From an uncultured Bdellovibrionales bacterium (GTDB lineage Bacteria; Patescibacteriota; Minisyncoccia; Moranbacterales; UBA2206), in the NCBI GenBank assembly GCA_964636505.1, contig CAZWRY010000003.1, forward strand, positions 4,871 to 68,870: a stretch of DNA of 64,000 bases, written 5' to 3'. The first letter of the stretch is position 1, and every line of letters starts with the position of its first letter. The translations under genes were made by a program, and so were the position numbers. Of the stretch, positions 1 to 64,000 are shown piece by piece. Below the pieces are notes generated by a model, which saw nothing but the letters and a program-made list of their open reading frames with translations, ran no database searches and was not told the DNA's origin.

Positions 1-786
1 ACCACTGGCTGGTAAAGTTCCTTGGGTCCAATTTATACCATCTGAAGAAATAGCTGTAGTATTGCCACTATATGGAACTGCTACAAATATTCCATTCCCA
101 TAAACCAAGGCATTTGATTTGTCTACAGGCAAAGTTCTTTGAGTCCAATTTATACCATCAGGAGAAGTAGCTGCAATAGTGCTGTCGTATGCAACAGCTA
201 CAAATGTACCATTGCCATAGGCTACCGACGTCCACTTTACATTGGCTGGCAATGTTCTCTGAACCCATGTAGAACCACTTGTTTTGTGCAGTGTCACTTT
301 CCCGCTTTCCCAATCAGTTCCATTAATCGCATCTTCCTGAAGATAATTAGCTTCAGTATTAAAATCAATGTTAGCCGTGCCTGCAGATGGGGTCAGCGTC
401 AATTCCGTTCCAGCTGTAACACCGGCATCTTTGGCACTATAGTTTGTCCATCCGGTCTGGTTACTATTGTGATTAGGATTATTAGCTGAAATTCCCCCAC
501 TCCAGCTGGTTTGATTCCATGTATATGTAGCCCCTTCTGAAACTTGAAAATCTTTAAATATCAAAGCCAGAGAAATGGTCAAAACAAAAACGGCCAAGAC
601 AATTTTTCTGAGTATTTGACCGTTAAACAAAGAAAAACTTTTTGTTGAAAAGTTTTTTGGACTCAAAAAGACGCTTTTTCTTTTTCTGTAATTGGACAAA
701 AAAAGCGTCCTCTTGCCACGAAACAAAATTACAGTTTTCTTTTTTTTATTTGAAATTTTTATCTTTCTTTTGTTTTGCGATTCCAT
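1..786 (-). CDS. Partial (C-terminus beyond window start) membrane-anchored BNR/Asp-box repeat protein
   Basis: Minus-strand frame reads ...WTSVAYGNGTFVAVAYDSTIAATSPDGINWTQRTLP... with repeated SxDGINWT Asp-box-like motifs. N-terminal basic stretch then a TM (VLAVFVLTISLALIF). Candidate ATG at 786 preceded by GGAGA; an alternative TTG near 666. The plus ORF 139..489 is a Cys-rich shadow frame. Confidence 0.5.
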   Translation of the reverse strand, partial: MESQNKRKIKISNKKKKTVILFRGKRTLFLSNYRKRKSVFLSPKNFSTKSFSLFNGQILRKIVLAVFVLTISLALIFKDFQVSEGATYTWNQTSWSGGISANNPNHNSNQTGWTNYSAKDAGVTAGTELTLTPSAGTANIDFNTEANYLQEDAINGTDWESGKVTLHKTSGSTWVQRTLPANVKWTSVAYGNGTFVAVAYDSTIAATSPDGINWTQRTLPVDKSNALVYGNGIFVAVPYSGNTTAISSDGINWTQGTLPASG

Positions 787-796
787 TGCCAATCTC

Positions 797-851
797 CAAA
801 AAAATGAAAATAAAGTGAAAAGAGATGAAACCCTTGTTTCTTTGTTTCATC
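797..851 (-). terminator. Rho-independent terminator after the ATP synthase/CA-like operon
   Basis: Hairpin gatgaaac-12nt-gtttcatc (824-851) followed on the minus strand by a U-rich tract. Confidence 0.45.
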
Positions 852-946
852 TTGAGTGCTTACCTCTTTTTTATACTCTCTTTTGGAACAAAAGTCAATG
901 TAAAAAAGCCTAAATAAGGTAAAAAAGTTCGCTAGAAAAGATTTAT

Positions 947-1387
947 TTATATTTTGACAAATTCTATGCCACTTTCATCCTCCGTAAGCTTAGCATAAAT
1001 TAAAATTACTTTTTTTTCTGGATATTTAGCCAATATTTTCTCCTTGGCTTTCTGCAATTCCTCTTCATGAAAGTGTTGCTCTGCTTCTTTATCGCCGTCA
1101 AACTTTTTTGAACCACCATAAGCCCCACAATCTTCATGATTAATGATGACTATTTTTTGGGCATGGTGCAGTTCAACCGGAACACTAATACAACTAAAAG
1201 CTAGCCCATTTTCCTCGCCTTCATTGATAGCCTTGGCTGATCCAGGTAATGACGGAAAATCAAAATCTTTGATACCTAGTTCTTTTTCCACAAATTCAAT
1301 CGTTTCCTTCCAAAATCTGAAATCAATACAAGACAAGACCACTGCTTCACAAGAATGAATTCCTTTAAATTTAAATGATGTTTGCAT
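947..1387 (-). CDS. Short beta-carbonic-anhydrase-like protein (CxDxR ... HxxCG motifs)
   Basis: SCIDFRF and HEDCGAYGG about 64 aa apart, matching beta-CA zinc-ligand spacing. At 146 aa it is shorter than canonical beta-CA. Confidence 0.4.
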   Translation of the reverse strand: MQTSFKFKGIHSCEAVVLSCIDFRFWKETIEFVEKELGIKDFDFPSLPGSAKAINEGEENGLAFSCISVPVELHHAQKIVIINHEDCGAYGGSKKFDGDKEAEQHFHEEELQKAKEKILAKYPEKKVILIYAKLTEDESGIEFVKI

Positions 1388-1398
1388 ATTTTTTATAA

Positions 1399-1845
1399 TT
1401 ATAAACTACTAATACTCGGCGCATGCTTGGAATAATGTTTTTTGGCCACCTTGATGCGAGCCGATTCTTTTTCAATAGCCGCAGCTACCAAGGCATATTC
1501 CGATTCATCCATTGTAATTTTTTGCTTCATTGATTCTTCGGCGCGTTTTTTAGCATCCTCGGCCATTTGCAGATCAATTTCTTCGGCGCGCTCAGCCATA
1601 TCGGCCAAAACCACCATTTCATTCTTATTTAGTTCAACAAAGCCACCTGAAACAGCCAGGATTGACTCTTGTCCTTCTTTTTTGAGACTAATTTCTCCGG
1701 ATCCAAGAACAGTAATGTACGGCATATGATTTGGTAAAACGGTCACTTCTCCATCTGTGGTTGGCAAAGTTACCTGATCGATTTCATCTTGAAAAACCGT
1801 ACGTTCCGGAGTAACAACTTTGAATTTTATTTTTTGAGTAGACAT
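1399..1845 (-). CDS. atpC: F1 ATP synthase epsilon subunit
   Basis: Epsilon-like sequence (KFKVVTPERTVFQDEIDQVTLPTTDGEVTVLPNHMPYIT); last gene of the atp operon. Confidence 0.9.
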   Translation of the reverse strand: MSTQKIKFKVVTPERTVFQDEIDQVTLPTTDGEVTVLPNHMPYITVLGSGEISLKKEGQESILAVSGGFVELNKNEMVVLADMAERAEEIDLQMAEDAKKRAEESMKQKITMDESEYALVAAAIEKESARIKVAKKHYSKHAPSISSL

Positions 1846-1857
1846 TTAAAAAGTTCG

Positions 1858-3240
<1,383 letters not shown>

Positions 3241-3266
3241 TTAAATAATTTATAATAAATATCGCT

Positions 3267-4226
3267 TTAGTTTTCCAACGCTGCCCTGCCAGCGGATATT
3301 TCTGAAATTTCCTGAGTAATCTTTGATTGCCTGATTTGGTTGTAGGCCAGTGTCAAATCATCAACCATTTCATTGGCTGCATCGGTTGCATTTCTCATGG
3401 CCATCATACGTGCCGCTTCTTTGGAAGCATTAGCTTCGAGCATGGCATGGTATATTTGCATTTCAATCAAACGCGGAAAAATGGCTTTCAAAACTTCTTT
3501 TGGATAGGGTTCTATTTTATATTCAATTTCCGGTTCATCCAGGCCATACTCTTTGGCCAGAACATCCATCTCGGCAATTTGTTTTTCCAAATCAATTTTG
3601 GAAACTGGCAGAATTTGTCGTACACGTGTTTCCTGCTTGAGAGTGGAGACATAGTCAGTATAAAAAATAACTACTTTGTCATATTTTTCCGCCATATATT
3701 CATCAATGACAATTCTTCGGATAGCCCGGGCATCACTCATTCTGGGCACAAACATTGATTCGGGGAAAGTGGCCACAATTTCCCTTTTCATTTTTTTAAC
3801 CATATTATCCCCTTTACGTCCGACAGTAATAAAATCGATTTTTAATTTGTCATTAGGGATAGTGGATTCTATTTTTTTCGTCCCAACTCTATTGATTTTT
3901 AACTTTTCCGGATTAGACAATTCATCTTTAACTTTTTTAAAAATTTGCGAATTAAACGATCCGCAAAGACCGCGATTAGAAGTCACCAAAATAGCCAGAA
4001 CATTTTTCACTTCACGTACAGCCAAGAGTTTCTTCTCATATTTTTCGAAAATTCGAGAAAGATTTGTCAAAATACTCCAGGCGCTGTGAGCATATTCCCT
4101 AACTTGCAGCACACCCAAAACAGCCTTTCTCATTTTGGCAGCCGAAACCATCTCCATCGCTCGGGTTATTTTTCCAATATTTTTATTGGACTTTATTCTT
4201 CTTTTAATATCTTTGCCACTAGCCAT
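3267..4226 (-). CDS. atpG: F1 ATP synthase gamma subunit
   Basis: Gamma-like N- and C-terminal helices (MASGKDIKRRIKS...; ...ITQEISEISAGRAAL); lies between alpha and beta. Confidence 0.9.
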   Translation of the reverse strand: MASGKDIKRRIKSNKNIGKITRAMEMVSAAKMRKAVLGVLQVREYAHSAWSILTNLSRIFEKYEKKLLAVREVKNVLAILVTSNRGLCGSFNSQIFKKVKDELSNPEKLKINRVGTKKIESTIPNDKLKIDFITVGRKGDNMVKKMKREIVATFPESMFVPRMSDARAIRRIVIDEYMAEKYDKVVIFYTDYVSTLKQETRVRQILPVSKIDLEKQIAEMDVLAKEYGLDEPEIEYKIEPYPKEVLKAIFPRLIEMQIYHAMLEANASKEAARMMAMRNATDAANEMVDDLTLAYNQIRQSKITQEISEISAGRAALEN

Positions 4227-4229
4227 ATA

Positions 4230-5750
4230 TTATTCCGTATATGTTTCTTTAAATTCCTTGATTGCTTTTTCCAGTTTTTTAACGATTTCATCGGTTAACT
4301 CTTTTTTCTTGCCCAATTCTTGCATAAATTCTTTTTGCTGAGTGTTCATAAATTTGTGAAAATCACTTTCCCATTCCCTGATTTTTTCTGCAGCCACATC
4401 ATCCAAAAATCCATTGGACAGGGCGTAGAGAATGGCCGTTTGATTTTCAACTGGCATTGGCTCATATTGGTCTTGTTTCAAAATTTCCACTGTTCTCTTA
4501 CCTCTTTCAATTTGTTTTCGAGTAGCCTCATCCAGGTCCGATCCAAATTGCGCGAAAGCTTCCAATTCTCGGAATTGCGCCAAATCCAGACGTAATTTTC
4601 CAGCCACCTTTTTCATTCCTTTAGTTTGGGCAGCCGATCCCACACGGGAAACTGAAAGACCAACATTCAAGGCCGGACGAATACCTTTGTAAAATAAATC
4701 AGATTCCAAATAAATTTGTCCGTCTGTAATGGAAATAACATTGGTCGGAATATAAGCTGAAACATCGCCAGCTTGCGTTTCAATCACCGGTAGGGCTGTA
4801 ATTGATCCACCGCCAAAATTTTCATCCAGGCGAGCTGATCTTTCCAAAAGTCTGGAGTGCAAATAGAAAATGTCTCCGGGATAGGCTTCGCGTCCTGGCG
4901 GTCTCTTTAAAATCAAAGAAATCTGACGATAGGCCCAAGCATGCTTACTTAGATCATCATAAATAATCAAAACATCTTTACCCTTGTCCATAAAATATTC
5001 TCCCATCGCACAACCAGCATAAGGTGCAATGAATGAGAGTGAAGCTGAATCAGAAGCTCCAGCTACAACCAAAATCGTATGTTCCATAGCTCCATGTTTT
5101 TCCAATTCCGCTTTGATTCTGGCAATTTTGGATTCTTTTTGCCCAATGGCTACATAAATACAAATCAAATCTTGTCCTTTTTGATTTATGATTGTATCAA
5201 TAGCAATAGCTGTTTTTCCGACCTGGCGGTCGCCGATAATAAGTTCGCGCTGTCCTCTTCCGATTGGAATGAGTGCATCGATAGCTTTTATTCCAGTTTG
5301 AACCGGTACAGTTACGCCTTTTCGGGTAATAACTCCTGGCGCAATTTTTTCTACTGGATAAAATTTATCTGAATCTATTTTTCCTTTACCATCAATGGCC
5401 ATGCCTAAAGGATCAACTACTCGGCCAATCAGATTATCACCTACTGGCACAGAAAGAATTTTCCCAGTTGATTTCACAGTATCGCCTTCCTTGATGTTTT
5501 CAAATTTTCCCAGAATCATGGCACCAATTTGTCCTTCTTCCAGGTTCAAGGCGACACCAAAAATTCCACCAGGAAATTCCAACATTTCCGAAGCCATTAC
5601 ATCGGAAAGCCCGGAAATTTTGGCTACACCATCTCCCACTTCAACGACAGTACCAATTTTTTCTGTCTGGGTTTTGGTTTCAAAATTTTCTATTTGCTTT
5701 TTAAGTTCATCAATTATGTAGTCCTTGTTCACCCCGTTAAATTTTTCCAT
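4230..5750 (-). CDS. atpA: F1 ATP synthase alpha subunit
   Basis: Walker [10 protein letters not shown]; strongly conserved alpha-subunit sequence. Confidence 0.97.
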
Positions 5751-5855
5751 ATTATTATTTTTGAATAAATTTTTACGCTTATATTAGTTATTTCATACAA
5801 ATCCCGACTTAACAAACTATTTAACGGGGTTCATATGTTAAATTTAAAAAAATAT

Positions 5856-6257
5856 TTAATTTGTTAAATTATTTTTTAGCCTGGTCAATTGTCCTTCTAT
5901 ACTTCCGTCCAGCACTTCATCCCCGACTTCGATAACGATTCCGCCTTTGATTTTTTCATCTGTAATATTTTTTATTAAAACTTTTTTAGCGACATATTTT
6001 TCCTTAATAAAATTTTCAATTTTTTTTAAAGATTTTTCATCCAATTTTTCTCGGCTGGTTATTTCTGCCATAACAACTCCATTTTCCTTATTCCAAATTT
6101 CTTCAAATTTCTTGGATATTTTGGCAAACAATTTTATTTGCCTATTTTTGTCTAAAATTTTAATAAAATTGGCTACAGCCACAGAGATCTCTTTTTGAGA
6201 TTTTTCTTTAGTTGCAGCATATAGACTTTTAGCGTATTGATTAGCTGTGATTTTCAT
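5856..6257 (-). CDS. atpH: ATP synthase delta (OSCP) subunit, short form
   Basis: Position between atpF and atpA; delta-like helical sequence. 133 aa is short. Confidence 0.7.
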   Translation of the reverse strand: MKITANQYAKSLYAATKEKSQKEISVAVANFIKILDKNRQIKLFAKISKKFEEIWNKENGVVMAEITSREKLDEKSLKKIENFIKEKYVAKKVLIKNITDEKIKGGIVIEVGDEVLDGSIEGQLTRLKNNLTN

Positions 6258-6742
6258 TATTTTATCGCTTTCTCAATTAGTTCCTTGTCTTTGGCGGAAT
6301 TCATTTTTTCATCAATAATTTTTTCCGTAGCTCTGACCACTAAATCGGCAATTTCTGATTTGGCGTCTTTAACGGCTTTATTTTTTTCTTGTTCAATTTG
6401 AACTTTGGCTTCTGCCAAAATTTTTTCTGATTGTTCCTTGGCTGAAACTTCAATATCCCTCGCATTCTTCAGCGCCACATCTTCTGATTTTTTGATTATC
6501 TTTTGAGCTTCATTTCTGGCTTCGGCCAAGATCTTTTTTTCTCTTTCGGCAATTTCTACCAATTTATTTTTAGCATCCTCAGCATCTTTTAGGCCTTTTT
6601 CGATTTTCTTCGTTCTGTTTTCCAACATTTTGAGCACTGGACCGTAGGCAAATTTATACAAAACAAAAAGTAAAACCAAAAAATTGATTATCTGAGCAAC
6701 AAGTAGTTTTATATTGATACCTAAATTATTTAGTAGTTCCAT
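6257..6742 (-). CDS. atpF: ATP synthase Fo subunit b
   Basis: N-terminal TM then a long charged coiled-coil; stop overlaps the atpH start. Confidence 0.8.
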   Translation of the reverse strand: MELLNNLGINIKLLVAQIINFLVLLFVLYKFAYGPVLKMLENRTKKIEKGLKDAEDAKNKLVEIAEREKKILAEARNEAQKIIKKSEDVALKNARDIEVSAKEQSEKILAEAKVQIEQEKNKAVKDAKSEIADLVVRATEKIIDEKMNSAKDKELIEKAIK

Positions 6743-6766
6743 AAGAAATTAATTTATAATTATTTC

Positions 6767-6802
6767 CGCCAGAGGCGGATCAGCCTTCGGCTGAGATTTT
6801 TT
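6767..6802. promoter_or_regulatory. Tandem GC-rich hairpins between atpE and atpF
   Basis: ccgccagaggcgg and tcagccttcggctga followed by a T-run on the plus strand. They sit inside the operon, so a stoichiometry or processing element is possible. Confidence 0.3.
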
Positions 6803-6870
6803 AATTAGTTATTCCCAGTTTTTGGTCCGCAGAATGAAACTACGAACCATGAACTAAGTCCTACCGACTA

Positions 6871-7164
<294 letters not shown>

Positions 7165-7222
7165 TTAACCTGTGGTTTATCGTCACTATCTGCTTATTTA
7201 AAAAATAATTAAAAACACAACT

Positions 7223-7975
7223 TTAATGATGCTCTATAGCTGCTGTTTTCAGAAAAACCAGAGTGAGCATTGAAAATACCAAAGCCTGAATAAAACCAAC
7301 GAATAATTCCAAAAATAAAAATGGAAGCGGAACAAAAAATGGAATCAGATTCAACATTACAATCAACAGAACTTCTCCAGCAAAAATATTCCCAAAGAGA
7401 CGAAAGGAAAATGAAACAACTTTAGCCGTTTCACCGACAATCTCCAGGAGTCCCACGAAAGTTCCGACGATATAGAACGGCTTTTTGAACGGATTAACGA
7501 AAAATTTTCCGGTATATTTAAAAAATCCAATAGTTATAATTCCCATAAATTGAACGGCAAAAACTGCTACCAGAGCAATAGCCAAGGTCACATTCAGATC
7601 AGCTGAGGCACTTCTGAGAAATGGAACCAGTACAGTTTTCCCATGAATTTCTTCATTTATTCCAATCGTTCCCAACCCTGGAACAAGTTCTACCCAATTG
7701 GAAAGAATAACAAAAATAAAAATAGTCATTATTATCGGGAAAAATTTTTTTGTTTGCTTTCTGTCTTGAGTTACTCCGTCAATTAAACTAAGGAAGGCTT
7801 CCACAATTGATTCAAATATATTTTGCACACCTCTAGGAACAAGTTTTAATTTACTTCCCAAAATAACTGAAAAAAGTATGATGAAGAGGCTCAAAAAAAA
7901 TGTCACTAAAAGTGTATTTGTTACAGGAAAGCTTCCTAGATGAAATATCGTTTCTGGTGCTAATGAAATCTCCAT
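7223..7975 (-). CDS. atpB: ATP synthase Fo subunit a
   Basis: Polytopic membrane protein with the conserved RLFGNIFAGE stretch. Confidence 0.9.
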   Translation of the reverse strand: MEISLAPETIFHLGSFPVTNTLLVTFFLSLFIILFSVILGSKLKLVPRGVQNIFESIVEAFLSLIDGVTQDRKQTKKFFPIIMTIFIFVILSNWVELVPGLGTIGINEEIHGKTVLVPFLRSASADLNVTLAIALVAVFAVQFMGIITIGFFKYTGKFFVNPFKKPFYIVGTFVGLLEIVGETAKVVSFSFRLFGNIFAGEVLLIVMLNLIPFFVPLPFLFLELFVGFIQALVFSMLTLVFLKTAAIEHH

Positions 7976-8072
7976 TTTCTTTAAAAATTTAATTAACCCA
8001 ATATCGAAACAGGCCTACTTTTCCTACATTATATCCTCTAATGATAAGCAAGAAAAGACCCGTTTTCAAAAT

Positions 8073-8309
8073 TTATTTATCTAACTTGTTTAAAATATCC
8101 ACGGTCTTCCTATAAATCAAATAGGAAGAAATTGTAATCGAAATTAATATTCCAATCAGAAGAAACCAGGGAGAACTTTCAAATTTTTTGTCCAGAAACC
8201 TCCCAATCAGTGCCAACCCAACCAACGGTACAGCAATGGAATAACCCAATTCCCAAGCCAGCGACACGGCTGACCATGGTTTTTCATTTTTCTTATCTTC
8301 TTCTTTCAT
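8073..8309 (-). CDS. AtpZ/AtpI-like small membrane protein leading the atp operon
   Basis: 78 aa two-TM protein immediately upstream of atpB. Confidence 0.5.
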   Translation of the reverse strand: MKEEDKKNEKPWSAVSLAWELGYSIAVPLVGLALIGRFLDKKFESSPWFLLIGILISITISSYLIYRKTVDILNKLDK

Positions 8310-8471
8310 TATTTTTTAATAAAAAATAATTTAAGATAAAATGTTTCAAATCTATAGTATTTAATTATCTCTTGATAATTTAAAAAAGTCAACCCCGTTA
8401 AAATTTTTGCATATTTTTGGCCTCATTTCGGCATTAAGGCGAAGCCGCTTCGCTCTAGTTTCTGCCTAAAA

Positions 8472-9326
8472 TTACATGTTTTTCGAAATTTGTACGGGGT
8501 CAACCCCAAATAATTTTTTAGCATTTTCCGTCGTAATTTCCGTCACTTCTTCTGCCGAAATTTCCTTTATTTCAGCTATTTTTTGGGCTACAAATTCCAC
8601 ATAAGCCGGCTCATTTCGCTCGCCCTTTTGGGGCACGGGAGCAAGGTATGGACAATCAGTTTCTACAACAATCTTTTCAATTGAAATTTCTCTGATTAAA
8701 CGATCGTAACTTTCACCATAAGTAATAATCCCATTAAGCCCAATTGAATATCCAAGTTCAATAAATTTATTGGCAGTTTTATATCCTCCAACAAAACTAT
8801 GAATGACTCCTTTTTTATTTACCGGATTTTCTTTTAATATTTCAAAAAGATCATCGTAAGCATCCCAACAATGGATTATCAGTGGCTTATTAAGTTCATT
8901 AGCCAGTTTGATAAATCCAATAAAAACTTCTTTTTGTTTATTTTTTAATTTTTCAACATCATCCCCTTCTTCAAAATGATGATAATCCAATCCGACTTCT
9001 CCAATTGCCACCACTTCTTTATTTTTGCCCAATTCTCGATATTTTTTAAAATCAACATCTTCACCGATAGTTTGAATTTCGGCTTGGGTGAGCTCGCCAT
9101 CATCATAAACAAAATGTCCTTTTTGCAAATGCACCGGATGCGTTCCAATGGCCGCCCAAATTTGATTGGGATATTTTTGGGCGTACTCAACCGCCCTCTT
9201 GCTTGTTGAATACTGCGATCCGACATTGATAAAAAAAATGCTTTTGTCCAAAGCTCTTTTAATTACCGCGTCCGCATCTTCGCGATACGCACCAAAATTT
9301 ACATGGGCATGAGTATCAATCAACAT
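8472..9326 (-). CDS. tatD: TatD-family metal-dependent hydrolase
   Basis: MLIDTHAHVNF start and TatD-like His/Asp/Glu pattern. Confidence 0.85.
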   Translation of the reverse strand: MLIDTHAHVNFGAYREDADAVIKRALDKSIFFINVGSQYSTSKRAVEYAQKYPNQIWAAIGTHPVHLQKGHFVYDDGELTQAEIQTIGEDVDFKKYRELGKNKEVVAIGEVGLDYHHFEEGDDVEKLKNKQKEVFIGFIKLANELNKPLIIHCWDAYDDLFEILKENPVNKKGVIHSFVGGYKTANKFIELGYSIGLNGIITYGESYDRLIREISIEKIVVETDCPYLAPVPQKGERNEPAYVEFVAQKIAEIKEISAEEVTEITTENAKKLFGVDPVQISKNM

Positions 9327-9331
9327 AACCT

Positions 9332-10798
9332 TTATTTTATTCTTTGAAAAAGCGGCTCGACTTGTCTGGTTTCCAGGGCTTTTTTTATTTTTTCGGCAGT
9401 TTCGGGTAAAAATGGAGTTAACAAATCAGAAATAACACTTAAATCTTCTACCAGTTTTTGCATTACTTCTTGAAATCTTTCTGAGTCATTTTTAGCAAGT
9501 TCCCAAGGCTTATTATCTTCAATAAACTTATTGTCTTCTTTGATGATTCCCCAGATATAATCCAAACCAAAACTAAGCTCCATCTTTTCAATGAAGGGAT
9601 CCAGCTTCCCCGAAGCTAAGCTTCGGGGTGATTCACCACGAAGCTTAGCTTCGGGGGACAATTTAATAACTCGTGAAACCAGGTTTCCAAGTCCATTGGC
9701 CAAGTCTGCGTTATATTTTTCCGTCATCCATTCCCAATTGATATCCACATCATCACCAAAACTATTGAGACTCAGCAGAATGTAGCGCGTGCCATCAATG
9801 CCAAACTTTTCTACCATTTCGTAAGGAGAAATGACATTTCCCAAAGACTTGGACATTTTTTGCCCATTGCTAGTCAGAAAACTATTAATGAAAATTTGCT
9901 TTGAGGCTGGCAAATTAACTGCCATAAGCATGGCTTGCCACATCGCCGACTGCGGACGTAAATTATCTTTGCCAGCTACTTGAATGCCTGGCCACCAATC
10001 AAAAAATGTTCCAGGAGCACCAACAGGTAATTGAGCAGAATCGTCAGGTTTACCCGCCGAAGCTTCAGCAGAGGCGGGCCAGCCAATAGCAGAAACATAA
10101 TTAATCAAGGCATCAAACCAAACATACATTACCTGACTTTCATCGCCCGGCACAGGTACGCCCCAAGGCATTTTTTCTTTCACGCGCGAAATAGAAAAAT
10201 CTTCCAGTCCCATATTTACAAAACTTTTAATCTCATTAAACCGGTGAGCTGGAACTATGAACTCAGGATTTTTTTCATACAAACCAAGCAGTTTTTGCTG
10301 AAAAGCAGAAAATTTGAAAAAATAATTTTCTTCTTCTCTGATTTCTATTTTTCTATTGGGGTGCAATGGACAACAACCGTCAACCAGTTCTGAATCGGTT
10401 TTTTCCAATTCGCAACCGACACAATATTTTGTTTTGTAATTCTTTTTGTAGATATAACCATTAGCTTCCGCCTGTCGCCAAAATTCTTGCGCAGCTTTCA
10501 TATGATGTTCATCGGTCGTGCGAATAAAATTATCAAAGCTCAAGTTGAGAACATTTTTTAGCTCCTTGAATTTTTCTACTTGTTGATCACAATAGGCCTG
10601 CGTATCCAAACCAAGCTCCTGAGCTCGTTCATATATTTTGGCACCATGCTCATCTGTACCAACATTAAAAAAAACTTCATGGCCAGCCATTCTCTGAAAT
10701 CTCGCCCAAGCATCCGCTCGAATAACTTCCCACGCATAACCAATATGCGGTTCGGCATTCACATAGGGCAAGGTAGTTGTAATATATTTTTTAGCCAT
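9332..10798 (-). CDS. metG: Methionyl-tRNA synthetase (carries an in-frame palindromic insertion)
   Basis: HIGH-region PHIGYAWE, KMSKSLGN motif, zinc knuckle CVGCE...CCPLH. Confidence 0.9.
   Translation of the reverse strand: MAKKYITTTLPYVNAEPHIGYAWEVIRADAWARFQRMAGHEVFFNVGTDEHGAKIYERAQELGLDTQAYCDQQVEKFKELKNVLNLSFDNFIRTTDEHHMKAAQEFWRQAEANGYIYKKNYKTKYCVGCELEKTDSELVDGCCPLHPNRKIEIREEENYFFKFSAFQQKLLGLYEKNPEFIVPAHRFNEIKSFVNMGLEDFSISRVKEKMPWGVPVPGDESQVMYVWFDALINYVSAIGWPASAEASAGKPDDSAQLPVGAPGTFFDWWPGIQVAGKDNLRPQSAMWQAMLMAVNLPASKQIFINSFLTSNGQKMSKSLGNVISPYEMVEKFGIDGTRYILLSLNSFGDDVDINWEWMTEKYNADLANGLGNLVSRVIKLSPEAKLRGESPRSLASGKLDPFIEKMELSFGLDYIWGIIKEDNKFIEDNKPWELAKNDSERFQEVMQKLVEDLSVISDLLTPFLPETAEKIKKALETRQVEPLFQRIK
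9608..9657. repeat. GC-rich nested palindrome inserted in-frame within metG
   Basis: ccccgaagctaagcttcgggg + tgattcacc + acgaagcttagcttcggggg. The full ~50 nt is a near-perfect inverted repeat and encodes SPEAKLRG(E/D)SPRSLASG on both strands. Confidence 0.5.
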
Positions 10799-10800
10799 AT

Positions 10801-11472
10801 TTAATACACAATTATCGTTATTTCTCCTTTGACTTTATCCGTATTGTTTTTAAAATATTCCAAAACTTCAGTAGCATCTCCTCTAATTATTTCTTCAAAC
10901 ATCTTAGTCAGTTCTCGGCCCATAATTATTTTTTTCTCAGCACTAAATTTTTTGAGCATTTCCAAATTTTTAATTAATCTGTACGGCGACTCATAATAAA
11001 CTACTGGATATTCCATTTCAGAAATTTTTTTGAAAAATGTTTCCCGACCCTTTTTGTGCGGCGGAAATCCCCAAAAAACAAACTTTTGCATATCAATTCC
11101 GGAAACACTGGCTAGCGTCGTGAGAGCTGAAACACCCGGAATTGGAATAACGGCAATACCATTCCCAATCGCCTCTTCTACCAATTGATTGCCCGGATCG
11201 GAAATTCCCGGCGTACCGGCGTCCGTTACCAGGGCTACATTTTCCCCGGCCTTGAGTTTTAAAATGATTTTATTAAACTTAACCGCTTTGGAATGCTGAT
11301 GAAAAGAAATAAGCGGCTTTTCAATTTCATAGTGAAAAAGCAATTTTTTCGTGTGACGCGTGTCTTCGCAGGCGATTAAATCAACTTTTTTGAACACTTC
11401 CAAAGCTCGCAAAGTAATGTCGCCCAGATTTCCAATCGGAGTCGCAATAATGTATAATATGCCTGTATCCAT
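10801..11472 (-). CDS. rsmI: 16S rRNA (cytidine1402-2'-O)-methyltransferase
   Basis: N-terminus LYIIATPIGNLGDITLRALEVFKKVDLIACEDTRHTKKLL is typical of RsmI. Confidence 0.85.
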   Translation of the reverse strand: MDTGILYIIATPIGNLGDITLRALEVFKKVDLIACEDTRHTKKLLFHYEIEKPLISFHQHSKAVKFNKIILKLKAGENVALVTDAGTPGISDPGNQLVEEAIGNGIAVIPIPGVSALTTLASVSGIDMQKFVFWGFPPHKKGRETFFKKISEMEYPVVYYESPYRLIKNLEMLKKFSAEKKIIMGRELTKMFEEIIRGDATEVLEYFKNNTDKVKGEITIIVY

Positions 11473-11511
11473 ATAATAAATGTACCAACAATTCGGTATT
11501 TTAGCAATTTT

Positions 11512-11979
11512 ATGATTCTAACAACCCATTTGCTCGCCGGAGCTACAATTGGAAAAAATATAGATAACTCCTGGTTTATCATTCCCATCGCCATTTTAGC
11601 TCATTTTGCTTTGGATGCCTTGCCGCACGGCGAATATATCAACTCCCCCAAGAAAAAACTGTCCTTGAAAAGCATAATGCAAAGAATTATTTTGGATTTG
11701 TCTTTTGGATTAATTCTAGTTTTTTCTCTTATCCATCTCAAAAATTTAAGCACCTTGGAAGTAAAAAATATTTTGCTGGGTTCTTTTTTCTCAATTTTTC
11801 CTGATTTTATGACAGTCCTAAAATTAAAATTTAATTTCAAATTCCTGGATAAAATTCACGCTTTTCACCACTGGGTCCATTACACCTCTAGAAAATTAAA
11901 AGACAACTATTGGAATTTTTCCAACGCTAGAAATGATATTCTTGTTTCCATAGCTGCTTTACTAATCTTTCTTATTTAG
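11512..11979 (+). CDS. Membrane protein, possibly YdjM/DUF457-like metal-dependent hydrolase
   Basis: Starts MILTTHLLAGATIG; His-rich (ILAHFALDALPHGEY, AFHHWVHY) with TM segments. Confidence 0.35.
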   Translation: MILTTHLLAGATIGKNIDNSWFIIPIAILAHFALDALPHGEYINSPKKKLSLKSIMQRIILDLSFGLILVFSLIHLKNLSTLEVKNILLGSFFSIFPDFMTVLKLKFNFKFLDKIHAFHHWVHYTSRKLKDNYWNFSNARNDILVSIAALLIFLI

Positions 11980-13010
11980 GCTTTTTCCCGATTAATCATC
12001 ATGTCTTCCACTGCAATATTGATGCCAGTGGCAATCGGAATGGCCAAAATTGCGCCCAAAACCCCTCCGAGTTTAAAGCCTATTAAGAGAGACAGGATCA
12101 CTACAATCGGGTTGAGTCCGACGGCTCTTTTCATAACCTGCGGAACAATCACGTGAGATTCAATTTGTTGAGACACAATATAAAGTAAAAGCGCAATCAG
12201 TCCTTTCCAAGGAGAAATTAAAAAGCCTAAAAGCACGCCCGGAACAGCTGAAATTATCGGTCCAAAAAAAGGAATGATTTCCATAAGTCCGGCGAAAAGA
12301 GCCAGGATAAAGGCATAGGGAATGCCCAAAACAGAAAGCCAGATAAAATCCAAAATAAAAATAGAAAGCATAACCAGAAGTTGCCCCTGCATCCATTTGC
12401 CAATTTTATTTTTTATTCTAATGACCAGCGAGGTAGCATACTCTTCCTGCTTTTTTGGCACTATCGCTACGATAAAATTTTTAATACCATCTTCCCGAAC
12501 AGTCATATAAAAAACCAGGGCAAAAACAACTACAACTGAAATGATCCCGGAAAAGAAACCAACAGTTGTGGTAAAAATATTTCCCGATATTTCAGAAAAA
12601 TTTCCTTTAATATTTTCCCAAATATTCGCGGCATCTGAAGATGTGCCATTGCTTTGAACTTGAAAATAGTTTTCAACTCCTGAAAAAAGATGGTTAAAAT
12701 TTTGTGAATATTCTGGAATTTTTTTAATCAATTCTTTAAATTGATCGGTGAGATAAGGGATCATAAAAAAAGAAGCCAGTCCCAAAAATACAAGCAAAAA
12801 AAGATAGATAAGTAAAATACCGAGTCCCCTCCCAATTCCTTTTTTCTGCATCCAATTTACGACTGGTTCAATGAGCGCCACAATTAAAACGGAAACAAAA
12901 AGCAAGGCGATAATATCCCTTACGACATATAAAAACCAAAGGGCCAGGATAATTAAAATCGTCCTAAAAATTATCCCAGTAGAAATGTTAACCGTTTGTT
13001 TTTCTAACAT
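11976..13010 (-). CDS. AI-2E family (UPF0118/PerM) transporter
   Basis: Eight-TM topology with a characteristic AI-2E N-terminus. Confidence 0.8.
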   Translation of the reverse strand: MLEKQTVNISTGIIFRTILIILALWFLYVVRDIIALLFVSVLIVALIEPVVNWMQKKGIGRGLGILLIYLFLLVFLGLASFFMIPYLTDQFKELIKKIPEYSQNFNHLFSGVENYFQVQSNGTSSDAANIWENIKGNFSEISGNIFTTTVGFFSGIISVVVVFALVFYMTVREDGIKNFIVAIVPKKQEEYATSLVIRIKNKIGKWMQGQLLVMLSIFILDFIWLSVLGIPYAFILALFAGLMEIIPFFGPIISAVPGVLLGFLISPWKGLIALLLYIVSQQIESHVIVPQVMKRAVGLNPIVVILSLLIGFKLGGVLGAILAIPIATGINIAVEDMMINREKA

Positions 13011-13014
13011 AAAC

Positions 13015-14283
13015 TTATACCTTCAATAATTTCTCTATTTTTTTAGCATTTTTATGTGGACCAATAATTGCTAAATTCAATTTATTATTTTGAAAAACAT
13101 CTTTAGCAACCCTCAAAATATCGCTTGTTTTGACCCTGTCAATATGCTCAAAAATTTCTTTTACTGTCATTATTTTTTTCTTACGAAGTTCTTGGTTAAG
13201 AAAAAACATAGCTACTTCATCCGAAGCCTCCAGTCCCATCAAACTCTTGCCCTTAATAAAATCCTTGGCCTTTTGTAATTCTTTTTCGCTCACTAAATTT
13301 TCAGATATTTTTTTATATTCCTTCAGAATAATCTCTAGGGTTTTTTCTAAATTTTTGTGTTCTACGCCAGCATTTGAGGCTAAATATCCACAATCAGCAA
13401 AGGCCTCTATGCCACTTCTAACATAATAGGCTAGCCCCCTTCTCTCTCGAACTTCAATAAATAAGCGACTGGACATATTGCCCCCCAAAATTACCGACAG
13501 AAGAGAGAGTGCGAAACGATCTTTGTGATTTTCATCATAAGCCCTTGTCCCTAAAATCAGATGAGTTTGATCTGTTTTCTTAAATTTTATTTTTAATTCA
13601 GGCTTTTTTTGATTTTCTTTTACTTTTTCTATTTCGGATTTTTTGTCTTTGAGCATTTTGGAGAAATATTTTTTAATTTGTGATTTAATCTTTTTTTCAT
13701 TAAATTTTCCGGCTACACAAATGACTGTATCATTGGCCGTATAAAATTTTCTGATATAATCCATGAAATTTTTTCTCTCAAAGCTCTGAACGGTTTTTTT
13801 ATTTCCGATAATTTTTCTTCCTAAAGAATTTCCAATATATAAAAGTTCTTCGAGAATATTCCAGGCATCCGTAATCGGAGTATCTTCATACATATTAAGT
13901 TCTTGAATAATTGTACCTTTTTCTTTTTCAATTTCTGCTGCATCAATTTTAGAATGCAAATACATATCTGAAACAACATCCAAAGCCAAATCTATGTGTT
14001 TAGAATCAACTTTGACGTAATACATTGTTGAATCTTTGGAGGTGAACGCATTGTATTCCCCACCGATGGCATCCAGTTCTTCAGAAATTGAAAGCGCTGT
14101 TGGTCTTTTTTCTGTTCCCTTGAACATCATATGTTCAATAAAATGAGAAAGTCCGGCTTCTTTTTCTTTTTCATAACGGGAACCGACACCCACTGCAATT
14201 AAAACAGTAGCTGTCTCAGTTTCTTTCATGGGAACTGTAATGAGGCGCAGTCCATTAGCAAGTTTTATTTTCTTGTAGTTCAT
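13015..14283 (-). CDS. M16-family (insulinase/pitrilysin) zinc peptidase
   Basis: Inverted zinc motif HFIEHMMFKGTEKR (HxxEH). Confidence 0.85.
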   Translation of the reverse strand: MNYKKIKLANGLRLITVPMKETETATVLIAVGVGSRYEKEKEAGLSHFIEHMMFKGTEKRPTALSISEELDAIGGEYNAFTSKDSTMYYVKVDSKHIDLALDVVSDMYLHSKIDAAEIEKEKGTIIQELNMYEDTPITDAWNILEELLYIGNSLGRKIIGNKKTVQSFERKNFMDYIRKFYTANDTVICVAGKFNEKKIKSQIKKYFSKMLKDKKSEIEKVKENQKKPELKIKFKKTDQTHLILGTRAYDENHKDRFALSLLSVILGGNMSSRLFIEVRERRGLAYYVRSGIEAFADCGYLASNAGVEHKNLEKTLEIILKEYKKISENLVSEKELQKAKDFIKGKSLMGLEASDEVAMFFLNQELRKKKIMTVKEIFEHIDRVKTSDILRVAKDVFQNNKLNLAIIGPHKNAKKIEKLLKV

Positions 14284-14337
14284 AGATATATGTAAATTAG
14301 CTTCTAATAGGATTATATGCTAACCGGGATTAAAACT

Positions 14338-15288
14338 TTATTTCTTTTTATTCCTGCTGACTCTGATTAAGCCGGAACAAGGCACAATTTCAATGCCTTT
14401 CTTTTCTAATTCGTCCAAAAATAAATTCATACCCAGAGAATCAGAAGAAATGTGTCCGGCAATAACCACGTTGATATGATATTTTTCCGCTTCTTTACGG
14501 CTTTCTTCATTCATATGCATCCCGATAATAGTTCCGACTCCCGCTTGAGAAAGTTTTTCATAGATATCTTTACTATTAGATGTGCCGCCGGTAATTTCCG
14601 TTAAGGCAATCTTGCCGATCCTGTTTTCCTTGGCGCCGGCAAAAATAGTCGGCCCGAAACCTTTTTTGGCCGCTTCTTTGTATTCTGGAATTTCCATAAG
14701 CGATTCAATAATATCCTCAACATATTCGGGTTTATCTTTCTTTAATTTTTCATCCACAAATTTAGCCACTAAATTATCCGCTGGAGTATGCACGTTCAAA
14801 AGTCCAATTTTTAAAAGCTTGGCTGCATCAGAAGCCTGATAATGATTTTCAGGATTAACTCCTCGGCTCACTTCGCAAACCCTTTTTTTGGTTAGACTCT
14901 CAGCAATATTTATCGGCACGCCATATTGTTCTAAAACATCTGCTTGCAGATGCATTACGTCATCCAAGCCAGTAAGCCCCATTCCCAAAGGATGATGGCC
15001 GATAACAGTGCTTATACCCAACTCTTTAGCTAACAACAACTCAGCTGTTTCAATATCAATGCCCGCCATCGCTTTTTTGATGTTTTTGTTTCCATTTTCA
15101 AATTGAATACGGGAGTCTGAATATGGATTTGTTAGTTTTTCCTTATCAAAAATTTCTTTCTCTTCTTTGGAAAGTTTTTCATATTTTTCTTTTATTCTTT
15201 TCAGATTTTTTTGAATTTGGCCACTGGAACGAAAGTCATTTTCAATTCCCATCTTGATCGCCAATTTATATATGTCTTGGATATTCAT
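14338..15288 (-). CDS. Nif3-family dinuclear metal centre protein
   Basis: VIGHHPLGMG, HTPADN and AGHISSDSLG are typical of Nif3/YqfO. Confidence 0.75.
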   Translation of the reverse strand: MNIQDIYKLAIKMGIENDFRSSGQIQKNLKRIKEKYEKLSKEEKEIFDKEKLTNPYSDSRIQFENGNKNIKKAMAGIDIETAELLLAKELGISTVIGHHPLGMGLTGLDDVMHLQADVLEQYGVPINIAESLTKKRVCEVSRGVNPENHYQASDAAKLLKIGLLNVHTPADNLVAKFVDEKLKKDKPEYVEDIIESLMEIPEYKEAAKKGFGPTIFAGAKENRIGKIALTEITGGTSNSKDIYEKLSQAGVGTIIGMHMNEESRKEAEKYHINVVIAGHISSDSLGMNLFLDELEKKGIEIVPCSGLIRVSRNKKK

Positions 15289-15289
15289 A

Positions 15290-16672
15290 TTATTGTGCCA
15301 ATTTATTTCTTAAATAATTTTCAAGTTCCGTTATCTCGATTCTTTTTTGCTGCATCGTGTCTCTATCTCTCACGGTCACCGCTTGGTCTTCCAGAGTTTC
15401 AAAATCAACGGTGATGCAAAACGGCGTACCAATTTCATCTTGGCGGCGATATCTTTTTCCGACGTTGCCATTATCATCAAATTCACACATATATTCCATT
15501 TTTAATTTATCGTAAATTTCTTTGGCTTTGGATACCAATTCTGGCTTATTTTTCATAAGTGGGAAAACAGCCACTTTTACCGGAGAGAGTTTTTTATTCA
15601 TTTTCAAAACAACCCTGGTGTCTTTTTCTGTTTTTTCTTCCATGTAAGCATCGCACAGCACGGCCAAGAATATTCTGGCTATTCCGACTGAAGATTCAAT
15701 GATATGCGGCATATATTTTTCCCTATTTACCGGGTCTTGATAAGACAGGTCTTGTCCGGAAAATTTTGAATGCTGTGCCAAGTCATAGTTACCTCTGGCA
15801 TGTAATCCTTCCAGTTCCGCAAAGCCAAACGGAAAATTATATTCAATATCATAGGCTTTTTTGGCATAGAAAACCAGGTTTTCATGTTTGTGCCATTTCA
15901 AATTTTCATCCTTGATTCCCAGATTTTGAAAAAATTTCCAGCGATACTCGCGCAATTTTTCATATTCGCTATTTTCAGCGTCAGGTTTCACAAAGTACTG
16001 CATTTCCATTTGCTCAAACTCGCGTGTGCGGAAAATAAACTGGCGAGCTGTAATTTCATTGCGAAAAGCTTTGCCGATTTGCGCGATTCCAAAAGGAATT
16101 TTCACGCGCGTAGAATCCAAAACATTTTTGTAATTTACATATATACCCTGACAAGTTTCTCCCCGAAGATAAACAGGATTTTTATCCCAATCTTCGGTGA
16201 AGTTCCCCAAATTGGCTTTTACTAGTAAATTGAATTTCTTAACTTCTGTCCAATCGCTTGTGCCACAATCTGGACATTTTATTTTTTCTTTGTTTTCTGA
16301 AAATATTTTATTTATTTCATCTTCTCCCATTTTTTCATCCGCTGTAATTCCAACTCTTTCCAAAAGATGATCCACTCTGAGCCTGGCATGACATTTTTTG
16401 CATTCCGATAAAGGATCGGAAAAACCGCCCACATGCCCGGAAGCTTCCCAGATTTTTGGGTTCATAAAAATAGCACTATCAAGACCCACGATATCATCCC
16501 GCATCTGAACCATGTATTTCCACCATTCTTTTTTAATATTGTTTTCCAGCTCTGTTCCGTATGGACCAAAATCATAAATGGCTGAAAATCCACCATAAAT
16601 TTCGGATGAAGGATAAACAAATCCTCTGCGCTTGCAAAGAGAAACAATTTTTTCCATTAAATTTTCTGACAT
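15290..16672 (-). CDS. glyQS: Glycyl-tRNA synthetase, class II alpha2 type
   Basis: N-terminus RRGFVYPSSEIYGGFSAIYDFGPYG and class II motifs. Confidence 0.9.
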   Translation of the reverse strand: MSENLMEKIVSLCKRRGFVYPSSEIYGGFSAIYDFGPYGTELENNIKKEWWKYMVQMRDDIVGLDSAIFMNPKIWEASGHVGGFSDPLSECKKCHARLRVDHLLERVGITADEKMGEDEINKIFSENKEKIKCPDCGTSDWTEVKKFNLLVKANLGNFTEDWDKNPVYLRGETCQGIYVNYKNVLDSTRVKIPFGIAQIGKAFRNEITARQFIFRTREFEQMEMQYFVKPDAENSEYEKLREYRWKFFQNLGIKDENLKWHKHENLVFYAKKAYDIEYNFPFGFAELEGLHARGNYDLAQHSKFSGQDLSYQDPVNREKYMPHIIESSVGIARIFLAVLCDAYMEEKTEKDTRVVLKMNKKLSPVKVAVFPLMKNKPELVSKAKEIYDKLKMEYMCEFDDNGNVGKRYRRQDEIGTPFCITVDFETLEDQAVTVRDRDTMQQKRIEITELENYLRNKLAQ

Positions 16673-16697
16673 AAGTTTTTATTTTAAAAATGATTTG

Positions 16698-16768
16698 TGG
16701 ACTTAGCGAGAATCGAACTCGCGTCCCCGCAATGCGAATGCGGTGTGCTACCACTATACCATAAGCCC
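16698..16768 (-). tRNA. tRNA-Ala(CGC)
   Basis: Cloverleaf: acceptor GGGCUUA/UAAGUCC with the G3:U70 Ala identity pair; anticodon stem CCGCA/UGCGG; loop UUCGCAU; T-arm GCGAG-UUCGAUU-CUCGC. No encoded CCA. Confidence 0.85.
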
Positions 16769-16796
16769 TAAATATTTAATTATAACAGAAATATTG

Positions 16797-16837
16797 TGCC
16801 TGCTAGCAGGCAGGTTATACCACTAGACCATAGGCCC
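16797..16837 (-). pseudogene. tRNA-Ala-like 5'-half remnant fused to a palindromic hairpin
   Basis: GGGCCUAUGGUCUAGUGGUAUAACCUGCC matches the acceptor-5' and D-arm of the adjacent tRNA in about 24 of 29 positions. It is followed by UGCCUGC-UA-GCAGGCA and a U-rich tail, with no T-arm or 3' acceptor strand. Confidence 0.45.
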
Positions 16838-16862
16838 AAGTATTCTAAGCTATGATGTAGGT

Positions 16863-16942
16863 GAAGTATAATTTTAGAGGCTTATTGTAAAAAATAAGAA
16901 TAGTCTTTCCATATCAATTCGGCTCTAAAATCATATTTCATC
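16863..16942 (-). repeat. Conserved leader hairpin element, copy A (second copy at 25304..25388)
   Basis: Shares the core AUUUUAGAGCCGAAUUGAUA ... CAAUAAGCCUCUAAAAUUAU with copy B; the arms pair, including G-U wobbles, and the loop differs. Preceded by duplicated ATGATTTT 8-mers and an AT-rich putative promoter. Confidence 0.4.
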
Positions 16943-16963
16943 AAAATCATATAATAATAAATT

Positions 16964-18196
16964 TTATAAATATTTTCTATTCTGAAGTTCCTTGGGCAAG
17001 TATTCTTGTTTAGAGCTGTCTTCAAGCGGAGTGTATTTGTAGCCCTTGCTATAACCCAAATCTTTCATCAGTTTTGTTGGCGCATTGCGAATATGCAGCG
17101 GCACCGGCAAATTACCAAATTCCTCTACATCTTTTTTGGCTTTATTATAGGCTAAATAGGCCGAAACACTTTTTTTGCTTTTGGCCAAATAAATGACGCA
17201 TTGCGCCAAATGAACGCTACATTCAGGATAACCCAGTTTATGGCAAGCGTCAAAAACCGCGTTAGCCAAAAGAAGGGCTGTATTATTGGCTAAACCGATA
17301 TCTTCAGAAGCAAAACGCACCAAGCGTCTGGCAATATATAAAGGGTCTTCTCCGCCTTCAATCATTCGCGCTAGCCAATACAAAGCTGCATCCGCATCAC
17401 CGCCGCGCATTGATTTGTGCAGCGCCGAAATAATATTGTAATGCTCTTCGCCGGTCTTGTCATAAAGAAGATGCGATTTTTGTAGAATTTTTTTGATCAG
17501 TTCTTCAGTTATTTTAGTACCTTGTCCCAAGCTCGCCTCCAAAGTATTCAGTGCCATCCGTGCATCGCCATTGGAAAAATTCGCAATCATTTCAAGAGCT
17601 TCCATCGGCACTTTTTTGTTTATTTTTTGGATAGCTCTTTGCAAGATTTTTTCAATATCTTTTTTCTCAAGTCTTTGCAAAACAAAAACACGCGCCCGCG
17701 AAAGCAAAGCGGAAATAACTTCAAAGCCAGGATTCTCAGTTGTAGCTCCGATCAAAATAAGTGTGCCGTTTTCTACATAGGGCAAGAGCGCATCTTGCTG
17801 GGCTTTGTTCCAACGATGAATTTCATCTATAAACAAAACAGTCTTGCGGCCGATCTTTTTATTTTCCTTGGCGCTTTCAATTATTTTAAGTAAATCTTTT
17901 TTGCCACTTACTACAGCGCTGATATTTAAAAAATCAGCTTTAGTTTCTTTAGCAATAATAAAAGCCAAGGTGGTTTTCCCGGATCCGGGCGGACCCCAAA
18001 AAATGAGCGATGGCACATTGTCATTTTTGATTGCCTGGCGCAAAAAAGATTTTTTACCCAAAAGCTCAACTTGCCCAAAAACTTCCTCAAGTTTTTGAGG
18101 CCGGACAGCATCCGCCAGTGGCACATTCTCACTTGTTTTTAGACTTAAATTCGCTTTCATCAAGCCTATTTTACCCCAAAACAAGGCTTTTGGCAA
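16964..18196 (-). CDS. rarA: Replication-associated recombination protein A (AAA+ ATPase)
   Basis: Walker A GPPGSGKTT, Walker B LFIDEIHR, and the MgsA C-terminal domain. Confidence 0.85.
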   Translation of the reverse strand: MPKALFWGKIGLMKANLSLKTSENVPLADAVRPQKLEEVFGQVELLGKKSFLRQAIKNDNVPSLIFWGPPGSGKTTLAFIIAKETKADFLNISAVVSGKKDLLKIIESAKENKKIGRKTVLFIDEIHRWNKAQQDALLPYVENGTLILIGATTENPGFEVISALLSRARVFVLQRLEKKDIEKILQRAIQKINKKVPMEALEMIANFSNGDARMALNTLEASLGQGTKITEELIKKILQKSHLLYDKTGEEHYNIISALHKSMRGGDADAALYWLARMIEGGEDPLYIARRLVRFASEDIGLANNTALLLANAVFDACHKLGYPECSVHLAQCVIYLAKSKKSVSAYLAYNKAKKDVEEFGNLPVPLHIRNAPTKLMKDLGYSKGYKYTPLEDSSKQEYLPKELQNRKYL

Positions 18197-18256
18197 AAAT
18201 AAAAAGTGTTCAACTATTTTTTAATTTATTTAATTAAAATCTTCAGAAGAAAAAAA

Positions 18257-19396
18257 TTATTTTCTCAATTTTTTTATCAAATCTACATAAAACTTGAGAT
18301 TATGCATAGCCGCGAGACGCATAGCCAAAGGTTCTTTTTTAACAAACAAATACCGCAAATAACTCTTAGAATAGTTTTTGCAAAGTTCGCAATCGCAATT
18401 CCTATCTATTAAAGAAAAATCTTTCTTATATTTTTCATTATTGATATTAATTGTTTCATAAAACTTTCCTTTTAGGTTTTTAAAACTACCTTTTCGTATA
18501 AAAAGACGTCCGTGTCTGCCTTCTCTGGTTGGGATTACGCAATCAAACATATCCCAGCCCATGTTAGCGCAGCGAACGATATCTTCCAGCGTGCCAATAC
18601 CCAAAGCAAAACGCAAAGAATTTTCTGGAATCAAATCAACTGTAAATTTCAAAACTTCTTCCATAAAATTTCCTTCTGCATCCAAATGCCGGGCGCCGAA
18701 ACCATACCCATCCCAACCTATGGCTGGTCCGCCCTTGGCGGAAAATCCAATTTTTATTAGTCCTTCCACGCATTTTTTTCTAAGGTCCGTGTACCCGCCA
18801 CCTTGAATTACACAAAAAATCAAAGGCCTGTTTTCTTTTTTTATTTTTCTAGCCTTAAGTTGTTTCTTATACTCAATCATGCACCTTTCCGCCCAAGCCA
18901 ATGTCCGATCTACAGCTTTCGCTATTTTTTCCTTACTGCTTGAGTTAGGCGGCGGATCATCAAAGCAAACCATCATATCCACACCCAAATCAAATTGGAT
19001 TTGAATTGATTTCTCCGGTGTGATTATGTGTTTAGATCCATCCAGCGGCGAATGAAAAACAACACCATCATCGGTTACTTTTCCCATCTTGGGATTTTTG
19101 TGAATCAGAGAAAAAACTTGATATCCCCCGCTATCGGAAAGCAAGGCTTTATTCCAATTCATAAAGCCATGGATGCCCTTAGCTTTTTTGATAAATTCCA
19201 CCCCGGGTTGTAGAAAAAGATGATAGGTATTAACCACCATCGGTTCAATACCAATTTTCTGCAAATCATTTTTACTCAGCGATCTCACAAAACCATAAGT
19301 CGCATCCGGCATAAAAAACGGAGAATTAATTTCTCCGCTTTTTGTTTTTAAGACGCCGATTCTTTTTTTGCCGCTAGTTTTCTTTATATAAAACAT
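18257..19396 (-). CDS. tgt: Queuine tRNA-ribosyltransferase
   Basis: Conserved TGT N-terminus and zinc site CDCELC. Confidence 0.9.
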   Translation of the reverse strand: MFYIKKTSGKKRIGVLKTKSGEINSPFFMPDATYGFVRSLSKNDLQKIGIEPMVVNTYHLFLQPGVEFIKKAKGIHGFMNWNKALLSDSGGYQVFSLIHKNPKMGKVTDDGVVFHSPLDGSKHIITPEKSIQIQFDLGVDMMVCFDDPPPNSSSKEKIAKAVDRTLAWAERCMIEYKKQLKARKIKKENRPLIFCVIQGGGYTDLRKKCVEGLIKIGFSAKGGPAIGWDGYGFGARHLDAEGNFMEEVLKFTVDLIPENSLRFALGIGTLEDIVRCANMGWDMFDCVIPTREGRHGRLFIRKGSFKNLKGKFYETININNEKYKKDFSLIDRNCDCELCKNYSKSYLRYLFVKKEPLAMRLAAMHNLKFYVDLIKKLRK

Positions 19397-19402
19397 GATT
19401 TT

Positions 19403-21322
19403 TTATTCGGGTGCCTGAATTTTACCGGTTGGTATTGTACTATCCTCTGTCAGATAGGTGGTTTTTTCCCTGATGGTTGTTTTTAATTCTTGTTCGGTAA
19501 ATAAGTCCTTGGCTGAAAATGTGGCCGGACCCACCAGTTGCGCATCATTACTCGCTTGTCCCGGTAAAGGAGTCAATTTCACTTGAAAAATAAATTCCTC
19601 CGCTTGACTGGTTATTCCAGCGCCAGCATTGATATTGCCGATATTCCAGACCAAAGTATTACTTCTTTCGTTGTAAATATAATTTGCATTTTCCGGACTC
19701 ACATTGCCCGTAAGTGTAACATTTGTTGGCAAAACAGCAATAACCTTAGCTTCCTCAACATCGTTGAAGATATTCATAGCTCTCCAGTATATAGTATAGG
19801 TTGTATCTTGTCCAACGACAGGCGGAATTGGTCCGGAATTTGGAATAGCTTTATTGGTGTAAAATCCAAAAGATTCTAAAACTAATTTTGAGTTGAGCTT
19901 CATAGTTATCTCATTGCCGGATATGATCTGGTTTTCCCGAAGCGGAGAATTAATGTCGGCACTGTCTATTCTGGCCGAGCTGGAAAATATGAAATTTTTA
20001 TCTAGAACATTCTCAGTAGGAATTATGTCTTTAACTTTTATGGTAAACTTTATTGAACCTCTTTCGCCAGGATTCAATCTGGCTAATTTTTCATTATCAG
20101 CCGCTTTCCAGGTAATAATCTTCCTGTTAGCGTCAAAATATCCGCCTTTGCCCAAGCTTAAAGTTGAATAATCCAAAATAGGACTGTCAATACTTTCCGA
20201 AACAATCAAATCCTTGAGGGTCTGGTCACTGCTATTTCCAAATTGTATTTCATAATTCAAGATATCTCCGGCATTTACAAAGAGCTTATCCGAATCATTT
20301 ATACGCTGAACGATTGCCAAATCCGGGTAAGCGACGCGAGTTTCGGCTTTTTGTTCAATATAGCTTAGAAATTTTTCATCCCTGACAATCCCGGCATGAA
20401 CTGTAAATCTTTTTATTTCATCTTTTCTTCCTTCCATCTTCCCTTTGACTTTTATTATGCCTCCTTCGCCGGCCGGAATGGTACCGATGAACCAAATATT
20501 ATTTTGGTCTGAAACCATCGGAATGGAACTGGCGAAAATGAAACCGTCAGCATAATCTGCTTTTATTTGCAAAGCTTCCAGTTCTTCATTTCCAGAATTT
20601 CTGTAGTTTATAACATATTCAACCGCGTCTCCATTGGCAATTACTTGTTGAGCTAGCACATTTAAAGTGATGGGTGCGGTAGCAATGCTAACTCCGTATT
20701 GAGATTTAGTAACTAATATGCTACTTAAAACAGACGGAGTATAAGACAACTCCATTTTTAAATAAGTCAAATTTTCACTTGCAGAATACGTTCTAGCATT
20801 AAAGATAATCTTTTTTTCTTCTCCTCCTTTAATTTCTCCCAGATTATACGTTCCAGTTATCGGAGTTTCTTCAACAAAATTGGGATTTTCTTCAGGACGA
20901 AAATTCTCCGGATAACTAAGACGCAAAACGGCATTACGCAAATCAGCCCTGTTGTCATTTTTGTAGGTTATTTCATAGGCTACCAGTTTGCCACTTCTGA
21001 CTTCCTCCAAGCCCTGGGCTACCAAGGAAACTCTTTCAAAGTTAAACGATGCTTGCCTAATTTTATAAAAAACCACTCCAATAATAACTAAAAGAAGAAT
21101 GACACCTCCGATAAGCGCAGCTATTTTTATTTTTATTTTTCTCTTTTCATACATTTCATTCGGGTCAATTAGGCTGCTTTCATTTGCGACAGAAAACTTT
21201 TGGACAGCCTCTTCACTTCCCGCCAGGGATGATCTGGCATCAAATTCACTTTCAGCATGATGGTAAAGGTCTTTTTCTTCCTCTTTTTTGTAAAGTTTAT
21301 TTTTTATATCAGCTAGAGACAT
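19403..21322 (-). CDS. Large single-pass membrane-anchored surface protein, function unknown
   Basis: About 60 aa cytoplasmic tail, a TM (IAALIGGVILLLVIIGVVF), then an extracellular region of about 560 aa rich in beta-strand-like sequence. 7 nt from the tgt start. Confidence 0.5.
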   Translation of the reverse strand: MSLADIKNKLYKKEEEKDLYHHAESEFDARSSLAGSEEAVQKFSVANESSLIDPNEMYEKRKIKIKIAALIGGVILLLVIIGVVFYKIRQASFNFERVSLVAQGLEEVRSGKLVAYEITYKNDNRADLRNAVLRLSYPENFRPEENPNFVEETPITGTYNLGEIKGGEEKKIIFNARTYSASENLTYLKMELSYTPSVLSSILVTKSQYGVSIATAPITLNVLAQQVIANGDAVEYVINYRNSGNEELEALQIKADYADGFIFASSIPMVSDQNNIWFIGTIPAGEGGIIKVKGKMEGRKDEIKRFTVHAGIVRDEKFLSYIEQKAETRVAYPDLAIVQRINDSDKLFVNAGDILNYEIQFGNSSDQTLKDLIVSESIDSPILDYSTLSLGKGGYFDANRKIITWKAADNEKLARLNPGERGSIKFTIKVKDIIPTENVLDKNFIFSSSARIDSADINSPLRENQIISGNEITMKLNSKLVLESFGFYTNKAIPNSGPIPPVVGQDTTYTIYWRAMNIFNDVEEAKVIAVLPTNVTLTGNVSPENANYIYNERSNTLVWNIGNINAGAGITSQAEEFIFQVKLTPLPGQASNDAQLVGPATFSAKDLFTEQELKTTIREKTTYLTEDSTIPTGKIQAPE

Positions 21323-21392
21323 TTTTTTTATTTTTATGTTTTATCCACTCGCCAAAAGTAATTCATTATTCATAAATTACGGCATCTATATT

Positions 21393-22148
21393 TTACCACA
21401 AAAATCCCTTGCCCGCCATACCACTCTCGCCAAAAACCCACCTCAAAAAATCGGAAAATGTTATCTTTATTTGATTAATGTCTTTATCTGTAGCATTAAT
21501 TTTCACTAGATTACTTATTTTATTTTTCAAAAAGACTCTAATAAATTTTATTGATTCATCATTTATTTTAAGTTTCTGGTTTTCTTTGCCGGCGCAAATA
21601 GAGCAAAGAACTCCTCCGTGCCGGGCGCTGAAATAATTTTTCTGAGAAACAAGTTTTTTTCCGCAACCAACACATCTGTCCGCTTCAACCCGATAACCCA
21701 TTTCGCCCAAAAACTTAAATAGAAATCCCAGAGTTAAAATTCTTTTTTTGTTTTCCATATTTTCTTTAGTTGACAAATGCTCCATTGTTTCTAAATAATC
21801 CTTGAGTAGTTTGGCAATATTTTCATCCGCACTCTGTTCGGAAATTATTTTATCCATAATTTTGAAAACATAAAAAACTTGCTTCATGGAATCCATATCT
21901 GATTTTATTTTGGGAAAATTATTTGTTGCAATTGAGCCAGTTATTTTTCCGAGACCCCTGGTTTTGGCCAGAAAAATTTCCGCTTGGGTTATTGGCTCAA
22001 GAAAACCTGCTAGTTTGGCCTTAGCCTTTCTGACGCTTTTGGCTAAAGCTCTGATTTTCCCCATTTCCAAAGTATAGATCGTATATATCCGATCCGTTTC
22101 ACCCACATCCCGCTTATTTAAAATTACACCTGTAAATTTATACTCCAT
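21393..22148 (-). CDS. recO: DNA repair protein RecO
   Basis: RecO N-terminal OB-fold sequence and C-terminal zinc ribbon CVGCG...CSIC. Confidence 0.8.
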   Translation of the reverse strand: MEYKFTGVILNKRDVGETDRIYTIYTLEMGKIRALAKSVRKAKAKLAGFLEPITQAEIFLAKTRGLGKITGSIATNNFPKIKSDMDSMKQVFYVFKIMDKIISEQSADENIAKLLKDYLETMEHLSTKENMENKKRILTLGFLFKFLGEMGYRVEADRCVGCGKKLVSQKNYFSARHGGVLCSICAGKENQKLKINDESIKFIRVFLKNKISNLVKINATDKDINQIKITFSDFLRWVFGESGMAGKGFLW

Positions 22149-22149
22149 G

Positions 22150-25089
22150 CTATCTTTTTATTTGCAAGATAATTTTCTCGCCGTTAATATTAAATTCTTT
22201 TTCCAAATCAATATTTTCAACTTTTTTATTTTCCAGCTTGTTGGCCAGAGTTTCTTTTTGAATTATCTCGCCAAATTTATCCATGACTTTTTCCATGCCT
22301 TGGAAAAAAACTTCTATTCTGTTTTCCACTTCATATCCGGCCTCTCTTCGCATTTCCTGAATAAAGCGGACAATTTCCCTCGCCTGGCCTTCTAGTTTCA
22401 AATTTTCGGTAATTTCAGTGTTAAGCTCGATATTTTCGGTAATACTTTTATCAAAAGAAGCATCCTTAACATTAACTTCTTCCTGAATTATATCTAAAAA
22501 TTCTTTTCTCAAATCATAGGCCTTGAATCTCAAATCATTAAGCGGTTGGCGTACTTTTATTCCAGCCTTAGCCCTAAGCTGCAAAGCTTCTGTAATAATC
22601 ATCCTGACTTTTTCCATTTCTTCATTTAATTTCTCATCTACCAATTTTTCATCAGCCACTGGAAAATCGGACAAATGCACAGATTCTTTGCCGATCAGAT
22701 TTTTGTAAATTTCCTCCGCAATAAATGGACAAAATGGTGCCATCAACTTGGAAAGTTCCACCAAAACATAGTGCAAAGTCTCATAGGCTGCTTTTTTATC
22801 AGAGTCATCCTCTGATTTCCAAAATCTTTTTCTGGATCTTCTAATGTACCAATTGGAAAGATTATCGATGAATTTCGGAAATAGCCGAACTGTCCTATTA
22901 AGCTCATACTTTTCCATGCTTTCGTTAACATTTTTAATTAGCACTTGTAATTCAGAAACTATCCATTTATCCAGCAAGTTTGTGGTTTTTAGTCCTTGTT
23001 TTACAGAAGGCTCAAATTTATCAATATTCGCATAGAGCACAAAAAATGAATATGAATTCCAAAGCATACGCATCATACCGCGTACGACATCCGCCACTTC
23101 TGATTCTTTGAAATTAATGGTTTCAGCAGCCACCACTGGCGAGCTCAAGAGATAAAAACGCAAGGCATCCGCTCCATATTTATCCATAACCAAAGCCGGA
23201 TCCGGATAATTATTCAGTCGCTTAGCCATTTTCTTTCCATCCTCTGCCAGAACTATTCCGTTAACAATCACGTTTTTAAAAGCATTAGACTTTTTGATAG
23301 TTGTCCCAATTGCGTGTAAATAATAAAACCAGCAACGCGTTTGATCCACACCCTCGGCAATAAACTCAGCTGGGAAACTTCCATTAAAAATTTCTTCATT
23401 TTCAAAAGGAAAATGCACTTCCGCATATGGCATCGAGCCACTATCAAACCAGGTATCCAGCACATCCGGGATTCTTTTCATTTCTCCGCCACATTTCTCA
23501 CACTTGAAAGTAATTTTGTCCACAACGTGCTTATGGATATCAGTAATTTTTTCTCCAGATATGTCTTCCAATTCTTTAACCGATCCAAAAACTTTCATTT
23601 CTCCGCATTCGCACTTCCAAATTGGCATAACTGAAGCCCAATAGCGCTGGCGAGAAATTGACCAATCGCGTGCACCTTCAAGCCAATTTCCAAAACGTCC
23701 TTCTTTTAAATGTCCTGGCACCCAATTTATTTTTTTGGCCTGCTCCAACATTTCCTCTTTTATTTTTGTAATATTCACAAACCAAGATGAAGTTGCGTAA
23801 TTGATGAGCGGCGTATCACATCTCCAACAATGCGGATAGCTGTGTTCATATTTTTCTTTAGCAAAAAGCAGATTATTTTTGGCCAAATATTTTATCACTT
23901 CCACATCGGTCTTTTGATGATCTTCTTCGGGTTTTACACTCATTCCAGCAAAATCCTTAGCTTCTCCCTTAATGCTTCCATCCATACTAACATGTTGAAC
24001 GAATGGCAATTTGTATTGCTGCCCCATTTTGGCATCATCTTCCCCAAAGGCCGGCGCAATGTGCACCACTCCGGTTCCCTCTTCGGTTGTCACAAAATCT
24101 CCAGCATAAATCTGCCAACCATTTTCTTCATTCTCTAATCCTTTGCTGACATAATAATCAAAAAGAGGTTTATATTTTTTGCCAATTAACTTTTTACCTT
24201 GAAATCTTTCGATAATCCCTGGAGGTGTTGGCGGAGTTTCATTTTCCTTGAGTTCTTTGAATAGTGGAAATAATTCATCTTTTCTAATTTCATATATCCT
24301 TTCAGATAATATAAAAAACTTAGGATTGCCATTTTTATCGTTATATTTTATTTTTACATACCAAGTATTTTCCCCAACTGCTAGCGCCACATTTCCAATG
24401 AGTGTCCAGGGTGTTGTCGTCCAGGCCAAAATAAAAGCTTCGGGTTCATCTTCTAATTCAAATTTAACTGTCGCGGATAAATCTTTGATATCTTTGTACC
24501 CTTCAGCGACTTCTGACTGAGAAAGAGTTGTTTCACAACGTGTGCAAATATGCATAATCCGATGCCCTTCATATATCAGACCTTTATCGTAAAGCTCTTT
24601 GAAAACCCACCAGACAGATTCCATAAATGGCAAATCCATAGTTCTGTAGCTATTTTTCATGTCTGCCCAGCGACCCAAACGATTGATAACCGTTTCCCAT
24701 TCATCAACATATTTCAAAACTTTGGTGCGACAAAATTCATTAAACTTTTCCACGCCCATTTTCTCAATTTCGTTTTTATGTTTAATGCCCAGCTCTTTTT
24801 CGGCAATGTTTTCAATTGGCAACCCATGACAGTCCCAGCCCCATTTTCTGGGAACATTGAAACCGCGCATAGTCCAATAGCGAGGCACTGCATCCTTCAT
24901 GACGCTGCCGACAATATGACCATAGTGTGGAGTGCCGGTTGCAAAAGGCGGTCCATCATAAAAACTGTATTGCTTGGCATCTTTGCGAACTTCCAACGAT
25001 TTTTCGAAAATATTATTTTCATTCCAAAATTTCAAAATCTCTTCTTCCATTTTTGGAAAACTTTGCTTGGCATCAACTTTTTTGAACAT
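22150..25089 (-). CDS. ileS: Isoleucyl-tRNA synthetase. The ORF-track start at 25131 is probably over-extended; the likelier start is the Met at 25089.
   Basis: HIGH motif PHYGHIVG and a KMSKS-like KMAKR. The first 14 codons (MDNVFYFLIIFYKF) translate the U-tract of the upstream T-box terminator; MFKKVDAKQSFPKMEEEILKFW matches a typical IleRS N-terminus. Confidence 0.9.
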   Translation of the reverse strand: MFKKVDAKQSFPKMEEEILKFWNENNIFEKSLEVRKDAKQYSFYDGPPFATGTPHYGHIVGSVMKDAVPRYWTMRGFNVPRKWGWDCHGLPIENIAEKELGIKHKNEIEKMGVEKFNEFCRTKVLKYVDEWETVINRLGRWADMKNSYRTMDLPFMESVWWVFKELYDKGLIYEGHRIMHICTRCETTLSQSEVAEGYKDIKDLSATVKFELEDEPEAFILAWTTTPWTLIGNVALAVGENTWYVKIKYNDKNGNPKFFILSERIYEIRKDELFPLFKELKENETPPTPPGIIERFQGKKLIGKKYKPLFDYYVSKGLENEENGWQIYAGDFVTTEEGTGVVHIAPAFGEDDAKMGQQYKLPFVQHVSMDGSIKGEAKDFAGMSVKPEEDHQKTDVEVIKYLAKNNLLFAKEKYEHSYPHCWRCDTPLINYATSSWFVNITKIKEEMLEQAKKINWVPGHLKEGRFGNWLEGARDWSISRQRYWASVMPIWKCECGEMKVFGSVKELEDISGEKITDIHKHVVDKITFKCEKCGGEMKRIPDVLDTWFDSGSMPYAEVHFPFENEEIFNGSFPAEFIAEGVDQTRCWFYYLHAIGTTIKKSNAFKNVIVNGIVLAEDGKKMAKRLNNYPDPALVMDKYGADALRFYLLSSPVVAAETINFKESEVADVVRGMMRMLWNSYSFFVLYANIDKFEPSVKQGLKTTNLLDKWIVSELQVLIKNVNESMEKYELNRTVRLFPKFIDNLSNWYIRRSRKRFWKSEDDSDKKAAYETLHYVLVELSKLMAPFCPFIAEEIYKNLIGKESVHLSDFPVADEKLVDEKLNEEMEKVRMIITEALQLRAKAGIKVRQPLNDLRFKAYDLRKEFLDIIQEEVNVKDASFDKSITENIELNTEITENLKLEGQAREIVRFIQEMRREAGYEVENRIEVFFQGMEKVMDKFGEIIQKETLANKLENKKVENIDLEKEFNINGEKIILQIKR

Positions 25090-25400
25090 AAATTTATAAA
25101 AAATTATTAAAAAATAAAAAACGTTATCCATAAGGACGACGTTTGTCGTGGTACCACCTTAATTTCCCAGCTCTTTGCCTGCAAAGGGTTGGGCTCAATT
25201 TGGCTATTACGGGCTTGCCCGGCAAGTTTTACTCGTCAAAAGACTTTCTTCTTGCGGCTCCGAGGTGATAGCCTCATCATCGCCTTTAACTACATTTGAG
25301 TTCTTCTGAAGATAATTTTAGAGGCTTATTGCAAACAGCATAATTAAAGTTTTTTTCTTATCAATTCGGCTCTAAAATTATCTTCAGAAAATTATCTTTG
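25090..25400 (-). promoter_or_regulatory. T-box riboswitch leader upstream of ileS
   Basis: Minus-strand AAUUAAGGUGGUACCACG matches the T-box consensus AAUUAGGGUGGUACCGCG. A hairpin plus UUUUUUUAUUUUUU terminator follows. Upstream hairpin GAGG-CUAUCA-CCUC exposes AUC (Ile) followed by A. Confidence 0.6.
25304..25388 (-). repeat. Conserved leader hairpin element, copy B (perfect 20 bp inverted arms), at the 5' end of the ileS leader
   Basis: ttctgaagataattttagag ... ctctaaaattatcttcagaa flank a 45 nt loop; shares its core with copy A. Confidence 0.45.
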
Positions 25401-25405
25401 TTTCC

Positions 25406-25434
25406 AATATAGCCCAACCTGACCAAAAAATCAA
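25406..25434 (-). promoter_or_regulatory. Sigma70-like promoter for the ileS leader
   Basis: Minus-strand TTGATT, 17 nt spacer, TATATT, about 7 nt upstream of the hairpin element. Confidence 0.45.
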
Positions 25435-26177
25435 ATTTTTTTCCAATCAAAATTCCAGGGATCATCTTTGCGACCGGGAGCAATTTGATTATGTCCCAGA
25501 ACATATTTAATCTTATATCTTTTTTTAATGTCGGCTATTAAATTTTTAAGAGCTGCATATTGGACATTGGTCGGTTTATCCGATTTAGTATTCATAATCT
25601 CAATGCCGATAGAAAAATTATTTACACCGGTTCGTCCGTCTGGAGTTTTGCTTTCCCCGGCATGATAAGCGATATTTTTTTCCGTCACCAATCGGTAAAC
25701 ATTGCCCTTTCTATCGATGACATAATGCGGAGAAACTCCATATTCTTTATACTCAGAAAGTAGTTTCTTAAAATCATATTCATCTCCTCCCAAGGCATTA
25801 TATGAAGAATGAATAATAATTGTGTCTATTTTCCTGCCGGAAGAACTTTCAAATCCCCAGCTTACCAAATTTTTTATTATCTTAAAATCTGAAGTAGCGT
25901 CTTCACTCGATTGAACAGTTGTTTTTGGAAGCGTCAAATTATTTTTTTCGCTCTCTTGCAAATCTGCTGTCTGGCTCTTTTGGTTTTCAGTTGAAATATT
26001 TTCAGTCAGATCGGTTTCTTCTTTAAATTCAATTTCTTGGGTAGGATTTGGCTTTGCATTTTCCTCCAGCTGAAGAACGACTTTGGTTTTTTTACTGCTA
26101 AAAATGAAAAATAAAAAAATGGCAACAATTATTGCCAAAAAGAATATCCCGATTATTATTAATTTCCAATTTTTCAT
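25431..26177 (-). CDS. N-acetylmuramoyl-L-alanine amidase (Amidase_2/PGRP fold), membrane-anchored
   Basis: N-terminal TM and linker, then IIIHSSY...YHAG...GIEIMN, typical of the Ami_2 family. Confidence 0.75.
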   Translation of the reverse strand: MKNWKLIIIGIFFLAIIVAIFLFFIFSSKKTKVVLQLEENAKPNPTQEIEFKEETDLTENISTENQKSQTADLQESEKNNLTLPKTTVQSSEDATSDFKIIKNLVSWGFESSSGRKIDTIIIHSSYNALGGDEYDFKKLLSEYKEYGVSPHYVIDRKGNVYRLVTEKNIAYHAGESKTPDGRTGVNNFSIGIEIMNTKSDKPTNVQYAALKNLIADIKKRYKIKYVLGHNQIAPGRKDDPWNFDWKKI

Positions 26178-27341
26178 TTATACTAAGCTTTCATAAATTT
26201 TTAAGGTTTCCTTGGCACATTTTTCCCAATCAAATTTTTCCAGTTGCTTTTTACCCTTTATGCAAAGTTCATTGCGTAAGTTTTCGTTTTCGGCTAATTT
26301 AATCATATTATCGGCAATTTCTTGAGTATCTATCGGGTTTACAAGAATAGCTGCATCTCCGGCAATTTCCGGAATAGAAGAAACATTGGACGAAAGAACG
26401 GGTGTGCCCATCGCAAAAGATTCTAAAATAGTTGAGCCGAAGCCCTCATACAGAGATGGCAAAACAAAGAATTCGGCATTTCTAAAAAGCGGTGCCAATT
26501 CGTCTCCGATTATATAGCCGGTGAAAATAACATTCTTGCTAATGCCTAAATCTTTGGATACCTGCTTGTATTCCTTGGCCAGCCAACCTCTTTTCCCGGC
26601 TACAATCAGTTTGTAATCGCAATTTATTTTTTCTTTTTTTAGATTATTTTTAAATATCTTGAAGGCTTCCAGCAATCTGACAATATTTTTTACCGGCTCC
26701 AATGTGCCCAAAAAAAGAATATATTTGTCTTTAATTTCATATTTACTAAAAATTTTTTCTCTATCCAAGCTTCTGGATTCCTCAAAAAATCTTTTGTCAA
26801 AGCCGCTGTATACAACCGCTACTTTATCTTCCGGATATTTATACTTTTCTAGGATATCTTTTTTTATGGAATTAGAAACAGCGATAATCTTGCCTGCCTT
26901 ATTCGTCATTAAATTCAATAAGGTCAGTGAATGAACTTTGGAAACCTTGGGCAAAACATCGGGAACCTTGAGAGCCGTAAGATCATTGACAGTTACCACC
27001 AGTTTTCCGGCATATCCCACAGGGATTCTGCTAAGATGAGATGTACTATGCAAAACATCTAGTTTTTCTTTCTTTAAGGTGGCAACTCCTAAAATTTCAT
27101 TGTATACTCCGGGAAAATATTTTTTATAATCAGAAAAAGGATAGAATCTCACTTTAGCATTAGAACTGGAAAATTTTCTAATGTCCTTTTCTCTGACTCT
27201 AAAATCAAAAAATAAAACATATTCGTTTTTTTTATCTATTTCCAAAAGATGGCGAATTAGCTGATAGGTGTAGTGTCCTACCCCAATTGCATCACCTTTT
27301 TCCGGATTAAGAATTGTTCTAGCATCAATGCCTATTCGCAT
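26178..27341 (-). CDS. Glycosyltransferase family 4 (GT-B)
   Basis: C-terminal EGFGSTILESFAMGTPVLSS motif. Confidence 0.8.
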   Translation of the reverse strand: MRIGIDARTILNPEKGDAIGVGHYTYQLIRHLLEIDKKNEYVLFFDFRVREKDIRKFSSSNAKVRFYPFSDYKKYFPGVYNEILGVATLKKEKLDVLHSTSHLSRIPVGYAGKLVVTVNDLTALKVPDVLPKVSKVHSLTLLNLMTNKAGKIIAVSNSIKKDILEKYKYPEDKVAVVYSGFDKRFFEESRSLDREKIFSKYEIKDKYILFLGTLEPVKNIVRLLEAFKIFKNNLKKEKINCDYKLIVAGKRGWLAKEYKQVSKDLGISKNVIFTGYIIGDELAPLFRNAEFFVLPSLYEGFGSTILESFAMGTPVLSSNVSSIPEIAGDAAILVNPIDTQEIADNMIKLAENENLRNELCIKGKKQLEKFDWEKCAKETLKIYESLV

Positions 27342-27516
27342 ACCCAGTAGTAGAATTTTGACATTATAAAATAATTTATAACAACAAGATTCTTAAATAA
27401 AACTTTCTTGATTTTTTTATATTAATTATTTTTTAGAACCTAGCCCAGTCAAAATTTCACTACTGGGCATAAAATTATAAAGGACCATCCGGGGCCTCAA
27501 AGCTTTCACAATGGTC

Positions 27517-29196
27517 CTACATTTTTTCCGGCGCCCCGACGCCGATTAAGTTTAATGTCTCTTCTAATACTATTTTAGCAGCTTTTACAACTTCCAGTCT
27601 AGCCCGACTTATCTCCAAGTTATCCTCATCTAAAACCTTGCAATCATTGTAGAAAGAATGGAATTTGTCAGCTAGTTTTATCGCATAATGAGGCAATTTA
27701 TGGACAGCATAGATCTCAGAAACCTCTATTACAAGTTCTGGAAATTTATTAAGTTCTTTGATTAAATCCAGCTCCTTTTCATGAACTAATAATTCAAAAT
27801 TTGCTTTATCTGTATCTTGTATTTCGGTTTTTGCCTGCCTGCCCGGTAAAAAGGTTTCTTCCGCCTTGCGGATAATACTGCACATTCTCGCATGGGCATA
27901 TTGAACATAGAAAACTGGATTCTTTTCTGATCGCTCTTTAGCTAACTCTAAATCAAAATTCATATGAGTGTCCGGTGAATACATCAAAAAGAAAAATCTG
28001 GCCACATCATGCCCCACTTCATCAATTAGCTCATCGATATGCACCACATTGCCAGCGCGTTTGCTCATGCGAGCTTCCTTGCCATCTTTTACAAGACGCA
28101 CCAATTGGACAATAATAAATTTTATATTTTCCTTAGCGAATCCCAATGCTTCAGCTGCCGATTTGAAACGATTAATATAACCGTGATGATCGGCTCCCCA
28201 AATTTCAATAATTTTATCAAAGCTTCTTTCAATTTTATTTAAAATATACCCACAATCAGAGGCAAAATATGTTTTTTGCCCATCTTTTTTTATTAAAACT
28301 CTATCCTTATCATCACCAAAATCAGTTGTCCTGAGCCACAAAGCGCCTTCCGCTTCAAGGGTTAATTTTTTTTCTCTAAATATTTCTATCGCTCTTTCAA
28401 CAAACTTTTCGTCTTGTATTTTTTTCTCGCTCATCCATTCATTGAAATCAATCTGCATCTTTTCTTGAGCTGTTTTTTTTATGATATTTTCCAAAATATC
28501 AATGGCAGCTTTTTGGCCAACCTCATGTACATCCGAAGCATTTCCATATTTTCGATTAAGTTCATTGATATATTCTCCGCCATATACAGCTTTGCCATCC
28601 CCCAGAACACTATGCCCCAACTTCATTACTTGTTCACCTGCATCGTTGACATAATATTCATTCGTCACATCAAACCCAGCTTTGCGCAAAACACGAGAAA
28701 GCGAATCCCCACAAAATCCTCCTCTGCCATTACCCAAGTGCAATGGTCCAGTTGGATTGGCAGAAATAAATTCATTGTTAATCTTTATGCCATTTCCGAT
28801 TTTAGAATTTCCAAAATTTTCTTTTTGCTCATTTATTTCGACAATTCTATTCTGTAAATATTTTTTAGACAAATAGAAATTAATATACCCGGGTGCCACA
28901 ACCTCAATCTTATCAAAGATTTTTTCAATAGTTTCTTCTCCCTTTGAAAGAGAAGATGTCCACAGGACAGATGAGGGTAAAGATTTAAGTGTCTCTAATA
29001 TTTTATTGGCAATCTCTATCGGATTTTGACCTATCTTTTTTGCCAAAATCATCGCCACATTCGTTGTATAATCGCCAAATTTACTTTCTTTAGGATAACT
29101 TATTTCAATTTCCGGCATCTCAAAAACAGGTAGAAATTGACTGTCCTGCAAAGACTTTAAGGCTTTTTTGATATTTTCGGTAATTTGTTTCTTCAT
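27517..29196 (-). CDS. argS: Arginyl-tRNA synthetase
   Basis: HIGH-like ANPTGPLHLGNGRGG, DALR anticodon-binding domain, C-terminal Met. Confidence 0.9.
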   Translation of the reverse strand: MKKQITENIKKALKSLQDSQFLPVFEMPEIEISYPKESKFGDYTTNVAMILAKKIGQNPIEIANKILETLKSLPSSVLWTSSLSKGEETIEKIFDKIEVVAPGYINFYLSKKYLQNRIVEINEQKENFGNSKIGNGIKINNEFISANPTGPLHLGNGRGGFCGDSLSRVLRKAGFDVTNEYYVNDAGEQVMKLGHSVLGDGKAVYGGEYINELNRKYGNASDVHEVGQKAAIDILENIIKKTAQEKMQIDFNEWMSEKKIQDEKFVERAIEIFREKKLTLEAEGALWLRTTDFGDDKDRVLIKKDGQKTYFASDCGYILNKIERSFDKIIEIWGADHHGYINRFKSAAEALGFAKENIKFIIVQLVRLVKDGKEARMSKRAGNVVHIDELIDEVGHDVARFFFLMYSPDTHMNFDLELAKERSEKNPVFYVQYAHARMCSIIRKAEETFLPGRQAKTEIQDTDKANFELLVHEKELDLIKELNKFPELVIEVSEIYAVHKLPHYAIKLADKFHSFYNDCKVLDEDNLEISRARLEVVKAAKIVLEETLNLIGVGAPEKM

Positions 29197-29282
29197 ACTT
29201 CTTTATTTTATCTCATTGAAGGCAAAAAATAAAGCCCTTAGCTACTATATACGAAATACCAAATACGCTATACTATAAATAC

Positions 29283-29726
29283 ATGAGCGCATTAGCCTAC
29301 AACAAAAGAGCCAATTTTGACTACCAGATCTCGGACAAATACGAGGCGGGTTTGATTTTGACCGGACAAGAGGTAAAGTCCATAAAAACCGGCCACGTCA
29401 GTCTCAAGGAGAGCTTCGTAACTGTTAAAGGCAATGAGCTCTATTTGACTAACGCCAATATCCCTTTTTACCAGCATGCCGGCAAAGCCACCGGCTATGA
29501 TCCAACTCGATCTCGAAAGCTTTTACTCAAGAAGTCAGAAATAAAGCGTTTAATAGGCAAAGTACGCACCGAAGGCTTGACATTAGTACCAATTTCCCTA
29601 TATACTAAAAGACGACTATTAAAGCTTGAATTTGGCATAGGCAAAGGAAAAAAGAAAATTGATAAAAGACAAGTTATTTCCAAAAGAGAGGACAAAAGAA
29701 GAATACAAAGAGCCTTGCGCAGCTAA
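29283..29726 (+). CDS. smpB: SsrA-binding protein
   Basis: Conserved SmpB sequence (GQEVKSIKTGHVSLKESF... KLLLKKSEIKRLIGKV). Confidence 0.9.
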   Translation: MSALAYNKRANFDYQISDKYEAGLILTGQEVKSIKTGHVSLKESFVTVKGNELYLTNANIPFYQHAGKATGYDPTRSRKLLLKKSEIKRLIGKVRTEGLTLVPISLYTKRRLLKLEFGIGKGKKKIDKRQVISKREDKRRIQRALRS

Positions 29727-29728
29727 AT

Positions 29729-30119
29729 GGGGATGCTTGGCATCGACAGGTTGCACATTTATAATAAGCAAGTCGAGAATGATAATAACTCGTTAAAATC
29801 TTATCAAAATGATAAGTGCAAACTTATTTTCAAAAGCAAAGTCAGTATTAGCACAAGCTTTTACTTCAAATTTTGCTCTGTCTTTGGCTTAATTGCCGAA
29901 GACCATCGGTCTGTCGAATTCTAATAGACAGGTCTCCGGTGTTATACATTGGAATAGCTGATTAGATTTTTTCTTGAGTTTGATCAGTAAAACCAATCAA
30001 GAATAGACTGAAAAATTTTTGTTTGTTCATTACCTTCAGTCGAATCAACAAACAAACTAAACTTGTAGAATATTATAGGTTAACAACACTGGACATGGGT
30101 TCAACTCCCATCATCTCCA
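29729..30119 (+). ncRNA. ssrA: tmRNA (SsrA)
   Basis: 5' GGGGAUGCUUGGCAUCGACAGG and 3' GGACAUGGGUUCAACUCCCAUCAUCUCCA form a tRNA-like domain with a G3:U70 acceptor pair. Directly follows smpB. Candidate tag frame 29818-29892. Confidence 0.8.
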
Positions 30120-30165
30120 CTATGTAAAATAATAATTTAACACCAAATATATTAGAAGAGGACCA

Positions 30166-30681
30166 ATAAAAAGAACTTTTGCAAAAAAAGTTCAAAGAGA
30201 AAAAGTAAACGAACAGATCAGAGCCTATCAAGTCCGCGTTATTGATGAGGCGGGCAACCAGTTGGGCATTATGTCGCCTAGCAAAGCTTTGGAAATAGCC
30301 AAAGAAAGGGAAGTTGATTTGGTAGAGGTTTCACCTTTGGCCAATCCCCCCGTTTGCAAGATAATGGACTATGGAAAATTTCAATATCAGCACGCGAAGT
30401 CCACTAAAGTTAAACAGAAAAAGATTGATGTCAAAGAATTGCGCATAGGTTTTAGAACAGATGATCATGATTTAGAAGTCAGAAGAAACCAAGCGGCCAA
30501 ATTTCTGGAAAAAGGCAATAAAGTAAAAGTGGAAATCAGACTCAAGGGCAGAGAAAAAATGCATCGGGATAAAGCCAAAACAAATTTAGACGCTTTCATT
30601 AAGACAATCCCGTTTGAATATAAAATTGAACAGGAAATAAAATCTTTTCCCGGAGGTTTCAACGCCGTCCTAATACCTTAG
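30166..30681 (+). CDS. infC: Translation initiation factor IF-3 with a non-AUG (AUA at 30166 or AUU at 30151) start
   Basis: The in-frame region upstream of the listed TTG start encodes the IF-3 N-domain (KVNEQIRAYQVRVIDEAGNQLGIMS). GAGGA lies 4-5 nt before ATA at 30166. Confidence 0.8.
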   Translation: MKRTFAKKVQREKVNEQIRAYQVRVIDEAGNQLGIMSPSKALEIAKEREVDLVEVSPLANPPVCKIMDYGKFQYQHAKSTKVKQKKIDVKELRIGFRTDDHDLEVRRNQAAKFLEKGNKVKVEIRLKGREKMHRDKAKTNLDAFIKTIPFEYKIEQEIKSFPGGFNAVLIP

Positions 30682-30715
30682 ATTCTAAAATTAATATAAT
30701 AACAATTTCAATAAA

Positions 30716-30916
30716 ATGGCTAAACTAAAAACCAGAAAAGCTGCTGCCAAAAAAGTGAAACTTAGCAAAAAGGGAAAAATTTTGCGCAGAAAAAGCGGAC
30801 AAAATCATTACAATTCAAAAGAAACCGGAAAAAAGGGACGAGAAAAAAAAGGCGCAATCAGACTCTTCAAGGCTGATGAAGCCAATTACCTTAAAAGAGG
30901 TCTTCCATACGCCTAA
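30716..30916 (+). CDS. rpmI: 50S ribosomal protein L35
   Basis: MAKLKTRKAAAKKVK... basic 66 aa protein. Confidence 0.9.
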   Translation: MAKLKTRKAAAKKVKLSKKGKILRRKSGQNHYNSKETGKKGREKKGAIRLFKADEANYLKRGLPYA

Positions 30917-30941
30917 AAACTAAGAACTAACAACCAATAAT

Positions 30942-31286
30942 ATGACAAGAGTTAAACGCGGAGTCGCCGCTTCAAAAAGAAGAAAAAATTTATTAGAAGA
31001 TGCCAAGGGTTATCGCTGGAACAGAAAAAATCTTTACCGCGAAGCCAAACAAGCTGTAATCAAAGCCGGCTCTTATGCTTTCAGAGACAGAAGAGTCAAA
31101 AAAAGAACTATGCGAAGACTTTGGATTACCCGTCTCAATATTGCCGTTCATAATTTTGGAATAAAATACAGCCAATTGATAAAAATTATGGCCGATAAAA
31201 AAATTGAAATTGACAGAAAAGTCCTTTCTCAAATGGCTATGGAAAACCCGGAAACATTTTCCAAGTTCATGGAAAAGGTAAAATAA
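30942..31286 (+). CDS. rplT: 50S ribosomal protein L20
   Basis: MTRVKRGVAASKRRKNLL... typical of L20. Confidence 0.9.
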   Translation: MTRVKRGVAASKRRKNLLEDAKGYRWNRKNLYREAKQAVIKAGSYAFRDRRVKKRTMRRLWITRLNIAVHNFGIKYSQLIKIMADKKIEIDRKVLSQMAMENPETFSKFMEKVK

Positions 31287-31296
31287 TCGAAAACTA

Positions 31297-31335
31297 AAAA
31301 CGTCTCGGAATAACCGAGACGTTTTTTTATTTTTG
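31297..31335. terminator. Bidirectional rho-independent terminator after rplT
   Basis: aaaaacgtctcgg-aataa-ccgagacgttttttt: perfect 10 bp stem with A/T tracts on both sides. Confidence 0.8.
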
Positions 31336-31339
31336 GAGT

Positions 31340-31558
31340 CTATTTTTTCCCGCCGAAAACTTCCTTGGAAAGTCTCCAGAGACCATAGAAAGGTAGCCAA
31401 ATCCAAAGTACTTTACGCACCCATTTATCCAAAAATTTGTTGGAGTTTCCCATTCTGAGCATGTCGATAAAGAAGTACAGAAAAAAAACGACAACTATTA
31501 TTAAAGCAATAGATAGAACCATAATGTTAACAAAAAATTTACAACTAAATTCTAGCAC
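31340..31558 (-). CDS. Small two-TM membrane protein (hypothetical)
   Basis: 72 aa hydrophobic ORF between the upstream gene and the terminator; no homology recognised. Confidence 0.3.
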   Translation of the reverse strand: MLEFSCKFFVNIMVLSIALIIVVVFFLYFFIDMLRMGNSNKFLDKWVRKVLWIWLPFYGLWRLSKEVFGGKK

Positions 31559-31567
31559 AAACCGGGT

Positions 31568-32392
31568 TTATTCCAAAACAATCATAGCCTTATCGCCTTT
31601 TTCTATATCTTCCTTTTTGCCTGGAAAGTCATGAATGGCTTTATAAAGCAAATCAATATCATATTTGTAATTTTGGCCTCTTTTTGTTCCGGGATCATTA
31701 GTAATAATTTTATTTCCTTCATACCCAACTAAAACGAGGTTGTGATACAGGGGCCCTGGCGGAGTAAAATTAGGATTTCCCAAGAGTCTTCCGGCTGCCG
31801 GAACAATAATTGGGTTGCCCTTGGAAAGATATTCCTTCAGATCTTCCTTTTTAAAATCATAAATCACTTCGAATCTCAGCCCATTTTTTGGTTGGCCATA
31901 AAAATCGACAAACATTTTCATTGTTTGTTCGGCGTTGGTATCTCGATAATCCCCATATTTCTTTATTTGAAATTTAACCAAATCTTGAATTTCATTTTCA
32001 GCAACTTGAGGCGTCAATTCTTTTTTGTCCAGGAAATATTTGACCATAACAATCGATGCTTCTTCACAAGCTTCTTCGTGCAATTCATCCCATACCGCAA
32101 AAGGTGCCTGAGATGTAAAAGGAACCTTAATCAAAAACTTATCCGGGATTTTTTCTTCCCCATTATCTTTTACTTCTTTTATATTTGTGCCGCTTTCATT
32201 GTTTTCATTTTCTTGAATATCTTTTTTTTCCTCATTTTCAACTTTATCTTGGCTATCATTTTGAACAGTATTTTCTTGAGGGGCGTTTGTCTCTTTTTTA
32301 TTTTGGCTTTTAAGAAACAGGAAAAAGCCACTAATTAGAATTAGCACCAAAATCAACGCAAAAACTATTTTTTTAATCATGGATGTATTCAT
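31568..32392 (-). CDS. Membrane-anchored exported protein, possibly a papain-like/C39-type peptidase fold
   Basis: N-terminal TM and acidic linker, then PFTSQAPFAVWDELHEEACEEAS and later His/Asn-containing segments. The assignment is inference. Confidence 0.35.
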   Translation of the reverse strand: MNTSMIKKIVFALILVLILISGFFLFLKSQNKKETNAPQENTVQNDSQDKVENEEKKDIQENENNESGTNIKEVKDNGEEKIPDKFLIKVPFTSQAPFAVWDELHEEACEEASIVMVKYFLDKKELTPQVAENEIQDLVKFQIKKYGDYRDTNAEQTMKMFVDFYGQPKNGLRFEVIYDFKKEDLKEYLSKGNPIIVPAAGRLLGNPNFTPPGPLYHNLVLVGYEGNKIITNDPGTKRGQNYKYDIDLLYKAIHDFPGKKEDIEKGDKAMIVLE

Positions 32393-32398
32393 GAGCTG

Positions 32399-33535
32399 TT
32401 AATATATAATAACTGGCGTATTGATTTCTGTCCATTCGAAAACTCTTTGGGCCGGTCCAACCCCCAAACGTACACAACCATGCGAAACCGGAATACCCAG
32501 GTGATTAGCACCTTCTTTGTAGCCACCTGGCCACTCTGGAAGCTCGTGAATTCCAAATTTTCCATCTGGAACTATTGCCATCCAATACGGCATATAAAGA
32601 CCATAAGTTTTAGACCAGACCCTGAGGGCTTTATTTCTAATAGCATACTCCCCGATTGGAGTATTCATGCCCTGTTTTCCGGAAGAGACAAGAAAAGCAT
32701 CCAATAGCTTGCCCTCTTCAAAAATAGTCATCACTTGGCTAGACAAATTAATATCAATATATTTGCCGGTTTTTATTTTAGGACGCGTATATTTCTTGGC
32801 TTGAGCAAGTCTCAAAACAAAATCTTTCTCCCAACTTTGGGGCGCCTGGGGTAAAGTCTCAAAAGAGCTTTCATAAATTGATTTGTAGTTTTCATCTTTA
32901 TCATCCTTTTGTTTAATAACTACTTTAAAATTGTATTTTTTGCCGCTTTCTATTTCACTTCCGTTTTTGGGCAAGATCTTAAACTGTGTTTTTTCCGGAT
33001 TAATTTCATAGACAATGTCTATCTTGGGCTCAATAATAAAGGAGACATAAAACCCTTCAAATGTGCGGTCAAAGTCAACAACAACCGGATCTTCAATATC
33101 AAACAAAACTTCCTTGGCATCATTTGTTGGAATAAAATTTTTAACTTGCGGATATTCAATAGTTGAAAATTCAATTTCACTGGCTTTTGTTTTATTGAAA
33201 AAAATATTTCGTCCGGCTGGCAAAATAATCTTGTATTTAGTTTCTGGCTTCCAAAATTTTTGAGGAGAAATGATCAGTTTTTTATTTGAATTTTTCCAGG
33301 CAATATCAATGTCTTCCTTGGGATAAACTTCGATTGGTCCCTCAAGCTTTGAGAGGAGCATGATTGCAGAAAAATCCAAAACAACTGCCTCAGTCGGATT
33401 GACATCCTGGCTGCGAGAAAGCTTTATCTCGGTATTAAAAAACTTTTCCGAGCCAGACACAAAATAGAACCCGGCCAAAAAACTGAGCAGCATGATTAAC
33501 AAAATTAAGAATATTTTTACAAATATTTTCATCAT
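32399..33535 (-). CDS. L,D-transpeptidase (YkuD domain) with N-terminal Ig-like region
   Basis: Catalytic motif HGCVRL near the C-terminus; N-terminal TM. Confidence 0.8.
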   Translation of the reverse strand: MMKIFVKIFLILLIMLLSFLAGFYFVSGSEKFFNTEIKLSRSQDVNPTEAVVLDFSAIMLLSKLEGPIEVYPKEDIDIAWKNSNKKLIISPQKFWKPETKYKIILPAGRNIFFNKTKASEIEFSTIEYPQVKNFIPTNDAKEVLFDIEDPVVVDFDRTFEGFYVSFIIEPKIDIVYEINPEKTQFKILPKNGSEIESGKKYNFKVVIKQKDDKDENYKSIYESSFETLPQAPQSWEKDFVLRLAQAKKYTRPKIKTGKYIDINLSSQVMTIFEEGKLLDAFLVSSGKQGMNTPIGEYAIRNKALRVWSKTYGLYMPYWMAIVPDGKFGIHELPEWPGGYKEGANHLGIPVSHGCVRLGVGPAQRVFEWTEINTPVIIY

Positions 33536-33546
33536 TCCAACAAATT

Positions 33547-34563
33547 CTATTTATTTTTTGCAAATTCAACTCTGGCTGCATCCCAAACCTCTGGATGATT
33601 TTGTTTTTCTTTTAGCCAATACCACCATTCAATTCCCCAAATGTAAATATCGGAAAATCCAACTTTCTTGGCAAAATTAATATTATCCACCAAACGAACA
33701 TCATTCATTGATGCAAATTGTTCAGAGAGAGGAACATTAATCGTCCAGCCGGAAACCCATGGCTCTCCCTGCAATTCAACAACAATGGCATTTTTTTGCC
33801 CGGTTAATATTCTGGATAACCAATATTTAAAATGAAAAAATCTTGGCCCGATTGGATAGTCAAAATAACCGACTTTTTCACTCCAAATGTAACGATACAT
33901 GGTTGTCCCGAAAACATCCGCTCTTTTGGCTGCTGAAACCCACAGACTCAACTCCCCACTGTCGGTTACAATCACTTTCCTATTTGGATCTTTGGCCCTG
34001 ACTAAGGCTATTTCCATATCCAATAGATTGGTGTCCAGTTCTGGACAGATGCCAAATTTAAGAAACGGTTCGTTTTCAACTTGCCAGAACTTTATTTCTG
34101 GATGATTTTTATATCGCTCAATAGTAATATCAATAAAGCGCAGTAACTCTCTTTTTCTTTCTTGATCATTTTGCGCCGCCCAAACAGGAATAAAACACTC
34201 CGGCCAACGAGGCACCTTTTGTCCAGTAACCAGAATAATCTCTGCCTTTCTCTTGGCCGCTTCATCCAATTGCCAATCGATAGCTGAAAAATCATATTTT
34301 CCTTTTTCCTTTTCCACCAGATCCCAGTATACCGGAATTCTTATTTTTTTAACCTTCAAATCATCCAGCGCGGCAATGAAGGCTTCTTTCCAGTCCAATC
34401 CAATGTCCTGAGCATAACGATAAGAAAAAGTCACTCCCAACTGAGCATCGTTATTCATTTTCTCAACTGGAAAATTGAAATAAGCCAAAAGAAGTAAGGC
34501 CAAAACAATAATCGACAAAAAAATCCAAGCAATTATTTTTAATATTCTTTTAAATATTTGCAT
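33547..34563 (-). CDS. Membrane-anchored glycoside hydrolase, GH5-like (cellulase/mannanase superfamily)
   Basis: WQVENEP (NEP acid/base motif) in a TIM-barrel-like context; N-terminal TM. Confidence 0.6.
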   Translation of the reverse strand: MQIFKRILKIIAWIFLSIIVLALLLLAYFNFPVEKMNNDAQLGVTFSYRYAQDIGLDWKEAFIAALDDLKVKKIRIPVYWDLVEKEKGKYDFSAIDWQLDEAAKRKAEIILVTGQKVPRWPECFIPVWAAQNDQERKRELLRFIDITIERYKNHPEIKFWQVENEPFLKFGICPELDTNLLDMEIALVRAKDPNRKVIVTDSGELSLWVSAAKRADVFGTTMYRYIWSEKVGYFDYPIGPRFFHFKYWLSRILTGQKNAIVVELQGEPWVSGWTINVPLSEQFASMNDVRLVDNINFAKKVGFSDIYIWGIEWWYWLKEKQNHPEVWDAARVEFAKNK

Positions 34564-34820
34564 TTTGCTTTTTATTTTATTTTTTTAAATATTTTTTATT
34601 TGTCTCAAAATATTAATTTTAATTAAATATTTTCTGTTTTTTGACGCCTTGTAATTTATTTCAAAAAATAAATCTGGTCATATTATTTTTTGCTTTCTAA
34701 TGCCTTGTAGACTTTCTTTAAAGGTAACATATATAGCGAGCCATGAAATAATACAAAAAATAAATGTTTATTCGATAGTTAGTTAAGTAAAAAATAATAT
34801 AATCAGATTTATGCTCTCCG

Positions 34821-35747
34821 CTACTTCACAGATATCAAGACTATACCTGCCACAATAATACAAATGGACAATGTTTTATGCAAAACATTTTTAAGAGTTC
34901 TCTTTTCTTGAAAAATGGCTGGGAACTTTGCAGAAAGTGTTATACCCACAACGAAGACAAAAACCGCTTCCAACGAAGCCATTGCATTGACTACCGCCAC
35001 GCTTCCCAGCGATACTGCAAAATGTGTGAGAGCCGACCCAATTCCCCCAAGAATTTTGTTGGCTACAAAAAGCACTCCTGTGCGTCGATTTTCTTTTTTC
35101 AAATAATTAGACCTTTGAAATGATTTGAAAATGTCTTTACGCCACACAGGAAAAAGTAAAAGACTGAGAGCTCCAATTGTAAGACCCAAACGCGTCCAGA
35201 TGAAAACATTGAAAAAATTATCTTGCTCATATAAATATTTAAAGATCGAAAAAGCCACCGCGATAAGAACGCCAGCCAAAACAGTCAAATGAAAACCTTT
35301 AAACGTTTTTCTGGGCTCGAAACTTCCAGAAAAAAACTGCAATGATAAAAATAACCCTCCAAAAATTAAAAGAGCAACCCCAAAAATCGCTCTCATTGAA
35401 AATACTTCTCCCAAAAAAAGTGTAGAAGTAATTATAGTTGTAATCGGAATAATAGCCATTACTATTGGCGTAACTCGACTGGCTTCGTTTTTTTCTATGG
35501 CTGTAAAAAGACAAAAAATGCCATAAATAAACATTATTCCTGACAAAATATTCCAGACCAATTGGCTAAAACCAATTAAATGAAACCCGAAGGGAAAAAG
35601 AGCAAAAGTAAAAAGACTCATGAGGCCAACATAGAAAGTATAGGTAGCCGGCTCGGAAACCCGATTCGTGGTCAACATGAATTTATCCAGAATTGTCTGG
35701 AGCGCTACCAAAAAGTACGCAGCAATAGCAACAAAAATATAAAACAT
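34821..35747 (-). CDS. EamA/DMT-family transporter
   Basis: Ten-TM protein built from duplicated EamA-like halves. Confidence 0.7.
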   Translation of the reverse strand: MFYIFVAIAAYFLVALQTILDKFMLTTNRVSEPATYTFYVGLMSLFTFALFPFGFHLIGFSQLVWNILSGIMFIYGIFCLFTAIEKNEASRVTPIVMAIIPITTIITSTLFLGEVFSMRAIFGVALLIFGGLFLSLQFFSGSFEPRKTFKGFHLTVLAGVLIAVAFSIFKYLYEQDNFFNVFIWTRLGLTIGALSLLLFPVWRKDIFKSFQRSNYLKKENRRTGVLFVANKILGGIGSALTHFAVSLGSVAVVNAMASLEAVFVFVVGITLSAKFPAIFQEKRTLKNVLHKTLSICIIVAGIVLISVK

Positions 35748-35754
35748 AAAAAAA

Positions 35755-36984
35755 TTATGAATTATTTTTAATTATTTCTTTATAAGCATAAAAACTTTTT
35801 CTAGGTTTTCTTTCCAGTGTTTTGTAATCAATTTCAATAAGACCAAATCTTGGCTCATAGCCATATAGCCATTCAAAGTTATCAAACAATGACCAAAAAT
35901 TATAACCCTTAACATTTACTCCTTCTTTTATGGCTTTTTGCACAAAAACCAAATGTTCTTCAATAAATTTTATTCTCTCTTCATCATCAAGCCCTTCTCC
36001 TGTTGGTACTCCATTTTCAGTAATATAAATTGGGAGCTTGAATTTTTCACTTGCCTCTTTGAGAACTAAATAAATTCCTTTCGGGTAAGAAATCCATTTC
36101 ATCACATTTTTCTCGTCTTCTTCAATTGAAAAGCCAAAATAAGTTTGATTTTGAGTGTCTAATTTAATATTTTTCAAATCAAATCTGATTTTCCCTAAAC
36201 GATAATAATCAACCCCAATAAAATTTTGAAAGCCTTTTATTTTTTTACCCAAAAGATCTATGCGATACCATTGGGCAATCCTATTAATAGCATTCAACAA
36301 AATTCCAAAACCTTCCGATTCATACCAATTATACAGATAGGTAATTCCGACCTGAGCATCTGGATTTATTTTATGAATATTTTTATATACCTCTCTATGT
36401 GCCGCCGCTATATGGTTTACTGCTTGGATAAATTTGAACGGATTTTTATATCCTGGAGGAAAAACTCCACCCAAAAAACCCTGCCCCAAAGGAACCATCG
36501 GCTCATTAAAAGTAATGAAAATATCAATGAAATTTCCCAATTCTTCCGCTATTTTTTCTGCATATCGAGAAAAAATTTCTACAGATTTTTTGCTTTGAAA
36601 TCCGTATTTTTTTTGAAACCAGATTGGACTACTCCAATGCCAAAGAGTCACTTGAGTTTTGATATTTCGATCTTTCAAATCTTGCAAAATTTCCCGATAA
36701 TGGCCAATAGCCTCTTGCGAAAACTCCCCTTCCTTAGGTTCAATTCTTGCCCATTCTATTCCCAAGCGGAACAACCCACATCCCAACTCAGAAACAAAAT
36801 CATGATCACTTTTGTAGCGATTCCAATAATCACAAGCCAAGCCTGACTCATTTTTAGCTTTTCCGGTTTTTTCCCATTCCCACCAATCAGAATTTGAATT
36901 ACCGCCTTCAATCTGATAAGCCGACGTTGCCACCCCCCACAAAAAATCTTTGGGAAATTTTAATAAGTTTTTGTTTTCTTCCAT
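35755..36984 (-). CDS. GH1 beta-glucosidase
   Basis: FLWGVATSAYQIEGG, TFNEP acid/base and ITENG nucleophile. Confidence 0.9.
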   Translation of the reverse strand: MEENKNLLKFPKDFLWGVATSAYQIEGGNSNSDWWEWEKTGKAKNESGLACDYWNRYKSDHDFVSELGCGLFRLGIEWARIEPKEGEFSQEAIGHYREILQDLKDRNIKTQVTLWHWSSPIWFQKKYGFQSKKSVEIFSRYAEKIAEELGNFIDIFITFNEPMVPLGQGFLGGVFPPGYKNPFKFIQAVNHIAAAHREVYKNIHKINPDAQVGITYLYNWYESEGFGILLNAINRIAQWYRIDLLGKKIKGFQNFIGVDYYRLGKIRFDLKNIKLDTQNQTYFGFSIEEDEKNVMKWISYPKGIYLVLKEASEKFKLPIYITENGVPTGEGLDDEERIKFIEEHLVFVQKAIKEGVNVKGYNFWSLFDNFEWLYGYEPRFGLIEIDYKTLERKPRKSFYAYKEIIKNNS

Positions 36985-37066
36985 ATCCCCAATTTTACAC
37001 TATTTACCCATATTTTACGAATAAAAAAACAGCCAGTGTAATTGGCTGAATTTTAATAAAAGTATT

Positions 37067-37819
37067 TTAGTTTAGCATACGATAATAATGATCCACGTCT
37101 GAAATCCATTTTCTAACTCCGGAAGGATCGTGACCAGCGCAGCTGGAACCACATTTCCAAACTACCATTTCTGAAGGTGTATTAATATTCTGTGCTAAAA
37201 GCTTTTCTATCTTGCCGCCGACTTCTTTCACAGCTTGCTCTGGAGTGTCAAAACAGCTATAGCCAGAATCTGTTTGATTATAGCTACCACGATAACCCCA
37301 GTAGTTAAAACAATCCCTGCCATCTTTTTTAGGCGAATATGTCCCCCATTTACTTTCCTTATTACCAATAGCCAAAAGATAGGCCGCTACTTTTTTATCC
37401 TTTTGATAAATAGCTTCAATCATCGCTTCAATTGGATGACCGGCTACCATTTCTCTGGCTTTAATTTTTTCTTCACTATCCTGAAATTTATTTTTTTTCT
37501 TTTTTATCTCTTCACAAATACTATTTTGTTTTTGACATTTCAGAACTTCTGGATTAAGTCCTTTGCCGATTCTGCTCAATGGATCAATATCTTTCAAGGA
37601 AACTTTTTCATTGGGCAGGCTTTTGGCCTGTGCGTCAAGGTCAAAAAAGAGATAAAAAAACAGACCCATACAGAGTATGAGAATGAATGAAACTAATAGA
37701 ATATTCTTTTTTTGCTTTATTGGTGCCCCCTCTAATCTGCCCCTCCATCTTTGCAGATTCTCCAGAAAATAGTCATCCATAGATTTACGCCCCTTTTGAG
37801 AGAATGTGTTTCTAGGCAA
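37067..37819 (-). CDS. Membrane-anchored GH73-like (glucosaminidase-like) protein, paralog 1 of 3
   Basis: C-terminal domain AAYLLAIGNKESKWG...DCFNYWGYRG...CF..EQAV...WKCG resembles the GH73/FlgJ ESGWG...NLFGIKG core and carries extra conserved Cys residues. Confidence 0.5.
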   Translation of the reverse strand: MPRNTFSQKGRKSMDDYFLENLQRWRGRLEGAPIKQKKNILLVSFILILCMGLFFYLFFDLDAQAKSLPNEKVSLKDIDPLSRIGKGLNPEVLKCQKQNSICEEIKKKKNKFQDSEEKIKAREMVAGHPIEAMIEAIYQKDKKVAAYLLAIGNKESKWGTYSPKKDGRDCFNYWGYRGSYNQTDSGYSCFDTPEQAVKEVGGKIEKLLAQNINTPSEMVVWKCGSSCAGHDPSGVRKWISDVDHYYRMLN

Positions 37820-37893
37820 CGTATCCTATGTTAGCAAAATATGAATATATTGTCAATAACCTAAAATAGCCTTAGATAGGCCTCTAATTTTGA

Positions 37894-38952
37894 CTAAACA
37901 GCTGATTTTGGGATAATAAATGAGTTTAAAAGAGTCCCATTTACCGAAAAAGTTTTGACCGTTATTTGCTCGCCTGCGACTTCAACTATGCCATAGCCTG
38001 ACCCAACAGAAGAATACTCGGCCGTCCCAGGCTTGGGAGGCAAATGGTTGAATGTGTCCGTATTTCCAAAAACAAATTGATAAATGCCCTCTACTTTTCT
38101 TCTGGATTGAATATGCTCATGTCCGGAAAAAACAGCTTTTACTTTGTGCTTTTTTAAAATTGACCAAAGTTCATTGCGATCGTGTGGATTCTTATCCAGA
38201 CTTTCCCCTATTTTGGAATTGGTTGGATAGGCTGGTTCATGAAAAAATACGAAAACATTTTTTTGTTTGTTTTTGGCCAGATCACTTTCCAACCATTTTC
38301 TTTGGGCACCATTTATTTCGTTTTCCTTGGGATTATCGCTAGCCAGAGCCACAAAATGGGAATTGGCGTAATCAAAAGAATAAACCAGTTCTGAAAACCC
38401 AGCTGGACCATTATTGGGTAAATTGAAAAATTTCTGCCAAACTCTATCAGCTTTCTCTTCGCCAATCCTGTCGTGATTGCCTTGCACAGGGTATATTTTT
38501 TGTTTGAAAAAAGATTTCCACTTAGCCAGCTTGCCTTCACATTTACTGTCGCCATCACAGCTCGAAACAATATCCCCGGTCGCCAAAATAAAATCAACAT
38601 TTTGATTAGCAATGCTTCTGGAGGCCTTGGCCAAATTACCTGAAACATTATTGGGATCATTTTGAGTGTCGCCCACTAAAGCGAAGGAAAATTCGATTTC
38701 CTCTCCTTTTTCTGATTCAGCCGTCGCAACTTCTGGTTCCGTGACAGTTTTTTCTTGAATATCAGGATTATTGTCAGCTGCTGGCACTTCCACTTTTTCC
38801 TCTTGAGCCAGCGGCTTGACTACCCATGCATTTTGAGTTTTTTTCTGAGCATTAAGTCGCAGTTGTGCTATCAGAATGCCGGATCCGAACGATCCTCCGA
38901 CCAAGACCAAAAAGGCTACCATAGCCAATATTTTTTTAAGCGCAGGATTCAT
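37894..38952 (-). CDS. Membrane-anchored calcineurin-like metallophosphoesterase
   Basis: GDTQND...ATGDIV...GNHD...GHEH metallophosphatase motifs. Confidence 0.8.
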   Translation of the reverse strand: MNPALKKILAMVAFLVLVGGSFGSGILIAQLRLNAQKKTQNAWVVKPLAQEEKVEVPAADNNPDIQEKTVTEPEVATAESEKGEEIEFSFALVGDTQNDPNNVSGNLAKASRSIANQNVDFILATGDIVSSCDGDSKCEGKLAKWKSFFKQKIYPVQGNHDRIGEEKADRVWQKFFNLPNNGPAGFSELVYSFDYANSHFVALASDNPKENEINGAQRKWLESDLAKNKQKNVFVFFHEPAYPTNSKIGESLDKNPHDRNELWSILKKHKVKAVFSGHEHIQSRRKVEGIYQFVFGNTDTFNHLPPKPGTAEYSSVGSGYGIVEVAGEQITVKTFSVNGTLLNSFIIPKSAV

Positions 38953-39018
38953 ATATGGTAATTATACCACAACACCCCAGCTATAAACCCCGCCCAAAGC
39001 TAATCTCTGGAGTAAATT

Positions 39019-41493
39019 TTAAAAAAAGCTAAAACGCCAAGAGAAAAAGTTAAGTATTCTTTGAAAAATATAAGCAAACCCGCTCCAGATAAAGGATCGT
39101 TCTCCTTTAGAATTAGCATAAACGCTGTTTTCAAGCGACTGGATATCATATTGGCGCAAGGGCAAGCCAAATATTTCTTGCTTTTGATTTTTTGTCTGTG
39201 ATAAATTAGACTCAGGCCTGCTTTCGGATTTTGTGCCAACTGCAGCCAATATTTTGGGAATTTTTTCTGGTATAGTTCTCTTTTGTTTCTCTTTTAGATC
39301 ATTTCTTCCTGATGACTCTTTGTGACTAGAATATTTTTTCCTAGAATGACTGTTGTTTTTAGATGCTCCGTTTTTTCCCTTTCCTGAAGATATTGTTTCT
39401 GTATTTTCGTTTTTAATTTCATTTTTTGAAATAGTAGCCACAAAATTATTTTTATCACCTAGCGTTGCCGTACCTTGAAAAACTGCCGTTGATTCAGAGT
39501 CATCTTGCGAAGAATTTTTATTTTCAACAATTCTCGTTGCTTCAATTTTATATTCACCGCTTCCGGTGCCTTGAGTCAAGATCTGATAATCGCCTTCTTG
39601 GGGATTGGGTATGGAAACAAACTCTGAATCAACATCCGAACCGGTATAATAGGCACCATCTATTTCATTAAATGTCCCGCCGGTGGAAAAATTTTTGCCC
39701 ATTCTTTTTCCATCCGGCGCCACTATTTGAATATCAATCGGAGAAAAGACGTGTACAAGTAACATATCTTTTATTAAAGAATCTCTATTTTCATTTTTTG
39801 GTCTTTTGTCAGTAAGTAATTCCAAAACATCTTTTTGCGCTTCAGTTGGCAATCCTCTATGATCAGAATTTATTTCAAGCAATAAATCTTCAGGTACATT
39901 ATTACTTCGAGCTGATTCAATTGGCACGGTTTGATCTCCTTCATTTTTTATTAAGCCCCTATCTCCTATAATAACTTCGAATCCATGCGGATAGCCATGT
40001 TGCCAAAGCTTACCCATATCGGTTTCAATGATTTTCATTCCGGAAATTGTGCTTTCAACATTGTTCAGATTGCCAATTATTTTATCAAATTCAATGTATC
40101 TAAGTTTTTCCTTCTTAATTTCGCTGTTAAGATTTTCCAAAAATTCATTCCTTGGATAGCCGGTTGGGTAGTTTTTGTAAGTACCCATCTTCACATTTTG
40201 AAGATAATCATAAACAGGCAGAAGTTCTTTGAGTGAAGAAACCGGTCTCTGGTGCAAATAGTCAAAAACATCAGAAAATTCATTTTCCTTGGCTTCTTGC
40301 TCAACCATATGTTTTACATATAAATCTCCTGCATTGAGTAGCCAGGCATTGCCATCCCACTTTAAATAGGCTTCAGGAGCCCCATTATGGGGCGTACCTA
40401 AAGTTATCAATTGATCCACGTCGTCTTGATAATAGTTTGATTCAATATATTCTCTGGCCAAAAGTCCGCCCATAGAATGAGCCACAATATCCACCTTAGG
40501 CCAATTCCTATCTTTTTTTATTTGGTTAATTTTATCTCGTAAAAGCTTGGCATTATCCACGTTACTATCTCTCCACTCATAAGGAAAAGCGAATAAATCT
40601 TTTTCTGGAGCATAACCGTTGTCAGCCAGTTCTTGGTACAAATTATCATAAATATGAAATACTGGATCAATTTGCCATTTATCATCCTTTTTTTGCGACC
40701 CTAAAATCCCCGGGATAATTATGACCGGGTCTAAAAAGTCAGCTTCTGTAAGCCAAGAAGAAAAATCAATGCCGTCACTTAAATATCTATACATTATTCT
40801 TCCATAGTCATAATCCAGTTCTTCTTTTTGGGGCCCATCTGAATCTCCCCACCAATTATACCTAAAATCCAAAGGTGGGTTTGGTTGATAACCGCCATAA
40901 ATAGCATCATAGCTGCTATTATTAAAAAATTTTGATCGATTAACTTTAATATTTTGCGATGAAACGCTATTGCTTATATAAATACCGATAAAATTATCAT
41001 GTATAGATGAATTTTCTATCGTAAGTTTTCCCCCATTAACATTAATTGCACCCGAAGACCAGGCTAACGCATTGGCGAAAAGATCATCTTTCATAACTGG
41101 AAAAGCCCCGCCGCCAGAACCGCTGATGTCCACTCCAGTCATAAAGACTTCGCCACCATTCCAAATATTTACAAGTGAGCTACTGTTATTTTTACCTTGA
41201 AACAAAACATTTTCTTTGTTTGTTCCTTTTACAAACAAATTGCCTTCAACATTTAATCTGCCGCCATTAAAAACTATCTTGACTCCCCTTTTAATAACCA
41301 GCATTCCTCCCGCCTCTATGGTTATATCACTGCTGATTTCTTTGTCCTCTGCCCATTCTTCATAGCCAGCTATTGCTTGTTCTTCCCGGGCAAATAATTG
41401 TTTGAGGTTTTGTTTGAAAAATATGGGCGAAAGACTTGGAACAAAAGAAAAAAAAATAAATAAAAGCAATAGTACCCTCCTTAATACTTTCAT
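39019..41493 (-). CDS. Large secreted multidomain protein: right-handed beta-helix plus alpha/beta-hydrolase (lipase/esterase-like) domain and Ser/Lys-rich tail
   Basis: Signal peptide; NVNGGKLTIENSSIHDNFIGIYISNS beta-helix repeats; IIPGILGS...DIVAHSMGGLLAREY (GHSMGG nucleophile elbow); low-complexity C-terminal region. Confidence 0.6.
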   Translation of the reverse strand: MKVLRRVLLLLFIFFSFVPSLSPIFFKQNLKQLFAREEQAIAGYEEWAEDKEISSDITIEAGGMLVIKRGVKIVFNGGRLNVEGNLFVKGTNKENVLFQGKNNSSSLVNIWNGGEVFMTGVDISGSGGGAFPVMKDDLFANALAWSSGAINVNGGKLTIENSSIHDNFIGIYISNSVSSQNIKVNRSKFFNNSSYDAIYGGYQPNPPLDFRYNWWGDSDGPQKEELDYDYGRIMYRYLSDGIDFSSWLTEADFLDPVIIIPGILGSQKKDDKWQIDPVFHIYDNLYQELADNGYAPEKDLFAFPYEWRDSNVDNAKLLRDKINQIKKDRNWPKVDIVAHSMGGLLAREYIESNYYQDDVDQLITLGTPHNGAPEAYLKWDGNAWLLNAGDLYVKHMVEQEAKENEFSDVFDYLHQRPVSSLKELLPVYDYLQNVKMGTYKNYPTGYPRNEFLENLNSEIKKEKLRYIEFDKIIGNLNNVESTISGMKIIETDMGKLWQHGYPHGFEVIIGDRGLIKNEGDQTVPIESARSNNVPEDLLLEINSDHRGLPTEAQKDVLELLTDKRPKNENRDSLIKDMLLVHVFSPIDIQIVAPDGKRMGKNFSTGGTFNEIDGAYYTGSDVDSEFVSIPNPQEGDYQILTQGTGSGEYKIEATRIVENKNSSQDDSESTAVFQGTATLGDKNNFVATISKNEIKNENTETISSGKGKNGASKNNSHSRKKYSSHKESSGRNDLKEKQKRTIPEKIPKILAAVGTKSESRPESNLSQTKNQKQEIFGLPLRQYDIQSLENSVYANSKGERSFIWSGFAYIFQRILNFFSWRFSFF

Positions 41494-41498
41494 CTTTT

Positions 41499-41768
41499 TT
41501 ATTTTTTATTTTTGAAATAATAAATGATTAAAATAATATTTATCAATGGCCAAATTGGAAAATTAACATATTTCATCCAACCGATATTGTAAGCAATAAA
41601 CATTCCGGATTCTAGGTTTATTAAAAACCCAAGACTTCCTAAAACTGAAAAGATAATAAAAGAAAGTAGTTTTTTCCGAGTAAACACGAAAAAAATAAGA
41701 CCGATAAAAAATGCTAGTCCTAAAAAAATAAGACTTACGGTTAAATCAAATTCTGGATCAGAAAACAT
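41499..41768 (-). CDS. Small three-TM membrane protein (hypothetical)
   Basis: 89 aa hydrophobic ORF in an operon-like position. Confidence 0.35.
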   Translation of the reverse strand: MFSDPEFDLTVSLIFLGLAFFIGLIFFVFTRKKLLSFIIFSVLGSLGFLINLESGMFIAYNIGWMKYVNFPIWPLINIILIIYYFKNKK

Positions 41769-41842
41769 ATATTTATTTTAATATTCATTTCTATACTATA
41801 CCACTTTTCTCAATTTTTGCAAGATAATCTATTTTGCCTTTA

Positions 41843-41875
41843 TACAAACAAAAAACCAGGGTTATCGTACCTGGC
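41843..41875 (-). terminator. Rho-independent terminator
   Basis: ccagg-gttatcgta-cctgg followed by a U-tract on the minus strand. Confidence 0.5.
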
Positions 41876-41901
41876 TTACGCTTCCAATTGGAAGATCGGT
41901 T

Positions 41902-42279
41902 TTATCTTAAATCGGGATCCACATCAAAATGATGATGGATAAATTCCAAGTCTGCCGGATTAATTTTTGCCTTCAATATGCGGCAACTTTCTCCGAAATT
42001 GTTTTTGCAAACCAATGTTAAAGAGTCCGGCGTTATCAATAAATCTTTTACCGCATACTCCTTACCTCTTGTAAACGCCTCCTCCCCGACATGAGAGCCG
42101 TATTTACTCATGACACCAATCAGACATTTGATCATCATCTTTTTTGCCTCCTTTTGAAATATTTTCAAAAAAACTAATTCAGACCAGTCTAACATAAAGC
42201 CGCATTTCGTCAACACAAGATGCAAAAAACGGGCCTTTCTCAAAAAGGTCCGTTTTTTAATTGAAGCTTGGAGTTTCAA
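41902..42279 (-). CDS. Small Cys/His-containing hypothetical protein (true start may be the internal MMIKC, about 80 aa)
   Basis: Listed ORF only; C-terminal half has CxxxxC...C...HHH. No family recognised. Confidence 0.3.
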   Translation of the reverse strand: MKLQASIKKRTFLRKARFLHLVLTKCGFMLDWSELVFLKIFQKEAKKMMIKCLIGVMSKYGSHVGEEAFTRGKEYAVKDLLITPDSLTLVCKNNFGESCRILKAKINPADLEFIHHHFDVDPDLR

Positions 42280-42295
42280 ACATATTCATATTTTT

Positions 42296-43213
42296 TCATC
42301 TGCGCAATTTCATTTGTTCCAGATAAATTGTCTTTACATTCCCCGGTTTAACCGAAAATCTTTCCAAAAAATCCAAATATTCTTCCCGACTGATAGTATA
42401 GAGATTGAAGGAAGCCGGCAGTTTGTTGCTTTTTTTTTGCGAAATCCAGAAAGAACCCAAAATAACCCAAATCAGGATAAGCGAATTAATGAAAATAATT
42501 GCCAGAAGAACTGTTGCCGATCCATTATTCAAATAACCCAAATATTTTTCTTTCTTATTTCCCATAATAGAGCTCGGTAAGTTTTTTCCGGTTGCTACCA
42601 TACCGTTAAAATTTTTCAACAGACTGGCTTCAACTTTAGGCAAAGAATTTTTTACTGCAAATGGCGCAGCGTTTCCTTCCGCCTTTATTCCTTCAGCATA
42701 GGCCAATTGCGTTCCGAATTCCTGAACTGTTATCGTAGCTAGCTTTCCATTAATAAATCCTTTTTTCACGGCAATTCCGACTTCGGAAAAATTGGTATCC
42801 AAAATATTCTTTCGGTGCGTTTCGCTTTCCATCCAAGCTTTTTGTTGGGCTTCCGCCGAAGAAAAATTAATCGCCAAATTTTCTCCGGCAAATTTGTAGT
42901 CATAACCTTCTTTTTCAAACCAAATCCAAGGCGTGATTCCTTTGGGCGAAGTATGAGCAAAATAGTTATTTTGAAGCATATCATCAGCTTTATCAGAAGC
43001 CACTTGAAAAAGCGTTTCGTTTACCCTGAGCGGCGGCAAATTATTCTCAACTCTGGCTTGGTTCATAAGCTCCAAGACACTCATTTCGGTAATTGAGCTG
43101 GCCAAAGCTTCTCTCCCCCAAAAAGCAAAAAAAACCAAAAATATCAGGCTAAATGTGATTTTATTAAATTGTATGCCGTTTTTTAACCTCATAGACAATA
43201 GCAAAAAAAACAA
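42296..43213 (-). CDS. CAP/SCP/PR-1 domain secreted protein with C-terminal TM
   Basis: NNYFAHTSPKG...GENLA...HRKNIL CAP signature. Confidence 0.75.
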   Translation of the reverse strand: MFFLLLSMRLKNGIQFNKITFSLIFLVFFAFWGREALASSITEMSVLELMNQARVENNLPPLRVNETLFQVASDKADDMLQNNYFAHTSPKGITPWIWFEKEGYDYKFAGENLAINFSSAEAQQKAWMESETHRKNILDTNFSEVGIAVKKGFINGKLATITVQEFGTQLAYAEGIKAEGNAAPFAVKNSLPKVEASLLKNFNGMVATGKNLPSSIMGNKKEKYLGYLNNGSATVLLAIIFINSLILIWVILGSFWISQKKSNKLPASFNLYTISREEYLDFLERFSVKPGNVKTIYLEQMKLRR

Positions 43214-43311
43214 AAAAAGCGGTTCACCCGCTCTTAAAGCATCTTTTCTAAGTCATTTTGAAACTTCTACCCTTTAATTATACTCTTTTTGACGGCAAAA
43301 GTCAACCAAAA

Positions 43312-44370
43312 TTATTTGTTCAGTTTTTTGAAATACAAATCCACATCATCAATCCATTTTTTGACAGCCTTTGGATTATCCCAAGAACAATCATAACCGC
43401 ACTTCCAAACCACCATTTTGGCCGGCGTGTTTAGTTTTTCATTAGAAACTAAAAATTCAATTCTCTTGGCCACTGTATCCACAGCATCTTCCGGACTATC
43501 AAAACAAGTGTGTCCGCCTGTTCCCATGCGATCACGTATGCCTCGATAACCCCAATAATTAAAGCAGTCCTGACCATTCAGAACCGGGACTCGTTTCCCC
43601 CAAGCACTTTCTTTTTTGGCAATCGCCACTAGAAGCGCAGCCACTATCTTATCTTTTTTGACTATTTGCGGAACCATTTTCTCAATCGGATAACCTTCAA
43701 CCATTTTCTCAATTTCTTCTTTCATCGCCTTTTTGGCTTCGCTTTCTTTTTCATATTTTCCATAGTCACCAAGAAGCTTTGTCATAAATTCCGGGTCAAT
43801 ATCATCAATTAAATCTTGCTCATCTACTTTATTGGTATATGTTCCAGCTACCTGGGCTGGCTGGTTTTCTTCTATTTTAGCCGAAACACTGCTACCCAGA
43901 TACCGGTAGACCATGGTCATCGTAATCATGCCAAAAATCACCGCTCCTACAATGGAAACATTCCACATTCTAGCAACCGAAAGTCCCTGAACGGAACCCC
44001 TAATTAAATCCGTAAAATAGTTTTCCAAATTTAAATACCTCTTTTTGATCGCCAGATAAAAAATATCTGTTTGTTTCACGGAATAAATTCTAGTTTTTTC
44101 AAATTGATTGGAATTCAAGCTGTCAAAGCGTTTGATTACTCTAAAAATCCTTTCCCTTTTCAAAAGTTTTTGATATTCTTCCGGAGTAAAATAGAGTTTT
44201 GAATTTTGAGTAAAAAAAGACTCAATTCTTCCTTTTCTGGAAAACCAAACCGATTTTGTTTTTTTTCTTTTTACAAAGTTAAACAAAGGATAATCAAAAG
44301 ACCTGGGACCCTTAATTTTTCCCGGCAAACCATCAATAAAAAGTTTTTTTGATTTTTGTTTTTGATTCAT
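43312..44370 (-). CDS. Membrane-anchored GH73-like protein, paralog 2 of 3
   Basis: Same C-terminal domain: AALLVAIAKKESAWG...DCFNYWGYRG...CFDSPEDAV...WKCGYDC. Confidence 0.5.
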   Translation of the reverse strand: MNQKQKSKKLFIDGLPGKIKGPRSFDYPLFNFVKRKKTKSVWFSRKGRIESFFTQNSKLYFTPEEYQKLLKRERIFRVIKRFDSLNSNQFEKTRIYSVKQTDIFYLAIKKRYLNLENYFTDLIRGSVQGLSVARMWNVSIVGAVIFGMITMTMVYRYLGSSVSAKIEENQPAQVAGTYTNKVDEQDLIDDIDPEFMTKLLGDYGKYEKESEAKKAMKEEIEKMVEGYPIEKMVPQIVKKDKIVAALLVAIAKKESAWGKRVPVLNGQDCFNYWGYRGIRDRMGTGGHTCFDSPEDAVDTVAKRIEFLVSNEKLNTPAKMVVWKCGYDCSWDNPKAVKKWIDDVDLYFKKLNK

Positions 44371-44430
44371 TAAAAAACTTTCAAGTCAATTTATTTAGAT
44401 CGCTGGCTATTTCAAAAATATCCAAAAATT

Positions 44431-44829
44431 CTATTTTCCTTCGGCTTTATCCGTAAAAAATTTTTCAATATCCGATGAACCTATTAGACATTGACCGTTG
44501 GAATAAAGGAAAGGTACTCCGATTTCTTCCTCTTTTAGACCGCATTCTAAGGCTTTTGTCTCTAAAAGAGCGGCATTTTTTTTATTATACCAAACTTCTA
44601 AAGAGTCGAATTTAACCTTTTCGGAAATTTTGTTGTCCATTAAAAATTTTTCCGTTTCAATGCAATGCGAACACTCTTTTCCATAGAAGAAAAGAATATC
44701 CGAAGTTATGGGCGTAGCCTCCTGATTTCCCTTAAAACCGCCGGCCCTTGAGCTCCAAAACCAAAGACCGACAAAAAGAGCAGCGCCAAAAACAATAACG
44801 GCAATAATTTTAATAACGTCTTTTTGCAT
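44431..44829 (-). CDS. Membrane-anchored thioredoxin/glutaredoxin-fold CxxC protein
   Basis: N-terminal TM then FFYGKECSHCIETEKF (CxxC) and a second Cys pair. Confidence 0.6.
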   Translation of the reverse strand: MQKDVIKIIAVIVFGAALFVGLWFWSSRAGGFKGNQEATPITSDILFFYGKECSHCIETEKFLMDNKISEKVKFDSLEVWYNKKNAALLETKALECGLKEEEIGVPFLYSNGQCLIGSSDIEKFFTDKAEGK

Positions 44830-44939
44830 AAAATAACCTGCATTTACTTTTTATCTTCTTAATTTTAACATGCCTGGAGATGATGTCAAAAAGCCCCAAA
44901 ACATTTTGGGACCAGAAAATATACAAAGTTAAAGAATGT

Positions 44940-45707
44940 TTAGGGGGCCACTTCTTTCCAGCTTCCGACATTTAAACATGGATCACAAACACAAGTTTGA
45001 GTACTCGGACAAGAAATTCCGTTATCTTCGCAATCTTTCGGAGTCGGCAAAGAGCTATCGGGACATCCGTTCCTATCCGTTCTCAAGCAAGTGGATTCCA
45101 AAGTGACAGTTTTCCCGCATGATTCAGCACAAGCATCTTCACAGTTACTAACTATTAAGCAAGCATCGTATTTGTAATCCGGAACACAAGCTATGCGAGC
45201 CCGACTAAAATCAACCCAGCCAAAACCATAATATTGGCCGTCAATAATTTCTCCGTCTCCATGCCAGCCATAACCGGTAAAGACATCTTCATTAAGGCTA
45301 ACTCCACTCACATCTATATTTCCATTCCACCCGCCAGAGTTTGACCCGTTTATTCCAACAATGACGGCATTACCGCTTAGAGAATTTCCTACCCGGCTAA
45401 CTCCTCCAAAATTAATCCAACCGACATTACTACTCCAAGCATAGCCAGATAAAAGCCCGTTCTCATCCGGTATGGTAACGCCATAAGAAATTGCTCCTCC
45501 GCCTTCATCTGATGTGGTGTTCGCACTGTTCATGCTTACCCACCCAATTCCCGTATCAATAGGCTGGCCTGGCTGCGCTATTCCCCCATCATTGCTACCG
45601 CCCCAAAGCCAACCCACGATTGATTTGCTGGCCAAAGCTTCTGACGCTTCCAATAAAGATAAGACTAGAAAAAGTATTGCGATGAAAAACAAATTTATTT
45701 TTTTCAT
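44940..45707 (-). CDS. Secreted Gly/Trp-repeat protein with Cys-rich C-terminal module
   Basis: Signal peptide; repeated GW motifs (GYAWSSNVGWINF, GYGWHGD, GFGWVDF); C-terminal 60 aa carries about 14 Cys. Confidence 0.5.
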   Translation of the reverse strand: MKKINLFFIAILFLVLSLLEASEALASKSIVGWLWGGSNDGGIAQPGQPIDTGIGWVSMNSANTTSDEGGGAISYGVTIPDENGLLSGYAWSSNVGWINFGGVSRVGNSLSGNAVIVGINGSNSGGWNGNIDVSGVSLNEDVFTGYGWHGDGEIIDGQYYGFGWVDFSRARIACVPDYKYDACLIVSNCEDACAESCGKTVTLESTCLRTDRNGCPDSSLPTPKDCEDNGISCPSTQTCVCDPCLNVGSWKEVAP

Positions 45708-45741
45708 TTGTCTTTTTAAAAATTATTTTAATAATCGTTTT

Positions 45742-46359
45742 TTATTTTTGATCTTTAATTCTTGTGGATTCAAACACCTTTAAATAATCGGGAAAAATAA
45801 TCAGTTTAGTTGCCGTAAATTTATCGCCGGCAGTGCTAGTTTGTTCAGAAAAAACGGCAAAAACCGGATCGTTCAATGATTCGATCTTAAACTCGGTAAA
45901 AGCAACTTCTTGTTTATCCATTTTTGCTAATTTTCCATTGCTCATGCTTATTATGGCCTTTTCAATTTTAGTCTTATCGGTAATCACGATATTTTTTAAA
46001 GGCAAAGATTGTGAAGCTTTCTCGTAGTTAGGACTGCCGATAAAATCAAAAGTTGGATTACCATCCAATGTCCAGTGTCCACGCAGTTGAATCACTTTTT
46101 CTCCCTCTACTGTTTTGACGTTTGGATTTTCGGCTAAACCTAGAAATCCTTGAGCTTTTTCTGGAATATTGACTTCAAAAATAGCCTCTCCGCTTTCTCC
46201 TTTTTGCAATGATCCGCCCGGCTTGCCTGCGTTCTGATATAAAACCGCATTATCCTTATTCCCGCTTGTTTTTTTCAAAATTACCGCAGAGAAAGAAAGA
46301 GAAACCAATGAAAGTGCAAGTGAAAGACCAATAGCTATTTTTAATATTTTATCTTGCAT
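45742..46359 (-). CDS. Secreted hypothetical protein
   Basis: Signal peptide; no recognisable domain. Confidence 0.45.
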   Translation of the reverse strand: MQDKILKIAIGLSLALSLVSLSFSAVILKKTSGNKDNAVLYQNAGKPGGSLQKGESGEAIFEVNIPEKAQGFLGLAENPNVKTVEGEKVIQLRGHWTLDGNPTFDFIGSPNYEKASQSLPLKNIVITDKTKIEKAIISMSNGKLAKMDKQEVAFTEFKIESLNDPVFAVFSEQTSTAGDKFTATKLIIFPDYLKVFESTRIKDQK

Positions 46360-46396
46360 TTTATTTTATTTAAAAAATTAACCTTTTATTTTTTAT

Positions 46397-47062
46397 TTAT
46401 ATTGAGTCGCAAAAACATATTCGGCTATCACCACAAGAAGCTGATTCGCTAGAACTACTCCATGTTCCGTCACTTTGACAAGTATAGGTTGTCGTTACTT
46501 GTGTCCCGGAACAACTAGCATATGGGACGCAGCTTGGAGTCCCCGGCGTTCCGCATGCCGGAACACTGCAACTGCACGAACCCGTAGTGCTTCTTGTGTC
46601 TCCGGTTGTATAGACTTTGTTGTTATAAACACAATAGCCATCCGTTGATCCAGCCAAACAGCATCTTGCCAGAATATTTCCATCCCCGGTTGCCTTGCTA
46701 ACACCCGCGACATAATACCCGACTGGACAATCTATACCTAAAAAACAAATATCCTGTCCTAAGACCGCCGCTCCACTGGTCATTTCACTAACCCATTTGC
46801 CCGTGCTCCTTAGATATACATCATTTATATCCATATTTCCGCCAAGAGAGTTGGGAGCGGAAAAGTTGGGCGTAGTCGCACCAATACTGAAATTGCCGCT
46901 CTTATTTTGAGCTACTGGTCCGGTTGTAATAGGCGCACCCACATTGCCAGAAGGAGCAGTACTTGTTGGCGGAGTCCAATCGGCCCTGGCTATTTGTATA
47001 GACAAACCCAAAACAATCCCGATCGCTACAATTCCAAGCAAGCTTATTATTTTTTTCATCAT
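46397..47062 (-). CDS. Secreted Cys-rich protein
   Basis: Signal peptide; C-terminal half carries about 16 Cys (CCLAGSTDGYC...CSCSVPACG...); local GC is above the window average. Confidence 0.5.
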   Translation of the reverse strand: MMKKIISLLGIVAIGIVLGLSIQIARADWTPPTSTAPSGNVGAPITTGPVAQNKSGNFSIGATTPNFSAPNSLGGNMDINDVYLRSTGKWVSEMTSGAAVLGQDICFLGIDCPVGYYVAGVSKATGDGNILARCCLAGSTDGYCVYNNKVYTTGDTRSTTGSCSCSVPACGTPGTPSCVPYASCSGTQVTTTYTCQSDGTWSSSSESASCGDSRICFCDSI

Positions 47063-47132
47063 AATTTTTTGAAATTAAAAATTATTTAATTTAATTTATT
47101 ATACCATTTATTTTCCGGAATACAAAATGCTG

Positions 47133-47981
47133 TCAAAACATTTTTGATTTTTTGTCAATATAAACACACATAGCTACGCTTACTGCTATCATAACCAAAG
47201 AAAAGATCTGCCCCAGGCTCAAAAAACCTAAGATAAGACCGATTTGGGAATCGGGCTCGCGAAAGAATTCAATAACAAATCTAAATAAGCCGTAAAGAAA
47301 AATATAGAAAGGCAATAATTTTCCCATTATCCTCCGATTATTGCGCAGCAGCCAAAGAATTAGAAAAAGAACTATCCCTTCAAATAAGGCTTCGTAGAGC
47401 TGAGACGGATGACGAAGCATTATATTTGAATTCTCGTCTAAAAAATACATTCCCCAAGACTTTTCCGTTAAACGGCCATACAGCTCACCATTAAAAAAAT
47501 TTCCAAGTCGGCCAAAAAAATATCCCAAAGGAATAGCCGGTACGATAAAATCAGCCAAACGCCAGAAATTTACTTCGTATTTTTTAGCAAAAAATATGCT
47601 CGCTATGATTATTCCGATTAGTCCCCCGTGATAACTGAGTCCATATATCCCCACAAAGTTTCCCTCAGCATTAAAGGGAGAAATTATCTGCCAAGGATTT
47701 TGCAGAAAAAAATGCGGATCATAAAAAAATACATACCCCAAGCGCGCGCCGATGATAATCCCGATGATGGCATAGACAAAAAAGTTTTCAATATTTTTGA
47801 AAACAAGGACAAAATCCGGAAAAATTTTGGAATCATTTTTAACTCTCCATTTTAAAAGCAGATAAATTATGATAAAAGTCACTAAATACATCAAGGAATA
47901 CCAGGTCAAAGAAAAAAATCCGATTTTCAAGGCAATCGGATTAATATGCACGGGTAAATTTTGGTAAAAATTCTCAATCAT
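47133..47981 (-). CDS. lgt: Prolipoprotein diacylglyceryl transferase
   Basis: Lgt signature GRLGNFFNGELYG and HPSQLYE. Confidence 0.85.
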   Translation of the reverse strand: MIENFYQNLPVHINPIALKIGFFSLTWYSLMYLVTFIIIYLLLKWRVKNDSKIFPDFVLVFKNIENFFVYAIIGIIIGARLGYVFFYDPHFFLQNPWQIISPFNAEGNFVGIYGLSYHGGLIGIIIASIFFAKKYEVNFWRLADFIVPAIPLGYFFGRLGNFFNGELYGRLTEKSWGMYFLDENSNIMLRHPSQLYEALFEGIVLFLILWLLRNNRRIMGKLLPFYIFLYGLFRFVIEFFREPDSQIGLILGFLSLGQIFSLVMIAVSVAMCVYIDKKSKMF

Positions 47982-47990
47982 AAAGCCTGC

Positions 47991-49037
47991 TTAGTTGTAT
48001 TCCTCCAATTGTTTTTTGAATTCCAGGGAATAAATATCCCACAGAACCACAAAAAACGCCATCACAATCGGGCCGATAATAAAGCCGGCGGCTCCGAAAA
48101 AGATAATTCCGCCCAAAGTTGAAAGTAAAATCAAAAGCGGATGCATTTTAGAATCTCTGCCAACCAGCTTTGGCCTCAAAATATTATCCAATGAAGCAAT
48201 AATCAAAGCTCCCACTAAAAGAATAACCAGACCGGAAGCAAAATGTCCGGTTATCATCATTATTACCCCGACCGGTATCCAAACAAAGCCGGTCCCCACA
48301 TAAGGAAACATGGAGGCGATAGCCATTAAAATTCCCAAAAGAATCGGCGAAGGAACTCCTGCCGCCAAAAATAAAATCGCTCCAATGGTCCCTTGTATCA
48401 ACGCAATTAAAAAGGTTCCTTTAATAATAATCCCGTAAGAAATCGCGTTGAACTTACGGATCAAAATTTTCTCATATTCATCTTTGAGCGGACTTAGTTC
48501 CATTATCTTCTTAACTAATTTTTTGCCGTCAATAAAAAGAAAAAATAAAGAGAAAAACATAATAAAAGCCATAAAAATGAAATTGGCTAAACTGTTGTAC
48601 ACTCCGCCCAAAATAGAAAGTGAGTTTTGAAAAAAGCTTTTGATTGTGGAGTTTACGATATCTTGGTTAATTATGCCTTCAATTCCCAAAAGCTTAAACA
48701 AAACCGATGAATTGGTTATGCTAATAAGTTGATTGACGGTATTTTTGGTTTCCGCAAAATTAATAACCACCACTTGAAGCTCGGTTATGACGGCATAGAC
48801 AACCAAGGAAAGCGGGACGATAATAATCAGCACCACTAAAAAACATGTCAGCAAAGAGCTTAGCCCTTTGAATTTTAGCCACTTGAGCAATGCCGCATAA
48901 ATAGGATAGAAAGAATGCGCTAGAATAACCGCCAAAACAAAAGGAACCACGAAAGGTTTCAACATGAAAAAAGTCAAAACTGTTATTCCGATTAAAATAA
49001 GCAAGAAAAAATAGACATTGTAATTCTTTAGTTGCAT
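47991..49037 (-). CDS. AI-2E family transporter (second copy)
   Basis: Polytopic AI-2E/UPF0118 pattern. Confidence 0.8.
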   Translation of the reverse strand: MQLKNYNVYFFLLILIGITVLTFFMLKPFVVPFVLAVILAHSFYPIYAALLKWLKFKGLSSLLTCFLVVLIIIVPLSLVVYAVITELQVVVINFAETKNTVNQLISITNSSVLFKLLGIEGIINQDIVNSTIKSFFQNSLSILGGVYNSLANFIFMAFIMFFSLFFLFIDGKKLVKKIMELSPLKDEYEKILIRKFNAISYGIIIKGTFLIALIQGTIGAILFLAAGVPSPILLGILMAIASMFPYVGTGFVWIPVGVIMMITGHFASGLVILLVGALIIASLDNILRPKLVGRDSKMHPLLILLSTLGGIIFFGAAGFIIGPIVMAFFVVLWDIYSLEFKKQLEEYN

Positions 49038-49213
49038 ACTTAATATTCAAATATTAAAAAATATTAATTTACTGTAAAAATCGCTTTCTTATAAATTGCG
49101 CTAGGTATAAATTTATTATAACATTTTTCCTAAAAAAGACTAATTTTTGGACTTTTTTGACGCCGATATGCTAGAATCACTATGTATAAAAAATTAATCT
49201 TTGCATAAAAAGG

Positions 49214-49906
49214 ATGCCTAATCTTATTTTATCAGCCGATGATTTCGGCATAAACCAAAAAACCAACAATAATATTCTGGAGCTTATCCGGTTAAAAAAA
49301 ATTGACCGAGTAGCCATTTTGGTTGATGGCTTACTTAGTCAATCCGAAATAAATCAATTGGTAAATTCAGGAATCAAGCTGGATATTCATCTTAATCTGG
49401 ATAAATTAAGTAAAAAAAAGAATTCCGGAAAATTTAAAGAATGGGCCTTGGGTCGCATAATTTATTTTTTATACTTGTATTCCGTCGGGTCAATCGGCGC
49501 CGCTTCAGCTGAAGTTTCCTGGGAAGAACAGGTCTCAAAATTTGAGAAATTATTCAAACGAAAGCCGGACGGAGCCAACTCGCACCAACATATCCATTTT
49601 TTCCCCGTCTATTTTAAGGTTCTCCTGAAGATTTGTAAAAAACACCGGATTGGTTATTTGCGTTTTGGAAGAAACTGCTTGCGAAAAAATATTAATTTTG
49701 TCTGTTTTATTCTAAACACGCTAAGGCTGAAAAATTTGAAAATTTTTTCCCAATCGGGGATCGCAACTTCCGAACTGCTTGTTAGTCTGGATTGGATAGA
49801 CTCTGAGAAGATTGAAGTTTTTTTCCAAAGTTCAACTGAAGAAACAGTTGAGCTGGTCTGTCATCCGGAAAGAGAAAAAGAGTTTAAATTTTTAAAAAAA
49901 TTCTAG
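49214..49906 (+). CDS. YdjC/ChbG-family carbohydrate deacetylase-like protein
   Basis: N-terminus LILSADDFGINQKTNNNILEL matches the YdjC ADDFG start; a candidate extended -10 promoter sits upstream. Confidence 0.55.
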   Translation: MPNLILSADDFGINQKTNNNILELIRLKKIDRVAILVDGLLSQSEINQLVNSGIKLDIHLNLDKLSKKKNSGKFKEWALGRIIYFLYLYSVGSIGAASAEVSWEEQVSKFEKLFKRKPDGANSHQHIHFFPVYFKVLLKICKKHRIGYLRFGRNCLRKNINFVCFILNTLRLKNLKIFSQSGIATSELLVSLDWIDSEKIEVFFQSSTEETVELVCHPEREKEFKFLKKF

Positions 49907-50202
49907 TCTTCTTTGGTTTGATCCTCCTCGCCTAAAAATATTTTAGCCGCATAAACGGAGATTAAAACTAAAACCAGGGTTAAGATTATAGCATAAGCGA
50001 ATTTTGCCCAAAGATTGCCTTTTTCCAAAGGAAACAAATATTCAATAAGTTCCTTGATCGCATCATTCCAGGCCAAGCCAACTACCAAGCCCAAGCCGGC
50101 GGTAATAAAAGTAAAAATCTTCTTGTTTACCTCTCTCTGGATGGATCGTCCGTCCTTTTTTATTTTATTCAGACCGTTTTTTTTAAATATTTCCATAGAC
50201 AT
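49903..50202 (-). CDS. Small two-TM membrane protein (DUF-like)
   Basis: 99 aa: amphipathic N-terminus, TM (LGLVVGLAWNDAIKELI), second TM. Confidence 0.4.
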   Translation of the reverse strand: MSMEIFKKNGLNKIKKDGRSIQREVNKKIFTFITAGLGLVVGLAWNDAIKELIEYLFPLEKGNLWAKFAYAIILTLVLVLISVYAAKIFLGEEDQTKED

Positions 50203-50221
50203 TTAAAACAATAAATTTTTT

Positions 50222-50524
50222 TTATTTTTCTCCGTCCATTTCACGCAAAATATTTCGCATTGTCAAAACACCGGCTAAAAGTAAAACGGCAAAAAAAGCC
50301 CTGAAAACTATCGCTAAATAATAAGCCCACGCGCTGTTTCCGAATTCAAATAACCCTAAAATTTCTCCGGCAACAAAAGCAATCAAGGCTCCCAAAATAA
50401 ATTTATACGAGATATCCAGCTCTTTTTCCACCCGCCAAACTATCCCGAAAGCAAAAATGATTGAAATAAGCGTCAGGGCAATCACGAAACTGCTTGAAAT
50501 TATCTGAAAAAATTCGATTGTCAT
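50222..50524 (-). CDS. Small three-TM membrane protein
   Basis: 100 aa hydrophobic; its start overlaps the upstream gene stop (ATGA). Confidence 0.4.
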   Translation of the reverse strand: MTIEFFQIISSSFVIALTLISIIFAFGIVWRVEKELDISYKFILGALIAFVAGEILGLFEFGNSAWAYYLAIVFRAFFAVLLLAGVLTMRNILREMDGEK

Positions 50525-51927
50525 CTGCCCACCTCCTTTCTTTTTCCCAAAAAGCCTTCATTTTCAAAAATTTCCTCGGTAATTTGCACTTTGGCATTCT
50601 CTGAAAGATGATGTTCCAATATTAAAAGCAGAAGAAATATAAAAAACAAAGCCAAAAACAACAGAATCAACCAACCCAAACCGGACAAGATGCCTGTTAA
50701 TGTAATAATTATCCCCGAGCCGAAACAAAAGAGAGGTTTTTCTTTCAGATAAAATTCATCTTCGGAAAAAATATTGATATTTTTGTATGAAGTTTTCACT
50801 AAAACTTTATATTTTCCGGTTTTTAATAATTTTGATAAATCTATTTTTTTATAAATTTCTTGATTGCCAAAAATATTTACCGGATCGGAAAGTTCAATCA
50901 ATTTATTGCCGGCAGAATCCTTTATTTCATATTTCAAAAAACTCAATTGAGGATTAAATTCGGTTATTTGGGTAATAACACTTTTAAGCTCCAGGATTTC
51001 CCCGGCATAAACAGCCTTGTCCTGATTTTGCACTTCCATTTCAAAATCAAAAGGCAATCCTTTTAAAGGAGCTACTATTTCTTTTATTCCTTCTTCCGCT
51101 TCTTTTTTGCTTACTATATAGAAAATCGCCGAATCTGATTTATATCGGGAAGAGTCCTTGGGATCAATAGCTTTGACTTTTATTTCATATGTTCCCAAAG
51201 CTAAATTCAAGGGAGGCTGCCATTGCCAAAAACCATTTTTATTGGCTCTTACTTCAGCAAATATCCCAGTCTTTCCGATTATTTCAATTCTTATCTTGGC
51301 TTTCTCCATATTGGTGTGACCGGTGAAAACAGGTTTTTGATTTTCAATTTTAAAAACACCCGAAAAACTTTTAATCACTATTGAATCAATTGTTTCTATT
51401 TTACATGTTGGATTTTTTTTCTTTTCGTCATTCTCGTCTTCATCGTCTCCTTCATCGGCTGGGATCGGAATGACACACGCCTCAATTGTTTTTTCAGCTA
51501 AATCAGAACTGACTTCGGTTCCGTTGGTGCCCACGGCCACAACAACATATTGGTATGTTCCAGGCCACAAAGCTTCGTCGGCATATTCATTGTCCGTAAT
51601 CCCAATTTCCAGAAGCTCTCCATTTCTCATTATTTTGAAAGAATCCACCAGCGGATCCGGACTCCAAGAAAGATGGATATACGCATCAGCCCCATCACAA
51701 CCATCTGTGAGTTGAACCTCCGGCTTAGCCGGATCGCCGGCCACCAACACACTCACATTTACACCTTTTATTCGCCCGTATTTATCCTGGAAATCTCTTT
51801 TAAAAAAATTTTGGTCCAAAGAAAAACCAACCGCCAGATAGCTTGTTAAAAAAAATAAGGCCAAGGCTAAATTGGCTTTCAGCAGCCATTTTATCGGAAC
51901 TATCTTTTTTACTGATTTCCCAGACAT
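50521..51927 (-). CDS. Cell-surface protein with Fn3/Ig-like domains and C-terminal TM anchor
   Basis: Signal anchor, IHLSWSPDP Fn3-like segment, acidic linker, C-terminal hydrophobic segment. Confidence 0.5.
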   Translation of the reverse strand: MSGKSVKKIVPIKWLLKANLALALFFLTSYLAVGFSLDQNFFKRDFQDKYGRIKGVNVSVLVAGDPAKPEVQLTDGCDGADAYIHLSWSPDPLVDSFKIMRNGELLEIGITDNEYADEALWPGTYQYVVVAVGTNGTEVSSDLAEKTIEACVIPIPADEGDDEDENDEKKKNPTCKIETIDSIVIKSFSGVFKIENQKPVFTGHTNMEKAKIRIEIIGKTGIFAEVRANKNGFWQWQPPLNLALGTYEIKVKAIDPKDSSRYKSDSAIFYIVSKKEAEEGIKEIVAPLKGLPFDFEMEVQNQDKAVYAGEILELKSVITQITEFNPQLSFLKYEIKDSAGNKLIELSDPVNIFGNQEIYKKIDLSKLLKTGKYKVLVKTSYKNINIFSEDEFYLKEKPLFCFGSGIIITLTGILSGLGWLILLFLALFFIFLLLLILEHHLSENAKVQITEEIFENEGFLGKRKEVGR

Positions 51928-52060
51928 TTTATTTTTATTCTTTGTTTATTCAAAGCCCCTCTCTCTCCTGCCCTTTTTATTAATTTTATGATATCATAAA
52001 CAGTGTCTTTTTTCTATAAAAATGTGTTATTATAATAAGGTTCATTAAGAGAAATAATTT

Positions 52061-52564
52061 ATGCCAAAAAAAATATACAGCTTATTATTAGTCTGCCTGG
52101 GAATATTTTTTGTTTCCGGAAAAACTTTGGCGGTTTGTCCGGTTTGCACTGTTGCCGTTGGAGCCGGCGTAGGACTTTCCCGATGGCTGGGAATTGATGA
52201 TACAATCGCCGGAGTATGGATCGGAGGACTCACTATTTCCCTGATTCTTTGGACAATCAGCTGGCTTAATAAAAAAAATATCCGCTTCAAGGGCCGAAAT
52301 ATTATCCTTTTTCTGGTCTATTATTTGCTAATTGTTGTTCCTCTTTATTTTTCCGGAATCATCGGACATCCCTATAACACTTTATGGGGCTTGGATAAAT
52401 TAATTTTGGGAATAATAACCGGAAGCTTTTTCTTCTTTTTGGGAGCCTGGGGTTATGCTTTCGTCAAACAAAAAAGAGGCAAGGCCCTTTTCCCTTTTCA
52501 AAAAGTCGTTATGCCCGTTTCTCCACTGATAATCTTGAGTTTTATTTTTTATTTTTTAACTTAA
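52061..52564 (+). CDS. Four-TM membrane protein (hypothetical)
   Basis: Hydrophobic 167 aa ORF with an N-terminal CPVC pair. Confidence 0.45.
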   Translation: MPKKIYSLLLVCLGIFFVSGKTLAVCPVCTVAVGAGVGLSRWLGIDDTIAGVWIGGLTISLILWTISWLNKKNIRFKGRNIILFLVYYLLIVVPLYFSGIIGHPYNTLWGLDKLILGIITGSFFFFLGAWGYAFVKQKRGKALFPFQKVVMPVSPLIILSFIFYFLT

Positions 52565-52671
52565 GTTCGTTAAATAATCCCTTTTAAATAAATTAGGATT
52601 TTTTATTTAATTAATAAAAAATTAGTTAAACAAATTATTATCCAAAATCTATTTAATAGGGCAAGTGACAT

Positions 52672-53205
52672 ATGGAAAACAGAGACTTTAAAAAAATAAA
52701 TGAGTTTATAGACAAAGTTGATTCAATGAAAAAAGAAAATAAATTAGATCTCTCTTCTGATCAGGACTTGTCCATCGCTATTATGAATCTGGTCAGCATT
52801 GAAGAACATTTCTTTTTTACCGGAGCTAAGTTAAATAAGCCTGAATATTACGATCTCATCAAGGATGTTCGGGAGATGCGCAAAGAATTGCTCAAAAAAA
52901 TAATCAAAGAATACGAAGGCGAGGTTTGGTGTATTTCCAAACATCTTTTAGCGGCCTCCATGCGCCTTATGGAAGTGGGAACCAAACAACTGGGAATAGG
53001 TAAAAAAGAAGAGGCCTATGATTTATTCAATAAAGCTTACAATCTTTATTCTCTTTTTTGGGGCATAAACATGAAACTTATCAAAACCGATGATATCAAA
53101 AAAATAGATGAACAGGCTCTCAATAAGCACGACCAGGAGAAAAAAGGCTTCATGGGAAAACTGGGCGAACTGGTTAAAAAGGCGATTGATTGCTGTATTG
53201 AATAA
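52672..53205 (+). CDS. Hypothetical cytoplasmic protein
   Basis: 177 aa charged helical ORF followed by a strong terminator. Confidence 0.5.
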   Translation: MENRDFKKINEFIDKVDSMKKENKLDLSSDQDLSIAIMNLVSIEEHFFFTGAKLNKPEYYDLIKDVREMRKELLKKIIKEYEGEVWCISKHLLAASMRLMEVGTKQLGIGKKEEAYDLFNKAYNLYSLFWGINMKLIKTDDIKKIDEQALNKHDQEKKGFMGKLGELVKKAIDCCIE

Positions 53206-53214
53206 AAAATTCTA

Positions 53215-53252
53215 AGGAAAAACGCTGCCGGTAACCTGACAGCGTTTTTTTA
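53215..53252. terminator. Rho-independent terminator
   Basis: aaaaacgctg-ccggtaacctga-cagcgttttttt. Confidence 0.75.
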
Positions 53253-53555
53253 GTTTTTCCAGTTAAGTATTTTTTCTTCCAATGCCTTAACTTTATCCAC
53301 AGATTTGTCAAAATTTTCCCAATCTCCTTTATCCAAGCAATCTTTTTGAAAAGCGATAAGACATTCAAGTTCTTTTAGGAGTTGGAATTTTGACATAATT
53401 TAGTTGAAAAATAATAAATTAACAAATAAAAAAATACCTTTCTGGAAAGTATGTTTTTTTATTGGAGGTTAACCAGCCCGAGAGTTTCTGTTTTATCTGA
53501 CCACATAGTAAGTATACACTAATTTTTTGCTTTTGTCAAAAACGAAAATAAAAAA

Positions 53556-54818
53556 TTATTTCTTGCTTGCGTAAGTTCCGGCTGCATAGCCCGTACTCCA
53601 GCAAATTTGCAAGTTATAGCCTCCGGTCGGCCCGTCTAAATCCAAGATTTCACCGGCAAAAAATAAATTGGAAACAATTCTGGATTGCATGGTTTTGGAA
53701 TCAACTTCCCGCGTATCAATCCCTCCACTGGTTATGATCGCCTGTTTAAAATCGGCGACTCTCACCGCTGTCACGCTTAATTTTTTTAGTAAGTGCAACA
53801 TTTTTTTTCTTTCTGTTTGAGTTATGAAATGCATTTTTTTCTTCGCTTCAATGCCTGAAAGATCAATAAAGTTTTCAATCATTTTTTGCGGTAAAAGACT
53901 GCCTAAATAGTTTTTAAAATCTTTTTTGCTATTTTCTTTGAAGTCTTTTTGAAGACGCTGATCCAATTCCTTAAAATCAAGAGCTGGTTTTAAGTCAATT
54001 TCAATTCGCACTTCGCTTTTTTTCAAAAGTTCATCCACTTTTTTGCTGATATCCAAAATAATCGGGCCGCTGAGACCAAAATGCGTAAAAAGCATTTCTC
54101 CAAAACGCTCATCTTGCTTTTTATTGTTCTGAAAAACACTTATCCTCACGTTTTTTAGGCTCAGGCCTTGCCAATTCTTGACCCAAATTTCTTTCGTCTT
54201 AATTGGTGCCAAAGCCGGTCTGGGTTCAATAATCGTATGTCCCATTTTTTTGGCAAAAACATATCCCTCTCCGCTTGATCCGGTCGCCGGATAACTTTTC
54301 CCGCCAGTACACAAAATAAATTTATCCGCATATATTTTTTCTGTTTTGCCCGCATTCGTTACTTTTACAAATTGTATTTTCTCTTTTTCCATTTCAAAAC
54401 CTTTAACCTGATTCCCCAGAAATATTTTAACTTTTTTTTCTTTTAAAAATCCCATCAATTTATTCAGCACATCTTGCGCCTTGTCAGACACGGGAAAAAC
54501 TCGTCCGCCCCTTTCTATCTTTGTCGGCATATCTCTTGCTTCAAAAAATTCAATTATTTCTTTCGGACCAAAAGACGCAAGAGATGAAAATAAAAATTTA
54601 CCCTTCTTCCCGAGCTCCGCAATAAATTTCCGCTCATCAAATTCGGCTTGAGTGATATTACAGCGACCTTTGCCAGTAATAAGGATCTTCTTGCCCAAAT
54701 TTTTATTTTTTTCCAGCAAAACAACCCGAGCTCCTTGCTCAGCTGCGCGTCCGGCTGCCATCATTCCTGCCGGTCCGCCTCCAATTATTGCAATATCAAA
54801 TTTTTGATAAGTTCCCAT
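53556..54818 (-). CDS. HI0933/BaiN-family FAD-dependent flavoprotein
   Basis: DIAIIGGGPAGMMAAG Rossmann motif; C-terminal GEILDLDGPTGGYNLQICWSTGYAAG. Confidence 0.8.
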   Translation of the reverse strand: MGTYQKFDIAIIGGGPAGMMAAGRAAEQGARVVLLEKNKNLGKKILITGKGRCNITQAEFDERKFIAELGKKGKFLFSSLASFGPKEIIEFFEARDMPTKIERGGRVFPVSDKAQDVLNKLMGFLKEKKVKIFLGNQVKGFEMEKEKIQFVKVTNAGKTEKIYADKFILCTGGKSYPATGSSGEGYVFAKKMGHTIIEPRPALAPIKTKEIWVKNWQGLSLKNVRISVFQNNKKQDERFGEMLFTHFGLSGPIILDISKKVDELLKKSEVRIEIDLKPALDFKELDQRLQKDFKENSKKDFKNYLGSLLPQKMIENFIDLSGIEAKKKMHFITQTERKKMLHLLKKLSVTAVRVADFKQAIITSGGIDTREVDSKTMQSRIVSNLFFAGEILDLDGPTGGYNLQICWSTGYAAGTYASKK

Positions 54819-54895
54819 AAATTATTTTCTGTTTTTAGTTTAGCATAAAATCCAATAAAAAAAGCAACTGATAAACAAGCTGCTTTTTGAAAGTT

Positions 54896-56677
54896 TTATT
54901 GCCGATTAGCCCTTCTTCTGTCTATTTCGGTCAAAAATTGTTTTCTGAGACGAACACTTTGAGGCGTAACTTCCAGAAATTCATCTTCTGCCATAATTTC
55001 CAAGCCTCTTTCAATTGACAATTTTAGAGGTGGGACAAGTTGGATGGCCTCGTCAGCACCAGAAGCACGCATATTGGAAAGCTGTTTACCTTTAATTGGA
55101 TTAACTGTCATATCTAAACCTTTGGATGAGTTTCCAATGACCATACCTTCGTAAACCTCAGTACCTGGATCAATATATAAGACTCCCCGATCCTGTAAAT
55201 TCCAAAGTGAAAATCCCAAGGCCTTACCTGTCACACAGGAAATCATCGAACCAACATCACGTTTCTTAATTTCTCCAACGTGAGGTCTGTAACCAATAAC
55301 TCTTGAACAAAGAATCCCTTCTCCGCGGGTATCAATAATAAAATCGCTACGATATCCGAGTAGTCCGCGTGTTGGAACCTCAAAAAGCATTCTGATCTGC
55401 GAACCTATTTTTTTCATATCCGTCATAATGCCCTTTCTTTTACCAATTTTTTCAATAACTGTACCTGAATACATTTCAGGCACATCAACTGTCGCCTCTT
55501 CAAAGGGCTCTTGTTTTTTCCCATCTATTTCTTTTACAATAACCTGGGGTTGAGAAACCTGAATTTCATATCCTTCGCGTCGCATATTTTCCATTAGAAT
55601 TGCCACATGTAATTCCCCTCTTCCATAAACTTTGTACGAATCGGCAAAGAAATCAATTTTGAGTCCCACATTGACCTCCAATTCTTTTTCCAAACGTTCA
55701 CGAATTTGTTTATTGGTCACAAATTTTCCTTCGCGTCCAGCAAAAGGAGAATTATTAACCATAAAACTAAGGGAAATAGTTGGTTCATCCACCAAGATAG
55801 CCGGCAAAGCTTCCTGCTCAGCGTTTTCACAGAGCGTTTCACCAATATCAATTGTTGGAAAACCAGAAATCATTACAATATCACCAGCGTAAGCTTCTTG
55901 GACCTCTTCTCTTTGCAAGCCCTTGAAAGTAAAAAGTTTGGTTACTCGGCCCGCTTCAATCTTTCCATCCATTTTTTTAAGAATAAGATTGCTTCCAGTT
56001 TTCACTGTACCTTCATAAATTCTACCTACAGCCAAGCGCCCCAAAAAATTATCGTAACCCAAATTAAAAGGTTGAAAGCGGAAAGGGGCATCTATTTTGG
56101 CAGCAGCTAGTTTCACTTTTAAAAGAATGGTATCCAATAGTGGTGATAAATCATTAGATTCATCATCTAAGTGATTTTTGGCAATGCCTTGTTTGCCAAT
56201 GGCATAAACAGTAGTAAAATCAAGCTGCTCGTCCGTAGCTCCCAGATCCAGAAAAAGTTCAAAGACCTGTTCTTGAGCCAAATCTGGATTGGCCGCTGGC
56301 TTGTCGATTTTATTAATCACAACAATTGGCTTTAGGCCAAGTTCCAAGGATTTTTTGAGTACAAATCGAGTCTGTGGCATTGGACCCTCCTGAGCGTCCA
56401 CAACTAAAAGCACGCTATCAATTGACCTGAGAACACGTTCCACTTCTGAACCAAAATCGGCATGCCCTGGAGTATCCACAATATTAATTTTTGTGCCACG
56501 ATAAAAAACGGAGGCATTTTTGGAATAAATGGTTATCCCTCGCTCCTTTTCCAAAGCATTTGAATCCATACTCATGTTTTCATCTGATGTCATCCCTGTT
56601 TGTTTCATAATGGCATCCGTAAGAGTCGTCTTTCCATGGTCAACATGAGCGATAATGGCAATATTTCTTATTTCCAT
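54896..56677 (-). CDS. typA: Translational GTPase BipA/TypA
   Basis: [28 protein letters not shown]; EF-G-like domain order. Confidence 0.9.
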
Positions 56678-56790
56678 AAAAATTTACTTTAATAAAAACA
56701 AAAACCGCCGAGAAGCAGTTTAACAAACTGTTAGTTTTTTGATACTAACACAGGAAAAACAAAAAAGCAAGATTGAACTTTTAAAATTTT

Positions 56791-57408
56791 CTACAGCAAT
56801 TGGCTTGTTTTTTTATAATACAAATCAACATCTTCAATCCATTTAGCTACGCTTTCCGGATCATGCGTTTCACATGTATTCCCACATTTCCAAATTGCCA
56901 TTTCAGAAGGAGTTTTGATGTTTTGATCCAAAAGTTCGCGAATTCTTCCGCCCACCACATTCACGGCCTGCTCGCGATTTCTAAAGCAACTATACCCGGA
57001 ATCGGTCTGGTTATAACTGCCTCTGTATCCCCAATAATTAAAGCACTCTCTGCCATTTTTTTCTGGATGATAAATTCCCCAATTGCTTTCTTTTTTAGCA
57101 ATAGCCACAAGATAGGCAGCTACATTTTTGTCTTTTTGAACAATAAAGGGAATCATCGTTTCAATAGGATGATTGGCTACCATGCGACTTACTTTTTTTT
57201 CAAAATCGGATTTAATTTTAATTTCCATTTGCAGCGTTTCTTGAATTTGTTTTCCAATTCCGAAAAGAAAAGCACTAAAAGTCAAAGAAAAAATAATTAA
57301 AAAAGCCAAAAAAACATCTTCAATATGAGGTTTCTCAATTTTTACTCTTTTTATTCTTTTGACTATCGTCCCTCTCCAAAAATTCAATTGTTTTTTGATT
57401 TTTTCCAT
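56791..57408 (-). CDS. Membrane-anchored GH73-like protein, paralog 3 of 3
   Basis: AAYLVAIAKKESNWG...ECFNYWGYRGSYNQTDSGYSCF...WKCGNTC; 60-80 percent identical to paralog 1 in the domain. Confidence 0.5.
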   Translation of the reverse strand: MEKIKKQLNFWRGTIVKRIKRVKIEKPHIEDVFLAFLIIFSLTFSAFLFGIGKQIQETLQMEIKIKSDFEKKVSRMVANHPIETMIPFIVQKDKNVAAYLVAIAKKESNWGIYHPEKNGRECFNYWGYRGSYNQTDSGYSCFRNREQAVNVVGGRIRELLDQNIKTPSEMAIWKCGNTCETHDPESVAKWIEDVDLYYKKTSQLL

Positions 57409-57513
57409 TTTTACCTTAAATAAAACAAAAAACGGGCTAGCACCCGCTCTTTTTACATCTCTGCCTATGTATTATAGCATATTTAAGCCAAAAAATCAAG
57501 CTTTTTAAATAAA

Positions 57514-58677
57514 TTATTTTTCCAAAAGAATTTTGTTAATCATATCTTCGTCTTGGCAAGAATATTTATTGTCCGGAGAATAATATCTTTTTTTTGGTCC
57601 ATAGCAGCCGCCATTTTCTTTGTCCAATACTCCAAACATCGGCATTAAAAAACCCATATCACGACCCGTGAAATATTTATAGACATTTTTTAATGTTTTG
57701 GCGCGAGTGTCCTTATCCATTCTGGCAAAAATATCCAGATCATCCGTTTTAATTCCGGTCCAATCCAAATGTAATAAAACATTTTTAGCGTTTTTAGAAT
57801 ATGTTTCATCCCAAAGAAGCGCCCAGCACCCTCCCCAGCGATCCAAACAGGGGCCCGTTGGAAGGTTGCCATCTTCATCAATTCCTATTCCGCCCTCAAT
57901 GTAGTCAAACATTGAAATAAATTCTGGGTCATTCATTGTCCCCGTTTGTGCTCCGATAATAATATCAATGCCCTTCTTTTTAGCATATTTTCTCATATCC
58001 TTGATAACATCGGAAATGCGGTGTGCTCCATTGCCTCTTTGCATATAAATCTGACCGAAAGTAAAGCTTTGGATTCCCAAATCCATTGCGCGACGAGTAA
58101 CATATTCAAGATAGCCACGATATTCGCTGCTACCGAAATCAGCTTTACAGGAACGCTCCCCCCAAACATTCTGGCTTCCTTCTTGACACATCTTACCAAA
58201 ATCAAAATAGCGCTGTTCTTCTTCGTTCCAATATTTTGCATTTTCTTTAAGCGCCTCGGCCAAAAACATTCCATAAACTACATTTTTTAGAGTTATTCTG
58301 TCCATTACATATCCGATAGTTTCAAAATCCGGAGGCATCATCCAAGTTTCTACCGCTCGATGCAAATAATAACACTCGGAACGATTAATAAGCTTGATAT
58401 AATCCTCTCGATCCGGATTATACTCGGAGAGTAAGCCATCAGCTACACAGCCTTGCCGTTTTAATTTGCTCATGGAAACCGGCTGCGGTTTTGGTTTTTC
58501 TATTTTACTGAAAGACAAGAGACGTTTTTCCCTCCTTTCAATCTTTGCAAATTCAATTGCCTTTGGAGTATAGTATTTTTTTTCAATCCAAAGAAGAAAA
58601 ACTACCAAAAAAGACAATCCGATTATTATTAGGAAGGCAATTGAGGTTCTGATTTTTTTTTGAAAATCAATTTTCAT
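57514..58677 (-). CDS. Membrane-anchored hypothetical protein, possibly a TIM-barrel hydrolase
   Basis: N-terminal TM; about 350 aa extracytoplasmic domain with several Cys; no confident family. Confidence 0.45.
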   Translation of the reverse strand: MKIDFQKKIRTSIAFLIIIGLSFLVVFLLWIEKKYYTPKAIEFAKIERREKRLLSFSKIEKPKPQPVSMSKLKRQGCVADGLLSEYNPDREDYIKLINRSECYYLHRAVETWMMPPDFETIGYVMDRITLKNVVYGMFLAEALKENAKYWNEEEQRYFDFGKMCQEGSQNVWGERSCKADFGSSEYRGYLEYVTRRAMDLGIQSFTFGQIYMQRGNGAHRISDVIKDMRKYAKKKGIDIIIGAQTGTMNDPEFISMFDYIEGGIGIDEDGNLPTGPCLDRWGGCWALLWDETYSKNAKNVLLHLDWTGIKTDDLDIFARMDKDTRAKTLKNVYKYFTGRDMGFLMPMFGVLDKENGGCYGPKKRYYSPDNKYSCQDEDMINKILLEK

Positions 58678-58721
58678 CTTTTAGTTTCTTTAGCATATTT
58701 CATTATATTACAAAAAAACAA

Positions 58722-58765
58722 AAAAATCCAGATAAAAAAACAACCCCGATTCCTCGGGATTGTTT
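58722..58765 (-). terminator. Rho-independent terminator after cspA
   Basis: aacaaccccga-ttcc-tcggggattgtt hairpin with U-tracts on both strands. Confidence 0.6.
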
Positions 58766-58778
58766 TGTTTTTTCAGGA

Positions 58779-58979
58779 TTATATTCTGGATACTTTGATT
58801 GCATTTGGTCCTTTTGGGCTTTCGCCGACTTCAAATTCAACCGCATCTCCTTCTCTCAAATCATTAAATTGCACTCCTTGCAATTCCTTGGAATGAAAGA
58901 AAAGATCCTTGTCGCCGCCTTCCGGGGTAATGAAACCAAAACCACGATCAGTCAGCTTTTTGATTGTTCCTTTTGCCAT
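58779..58979 (-). CDS. cspA: Cold-shock protein (CSD)
   Basis: GTIKKLTDRGFGFITPEGGDKDLFFH with RNP1/RNP2 motifs. Confidence 0.9.
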   Translation of the reverse strand: MAKGTIKKLTDRGFGFITPEGGDKDLFFHSKELQGVQFNDLREGDAVEFEVGESPKGPNAIKVSRI

Positions 58980-59150
58980 TTTTATAGTAAAAGATTAGTT
59001 AAATGCGCACTTGAGGTTTATGACCCGCAGGGTCATTATGCAAGAAAAGTTCGACTACACTACTTTTGCATGCCACTGTGACACCTTGTAATGATAGCAT
59101 ATCTAAGGCCTAAAGTCAATGTTTTTACTGTTTAAGCCTAAATTTAAAAA
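58980..59150 (-). promoter_or_regulatory. Long structured 5' UTR/promoter region of cspA
   Basis: About 170 nt non-coding stretch upstream of cspA containing the palindrome atgaccc-gca-gggtcat; long structured leaders are typical of csp genes. Confidence 0.35.
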
Positions 59151-60368
59151 CTATTCGTATCTGAGGGCTTCAATCGGGCTTAGATTGGCTGCCTGACGAG
59201 CCGGATAAAAACCAAAAATAATACCGACCGCCGCTGAAACCCCAAAAGCCAGGAATACCGAAAAAAGCGATATTTCTGTCGTAAGACTGCTGTAAAATTT
59301 TGGGATAATAAGCGCCACCGCCCAGCCCAAAAAAACTCCCGCGGCTCCGCCTACAAAAGTCAACATCACGGCTTCCACCAAGAATTGTAAATTAATGTAG
59401 GTTTTTTTGATACCCACCGCTTTTCGAAGGCCAATTTCACGCGTACGTTCAGTAACGGTGGTGAGCATCATATTCATAATTCCAATCCCACCAACTAAAA
59501 GAGAGATGCCGGCAATAGAAGATAGCAAAATAGTAAATGTGTTAGTTATGCTGGTTGCCGTTGAGATAACATCCGTTTGATTCATAATGCTAAAATCAGC
59601 CTCGTCTGCATTTTCAATTTTATGCCGTTTTAATAATAACTGGGTAATTTGTTCTTGAGCGGAAGTCATCACCTCTTGATTTTTAGCCGCTACATTAATC
59701 GTACTCACATATTCAGTGCCAGAAAGAAAATGGCGAAAAGTATCCAAAGGAATGTAAATTACATCATCAGAATTATTCATTCCTGAACCGCCTTTGGAAA
59801 CTGTTGTGCCAACAACTTCAAAATCAATTTTATTTATTCTTATCACCGAGCCTATAGGATCAGCGCCTTCTCCGAATAAATCTTCAACGGTCGTCGGACC
59901 TAAAATAGCCACCTTGGATGATTTTTTTAGGTGCTGCTCCGTAATAAACATGCCATTCTCAATTTCAATATTTTTCACTTCGGTATATTCAGATGTCACG
60001 CCCAAAACTCGGGTATTGGTATTATTTTCTTTAAAAGTGATTTGATAACGCCCGCTGATTTCCGGCGCCACTCCAGAGATCCCTTGAACTTCATCTTTGA
60101 TAGCTTCAGAGTCATCAACTGAAAGTGTTCTGCCTCCGCCTCTCTCTCCTCGAACCATGCCGTTGCTTTGTGAGCCAGGATAAACCATGATTAAATTAGA
60201 ACCGATGGATTGAATTTTTTCTTCTATGTTTTTTTGCGACCCCTGGCCTATGGCCACCATTGTTATTACTGAAGCCACACCGATAACAATACCTAAGATG
60301 GTCAGCCCCGACCTGACTTTATTTCCTGTTATTGCCCAAATTGTCTCCTTAAATAAATCCGTTAGCAT
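59151..60368 (-). CDS. ABC transporter permease, FtsX/MacB type
   Basis: N-terminal TM, large periplasmic domain, C-terminal three-TM FtsX domain. Confidence 0.85.
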   Translation of the reverse strand: MLTDLFKETIWAITGNKVRSGLTILGIVIGVASVITMVAIGQGSQKNIEEKIQSIGSNLIMVYPGSQSNGMVRGERGGGRTLSVDDSEAIKDEVQGISGVAPEISGRYQITFKENNTNTRVLGVTSEYTEVKNIEIENGMFITEQHLKKSSKVAILGPTTVEDLFGEGADPIGSVIRINKIDFEVVGTTVSKGGSGMNNSDDVIYIPLDTFRHFLSGTEYVSTINVAAKNQEVMTSAQEQITQLLLKRHKIENADEADFSIMNQTDVISTATSITNTFTILLSSIAGISLLVGGIGIMNMMLTTVTERTREIGLRKAVGIKKTYINLQFLVEAVMLTFVGGAAGVFLGWAVALIIPKFYSSLTTEISLFSVFLAFGVSAAVGIIFGFYPARQAANLSPIEALRYE

Positions 60369-60385
60369 ACGCTTATTTTTTGTGC

Positions 60386-61084
60386 CTATATTTTATGATC
60401 ATTGGGAATATTTTTCTCGTCTTTTTCTATCGCGCCATCGCGAATATGGATTATTCTGTTGGCATAGTCGGCGACATCCATTTCATGCGTAATAAGTATT
60501 ACTGTATGACCTTTTTCATTTAATTCCCGCAAAGCATTCATGACAACATAGCTGGTTTTGGTGTCCAAATTACCTGTCGGCTCATCAGCCAAGATTATGG
60601 AAGGATTATTGATTAACGCCCGAGCGATAGCCACCCTTTGCATTTGTCCTCCTGATAATTGATTGGAAAGATTCATAAATTTGTTTTCTTCCATGCCGGC
60701 ATAGCGCAAACATTTTTTGGCTCTCTCTATTCTTTCCTCTTTAGTAGTATCAGTATAAAGAAGCGGCAGCATAACATTCCTTAGGACTGTAGTCCGCGGC
60801 AATAAATTAAATGACTGAAAGACAAATCCTATGTTTTTGCCGCGAAGATCGGAAAGTTCGTCATCGGTAAGTTTGGAGATTTCACGGCCATCCAGAAAAT
60901 ACTCGCCGCCAGTCGGCGTATCCAGGGCCCCCAAAATGTGCATAAGGGTTGACTTGCCACTGCCGGAAGGACCAATTATGGAAACAAACTCTCCGCTCGC
61001 AATTTCAAAAGAAACATTATTCAAAGCGACTGTTTCCAGTTCTCCGTTTTTATATATTTTAGTTAAATTCCTACAAGAAATCAT
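60386..61084 (-). CDS. ABC transporter ATP-binding protein (MacB/LolD-like)
   Basis: [35 protein letters not shown]. Confidence 0.9.
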
Positions 61085-61112
61085 TTAAAAAATTTTTTAT
61101 TCTTTTTACATT

Positions 61113-62282
61113 TTACATTCCCGGTATCATCCCAGGCACCCGGCTGTTTCTGTTTGAGCTTAAGCCATTAGCATTCGCGGATGAAGTTTTTGAGTTTCCA
61201 CTAATTGTTTGGGTAATAACCAGTTCTCCTTGATTAACTCCTTTGGTTATTTCCACTTTTGAATTGTTTTCTAGTCCGGTTTCTACTTCTCTTTTCTCCA
61301 TTGCTCCATTTTTCATAATTCCAATAAAAGCCTTCCCATTTTCATTTTTTACCGCATTACTCGGAACAACAATAACATTTTCTTTGGAATTAGTAACAAT
61401 TGAGGCGGAAACATTCATTTCAGGCCTGATCCGAGAATCTAAAAAATCAAAAGCGAGAGTTACATCGTAGGTTACCACTCCGGAATTTTGAGCCCCCAAA
61501 GAATCTATTTTTTCTACGACACCGTTTGTAGAAAAATTATCAATTGCATTAAAAGTCAGGATAGCTTTTTGCCCGATTTCAATGCTGGCAATATCGACTT
61601 CGCTGACTTCTACCCGAGCTTTCATAGTTCCCAGGTCACCAATTATAATCGGCACTTCGCGGGAACTGCCGGATGAAAGTTTGCTTAGATCGTCTCCGTT
61701 TTTAATATTTACGGCATTAACTGTTCCATCAATTGGAGAAACAACTTTCTTATCGGAAAAATTTTTCTTCTCATTTTGGTAATTGGCCGAAGCATATTTG
61801 ATATTTTCTTCAGCTGCCATTACAGAAATTTCAGCCGCTTCTAATTTTTTCTTTAAGGCTGATTTTTCGCTGGAATTAGCATCTTCATAGTTTTCCTTGG
61901 CTTCCTTTTTATTGGCTTTGGCTGTCTCCAAAGAAGCCAGAGACTGCAAATAAGAAGAGTGGGCCTTAGTGACATTCGGAGCCAAATCTTCATTTTCAAT
62001 TTCAAAAAGAAATTGCCCTTTGGTTACCTTGTCCCCTACTGAAACAGAAAGGTTTTTTACCGTTCCGGTAATTGTCGGATCCACATTCGCGCTGCTGTCT
62101 ACAATTACATTGCCGCTGCCGGAAACGGAAGTGATAATCTTTTCCTTTTCCGCTACGGCCGTTTTGTAATGGATTTCTCCGTTTTTAAAATTACTTTTAT
62201 CATGCCAATAATATCCCCCGATTATTAGTAAAATAATTGCAGCTGCAAAAAGATATTTTTTATTCTTGAAAAAAATTGGCAT
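61113..62282 (-). CDS. Periplasmic adaptor (HlyD/MacA family)
   Basis: N-terminal TM, coiled-coil hairpin, beta-barrel/lipoyl-like segments. Confidence 0.75.
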   Translation of the reverse strand: MPIFFKNKKYLFAAAIILLIIGGYYWHDKSNFKNGEIHYKTAVAEKEKIITSVSGSGNVIVDSSANVDPTITGTVKNLSVSVGDKVTKGQFLFEIENEDLAPNVTKAHSSYLQSLASLETAKANKKEAKENYEDANSSEKSALKKKLEAAEISVMAAEENIKYASANYQNEKKNFSDKKVVSPIDGTVNAVNIKNGDDLSKLSSGSSREVPIIIGDLGTMKARVEVSEVDIASIEIGQKAILTFNAIDNFSTNGVVEKIDSLGAQNSGVVTYDVTLAFDFLDSRIRPEMNVSASIVTNSKENVIVVPSNAVKNENGKAFIGIMKNGAMEKREVETGLENNSKVEITKGVNQGELVITQTISGNSKTSSANANGLSSNRNSRVPGMIPGM

Positions 62283-62291
62283 TGGCTTTTT

Positions 62292-62834
62292 TTAATTGTT
62301 TAAGTTCTGATTGAATAGTCGGATAAGATCGGCGCTTAATAAGCCATTCTCCCCCGGCCTTCCCATAACGACAATTTTGTCGTTGATTTTCAGGTCGCCA
62401 ATTTTAATATCATTACGACCGGATTTGATGATTGTTTCGTTTTTTATTTCCACGGTATTTTCTTTATTATCTTGGTCTTTAACAATCAACTTGTTATCCG
62501 CAATGGAAATTATCGTTCCAACCAGACCATGCGCGTTTCTAAAATCGCGTCCGTCAAATTTTCGCATCAGTCCGTTCATTGGCAAATCTGAAGGTTCGGG
62601 TCTGTCCATTTTCGCTCTCTTGTCCTGCATGCCGATAAAATTACGTTCATAGTGTTTTCCCCATTCATAGGAAAATCTGGCTTTTTTAAAACCTACAGCC
62701 ACGCCCACCGCAAAGCTAACCGAAACCAAAATAATCAAACCGACCACAATTGCTCCGATTATTATTTTACGGGAATAATCTTTTTCTTTAAGATTTTTTA
62801 CCTCTTCTTTTTTATCAACTATCTTGTTGTCCAT
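62292..62834 (-). CDS. Membrane-anchored hypothetical protein
   Basis: Single TM; 140 aa extracytoplasmic domain; sits between the anti-sigma and the efflux genes. Confidence 0.45.
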   Translation of the reverse strand: MDNKIVDKKEEVKNLKEKDYSRKIIIGAIVVGLIILVSVSFAVGVAVGFKKARFSYEWGKHYERNFIGMQDKRAKMDRPEPSDLPMNGLMRKFDGRDFRNAHGLVGTIISIADNKLIVKDQDNKENTVEIKNETIIKSGRNDIKIGDLKINDKIVVMGRPGENGLLSADLIRLFNQNLNN

Positions 62835-62861
62835 AAAAATTTATTTAAAAAAATTATTAAA

Positions 62862-63323
62862 TTAACATAGGGCTATATGCGTATGAATGTATTTATATTT
62901 GCCTTTCAAAGACAGGAACAAATTCAAAAGCAGCAAAAATCCAAATATCGGAAGCATCATTGCTATCAGATTGACAACCGGGAAAGTTTCTCCGAGTGAA
63001 AAGAGAAATTCTCTCCAATTTCCGGCTACAATCATGAAATCGGAGAATAACAAGGAAACAATATTCCAAAACTCGGATTGCAGAAAAGATTTGCCAAAAA
63101 CGAAAAATGTCCCAAAAAATAACAAACCGGAAGCCGCCAGACCAAAATTTGTCAAAAACATTTTTGTTTTTATCTGTTTGTCTTTTTCCGCCTCTAAGCG
63201 CTTAAAAACAGCCTTCTTAAGGCTTTTGGGCGGTTTAATTTCGGCGATTTTCTGAGATATTTTTTGAGCCTGGTTTTGCATATAATTATTGATAATACGA
63301 TTTAGATTATTTTTTGGGTGCAT
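62862..63323 (-). CDS. Putative membrane anti-sigma factor
   Basis: Overlaps the ECF sigma stop by 17 nt; cytoplasmic N-domain, TM, short outside domain. Confidence 0.5.
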   Translation of the reverse strand: MHPKNNLNRIINNYMQNQAQKISQKIAEIKPPKSLKKAVFKRLEAEKDKQIKTKMFLTNFGLAASGLLFFGTFFVFGKSFLQSEFWNIVSLLFSDFMIVAGNWREFLFSLGETFPVVNLIAMMLPIFGFLLLLNLFLSLKGKYKYIHTHIALC

Positions 63324-63900
63324 TCTTTTTTGGAGAATTTTGCAATGGCCAATTTTTTCTGAGCCAAAGGACAGCCCGACGATACTTGCTTTTTATTGTG
63401 TTTGGCGATTGACTCATAATTTCAGCTATTTCAAACAAGGAAAAACCCTGGACACAGCGCAAAAGCAAAATTGTCCGGGCTTGCACCGTCAAACTGTTCA
63501 GTGCGGCTTGGACATCTTTTTTTTCATCCATTTTTTTCCAAAACTCTTGCGAATACAAAATTTCTTCGTCTTCAATAAAATTCAAGATATTCTCTCCCTC
63601 CAAATTTTCAAAAGTTGAAAAAGAAACGGCCTTTTTCTTTTTCAAAAAATCATAGGTCGCATTTTTGGCAATAGCAAATATCCAAGTACTAAATTTTTTT
63701 TGTCTGTCAAAAGAGGCTATTTTTTTCCAAACTTTAACAAACACCTCCTGGACAATATCCTCGGAGGATTCCCGATTCTGGATCATCCGATAAACAAAGT
63801 TATAAAGAGGCTTCAAATATTTTTCCACCAGCCTTTGAAACGCATCTTCATCTCCTTGGATATATTGTTCTATTAATTGTTCGTCCGCATTTTTTTCCAT
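63307..63900 (-). CDS. ECF-family RNA polymerase sigma factor
   Basis: Region 2 (EDIVQEVFVKVWKK...FSTWIFAIAKN) and region 4 helix-turn-helix. Confidence 0.85.
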   Translation of the reverse strand: MEKNADEQLIEQYIQGDEDAFQRLVEKYLKPLYNFVYRMIQNRESSEDIVQEVFVKVWKKIASFDRQKKFSTWIFAIAKNATYDFLKKKKAVSFSTFENLEGENILNFIEDEEILYSQEFWKKMDEKKDVQAALNSLTVQARTILLLRCVQGFSLFEIAEIMSQSPNTIKSKYRRAVLWLRKNWPLQNSPKKNAPKK

Positions 63901-63915
63901 TGGAAAAATATTCGT

Positions 63916-64000
63916 TTACTTAAGTTCTTTAATTTTTTTGGTTCGCTTCATTATTTCCTTATCTAATCGGTACATTTTTTGAACTCCGTTTTCCAAAATA
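63916..64000 (-). CDS. C-terminal fragment of an upstream gene (partial)
   Basis: Open minus frame ...ILENGVQKMYRLDKEIMKRTKKIKELK* ending near 63916; too short to assign. Confidence 0.25.
   Translation of the reverse strand, partial: ILENGVQKMYRLDKEIMKRTKKIKELK

Follow-up and report, generated by a model that had tools for sequence, protein, structure and literature searches.

A nested palindrome in a Moranbacteria methionyl-tRNA synthetase gene as a probable REPIN-like doublet of a CPR repeat family

We found that a GC-rich nested palindrome inside metG, the methionyl-tRNA synthetase (MetRS) gene of a 64,000-nucleotide stretch of Moranbacteria DNA (hereafter the window), belongs to a family of short palindromic repeats whose copies are scattered, within genes and between them, over many CPR genomes. 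In the best explanation, to which we assign a probability of roughly 0.7, the block is a REPIN-like doublet that belongs to a REP–RAYT system of CPR bacteria and has lodged in a permissive MetRS loop. Such a unit would consist of two REP-type hairpins in inverted orientation that together make one long palindrome, and a clade of Y1/HUH RAYT-like genes is bracketed by its hairpin; by analogy with REP–RAYT systems, the RAYT-like enzyme would recognise this hairpin in single-stranded form, then copy or relocate it. The Moranbacteria copy occupies a hypervariable surface loop that comes after the first helix in the anticodon-binding domain of MetRS.

Read directly from the window, the palindrome has the sequence CCCCGAAGCTAAGCTTCGGGG-TGATTCA-CCACGAAGCTTAGCTTCGGGG, and an inverted-repeat search returned arms of 24 nt that are 96% complementary and 1 nt apart; the near-perfect inverted repeat of about 50 nt claimed in the original prediction is therefore real, with a length of 49 nt (Table 1). 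Its two hairpins are reverse complements of one another with one mismatch: hairpin 1 is a perfect palindrome over 21 nt and hairpin 2 over 15 nt, the mismatch lying further out, and GGTGATTCACC forms the bridge that joins them, as first described. In the window there are two occurrences of the 21-mer half-unit, where 100 shuffles give an expectation of 0.00. The composition check likewise bore out the claim of a GC-rich block, with 60% GC in the palindrome and 39% in metG; only 0.6% of the 50-nt segments in the window are equally GC-rich. As a single strand the palindrome folds into a 22-bp hairpin, with energies of −41.8 kcal/mol (z −8.9) for RNA and −26 kcal/mol (z −10.9) for DNA.

Table 1 Positions of metG, the palindrome and its parts in the window
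Feature	Position	Strand	Description
metG, methionine–tRNA ligase	9332–10798	−	488 aa; short form without C-terminal dimerisation domain
MetRS codons S380–K397 (SPEAKLRGESPRSLASGK)	9608–9661	−	Palindrome translated in its only stop-free frame
Whole nested palindrome, REPIN-like doublet	9608–9656	.	24-nt arms 9608–9631 and 9633–9656 around central T
REP-type hairpin 1	9608–9628	.	CCCC-GAAGCT-A-AGCTTC-GGGG, perfect 21-nt palindrome
Spacer centre TGATTCA	9629–9635	.	Middle of palindrome GGTGATTCACC (9626–9636)
REP-type hairpin 2	9636–9656	.	CCAC-GAAGCT-T-AGCTTC-GGGG

On the coding strand, hairpin 2 is an A-type unit that encodes (P)EAKL(R) and hairpin 1 a T-type unit that encodes (P)RSLAS(G); the spacer between their 13-nt cores is 15 nt, a multiple of three. 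Because of the dyad symmetry, the same peptide is encoded on both strands, and the two readings, SPEAKLRGESPRSLASG and FPEAKLRGDSPRSLASG, are nearly identical, as had been predicted; the palindrome lies in frame in metG, and the remaining two frames of each strand contain stops across the palindrome.

Within the 64-kb window we found no second copy by exact and three-mismatch searches, by an inverted-repeat census or by scans for AGCTWAGCT and for the peptide motif. A covariance model of 53 family members gave the metG copy 47.4 bits (E = 8e-14) on both strands and, run over the window with its filters off, retrieved this copy alone, the next match scoring 11.7 bits. No Rfam 15 family reached the gathering threshold at the palindrome. 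The Rfam 15 matches in the window were a tmRNA (29729–30122) and a tRNA (16698–16768) only.

The identity of the host gene is clear: its product matches PDB structures of MetRS with E-values down to 5e-106, Pfam recognises tRNA-synt_1g and Anticodon_3 and nothing beyond MetRS domains, and the orthologues carry the name methionine–tRNA ligase of Candidatus Moranbacteria. The palindrome-encoded residues fill the variable loop that follows the helix ending in ...ADLANGLGNLVSRVIKL in the anticodon-binding domain, and in PDB alignments they fall within a gapped, variable segment. An AF2 model of MetRS, for which 22 sequences were used, was of poor quality (mean pLDDT 61) and gave weak support for a disordered loop, with a helix at 355–383, coil at 384–395 and pLDDT below 50 at 388–397. 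The original prediction held that the palindrome adds about 17 residues to a normally short loop; orthologues and solved structures, which have an equally long variable loop, contradict this. From the helix end (...LGNLVSR) to the conserved NK.I motif there are 46 residues here and 41–49 in element-free close orthologues, and the MetRS of Thermus and Brucella is longer at this loop, the HMMER gaps falling in the query and not in the structures. The nearest orthologues (83% identity) have no palindrome and carry an unrelated repeat in its place. They are 472 aa long against 488 aa here, a 16-residue difference that arises because our protein has an 18-residue insert at aa 242–267, partly offset by a palindrome loop that is 2 residues shorter. 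This second GC-rich insert, checked for membership of the same family, folds weakly and had no relatives in about 1 Mb of CPR DNA; we treat it as a separate observation.

In three other metG genes, those of P0035 (L001), P0060 (L131) and L058, the doublet occupies the same loop, and in P0023, P0097 and P0039 the same architecture is present with different, fully compensated stems. Variant hairpins were noted at L132 and L134. It had been proposed that orthologues sharing the segment, with no other copies in the genome, would speak for a lineage-specific loop; the outcome cuts both ways, as orthologues share the length of the segment and some of them the palindrome, which counts against an inserted element, while many copies exist in other genes and genomes, which counts for one. 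We best read the palindrome as a tolerated repeat of mobile type and not as a functional part of MetRS; the metG copy is most likely a passenger that has no role in aminoacylation, and its presence would be functionally neutral.

The family itself emerged from a search of a species-representative genome collection, in which the pattern GAAGCTWAGCTTC-N(4-24)-GAAGCTWAGCTTC matched 115 stretches where, by our own arithmetic, about 0.02 chance matches are expected; since the core was a set part of the pattern, its conservation among these matches is to some extent built in. The family core is 13 nt, GAAGCT-W-AGCTTC, with GC-clamp extensions, and the matches come from about 50 assemblies, nearly all of them CPR (Patescibacteria) and labelled mostly Moranbacteria, Parcubacteria, Saccharibacteria, Falkow-, Giovannoni- or Yanofskybacteria and similar. 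Several genomes hold multiple copies, the highest count being at least 17 exact-core doublets in H14-bin043_1 and the best observed density about one doublet per 50 kb. Among 2.9 million viral contigs the doublet had no match, and we rejected carriage of the family by phages. A metagenome search with the window's own 21-mer gave 12 matches, all of them single hairpins that resemble intrinsic terminators or RAYT flanks, and yielded no second doublet and no close relative of the host genome; we found nothing relevant in the literature on the core sequence or its peptide.

The prevailing unit is the inverted doublet (111 of 123 non-redundant copies), 32–49 nt long and encoding 11–17 residues; exactly two cores are present at 100 of 118 loci, and lone cores are rare. 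Treated as one dyad, the whole element is 95.7% paired, a value equalled by none of 500 shuffles, and pairs of several types covary at the variable positions beside the cores; the pairing is strictly Watson–Crick, with few G–U pairs. A model of two local hairpins pairs less well (86.9%), which makes two independent hairpins the weaker description of the element. All copies that we compared across genomes 92–97% identical were kept in place.

About half of the copies are translated: 55 of 112 are contained in ORFs of 150 aa or more and the other 57 are non-coding. The central CTAAG/CTTAG of each core places TAA or TAG in two of the three frames, so that only copies with the EAKL...SLAS reading and a multiple-of-three spacer can survive inside genes. 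The EAKL and SLAS reading is present in 50 of the 55 coding copies, and spacers of length 0 mod 3 are found in 42 of the 55 against 10 of the 57 non-coding copies; the metG copy is of this permitted kind in both frame and spacer. The hosts are mutually unrelated housekeeping enzymes, and the ten confirmed by Pfam are MnmA, PGK, a NiFe hydrogenase, TsaD, Dus, an XerC/D-type integrase, a Mur ligase, UvrC, a PGA_cap protein and a xylose isomerase-like TIM-barrel protein (PF01261). By eye, we read the PF01261 host as endonuclease IV. Coding copies mostly substitute native loop residues, and full-length addition is rare; the net length change is 0 in metG, about 0 in PGK, +3 in MnmA, +6 in TsaD and +4 in ATP synthase gamma. 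A reading of the coding copies as pure insertions was rejected for most hosts by orthologues and solved structures.

In other CPR genomes the hairpin flanks RAYT-like genes. Their Y1_Tnp (PF01797) matches lie above the Pfam cut-off of 23 bits (44.5, 27.9 and 26.2 bits), and the best NCBIfam model, REP_Tyr_transpos, scores 40.7 bits, below its equivalog cut-off of 80. At L123 and L129 the core hairpin stands 14–16 nt upstream of the ATG and again 8–15 nt past the stop; it follows the stop at L121, L114 and L100 (3′ side) and precedes the start at L115, which was counted as flanked on both sides. The window's exact 21-mer, hairpin 1, lies 8–11 nt after the stop of the RAYT-like gene at L121 and L123, with a T-centre variant at L129, and 3 of the 12 metagenome matches to this 21-mer are flanks of RAYT-like genes. 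Three genes picked without reference to the core (L136–L138) all have a cognate hairpin directly after the stop, on both sides at L136 and L138 and on the 3′ side at L137. The paralogues L063, L035 and L106 each have a different hairpin of their own, which flanks the gene on both sides. In JAUXSN, a Moranbacteria genome, the RAYT-flanking subtype (TGGAAGC..GCTTCCA, spacer ATTGT) recurs in LeuRS, Tgt and other ORFs of the same genome. RAYT-like genes also carry the doublet within their own ORF, where it could be a self-regulatory target.

The alignment of the RAYT-like proteins has invariant columns that include H86 and H88, in a conserved PNHxH stretch, and Y146; by eye, we read H86 and H88 as the HUH motif and Y146 as the catalytic tyrosine. 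With an AF2 model of one such protein (pLDDT 84), the top Foldseek match in the PDB was 4ER8, in which the E. coli RAYT holds a REP hairpin (E = 6.6e-7, TM 0.67), and the TnpA structures of IS608 and ISDra2 ranked behind it; sequence and profile searches of the PDB with the family returned nothing, the link to 4ER8 coming from this fold comparison alone. By tblastn there is no Y1 gene in the 64-kb window; on the favoured reading, the host genome would have a RAYT gene elsewhere, and a RAYT would mobilise the family. A literature search linking RAYT or REP to CPR returned nothing.

Some observations weigh against a REP–RAYT origin. The 64-kb window holds one copy and no Y1 gene, coding copies replace loop residues where simple insertion predicts otherwise, and we saw neither presence/absence polymorphism nor a target-site signature nor an excision product; mobility of the family is putative. 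Copy numbers far below those of REPs, flanks that by eye lack the GT(A/G)G head, perfect hairpins and the intragenic position of about half of the copies count against it as well.

Among known elements, the original prediction had likened the block to Rickettsia palindromic elements (RPEs), of which there are ten families that add 30–50 residues and for which we know of no transposase. RPEs are palindromic repeats of about 100–150 bp specific to Rickettsia (PMC10969869). The comparison holds for behaviour: both are palindromic repeats that lie in frame in unrelated housekeeping genes, where they are translated and tolerated, and both have other, non-coding copies. With 115 stretches, about half of them in ORFs, the claim of a dispersed, tolerated, in-frame element stands. 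The element is not itself an RPE, as the description of RPEs (size and hosts) sets them apart: the CPR element measures 49 nt here and 32–49 nt family-wide, encodes 11–17 residues usually with little net change in length, and has a candidate enzyme.

A relative closer than RPE is indicated by the evidence, namely doublets of REP/REPIN type with a hairpin that also flanks genes for RAYT-like transposases. By definition REPs are extragenic, and they typically number more than 100, in the hundreds, and a REPIN is two inverted REPs with a short spacer, about 70–110 nt in all; examples of REP–RAYT systems are the E. coli BIMEs with yafM and those of Pseudomonas and Stenotrophomonas. Nunvar et al. 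(2010, PMC2817692) describe REP doublets and define RAYT genes by their constant flanking with two inverted REPs; in classical REPs a conserved head, GT(A/G)G (or CGTC), adjoins the palindrome (PMC2817692, PMC3733652). The CPR family shares with REPs short palindromic hairpins (20–25 nt; each unit here is 21 nt), the inverted doublet of two hairpins as prevailing unit, compensatory changes that preserve palindromy, and copies in intercistronic spacers that look like terminators or stabilisers. It shares with REP–RAYT systems, as seen in CPR genomes other than that of the window, a Y1/HUH gene closely bracketed by one hairpin, paralogues that differ in hairpin, and a predicted protein fold nearest to that of 4ER8. 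It differs in that about half of its copies, including the one in metG, are in frame within ORFs, that the hairpin is perfect rather than imperfect and, on inspection, lacks the GT(A/G)G head beside both RAYT-adjacent and dispersed copies, that the unit is shorter than a REPIN, and that exact-core doublets number tens and not hundreds per genome; the RAYT-like genes differ in the doublet within their ORF and in their low NCBIfam score.

Y1 transposases (TnpA) also act on subterminal hairpins in single-stranded DNA in IS200/IS605 elements and their non-autonomous derivatives (PATEs). The enzyme superfamily (PF01797) and hairpin substrates near gene ends are common to both; the CPR system, however, has no tnpB and no long element body, its flanking hairpins are identical and not distinct left and right ends, and its dispersed units are bare doublets. 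Neisseria uptake-sequence pairs and Correia-type elements, in which inverted motif pairs after genes act as terminators and more rarely lie in genes in permissive frames, resemble the CPR family in having short conserved inverted-pair motifs in both settings, and differ from it in that the CPR unit is a doublet of far lower density with an adjacent enzyme family.

Much of the behaviour of the non-coding copies would also suit an element domesticated at the RNA level, with hairpins that terminate transcripts, stabilise mRNA or are processed by an RNase such as RNase III, roles shown for some REP/BIME and Correia elements; in metG, the 22-bp RNA hairpin would tune the decay of the mRNA, or the pausing of ribosomes between the catalytic domain and the anticodon-binding domain. 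Many non-coding copies are flanked by an A-run and a T-run and are often terminator-like, with at least one such run at 28 of 57 non-coding and 14 of 55 coding copies. In H14-bin043_1 they lie between co-directional genes, ribosomal-protein genes among them, in the orientation of transcription and with a U-run after the hairpins. The great stability of the RNA hairpin, the twelve terminator-like or RAYT-flanking metagenome matches and the compensated stems that keep the palindromic architecture in metG orthologues point the same way. The metG hairpin, however, is followed by no T-run on either strand (9657 onwards, 9607 backwards) and does not qualify as an intrinsic terminator, its nearest orthologues have an unrelated repeat instead, no Rfam family matches, and strict Watson–Crick pairing with few G–U pairs means that an RNA-specific signal is missing. 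We consider this account unlikely, if still worth weighing; an RNA-level role and a REP origin are in any case compatible and not mutually exclusive. Spread by conversion or molecular drive instead of transposition, which we rate as distinctly improbable, would make the palindrome a recognition sequence for, say, a DNA-uptake or DNA-binding protein; the sequence would build up by recombination or biased repair at already similar sites, in the manner of the uptake sequences of Neisseria and Haemophilus. Such drive would explain how loops are overwritten with no change in length, and the small net changes at coding sites, from 0 in metG to +6 in TsaD, agree with it, as does an identical core across deeply divergent CPR classes; uptake sequences (DUS/USS) also occur in poorly conserved protein segments and terminator-like inverted pairs, as the copies do here. 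Against drive stand the doublet as unit, with two cores at most loci and few lone cores, a density 10–50 times below that of known uptake sequences, and Y1 paralogues in one genome that each have their own hairpin, a pattern that fits enzyme and substrate and not a single uptake signal.

That the palindrome is private to metG, in a lineage-specific loop and outside any repeat family, whether as a product of chance or as a structure by which this gene is regulated or a tRNA is mimicked, would agree with the single copy in the window, the same-length loop in orthologues and the palindrome at the same position in several of them. The identical core doublet recurs over 100 times in about 50 genomes, both in spacers and in unrelated genes, and it stands beside transposase-like genes; this makes a private feature very improbable, and loops of 1–3 nt are unlike an anticodon arm. 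Least credible of all, to the point of being negligible, is a true member of an RPE family or what is left of a homing or intein-type insertion: the palindromic character and the tolerated, in-frame position are held in common, yet a CPR unit of 32–49 nt fits neither the size nor the Rickettsia host range described for RPEs, Pfam shows MetRS domains only, and the 17 residues contain no endonuclease or intein motifs, so nothing indicates the homing endonuclease remnant that the original prediction had offered as an option.

Returning to the REP–RAYT origin that we favour, a broader reading, which we put forward tentatively, is that CPR bacteria have REP–RAYT systems of their own whose doublets routinely colonise essential genes as EAKL...SLAS cassettes of 11–17 residues in surface loops, certain loops, that of MetRS among them, being repeatedly overwritten by the cognate hairpin of each lineage; the hosts, on this reading, would range from aminoacyl-tRNA synthetases through repair and glycolytic enzymes to the RAYT gene itself.

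For MetRS, the outcome is mundane: a surface loop that can be replaced. Textbooks present REPs and REPINs as extragenic repeats, they have been studied almost only in Proteobacteria, and whether they are selfish or domesticated is debated; with a REP–RAYT-like system across CPR, this class of element would gain in range as well as in lifestyle. The novelty would lie in the lifestyle, with half of the copies translated in housekeeping enzymes and their sequence filtered to one open frame. Such a system would be an independent counterpart, in another reduced-genome lineage and with a candidate enzyme, of the long-unexplained RPE phenomenon of Rickettsia, and would account for a part of the peculiar low-complexity inserts by which CPR proteins are enlarged and their alignment and annotation disturbed. 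It yields testable substrates, namely defined 21-nt hairpins and their cognate Y1 proteins, in organisms with nascent genetics. If the broader reading is true, a selfish single-strand-DNA repeat would be a steady source of protein-loop turnover in genomes that have almost no intergenic space.

An inverted-repeat search places a palindrome within metG, its 24-nt arms 96% complementary across a single nucleotide (see table). The block has a GC content of 60%, compared with 39% for the gene and 36.7% for the window, a value reached by just 0.6% of 50-nt windows; a 21-mer of the palindrome occurs twice in the window against zero expected, and a 22-bp hairpin is predicted for both the RNA (-41.8 kcal/mol, z = -8.9) and the DNA (-26 kcal/mol, z = -10.9). 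Each strand has a single stop-free frame, and either one translates to (S/F)PEAKLRG(E/D)SPRSLASG, the remaining frames being stopped by TAA or TAG within the cores. Because arm pairing, 21-mer count, GC content, folding and the near-identical two-strand peptide all agree, the GC-rich nested palindrome of the original prediction is real and not a product of chance.

A search for further copies had been proposed. None lies elsewhere in the window, where a covariance model built from 53 aligned copies gives the metG copy 47 bits but the next best match only 11.7 bits; other genomes, however, hold many. Scanning one genome per species for a doublet of 13-nt cores, GAAGCTWAGCTTC-N(4-24)-GAAGCTWAGCTTC, matched 115 stretches where by our estimate ~0.02 would be expected by chance, and viral contigs gave no match. 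The stretches come from about 50 assemblies, overwhelmingly of Candidate Phyla Radiation (CPR) lineages, and several genomes are multi-copy (at least 17 copies in H14-bin043_1); the nearest relatives of the window MetRS are themselves named Candidatus Moranbacteria (CPR/Patescibacteria). Inverted doublets make up 111 of 123 non-redundant copies, with spacers of 6-7 nt predominating. In the 53-copy alignment the whole-element dyad is 95.7% paired, and treating the two hairpins as independent gives a weaker model. Covariation at the variable positions flanking the cores involves three or four types of pair, a level reached by 0 of 500 shuffles. Orthologous copies are kept in place across genomes of 70-97% identity. 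We put the probability that the metG palindrome belongs to this dispersed family at about 0.9. In metagenome-assembled genomes labelled Bdellovibrionales or Bacteroidota, the core forms tandem direct repeats of 25-nt or ~36-nt period and no inverted doublets, perhaps a use of the motif that has no connection to the family.

ORFs of 150 aa or longer hold 55 of the 112 inverted copies, well away from their ends, and 50 of these copies are read as EAKL...SLAS. Spacer length is divisible by three in 42 of these 55 but in only 10 of 57 non-coding copies, and there is therefore a clear frame filter on coding copies, which the window copy passes with its 15-nt spacer. The hosts are unrelated housekeeping proteins: MnmA, PGK, NiFe hydrogenase, TsaD, Dus, XerC/D-type integrase, Mur ligase, UvrC, PGA_cap and a xylose isomerase-like TIM-barrel protein (PF01261; endonuclease IV by eye) are Pfam-confirmed, LeuRS, PheRS-beta, UvrB and NadE were read by eye, and ArgRS, Tgt and ATP synthase gamma were found by tblastn against the window.

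The palindrome had been thought to add some 17 residues to a short MetRS loop; this does not hold, as an alignment of 22 orthologues has an equally long, hypervariable loop there. An 83%-identical orthologue (P0002) has LISMTNFQFPISNKVSMTNDQFSKF at this segment, loop length ranges from 41 to 68 residues over 120 homologues (46 in the window MetRS), and the Thermus and Brucella enzymes are longer than the window MetRS at the loop. A poor AF2 model renders residues 384-395 as coil with pLDDT below 50, the protein's other insert being of equally low confidence. The doublet recurs at the same loop in 67%-identical P0035 (locus L001) as GTCAGAAGCTAAGCTTCTGTC-TCAA-AACAGAAGCTTAGCTTCTGAC, core unchanged and stem extensions altered on both sides, in P0060 (L131), and in metG of L058, the L058 doublet being half-decayed. 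In other metG orthologues (L132, L134, L135) two inverted hairpins are retained, on stems that differ but are fully compensated, and the loop of further lineages is occupied by NFQFPISNFQSISNDQF-type repeats or by GC hairpins of other kinds. Since repeats and hairpins of differing kinds fill it, the loop seems to be a general hot spot for sequence derived from repeats. Direct repeats of ATGACCAAT or CCAATTTCC type, with peptides SMTNDQF...SMTNDQF and NFQFPISNFQSISNDQF, lie there in many Moranbacteria and Parcubacteria orthologues (L002; P0002-P0059); in P0058, P0065 and P0024 the loop holds other GC-rich hairpin-coded peptides.

The window MetRS exceeds its closest orthologues by 16 residues because of an 18-residue insert at aa 242-267, minus a palindrome-site loop that is 2 residues shorter. 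The nearest orthologues have eight residues (DDMEKFNS) in place of the segment, and here lies the true insertion of 18 residues. The more distant P0022 has it as well, with 81% nucleotide identity inside the insert and 76-80% on either side of it; the first 33 nt, including the quasi-palindrome CCCGCC(tctgct)GAAGCTTCGGCGGG, are identical at 32 positions. Other orthologues have different inserts at this site (S[AF]AKA[ST]xGKP..., CHCERVNKLGAIESSDLCLC...). The insert folds weakly (z = -1.9), and no relatives of it were found in ~1 Mb of fetched CPR DNA. Elsewhere in the window, a second small repeat family comprises two copies of an imperfect inverted repeat of ~85 nt, one beside the tRNA gene and the other upstream of an IleRS-like gene; this tRNA and the tmRNA are the only window matches at the Rfam gathering threshold.

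When ORFs of the fetched loci were clustered, a protein family of ~220 aa was found to recur. It matches Pfam Y1_Tnp above threshold, its top NCBIfam match is the REP-associated tyrosine transposase (RAYT) model, with a score under cut-off, several members carry the JGI name RayT, and its 3883 homologues at E <=1e-20 are mostly from CPR. An AF2 model of a member (pLDDT 84) has 4ER8, the E. coli RAYT with its REP hairpin, as top PDB match, followed by the IS608 and ISDra2 TnpA proteins. In the clade defined by MRKxxFxxxxYYHIYNRG, a GAAGCTWAGCTTC hairpin lies 14-16 nt 5' of the ATG in L123 and L129, upstream of the start in L115, where cores overlap the gene end, and 8-15 nt 3' of the stop in L123, L129, L121, L114 and L100. 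Three metagenome matches to the window hairpin variant flank RAYT-like genes, those of L121 and L123 with the exact 21-mer, that of L129 with a T-centre form. Among contexts picked by protein homology alone (L136-L138), the RAYT-like gene of Moranbacteria genome JAUXSN (L136) has doublets to either side, of subtype TGGAAGC..GCTTCCA with spacer ATTGT, also found in JAUXSN LeuRS, Tgt and other ORFs; variant cognate hairpins accompany the genes of L137 and L138. Three Y1/RAYT-like paralogues of H14-bin043_1 each have their own distinct hairpin on both sides. RAYT genes are by definition always flanked by two inverted REPs, and REP doublets and compensatory preservation of palindromy have been noted (Nunvar et al. 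2010, PMC2817692); the CPR arrangement is the same. Our literature search found no paper tying RAYT or REP to CPR, and none with the core sequence or element peptide. RAYT-like genes also harbour their own cognate doublet within the ORF (for example ...NGSLASTMEAKLPN...; proteins P0122-P0165). Its site is a variable loop of low pLDDT (residues 57-65 in the P0121 model) that immediately precedes the HUH strand; EAKL, SLAS or KLSF peptides occur there in 19 of the 120 top homologues. Some 440 nt upstream of the RAYT-like gene of L137, and separated from it by a small HypA gene, is a putative diversity-generating retroelement made up of a bAvd-like and a reverse transcriptase (RVT_1) gene.

Coordinates of features in the window and in fetched loci (L-numbers)
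Feature	Location	Positions	Strand	Detail
metG	window	9332-10798	-	488 aa
Palindrome	window	9608-9656		plus-strand reading CCCCGAAGCTAAGCTTCGGGG-TGATTCA-CCACGAAGCTTAGCTTCGGGG
Second GC-rich in-frame metG segment	window	9998-10075	-	aa 242-267, GC 0.68, ASAEASAGKPDDSAQLPVGAPGTFFD
~85-nt repeat	window	16851-16951; 25304-25389		TTTTAGAGGCTTATTG-(27-30 nt)-CAATTCGGCTCTAAAA; both intergenic
tRNA gene	window	16698-16768	-	Rfam
tmRNA gene	window	29729-30122	+	Rfam, 150 bits
metG loop	L132			CCAAGAGCT-W-AGCTCTTGG
metG loop	L134			CCAAAGGC-GAG/CTC-GCCTTTGG
metG loop	L135			inverted repeat of 16 nt
MetRS orthologue, direct-repeat loop	L002	3001-4419
Tandem cores	L061	1438-1500
Tandem cores	L042	3574-3622
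Tandem cores	L098	6025-6073
Y1/RAYT-like paralogues	L063; L035; L106	4023-4811; 5627-6346; 5471-6199		flanking hairpins CGTCCCGAGACCCGATGTCGGGACG, TAGCGAGAAnnnTTCTCGCTA and TTGGAGAGGTTCGACCTCTCCAA; Patescibacteria assembly H14-bin043_1
RAYT-like, internal doublet	L114	5024-5677
RAYT-like, internal doublet	L069	4393-5049
RAYT-like, internal doublet	L100	6701-7363
RAYT-like, internal doublet	L136	1338-1994
RAYT-like, internal doublet	L137	10001-10642
bAvd-like and RVT_1 genes	L137	8288-9561		Moranbacteria contig

The original prediction of a dispersed palindromic element tolerated in frame, of Rickettsia type, thus had the kind right but not the details: the family behaves in this way, but Rickettsia palindromic elements are ~150 bp and confined to Rickettsia (PMC10969869), and the element here is not one of them. 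The nearest known system is REP/REPIN-RAYT; the two differ in location, size and copy number, in the head motif and in the phylum of the hosts. Low copy numbers, perfect hairpins, the intragenic position of half the copies and the single copy in the 64-kb window all fit poorly with that system; no Y1 gene was found in the window, and by eye the GTAG head is absent at family hairpins. We nevertheless consider the family probably REP-RAYT in nature.

Comparison of coding copies in L016, L015, L102, L086 and L095 with homologues indicated that the element peptide mostly takes the place of native loop or helix residues, elements of 11-16 residues bringing a net 0 to +10 (none in PGK, +3 in MnmA, +6 in TsaD, +4 in ATP synthase gamma for a 16-residue element, 0 in metG). 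Plain insertion does not predict so little change in length; possible causes are an insertion offset by a subsequent deletion, an insertion that landed in hairpins already old and decayed, and conversion-type copying. As such copying could explain replacement, a 'molecular drive' spreading the motif in this way is a possible alternative. Intergenic copies could plausibly have a host function at the RNA level, acting as terminators, stabilisers or RNase III sites: A-run or T-run flanks are frequent at non-coding copies, those of H14-bin043_1 share a 45-nt unit between co-directional genes, including ribosomal-protein operons, with orientation tracking transcription and hairpins followed by a U-run, and the 21-mer of the window has 12 metagenome matches, each a lone terminator-like hairpin. 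The metG copy may have such a function too, but its hairpin lacks a following T-run. On the REP-RAYT reading, the metG block would be a REPIN-like doublet whose hairpin is cognate to the CPR RAYT-like clade, translated because the only open frame is the one it occupies, within a loop that would tolerate anything; we lean towards regarding it as a neutral passenger.

Follow-up and report, generated by a model that had tools for sequence, protein, structure and literature searches.

Probable replacement from within of a tRNA-Ala(CGC) gene in a Patescibacteria genome

A 24-nt tRNA-like piece that precedes an intact tRNA-Ala(CGC) gene in a genome of the Moranbacterales is very probably the surviving 5' end of the original tRNA-Ala(CGC) gene of this locus, a gene that was interrupted twice, replaced from within and then decayed. 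The piece lies in a stretch of 64,000 nt (hereafter the window) on contig C3 of a 783-kb genome assembly with 37% GC and 96.6% completeness (G000). A relative from another genus retains the corresponding composite at the same site with both halves of the old gene, and similar composites, in which one tRNA gene is nested in another, recur in the order.

Results

Organisation of the locus

All features of the locus are found on the minus strand of the window (Table 1). ARAGORN reports one tRNA only in the region, the tRNA-Ala(CGC) read from 16768 to 16697, which carries the G3:U70 pair and A73 and in which CCA is not encoded. The start codon of glyQS follows 24-25 nt past this tRNA, compared with a 180-nt spacer in the same-genus genome G002, and the glyQS protein shares 85% of its amino acids with that of G002 and 86% with that of G001. 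The first-pass annotation of the window had described an intact tRNA-Ala with G3:U70 about 25 nt before glyQS, and the ARAGORN, Rfam and NF003211 results agree with it.

Table 1 Features of the tRNA-Ala(CGC) locus in the window.
Feature	Position	Strand	Evidence
glyQS-type glycine--tRNA ligase	15290..16672	-	NF003211, 635 bits (cut-off 312)
Intact tRNA-Ala(CGC)	16697..16768	-	ARAGORN; Rfam RF00005, 60.7 bits (gathering 29)
AT-rich spacer, palindromic insert to intact tRNA	16769..16794	-	Direct sequence reading; alignment to G269
Palindromic insert of 20 nt (follows position 23 of the old tRNA gene)	16795..16814	-	Decayed copy of a dispersed repeat
tRNA 5' stump, positions 1-23 of the resident tRNA-Ala(CGC) gene	16815..16837	-	Identity to orthologues
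61-nt dispersed repeat (ATTTTAGAGCC...GCCTCTAAAAT), upstream of the stump	16871..16931	-	Copies in the genome and in G001, G002
RarA-like AAA+ ATPase	16964..18196	-	NCBIfam PRK13341 models, E = 1.9e-119, under the equivalog cut-off

The 24-nt piece (16837..16814) resembles an acceptor strand followed by a D-arm; its position 24, the C at 16814, may be assigned either to the stump or to the palindromic insert. Inside this 20-nt insert is the perfect palindrome TGCCTGC-TA-GCAGGCA (7+2+7, 16812..16797) that had been noticed at the first reading, and 28 nt of AT-rich DNA (16796..16769) separate the palindrome from the intact tRNA. In the piece with its hairpin, no tRNA was detected by ARAGORN or by cmscan (E up to 10), in agreement with the missing T-arm and 3' acceptor strand noted earlier, and a search of 16400-17200 against Rfam, again with E up to 10, returned nothing besides the tRNA and chance microRNA-like matches. 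The spacer aligns with the old anticodon-stem 5' strand and left arm of the relative G269 described below, a homology that rests on one loose alignment. Within the spacer, TGTTATAAT at 16787..16779 resembles an extended -10 element and might serve as a promoter; the promoter scan did not list this site, and a -35 element is absent.

Upstream of the stump, the 61-nt repeat is one of six copies in the genome, each placed between variable inverted repeats, and it also precedes the tRNA in G001 and G002. Within it, 16911..16884 resembles a promoter and may be the one from which the tRNA is transcribed; the scan gave three matches in total, against 2.7 expected from shuffled sequence. In a consensus fold computed from copies several of which were entered without their 5' parts, an inner 9-bp stem was seen. 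Still further upstream, the RarA-like gene is the synteny anchor common to G001, G002, G012, G269 and G013 (79-84% identity by tblastn; the G013 flank was read directly).

Since a 625-nt contig of an independent public DNA run (X16) spans 16344-16968 with zero differences, the arrangement is not an assembly artefact. The locus is present in 16 public DNA runs from 14 studies. The contigs of run X13 stop at the palindrome, as is expected of a repeat. The metatranscriptome contig sets X17 and X19 cover glyQS alone here (16326-16654).

Two alleles of tRNA-Ala(CGC) at one site

The piece had initially been taken for a near-copy of the 5' end of the adjacent tRNA, with about 24 of 29 positions identical. 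Its tRNA character stands, but the count does not: the two sequences agree at 20 of 24 and 21 of 29 positions. Against the first 24 nt of the tRNA-Ala(CGC) found at the same locus in relatives, the piece is identical at 24/24 positions in G001 and at 23/24 in G002 and G012, and it also agrees at 23/24 with the outer gene of G269. Chance resemblance, which had been left as a possibility, does not account for the likeness between stump and tRNA, because the first 24 nt of the tRNA are matched at 19 or more of 24 positions in only three places of the 783-kb genome, namely the tRNA-Ala(CGC) itself, the stump and tRNA-Ala(GGC).

In G001 and G002, which belong to the same genus, and in G012, the orthologous site is occupied by one uninterrupted tRNA-Ala(CGC). 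The three genomes share the order of RarA-like ATPase and then tRNA, with the 61-nt repeat between the two in G001 and G002; glyQS comes after the 180 nt mentioned above in G002, and beyond a 2.6-kb insert in G001. By its ORF translations alone, the G001 insert is DHH- and NUDIX-like, and no recombinase- or integrase-like ORF was seen in it. The identity to the orthologues, combined with the same upstream RarA-like gene and 61-nt repeat, marks the stump as the site and the allele of the resident gene.

Compared with the uninterrupted genes, the intact tRNA of the window is identical at only 54/72 (G001), 53/72 (G002) and 57/72 (G012) positions, whereas those of G001 and G002 agree with each other at 67/72. 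It is 87-95% identical to the tRNA-Ala(CGC) of other families (G046, G016, G023, G045, G128), and it shares 70/72 positions with the inner tRNA of the G269 composite. Within the genus, the proteins encoded on both flanks have 83-86% identity, which indicates vertical inheritance. On the basis of these sequence comparisons, we identify the stump as a remnant of the resident tRNA-Ala(CGC) gene at its orthologous position, and the intact tRNA-Ala(CGC) as an incoming foreign allele.

Composites at the same locus in relatives

A search of 319 genomes of the order with 16840..16660 as the query gave matches in 172, mostly to the tRNA only. In G269, a member of the same family but of another genus, the match extends over the stump, palindrome, spacer and tRNA with 85% identity (E = 1.7e-45), and the RarA-like gene (82% amino acid identity) is found directly upstream of the composite. 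From its 5' side, the composite begins with the old 5' part, a 20-nt palindromic insert and positions 24 to U33 of the old gene; a complete tRNA-Ala(CGC) between a left arm and its complementary right arm comes next, and the remainder of the old gene, starting with C34, closes the composite. Thus, a 115-nt insert that is bounded by an inverted repeat and holds a complete tRNA-Ala(CGC) sits after U33; its arms form 11 pairs, including one G-T.

When the 20-nt and 115-nt inserts were removed in silico, the remaining 72 nt were read by ARAGORN as a perfect tRNA-Ala(CGC), and this restored outer tRNA is identical at 66-68 of 72 positions to the genes of G001, G002 and G012. Since excision restores a perfect 72-nt tRNA, both inserts are exact, with neither duplication nor loss of the target. 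The palindromic insert occupies the same position in the window and in G269, with 18 of 20 nucleotides identical. The window lacks the insert arms and the entire old 3' half, both of which are kept in G269.

In G013, from the genus of G269, this locus is arranged as a mirror image of the window: right after the RarA-like gene stands an incoming tRNA, of yet a third type, and behind it are two right arms that each adjoin an old 3' half. Among 80 RarA loci taken from named genome records, tRNA-Ala(CGC) follows the gene in none (0/80), so synteny is useful only among close relatives. The inserts are missing from both same-genus genomes and present in a different genus; hence, the history of the locus calls for one of three events: the composite allele was transferred, the same two positions received inserts independently, or inserts were lost with precision.

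The palindromic repeat

The palindrome had been described as fused to a tRNA half. It proved to be a separate insert, a copy of a dispersed 20-nt repeat with the approximate consensus CCTGCCTRCCGGYAGGCAGG, to which the window copy is identical at 16 of 20 positions. The genome contains ten copies, that of the window and nine others, all GC-rich and 16-21 nt long; a loose regular expression matched the genome 21 times, compared with 0-3 matches in 20 shuffles. The pattern CCTGCC-N8-GGCAGG is present in 183 of the 319 genomes of the order, with 1-69 copies in each (0-1 per genome for the reversed control), and the interior of the palindrome is nearly always the same. One 21-nt copy lies in frame within an integrase ORF.

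In the window genome, three of the nine other copies are located within 100 nt of a tRNA gene, a zone that makes up 1.6% of the genome (binomial P = 3e-4). In G013, by contrast, none of the 20 copies examined (of 31) was near a tRNA or a recognisable tRNA fragment, and the idea that the palindrome targets tRNA genes as a general rule was dropped. Several of the G013 copies are found between other inverted repeats or inside larger repeats. The palindrome is, we conclude, a small repeat of general nature that persists in DNA that can be spared, such as dead tRNA copies.

As a short GC-rich palindrome that is dispersed in many copies through an AT-rich genome, often inside other inverted repeats, the element is similar to REP/BIME-type repeats. 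It differs from them in that no cognate RAYT-like gene is linked to it, and in that copies of the family are also found inside tRNA pseudogenes. The window genome has no match to the Y1 transposase family (PF01797); four relatives have matches, among which the clear IS200-like gene of G269 lacks flanking copies of the palindrome. A RAYT-linked palindrome is therefore unsupported. We found no description of this palindrome in the literature.

Nested tRNA genes in the order

Partial tRNA-Ala(CGC) pieces were found beside a complete gene in 22 genomes (14 by BLAST, 5 by eye and 3 further), which is to be read as a lower bound and not as a rate, the loci not having been randomly sampled. In the usual composite, a complete tRNA between a left and a right arm separates the old 5' half, which ends at U33, from the old 3' half. 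Double nests are present in G128, G046 and G127, and a triple nest in G288. The arms vary in sequence between genomes yet remain complementary. Ten composites with both halves were tested, and in eight of them the inner tRNA stands between the arms of a perfect inverted repeat of 9-14 nt, whereas a repeat of 9 nt was reached by 0/43 other tRNA-Ala(CGC) loci. In G018, an arm-bounded insert without a tRNA interrupts a tRNA-Val-like pseudogene. Many of the old copies are evidently dead, with the anticodon region changed (G160, G046) or halves missing (G000, G013, G225). Further palindromic hairpins were observed in the D- and T-loops of old copies.

The phenomenon is not confined to tRNA-Ala. On contig C4 of the window genome, a complete tRNA-Gly(CCC) stands between an old 5' part, which holds a copy of the palindrome at the equivalent place, and an old 3' half, and the tRNA-Gly(CCC) locus is nested in G001 and G002 too. 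Contig C8 repeats the architecture of the window with a 20-nt tRNA-Thr stump, the palindrome and a complete tRNA-Thr(CGU); as this stump equals the first 20 nt of the inner tRNA-Thr in the nested locus of G002, three generations are visible. The same pattern was seen for tRNA-Val(CAC) in G154 and G161. The invaded isoacceptors seen are thus Ala-CGC, Gly-CCC, Thr-CGU and Val-CAC, all four with C34. The window genome also has the U34 partner tRNAs, which may be the reason why such loci tolerate disruption. Every interrupted copy seen has a complete copy beside or within it.

The junction motif CATTTTYACCCCR has 86 matches in 74 of the 319 genomes, against 23 in the reversed control; it was rejected as a census tool for being too noisy, with real composites at 3 of 8 sampled places. 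In our literature search, we met with no account of bacterial tRNA genes that contain other tRNA genes.

Discussion

From these results, the following order of events may be inferred for the window. A copy of the dispersed 20-nt GC-rich palindrome would have inserted after position 23 of the old gene, and a cassette of about 115 nt, bounded by inverted repeats and behaving as a mobile DNA element, would have integrated, as DNA, exactly behind U33 of the anticodon loop. The cassette would have brought a complete, different tRNA-Ala(CGC) allele, which took over. We propose that the inner tRNA was transcribed from the promoter of the old gene, because the short arms have no promoter-like sequence whereas the 61-nt repeat has one; RNase P and 3' processing enzymes would then free the inner tRNA. 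With the old halves dispensable, the anticodon-stem strand, the arms and the whole 3' half would have decayed or been deleted, and deletion of most of the spacer would have brought glyQS within 25 nt of the tRNA.

The terminal inverted repeats (9-14 nt in 8/10 composites, 0/43 at other loci) are what MITE-like elements would have, and the G269 insert is exact, with no target-site duplication. Its absence at either insert differs from ordinary transposons. No enzyme that could move the cassette was found, there being no Y1 transposase in the genome and no match to PF00589 on the window contig.

A wider reading, which we offer tentatively as possible though short of probable, is that C34 isoacceptor tRNA genes of the order are repeatedly invaded by inverted-repeat cassettes of about 115-130 nt that carry the same isoacceptor, enter mostly after U33 (as judged from the clear tRNA-Ala junctions) and are apparently expressed from the host promoter. 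Such a cassette would be a self-compensating selfish element with nests up to three deep, or else a new protein-dependent bacterial tRNA intron with a tRNA inside; the window would be the decayed end state.

The main alternative for the window itself is that the outer gene is or was a functional intron-containing tRNA, whose RNA introns would be the palindrome and the tRNA-bearing insert, cut out by an unknown endonuclease with RtcB joining the ends; the stump would be exon 1, and exon 2 would have been lost. Several observations speak for splicing: both G269 inserts are exact and the joined exons give a perfect tRNA, the arms of the inserts pair, the outer tRNA-Gly(CCC) of G002 appears intact, and RtcB is present in all five tested genomes (~0.8-1.1 Mb). 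Moreover, a U precedes the 5' junction and a G ends the insert in G269, G128, G160, G046 and G227, although the window has lost both junctions. In the anticodon-loop site, the preceding U and the final G, the inserts resemble tRNA group I introns, which occur commonly in the metagenome-assembled genomes of unnamed phyla. The window genome has a true group I intron: its only tRNA-Phe contains 247 nt that match RF00028 with 76.7 bits and are compatible with splicing at 33/34. Default ARAGORN missed this tRNA-Phe.

With that intron as a positive control, the group I catalytic core (RF00028) was detected neither in the window region nor in any of six composite loci (L032, L033, L021, L010, L054 and L073; E up to 0.01). 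The tRNA-bearing inserts differ from group I introns in being about 115-130 nt long and in having a tRNA gene as their interior in place of a ribozyme core. The Williams preprint describes tRNA group I introns but not nested tRNAs. The tRNA splicing endonuclease (PF01974) was found in 0/5 genomes, with four archaeal controls positive, and no 3-4-3 bulge-helix-bulge motif was seen when the junctions of G269 and G037 were read by eye. The dead outer copies (changed anticodon regions in G160 and G046, missing halves in G000, G013 and G225) argue against functional introns, as do the tRNA-Gly halves of G000, which do not fit each other, and the complete copy that accompanies each interrupted copy seen. 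In the window, the old gene cannot be functional, for its 3' half is gone. Taken together, we consider splicing an unlikely explanation for the locus.

A parallel is offered by the disrupted tRNA genes of archaea. As far as the available portions of two sources go (PMC10714607; PMC4090602), these genes have short hairpin inserts at several tRNA positions (the D-loop, near position 25, the anticodon loop and the T-loop), related inserts in different tRNAs and paired sequences that adjoin the tRNA halves, and they include multiple and transposing introns as well as split tRNAs with paired leaders. The genomes analysed here differ in being bacterial (tmRNA is present in that of the window) and in the splicing endonuclease count of 0/5; in addition, the interrupted copies are redundant and often decayed, and the insert holds a complete tRNA. 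In its available part, the meeting report (PMC10714607) mentions transposing tRNA introns for archaea, and rRNA introns only for the candidate phyla radiation.

A second alternative, which we regard as very unlikely, is that the new tRNA arrived by ordinary recombination with foreign DNA, either illegitimate or guided by one-sided homology, and that the stump is the end that was not replaced. The foreign nature of the intact tRNA fits such an event, and so do the variable region after the tRNA (25 nt in G000, 180 nt in G002, a 2.6-kb insert in G001) and the failure to find a transposase for the cassette. Recombination of this kind leaves unexplained the exact insertion between U33 and N34 in many genomes, the paired arms that diverge between genomes while staying complementary, the double and triple nests (G128, G046, G288) and the arm-bounded insert of G018, which has no tRNA.

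The first-pass annotation had further suggested that the stump and hairpin could act as a decoy or attenuator, in which a terminator follows a tRNA-like structure, or else as a signal for processing the tRNA-glyQS transcript. The stump does lie within the likely leader of a tRNA-glyQS unit, and a terminator consensus scan lists the palindrome (6 pairs, 4 GC, tail CAATATTTCT), but the scan is weak evidence, with two matches in the region against 0.8 expected. The U-rich tail of the earlier description is present but poor (CAAUAUUUCUGUU). The RNA fold of 16845..16690 shows no special structure in comparison with shuffled sequence (z = -1.36), and of 200 shuffles, 21 gave a fold of equal or greater stability. 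In addition, G001 and G002, of the same genus, have these genes without the arrangement, the G269 version carries different content past the hairpin, and the hairpin itself is explained as a decayed copy of a dispersed repeat. A functional cis element of either kind is thus extremely unlikely. Our verdict is that the stump and palindrome have no function of their own today and are a decayed relic rather than a regulator; most likely, they form a part of the 5' leader that RNase P cuts from the precursor of the intact tRNA.

tRNA genes are well-known targets of integration, where the attachment-site repeat is normally the 3' part of the tRNA, identical to the intact gene and flanking an integrase-carrying island. 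The window shares with such sites a tRNA fragment beside an intact tRNA as the footprint of DNA insertion, and in this sense the early suggestion of an integration scar or tRNA gene rearrangement was of the right kind. An attachment-site scar of an integrase-borne island, or a local duplication of the 5' end of the adjacent tRNA, is nevertheless the least credible explanation of all: the genome has five tyrosine-recombinase matches (PF00589), yet none on contig C3, the fragment is a 5' part of a different allele (20/24 to the neighbour, 24/24 to the G001 orthologue), the two starts are 69 nt apart, and no relative has an island here, the 2.6-kb insert of G001 sitting after the tRNA with no integrase-like ORF seen. 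Where an island between two copies had been envisaged, the synteny of G269 reveals a new tRNA inside the old gene; the incoming DNA measures about 115 nt, lies within that gene and carries a whole tRNA, with no PF00589 integrase near.

Taken alone, the feature in the window is a harmless gene remnant and should be annotated neither as a regulatory element nor as a tRNA. Its value is as an entry to a recurrent and precise process by which tRNA genes in the ultra-small genomes of Patescibacteria are disrupted and replaced from inside. The small structured inserts involved are of two kinds: the 20-nt palindrome, conserved across the order, and the cassettes bounded by arms, some with a tRNA and some lacking one. 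Should the cassettes prove mobile, they would form an element that brings along a substitute for the very gene it inactivates; should the outer genes prove to be spliced, they would contain the first protein-spliced tRNA introns in bacteria. Either outcome would bear on tRNA gene finding in metagenome-assembled genomes, where the composites are reported as single genes, and on the turnover of tRNA sets by horizontal transfer in reduced genomes.

Nested and interrupted tRNA genes

On contig C4 of the window's genome (G000), the 5′ part of an old tRNA-Gly gene, with a copy of the palindrome at about its position 26, is followed by a complete tRNA-Gly(CCC) and then by the old 3′ half. The locus is likewise nested in the same-genus genomes G001 and G002, with differing outer halves; the outer gene of G002 looks intact. 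On contig C8, three elements precede a complete tRNA-Thr(CGU): first a tRNA-Thr stump of 20 nt, then a perfect copy of the 20-nt palindrome, and lastly a decayed remainder. Because the inner tRNA-Thr of the nested locus in G002 (L084) begins with the sequence of this stump, the comparison points to a tRNA-Thr locus that has been replaced serially.

The palindrome copy on contig C5 lies in what looks like a tRNA 3′ fragment interrupted in the T-loop. The 21-nt variant on contig C6 is contained in a 284-aa stop-free frame with a Phage_integrase domain match and appears to be an in-frame insertion into a coding gene.

Coordinates of the features discussed (C, contigs of G000; L, extracted loci)
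Feature	Location	Strand	Remarks
Nested tRNA-Gly(CCC)	L075 about 701-891 = C4 21700-21890	minus	
tRNA-Thr stump, palindrome, tRNA-Thr(CGU)	L076 about 565-723 = C8 25464-25622	minus	
Palindrome in tRNA-fragment-like sequence	L077 about 561-650, C5	minus	immediately after tRNA-Pro(GGG)
21-nt GC palindrome variant	L094 1778-1798 = C6 22909-22929		within stop-free frame
tRNA-Phe(GAA) with group I intron	L074 798-1117, C22	minus	RF00028, 76.7 bits
RtcB RNA ligase	G000:C10:17983-19347		
tmRNA gene	window 29729-30120	(+)	tag peptide ANLFSKAKSVLAQAFTSNFALSLA
61-nt repeat	window 16871-16931	(-)	
61-nt repeat	window about 25307-25384		
61-nt repeat, four further G000 copies	C2:41843, C7:18339, C7:24233, C7:29293		
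Insert between tRNA-Ala(CGC) and glyQS	L030 1903-4493 (G001)		2.6 kb
tRNA-less insert in tRNA-Val-like pseudogene	L203 about 250-480 (G018)	minus as oriented	

The sole tRNA-Phe(GAA) gene of G000, which ARAGORN at default settings did not detect, is interrupted in the anticodon loop by a 247-nt group I intron, whose final residue G and 5′ junction after U33 are compatible with splicing. Each of the five genomes tested, about 0.8-1.1 Mb in size, keeps RtcB RNA ligase, in two copies in G046, and lacks a tRNA splicing endonuclease. The presence of a tmRNA gene in the window confirms that the genome is bacterial.

Dispersed repeats and inserts

The 61-nt repeat (ATTTTAGAGCC...GCCTCTAAAAT), which has no match in Rfam and contains a promoter-like site, was also found in G001, G002 and G009, another genome of the order. 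Variable inverted repeats enclose every G000 copy, as if the repeat had been placed in hairpin loops or had a covarying outer stem.

Between tRNA-Ala(CGC) and glyQS there are 25 nt in G000, 180 nt in G002 and a 2.6-kb insert in G001, and the 3′ flank of this tRNA gene is thus a variable spot. Judged from translations alone, the ORFs of the G001 insert look DHH- and NUDIX/kinase-like.

Inserts were also seen in further genomes of the order. In G018, a tRNA-Val-like pseudogene is interrupted in its anticodon loop by a tRNA-less insert with termini TTCACCCCGC.../...GCGGGGCAAG. D-loop inserts of G219, G227 and G246 have termini of the same kind, a likeness suggestive of a MITE-like family.

Follow-up and report, generated by a model that had tools for sequence, protein, structure and literature searches.

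A low-copy palindromic hairpin repeat in Candidatus Moranbacteria, present or absent at orthologous intergenic sites

Two hairpins, here called copies A and B, in the window (the whole 64-kb stretch of DNA that was analysed) are real members of a repeat of about 100 bp, an imperfect palindrome that forms a discrete unit. The repeat family is low in copy number and limited to a narrow clade of Candidatus Moranbacteria (Patescibacteria/CPR). The unit has been copied whole to unrelated intergenic sites on the promoter side of genes. Some relatives have it and others lack it at orthologous sites, and an established copy can persist while compensating changes maintain a stem of 26 to 35 bp. The hairpin is not a conserved part of ileS or tRNA leaders. 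We consider a low-copy, co-transcribed palindromic repeat resembling REPINs and Correia elements to be the best explanation, with a probability of about 50%.

Two copies of the hairpin in the window

As an earlier note on this DNA had reported, both copies read on the minus strand. They share their arms exactly.

16851..16951, minus strand: hairpin copy A, with the core as in copy B and a longer, less perfect outer stem
16912-16930 and 16868-16887, minus strand: invariant 5' and 3' arms of copy A
25304..25389, minus strand: hairpin copy B, with the shared core, a 20-bp perfect lower stem, an internal loop and a 4-bp upper stem
25359-25377 and 25312-25331, minus strand: invariant 5' and 3' arms of copy B

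The 5' arm TTTTAGAGCCGAATTGATA occurs exactly twice in the window, with 0.09 occurrences expected by chance, and the 3' arm CAATAAGCCTCTAAAATTAT likewise has exactly two occurrences, in the same orientation, with 0.03 expected. Copies A and B are the longest two local inverted repeats of the window. Copy A has 37-nt arms that are 78% complementary; copy B indeed has the perfect 20-bp pairing described before, within 28-nt arms of 89% complementarity, and its loop is AT-rich and about 30 nt long. RNA folding gave z scores versus shuffles of -4.7 for copy A and -6.6 for copy B. The two are 67% identical, the lowest value of all copy pairs. The duplicated 8-mers that the earlier note had seen are present in both copies (ATGATTTT twice and GATAATTTT twice), but the duplication is no feature of the family, because copy L002 does not have one.

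Both hairpins are identical in contigs of at least four other samples (three with the whole of copy A, two with copy B and one with both), and the element is stable within its species. Logan and ENA assemblies with this species include SRR8925806, SRR28923671, SRR28923673 and ERZ926039. A terminator, that is, a GC-rich stem with a U-tract, was found at neither hairpin, in line with the earlier observation. In Rfam 15, the hairpins gave only sub-threshold matches to generic miRNA precursors (14 to 23 bits versus gathering scores of at least 95); the motif is absent from that database.

The repeat family in related Moranbacteria

A search for additional copies, proposed earlier, yielded four of them at three additional loci of related Candidatus Moranbacteria (collection scans and neighbour loci), which brings the total to six. 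Scans with the exact two-arm pattern gave three new copies, two of them in one MAG (185,579 species representatives were scanned) and one in a metagenome contig, and the sixth copy came from a neighbour locus. The two copies of the related MAG lie at tsaE and between pcrA and a methyltransferase gene. Over the five loci, the downstream genes are ileS, tRNA-Ala/glyQS, tsaE, a cytidylate-kinase-like gene and a SAM methyltransferase gene, and every copy found is in sense orientation relative to its downstream gene. The clustering upstream of tRNA and aminoacyl-tRNA synthetase genes that had been considered was not borne out: translation-related genes follow at three of the five loci, which is no significant excess for a CPR genome. 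The L002 element is located 45 nt from the start of the divergent pcrA and about 210 nt from the methyltransferase start, and no riboswitch was found downstream of it. At L003, a canonical terminator is located upstream of the hairpin.

The copy number was low throughout: about 95 kb from this species, made up of the window and about 30 kb of flanking contigs that do not overlap it, contained two copies, and the representative MAG had two exact copies. A search of the window, 60 other loci and about 30 kb of further sequence from the same species with covariance model R1 detected no extra copies. Phage, plasmid and viral collections contained no real match, and single-arm scans of viral contigs gave only chance 17-mer matches that were not confirmed by the covariance model. 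A conserved 66-aa cold-shock protein, used to sample relatives, returned the same species only, and nothing relevant was found in the literature on CPR repeats or RNA motifs.

Filled and empty sites were found at two loci. In L005, L009 and L007, the ileS leader has retained both the TTGATT promoter and the T-box Stem I, and the hairpin is absent from all three. The tsaE site carries the hairpin in L001 and L037, which represent this orthologous site in two species (TsaE proteins 78% identical), and is empty in L035 and in the syntenic L039. The flanks outside the stem share no homology between non-orthologous copies, save for a short tail, the 8-mer TGGCAGTA, common to L001, L037 and L003, and a TGTATAAT box common to the flanks of L001 and L003.

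The outer stem places copy A in one group with L001, L037 and L003 (65 to 75% identical). The outer 10 bp of the stem are 65 to 90% identical within these four copies and 25 to 45% identical to copy B and L002. Since copy A is closer to L001, L037 and L003 than to copy B, a single subtype occupies differing loci from genome to genome. The copy-specific outer stems might have derived from palindromes already present at the insertion targets; this was rejected, as homology extends across the outer stems of A, L001, L037 and L003 (GYGAAAYAT / ATRTTTCRC) and copies A and B are separated by one compensated 1-bp indel.

Neither a target-site duplication nor a shared flanking tetranucleotide was consistent across the six copies. 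The only near-repeat in the flanks was GTAGCA/ATAGCA at the L001/L037 locus; A, B, L002 and L003 showed nothing consistent. The window contains no Y1 transposase, and no transposase is linked to any copy. A different palindrome, of 21 nt, flanks the Y1_Tnp gene of the related MAG (CAZJOI01; L005), whose product scores 27.5 bits versus a REP_Tyr_transpos cut-off of 80.

Structure and covariation

Over the six copies, 96.9% of the stem cells are paired and nine pairs are compensated, a result reached in 0 of 500 shuffles; slid controls gave about 43%. The covariation asked about in the earlier note is therefore real. The internal loop (C.C / G.A-A.A) is invariant in all six copies, and so is a core of about 43 nt, whereas the loop is 42 to 84% and the outer stem 25 to 90% identical. 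Identity of the arms is 87 to 98%, and their spacing varies among copies (core lengths of 51 to 55 nt). On their own, the arms have folding energies of 0 and -0.4 kcal/mol, no lower than those of shuffled sequences; they are not palindromes themselves, and there is no GTAG motif inside them.

The two orthologous tsaE copies allow a direct comparison. All six changed stem positions between L001 and L037 keep or improve pairing, the changes including one C-G to U-A double exchange, one compensated +U/+A indel and two U.G to U-A exchanges, and the loop has four changes. The core has no substitution versus about four expected at the 10% divergence of the spacer, which suggests selection at the locus and fits a host function at least equally well.

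The differences between arms do keep pairing, as noted before, but the G-U wobbles that had been taken as a sign of an RNA-level structure carry no such information. The sense strand has four G.U and four A.C mismatches over the six copies, the antisense strand folds equally well or better in five of six, and both strands fold equally well as RNA and as DNA. Because G.U equals A.C and the antisense strand folds as well, we see no G-U support for an RNA-level structure.

Some familiar structures were also considered and rejected. Short open reading frames in the loop of A, B and L003 could have specified a leader peptide, but L001 has no start codon and L002 uses another frame. A K-turn does not fit, as read from the sequence: the bulge comprises 2 nt instead of 3, and two surplus nucleotides lie on the strand facing it. 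The R boxes of an integron attC site (GTTRRRY / RYYYAAC) are absent. A terminator of the upstream gene is contradicted by the missing U-tract and by three loci that have no co-directional upstream gene or already have a terminator.

Genetic setting of the two copies

Copy B is placed between a promoter conserved in relatives and the ileS T-box, in agreement with the earlier note.

25406..25434, minus strand: promoter-like TTGATT-N17-TATATT, upstream of copy B
25377..25406, minus strand: second promoter-like site TGGAAA-N18-GATAAT, whose -10 is the conserved ATAAT of the hairpin 5' arm
25129..25289, minus strand: ileS T-box leader (63.8 bits, E = 1.7e-13; below the gathering score of 93)
22150..25089, minus strand: ileS coding sequence

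The -35 hexamer of TTGATT-N17-TATATT shares bases with the amidase stop codon, and relatives that do not have the hairpin have kept this hexamer. The T-box has an ultrashort Stem I that begins at 25289, with a GA/K-turn base and the specifier AUC in a short loop, followed by a terminator and a U-run. This Stem I is located 15 nt downstream of copy B, and the T-box match (25289-25129) excludes the hairpin (25389-25304); the hairpin is thus not T-box Stem I, as had been stated. The ATG of the ileS open reading frame at 25131 falls within the T-box terminator, and translation probably begins at 25089, the start used by the 979-aa database protein.

For copy A, an equivalent position at the 5' end of the unit comprising tRNA-Ala and glyQS had been claimed, which the sequence does not clearly bear out.

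16964..18196, minus strand: rarA/mgsA, the final gene of the packed run ileS-recO-639 aa protein-tgt-rarA
16797..16837, minus strand: tRNA 5'-half remnant, not called as a tRNA
16779..16787, minus strand: TGTTATAAT, an extended -10 box read from the sequence, 10 nt upstream of tRNA-Ala
16697..16768, minus strand: tRNA-Ala (CGC)

The stem of copy A begins 12 nt past the rarA stop codon. The end of the tRNA remnant is terminator-like, with a 6-bp stem, a CUAG loop and a T-rich tail, and it stands, together with the TGTTATAAT promoter, between copy A and tRNA-Ala. TGTTATAAT is likely the tRNA-Ala/glyQS unit's own promoter. Copy A is therefore not clearly located at the 5' end of that unit.

Promoter-like sites in and around the hairpin

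A -35-like hexamer is found 16 to 18 nt upstream of the conserved ATAAT in five of six copies on the sense strand and in none of six on the antisense strand, versus a background rate of 0.16. Hairpin regions contain six to eight promoter-like sites, and shuffled sequences contain 1.4 to 2.2. An internal TTGATA-N16/17-TATATT is present in L001 and L002 and also, by reading of its sequence, in L037; copy A has lost the internal -10 box, and in copy B and L003 the box is weak. An antisense promoter from the mirrored ATAAT was discarded, none of the six copies having a -35-like hexamer on that side. A promoter within the repeated unit was discarded as well, the flank homology of non-orthologous copies not being significant apart from TGGCAGTA and TGTATAAT.

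If the element is co-transcribed with the adjoining gene, a long stem-loop would be added to the start of the ileS T-box leader by copy B and to the end of the ileS-to-rarA run by copy A. By analogy with Correia and REP elements, such a stem-loop may be a candidate double-stranded RNA target for RNase III processing or a determinant of stability. In addition, the 5' arm could supply the -10-like ATAAT box of a putative promoter whose -35 element lies in the flanking DNA.

Alternative explanations

The earlier note's first choice had been a leader motif. The hairpin is indeed conserved and covarying, but it does not belong to a conserved leader of translation operons, as three relatives with the promoter and the T-box lack it. 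An inverted-repeat element near promoters, the note's other proposal, fits better, although the target-site duplications expected of it were not found. This point and the lack of a linked transposase count against a mobile repeat, as do the very low copy number and an outermost stem that varies by subtype, whereas classical MITEs have conserved termini. If the hairpin were a dedicated cis-regulatory leader RNA, a trans-acting protein would read the invariant internal loop and the flanking helix of the sense-strand hairpin and would control translation-related genes jointly, adding to the T-box at ileS. The constancy of the core and internal loop beside a variable loop and outer stem argues for such an RNA, as do the strong compensatory covariation, the sense orientation of all copies, the three of five loci that precede ileS, tRNA-Ala/glyQS or tsaE, and the tsaE copy, which is kept at the orthologous site in two species with all stem changes preserving pairing. 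Yet the hairpin is missing from the ileS leader of three relatives that keep the T-box and from the region upstream of tsaE in two, there is no strand signal, copy A directly follows a stop codon and precedes a terminator-like stem and a separate tRNA promoter, the L002 element is far closer to divergent pcrA than to the methyltransferase gene, and the remaining downstream genes encode a cytidylate-kinase-like protein and a generic SAM methyltransferase; three of five is not significant in a CPR genome. We regard such a leader RNA as unlikely. Slightly more doubtful still is its bolder form, a new protein-binding leader RNA of Moranbacteria in which a 30-bp helix would present the invariant internal loop to a trans factor (an RNase III-type enzyme or a dedicated regulator), as a portable second layer of control on ileS, tsaE and other growth-related genes that would recruit genes by copying a module with a -10 box.

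Equally unlikely as the dedicated leader RNA, in our judgement, is a role at the level of DNA only, either as a selfish single-stranded DNA hairpin for an HUH/Y1 (RAYT-like) or other recombinase or as a palindromic promoter/operator module, where templated correction between the arms, not selection on RNA, would maintain the stem. The equal folding of both strands as RNA and DNA and the symmetric mismatches speak for it, and the excess of promoter-like sites over shuffles, with several hexamer sets per copy such as the internal TTGATA-N16/17-TATATT, and the REP/RAYT-like system of the related MAG are consistent with it; the orientation of the copies is, moreover, confounded with the strong gene strand bias of the genome. 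However, arm-to-arm correction should remove the C.C, G.A and A.A mismatches, which are invariant, and a double-stranded operator leaves the compensated outer stem unexplained. The varying arm spacing, the arms that, unlike REP units, are not palindromes themselves, the absence of a cognate transposase beside any copy and the loss or weakness of the internal -10 box in A, B and L003 argue in the same direction. Chance similarity or an assembly artefact, which could be suspected in an AT-rich genome where low-complexity inverted repeats are common, is refuted by the occurrence of each arm twice against chance expectations well below one, by identical sequences in independent assemblies and by the further copies in other species.

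Significance

Patescibacteria/CPR have tiny genomes and are not yet open to genetic study, and to our knowledge almost nothing is known about their non-coding elements, small mobile repeats or post-transcriptional control. The family is a clean case of a portable, structure-constrained hairpin in this group, and copy B, inserted behind a promoter and ahead of a T-box riboswitch, offers a natural test of how a riboswitch responds to an added leader structure. The repeat would also be a useful marker for recent genome change among close MAGs. If the internal loop proves to bind a protein, a new class of regulatory RNA would be defined; if not, another lineage would be added for repeats of the REP/REPIN/Correia type.

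Comparison with known systems

Copy B shares a leader with the T-box but is separate from its Stem I, and in relatives the T-box occurs without such a hairpin. RNase III processing hairpins and 5' stabilisers, such as the R sites of phage T7 and the rnc and pnp leaders, are locus specific and vertically conserved. The Moranbacteria hairpin resembles them in its continuous helix of more than 22 bp, its conserved internal loop and its location near the mRNA 5' end; it differs in having been copied between unrelated loci, and as an RNase III target it is putative.

Classical MITEs and the palindromic repeats ERIC, RUP, BOX and NEMIS have been reviewed (PMC2229807, PMC10969869). Like the latter, the Moranbacteria repeat is a small, non-coding, dispersed, hairpin-capable sequence in transcript leaders and trailers, and like MITEs, it has copies at non-orthologous loci and filled and empty orthologous sites. 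Unlike MITEs, it has no target-site duplication, its conserved part appears to be internal rather than terminal, and no parent insertion sequence with the same ends was seen.

REPINs are hairpin-forming doublets of REP sequences in Pseudomonas and Enterobacteria that are mobilised by RAYT transposases (PMC3116915). They have invariant inverted arms, a less conserved spacer and compensating changes, are intergenic and persist for long times (PMC3116915). The Moranbacteria repeat is similarly built of two conserved inverted arms around a variable spacer, with a long hairpin and compensating changes; the whole unit folds as a hairpin in single-stranded DNA or mRNA, it is intergenic, and its copies can persist. 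In contrast to REP sequences, which are short imperfect palindromes with a 5' GTAG, its arms are not palindromes and have no GTAG. There are about two copies per genome rather than tens to hundreds, all in sense orientation to the downstream gene, and no RAYT gene flanked by the repeat was found, the Y1 transposase of the related MAG having a palindrome of its own.

Correia elements (CREE) of Neisseria have 26-bp inverted repeats, a TA duplication and an IHF site (PMC2649163). They are co-transcribed with genes, their ends create promoters with flanking DNA, and their hairpin is a substrate of RNase III (PMC2649163). The Moranbacteria repeat is unrelated to them in sequence, has no TA target-site duplication, has an outermost stem that varies by subtype and occurs at very low copy number in a CPR host. 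It shares with them a unit of about 100 to 150 bp, long inverted repeats around a less conserved core, a gene-adjacent location and presence or absence among related genomes, and by analogy it may also share co-transcription, promoters at its ends and cleavage by RNase III.

Two copies of one hairpin in the window

The proposal that one hairpin occurs twice in the window was confirmed. Read on the minus strand, both arms occur twice: the 5' arm (19 nt, TTTTAGAGCCGAATTGATA) at 16912-16930 and 25359-25377, and the 3' arm (20 nt, CAATAAGCCTCTAAAATTAT) at 16868-16887 and 25312-25331, where 0.09 and 0.03 occurrences, respectively, would be expected by chance. No other local inverted repeat in the window is as long as the two hairpins (copies A and B), and both folded far better than shuffled sequences (z = -4.7 and -6.6). 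Rfam gave no family for either, the matches to generic hairpin models all falling below threshold. Each of the two copies recurs unchanged in contigs of the window's species, which come from four other samples; ileS homologues place the host in Candidatus Moranbacteria/Parcubacteria, within the CPR.

Features in the window
16851-16887/16915-16951, minus strand: full inverted repeat, copy A
16797-16837, minus strand: 41-nt tRNA 5'-half remnant between copy A and tRNA-Ala(CGC), ending in a terminator-like stem
16787-16779, minus strand: TGTTATAAT box, after the remnant, 10 nt upstream of tRNA-Ala(CGC)
25304-25331/25362-25389, minus strand: full inverted repeat, copy B
25434-25406, minus strand: promoter-like site TTGATT-N17-TATATT, on one side of copy B with the T-box on the other
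25289-25129, minus strand: ileS T-box (63.8 bits, E = 1.7e-13), then a terminator, then ileS
29729-30122, plus strand: tmRNA gene, tag peptide ANLFSKAKSVLAQAFTSNFALSLA

As the earlier note had it, copy B lies between the promoter-like site and the ileS T-box. This T-box, which scores below the Rfam gathering score of 93, carries its AUC specifier in the loop of an ultrashort Stem I and still has a terminator stem and U-run downstream. Since the ATG of the open reading frame (25131) lies inside the T-box terminator, the real start of ileS is probably 25089. Copy A had been assigned to the leader of tRNA-Ala and glyQS, and it is indeed upstream of tRNA-Ala, but it starts 12 nt past the stop codon of rarA/mgsA, with which the closely spaced genes ileS-recO-639 aa protein-tgt-rarA end. 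Because of this proximity, and because the terminator-like stem and the TGTTATAAT box intervene before tRNA-Ala, copy A qualifies as a trailer of the ileS-rarA run no less than as a leader of tRNA-Ala/glyQS. The tRNA remnant is similar to the start of the adjoining tRNA-Ala, but in place of the anticodon arm it has a 6-bp stem capped by a CUAG loop and followed by a T-rich tail.

Elsewhere, a GC-rich nested palindrome at 9608-9656 (CCCCGAAGCTAAGCTTCGGGGTGA / TCACCACGAAGCTTAGCTTCGGGG, 96% complementary) lies in frame within a metG-like coding sequence (9332-10798, minus strand) and encodes ...KLSPEAKLRGESPRSLASGKLD...; it is single in the window, was absent from 43 loci compared and recalls the in-gene palindromic elements of Rickettsia.

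Further copies and their distribution among relatives

Scans with the exact two-arm pattern gave two copies in 185,579 species representatives, both in one metagenome-assembled genome (MAG CAZJOI01; loci L001 and L002), two matches in metagenomes (L003, which was new, and L004, equal to L002) and none in viral contigs; a look-up of a neighbour locus yielded a sixth copy (L037). The covariance-model search suggested earlier was run with a model built from five copies and added none in the window, 60 other loci and ~30 kb of additional same-species sequence.

Contexts of the further copies
L001 and L037: in the spacer that separates tsaE-PPIase from a divergent DHH gene, 16 nt upstream of the ATG of tsaE
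L002: flanked by pcrA/uvrD and, in divergent orientation, the gene of a 195-aa SAM methyltransferase
L003: in front of a cytidylate-kinase-like gene, preceded by a canonical terminator and a TGTATAAT box

Leaders also hold long AT-rich hairpins that are unrelated in sequence: one at L002 2270-2359, where a stem of ~25 bp separates the copy there from the start of the methyltransferase gene, and one at L007 20044-20144, which precedes folD and comes after a terminator and TATAAT box. Leaders with long palindromes may be frequent in this clade.

If the hairpin were a conserved leader component, one of the possibilities raised before, orthologous leaders should carry it, but the ileS leaders of three relatives do not (L005/L006 from MAG CAZJOI01, IleRS 80% identical; L009, 81%; L007/L008, 78%). 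In these, the TTGATT -35 is kept, overlapping the amidase stop, and the conserved T-box Stem I follows ~10-20 nt on. The window's lineage therefore has ~130 nt of extra sequence of its own here, copy B included. In a fourth relative (L010, 83%), the T-box is missing altogether. Likewise, the tsaE site carries the hairpin in L001 and L037 but not in L039 (TsaE 71% identical, same synteny) or L035 (84%, different upstream region). Copies A and B are the least similar pair of the family (67%), and the outer stem GYGAAAYAT / ATRTTTCRC of copy A is shared with L001, L037 and L003, that is, with other loci in other genomes; no flank homology between loci was found beyond the stem. Presence/absence, an outer stem shared at different loci and non-homologous flanks are the marks of a discrete unit copied between sites.

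Several Moranbacteria IleRS proteins have 1130-1215 aa and an inserted histidine-phosphatase domain (PF00300), among them that at L010 10001-13609, whose gene lacks the T-box leader. Same-species strains differ past the high-coordinate end of the window (L015 1-4125 versus L014/L017): one has a phage-integrase, SOS-response (umuD/umuC-like) and SduA_C block, the others an ArsP/DsbD/thioredoxin block.

Constraint on the stem and strand preference

In the six-copy alignment, 96.9% of the cells of 27 stem pairs are paired, compared with ~43% in a slid-partner control. Nine pairs changed on both sides, and the observed values were reached by none of 500 shuffles, which bears out the expected covariation. 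Identity across copies is 87-98% in the core arms, 42-84% in the loop and 25-90% in the outer stem; all six copies keep a C.C mismatch, one C-G pair and the tandem G.A/A.A mismatches without change. In the orthologous pair L001/L037 (spacer ~10% diverged; tsaE nucleotide identity 82.6%), the stem differences are a double change from C-G to U-A, a compensated +U/+A indel and two U.G to U-A changes, all of which keep or improve pairing; the loop differs by four changes. The pairing statistics, the invariant core and these pairing-preserving changes together show that the hairpin is under constraint, more than a decaying repeat.

G-U wobbles had been taken to point to an RNA-level structure. A sense-strand A.C mismatch is a G.U pair on the antisense strand, and the six sense strands hold 4 G.U and 4 A.C mismatches. 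Sense/antisense RNA energies were -30.4/-30.3, -24.0/-31.4, -37.8/-34.1, -34.4/-40.2, -27.2/-33.2 and -33.6/-33.1 kcal/mol, and both strands also fold as single-stranded DNA. The wobble argument is thus unsupported; what does speak for a directional function is that the internal loop is asymmetric and invariant and that the copies always have one orientation to the downstream gene.

Promoter content and mobility signature

A -35-like hexamer (TTGGCA, TTTGCA, CTGGCA, TTATCA or TGGAAA) lies 16-18 nt upstream of the conserved 5'-arm ATAAT in five of six copies and in none of the six antisense mirrors (background rate, 0.16). The 8-mer TGGCAGTA is common to L001, L037 and L003 at this position, which makes the observations partly non-independent. 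Inside the hairpin, TTGATA-N16/17-TATATT forms a strong site in L001 and L002 and, by reading, is also present in L037; B and L003 have a weak version, and copy A has lost it. Since promoter content was looked for post hoc in AT-rich DNA, it is only suggestive.

Among the copies compared, no target-site duplication recurred consistently, the flanks had no tetranucleotide in common, and no transposase was found near them. MAG CAZJOI01 has a REP/RAYT-like locus, and thus such a system in a CPR genome, on its contig 18, directly after tgt at a synteny break with the window (L005 13608-14480, same in L006): a 215-aa Y1 transposase (PF01797; weak REP_Tyr_transpos match) is flanked by four 21-nt palindromes CTTGGACATT[C/G]AATGTCCAAG, one within its own coding sequence. 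This palindrome is unrelated to the hairpin and does not occur in the window.

Interpretation

The hairpin is real and was not catalogued before. Its dispersal, presence/absence polymorphism, compensation and invariant core were observed directly, and chance similarity is a negligible explanation. In the reading we prefer, at a probability of about one half, the hairpin is a palindromic repeat of low copy number and of REPIN/Correia type: a ~100-bp unit would have been copied whole into promoter-side intergenic DNA, would persist through selection for hairpin formation and would be co-transcribed. Its stem of at least 26 bp might act as a determinant of RNase III processing or of stability, and the hairpin may donate promoters.

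A dedicated protein-binding riboregulator of translation-related genes would fit the invariant internal loop and the conservation of the tsaE copy, but the hairpin is missing from orthologous leaders and gives no strand signal, and we consider this unlikely. An element acting only as DNA, either a recombinase substrate or a promoter/operator, appears equally improbable. A possible role of the invariant internal loop as a binding site is the point that merits further work.

Within the preferred reading of a copied palindromic repeat, the promoter content parallels that of Correia elements, in which promoters arise from the element ends together with adjoining DNA (PMC2649163). REPINs resemble the hairpin in architecture and compensating changes (PMC3116915), but REP units are palindromic, whereas the hairpin arms themselves are not, and neither this arm structure nor the copy number of REPINs is matched. 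Therefore, we file the hairpin as working like the REPIN class rather than as a member of it.
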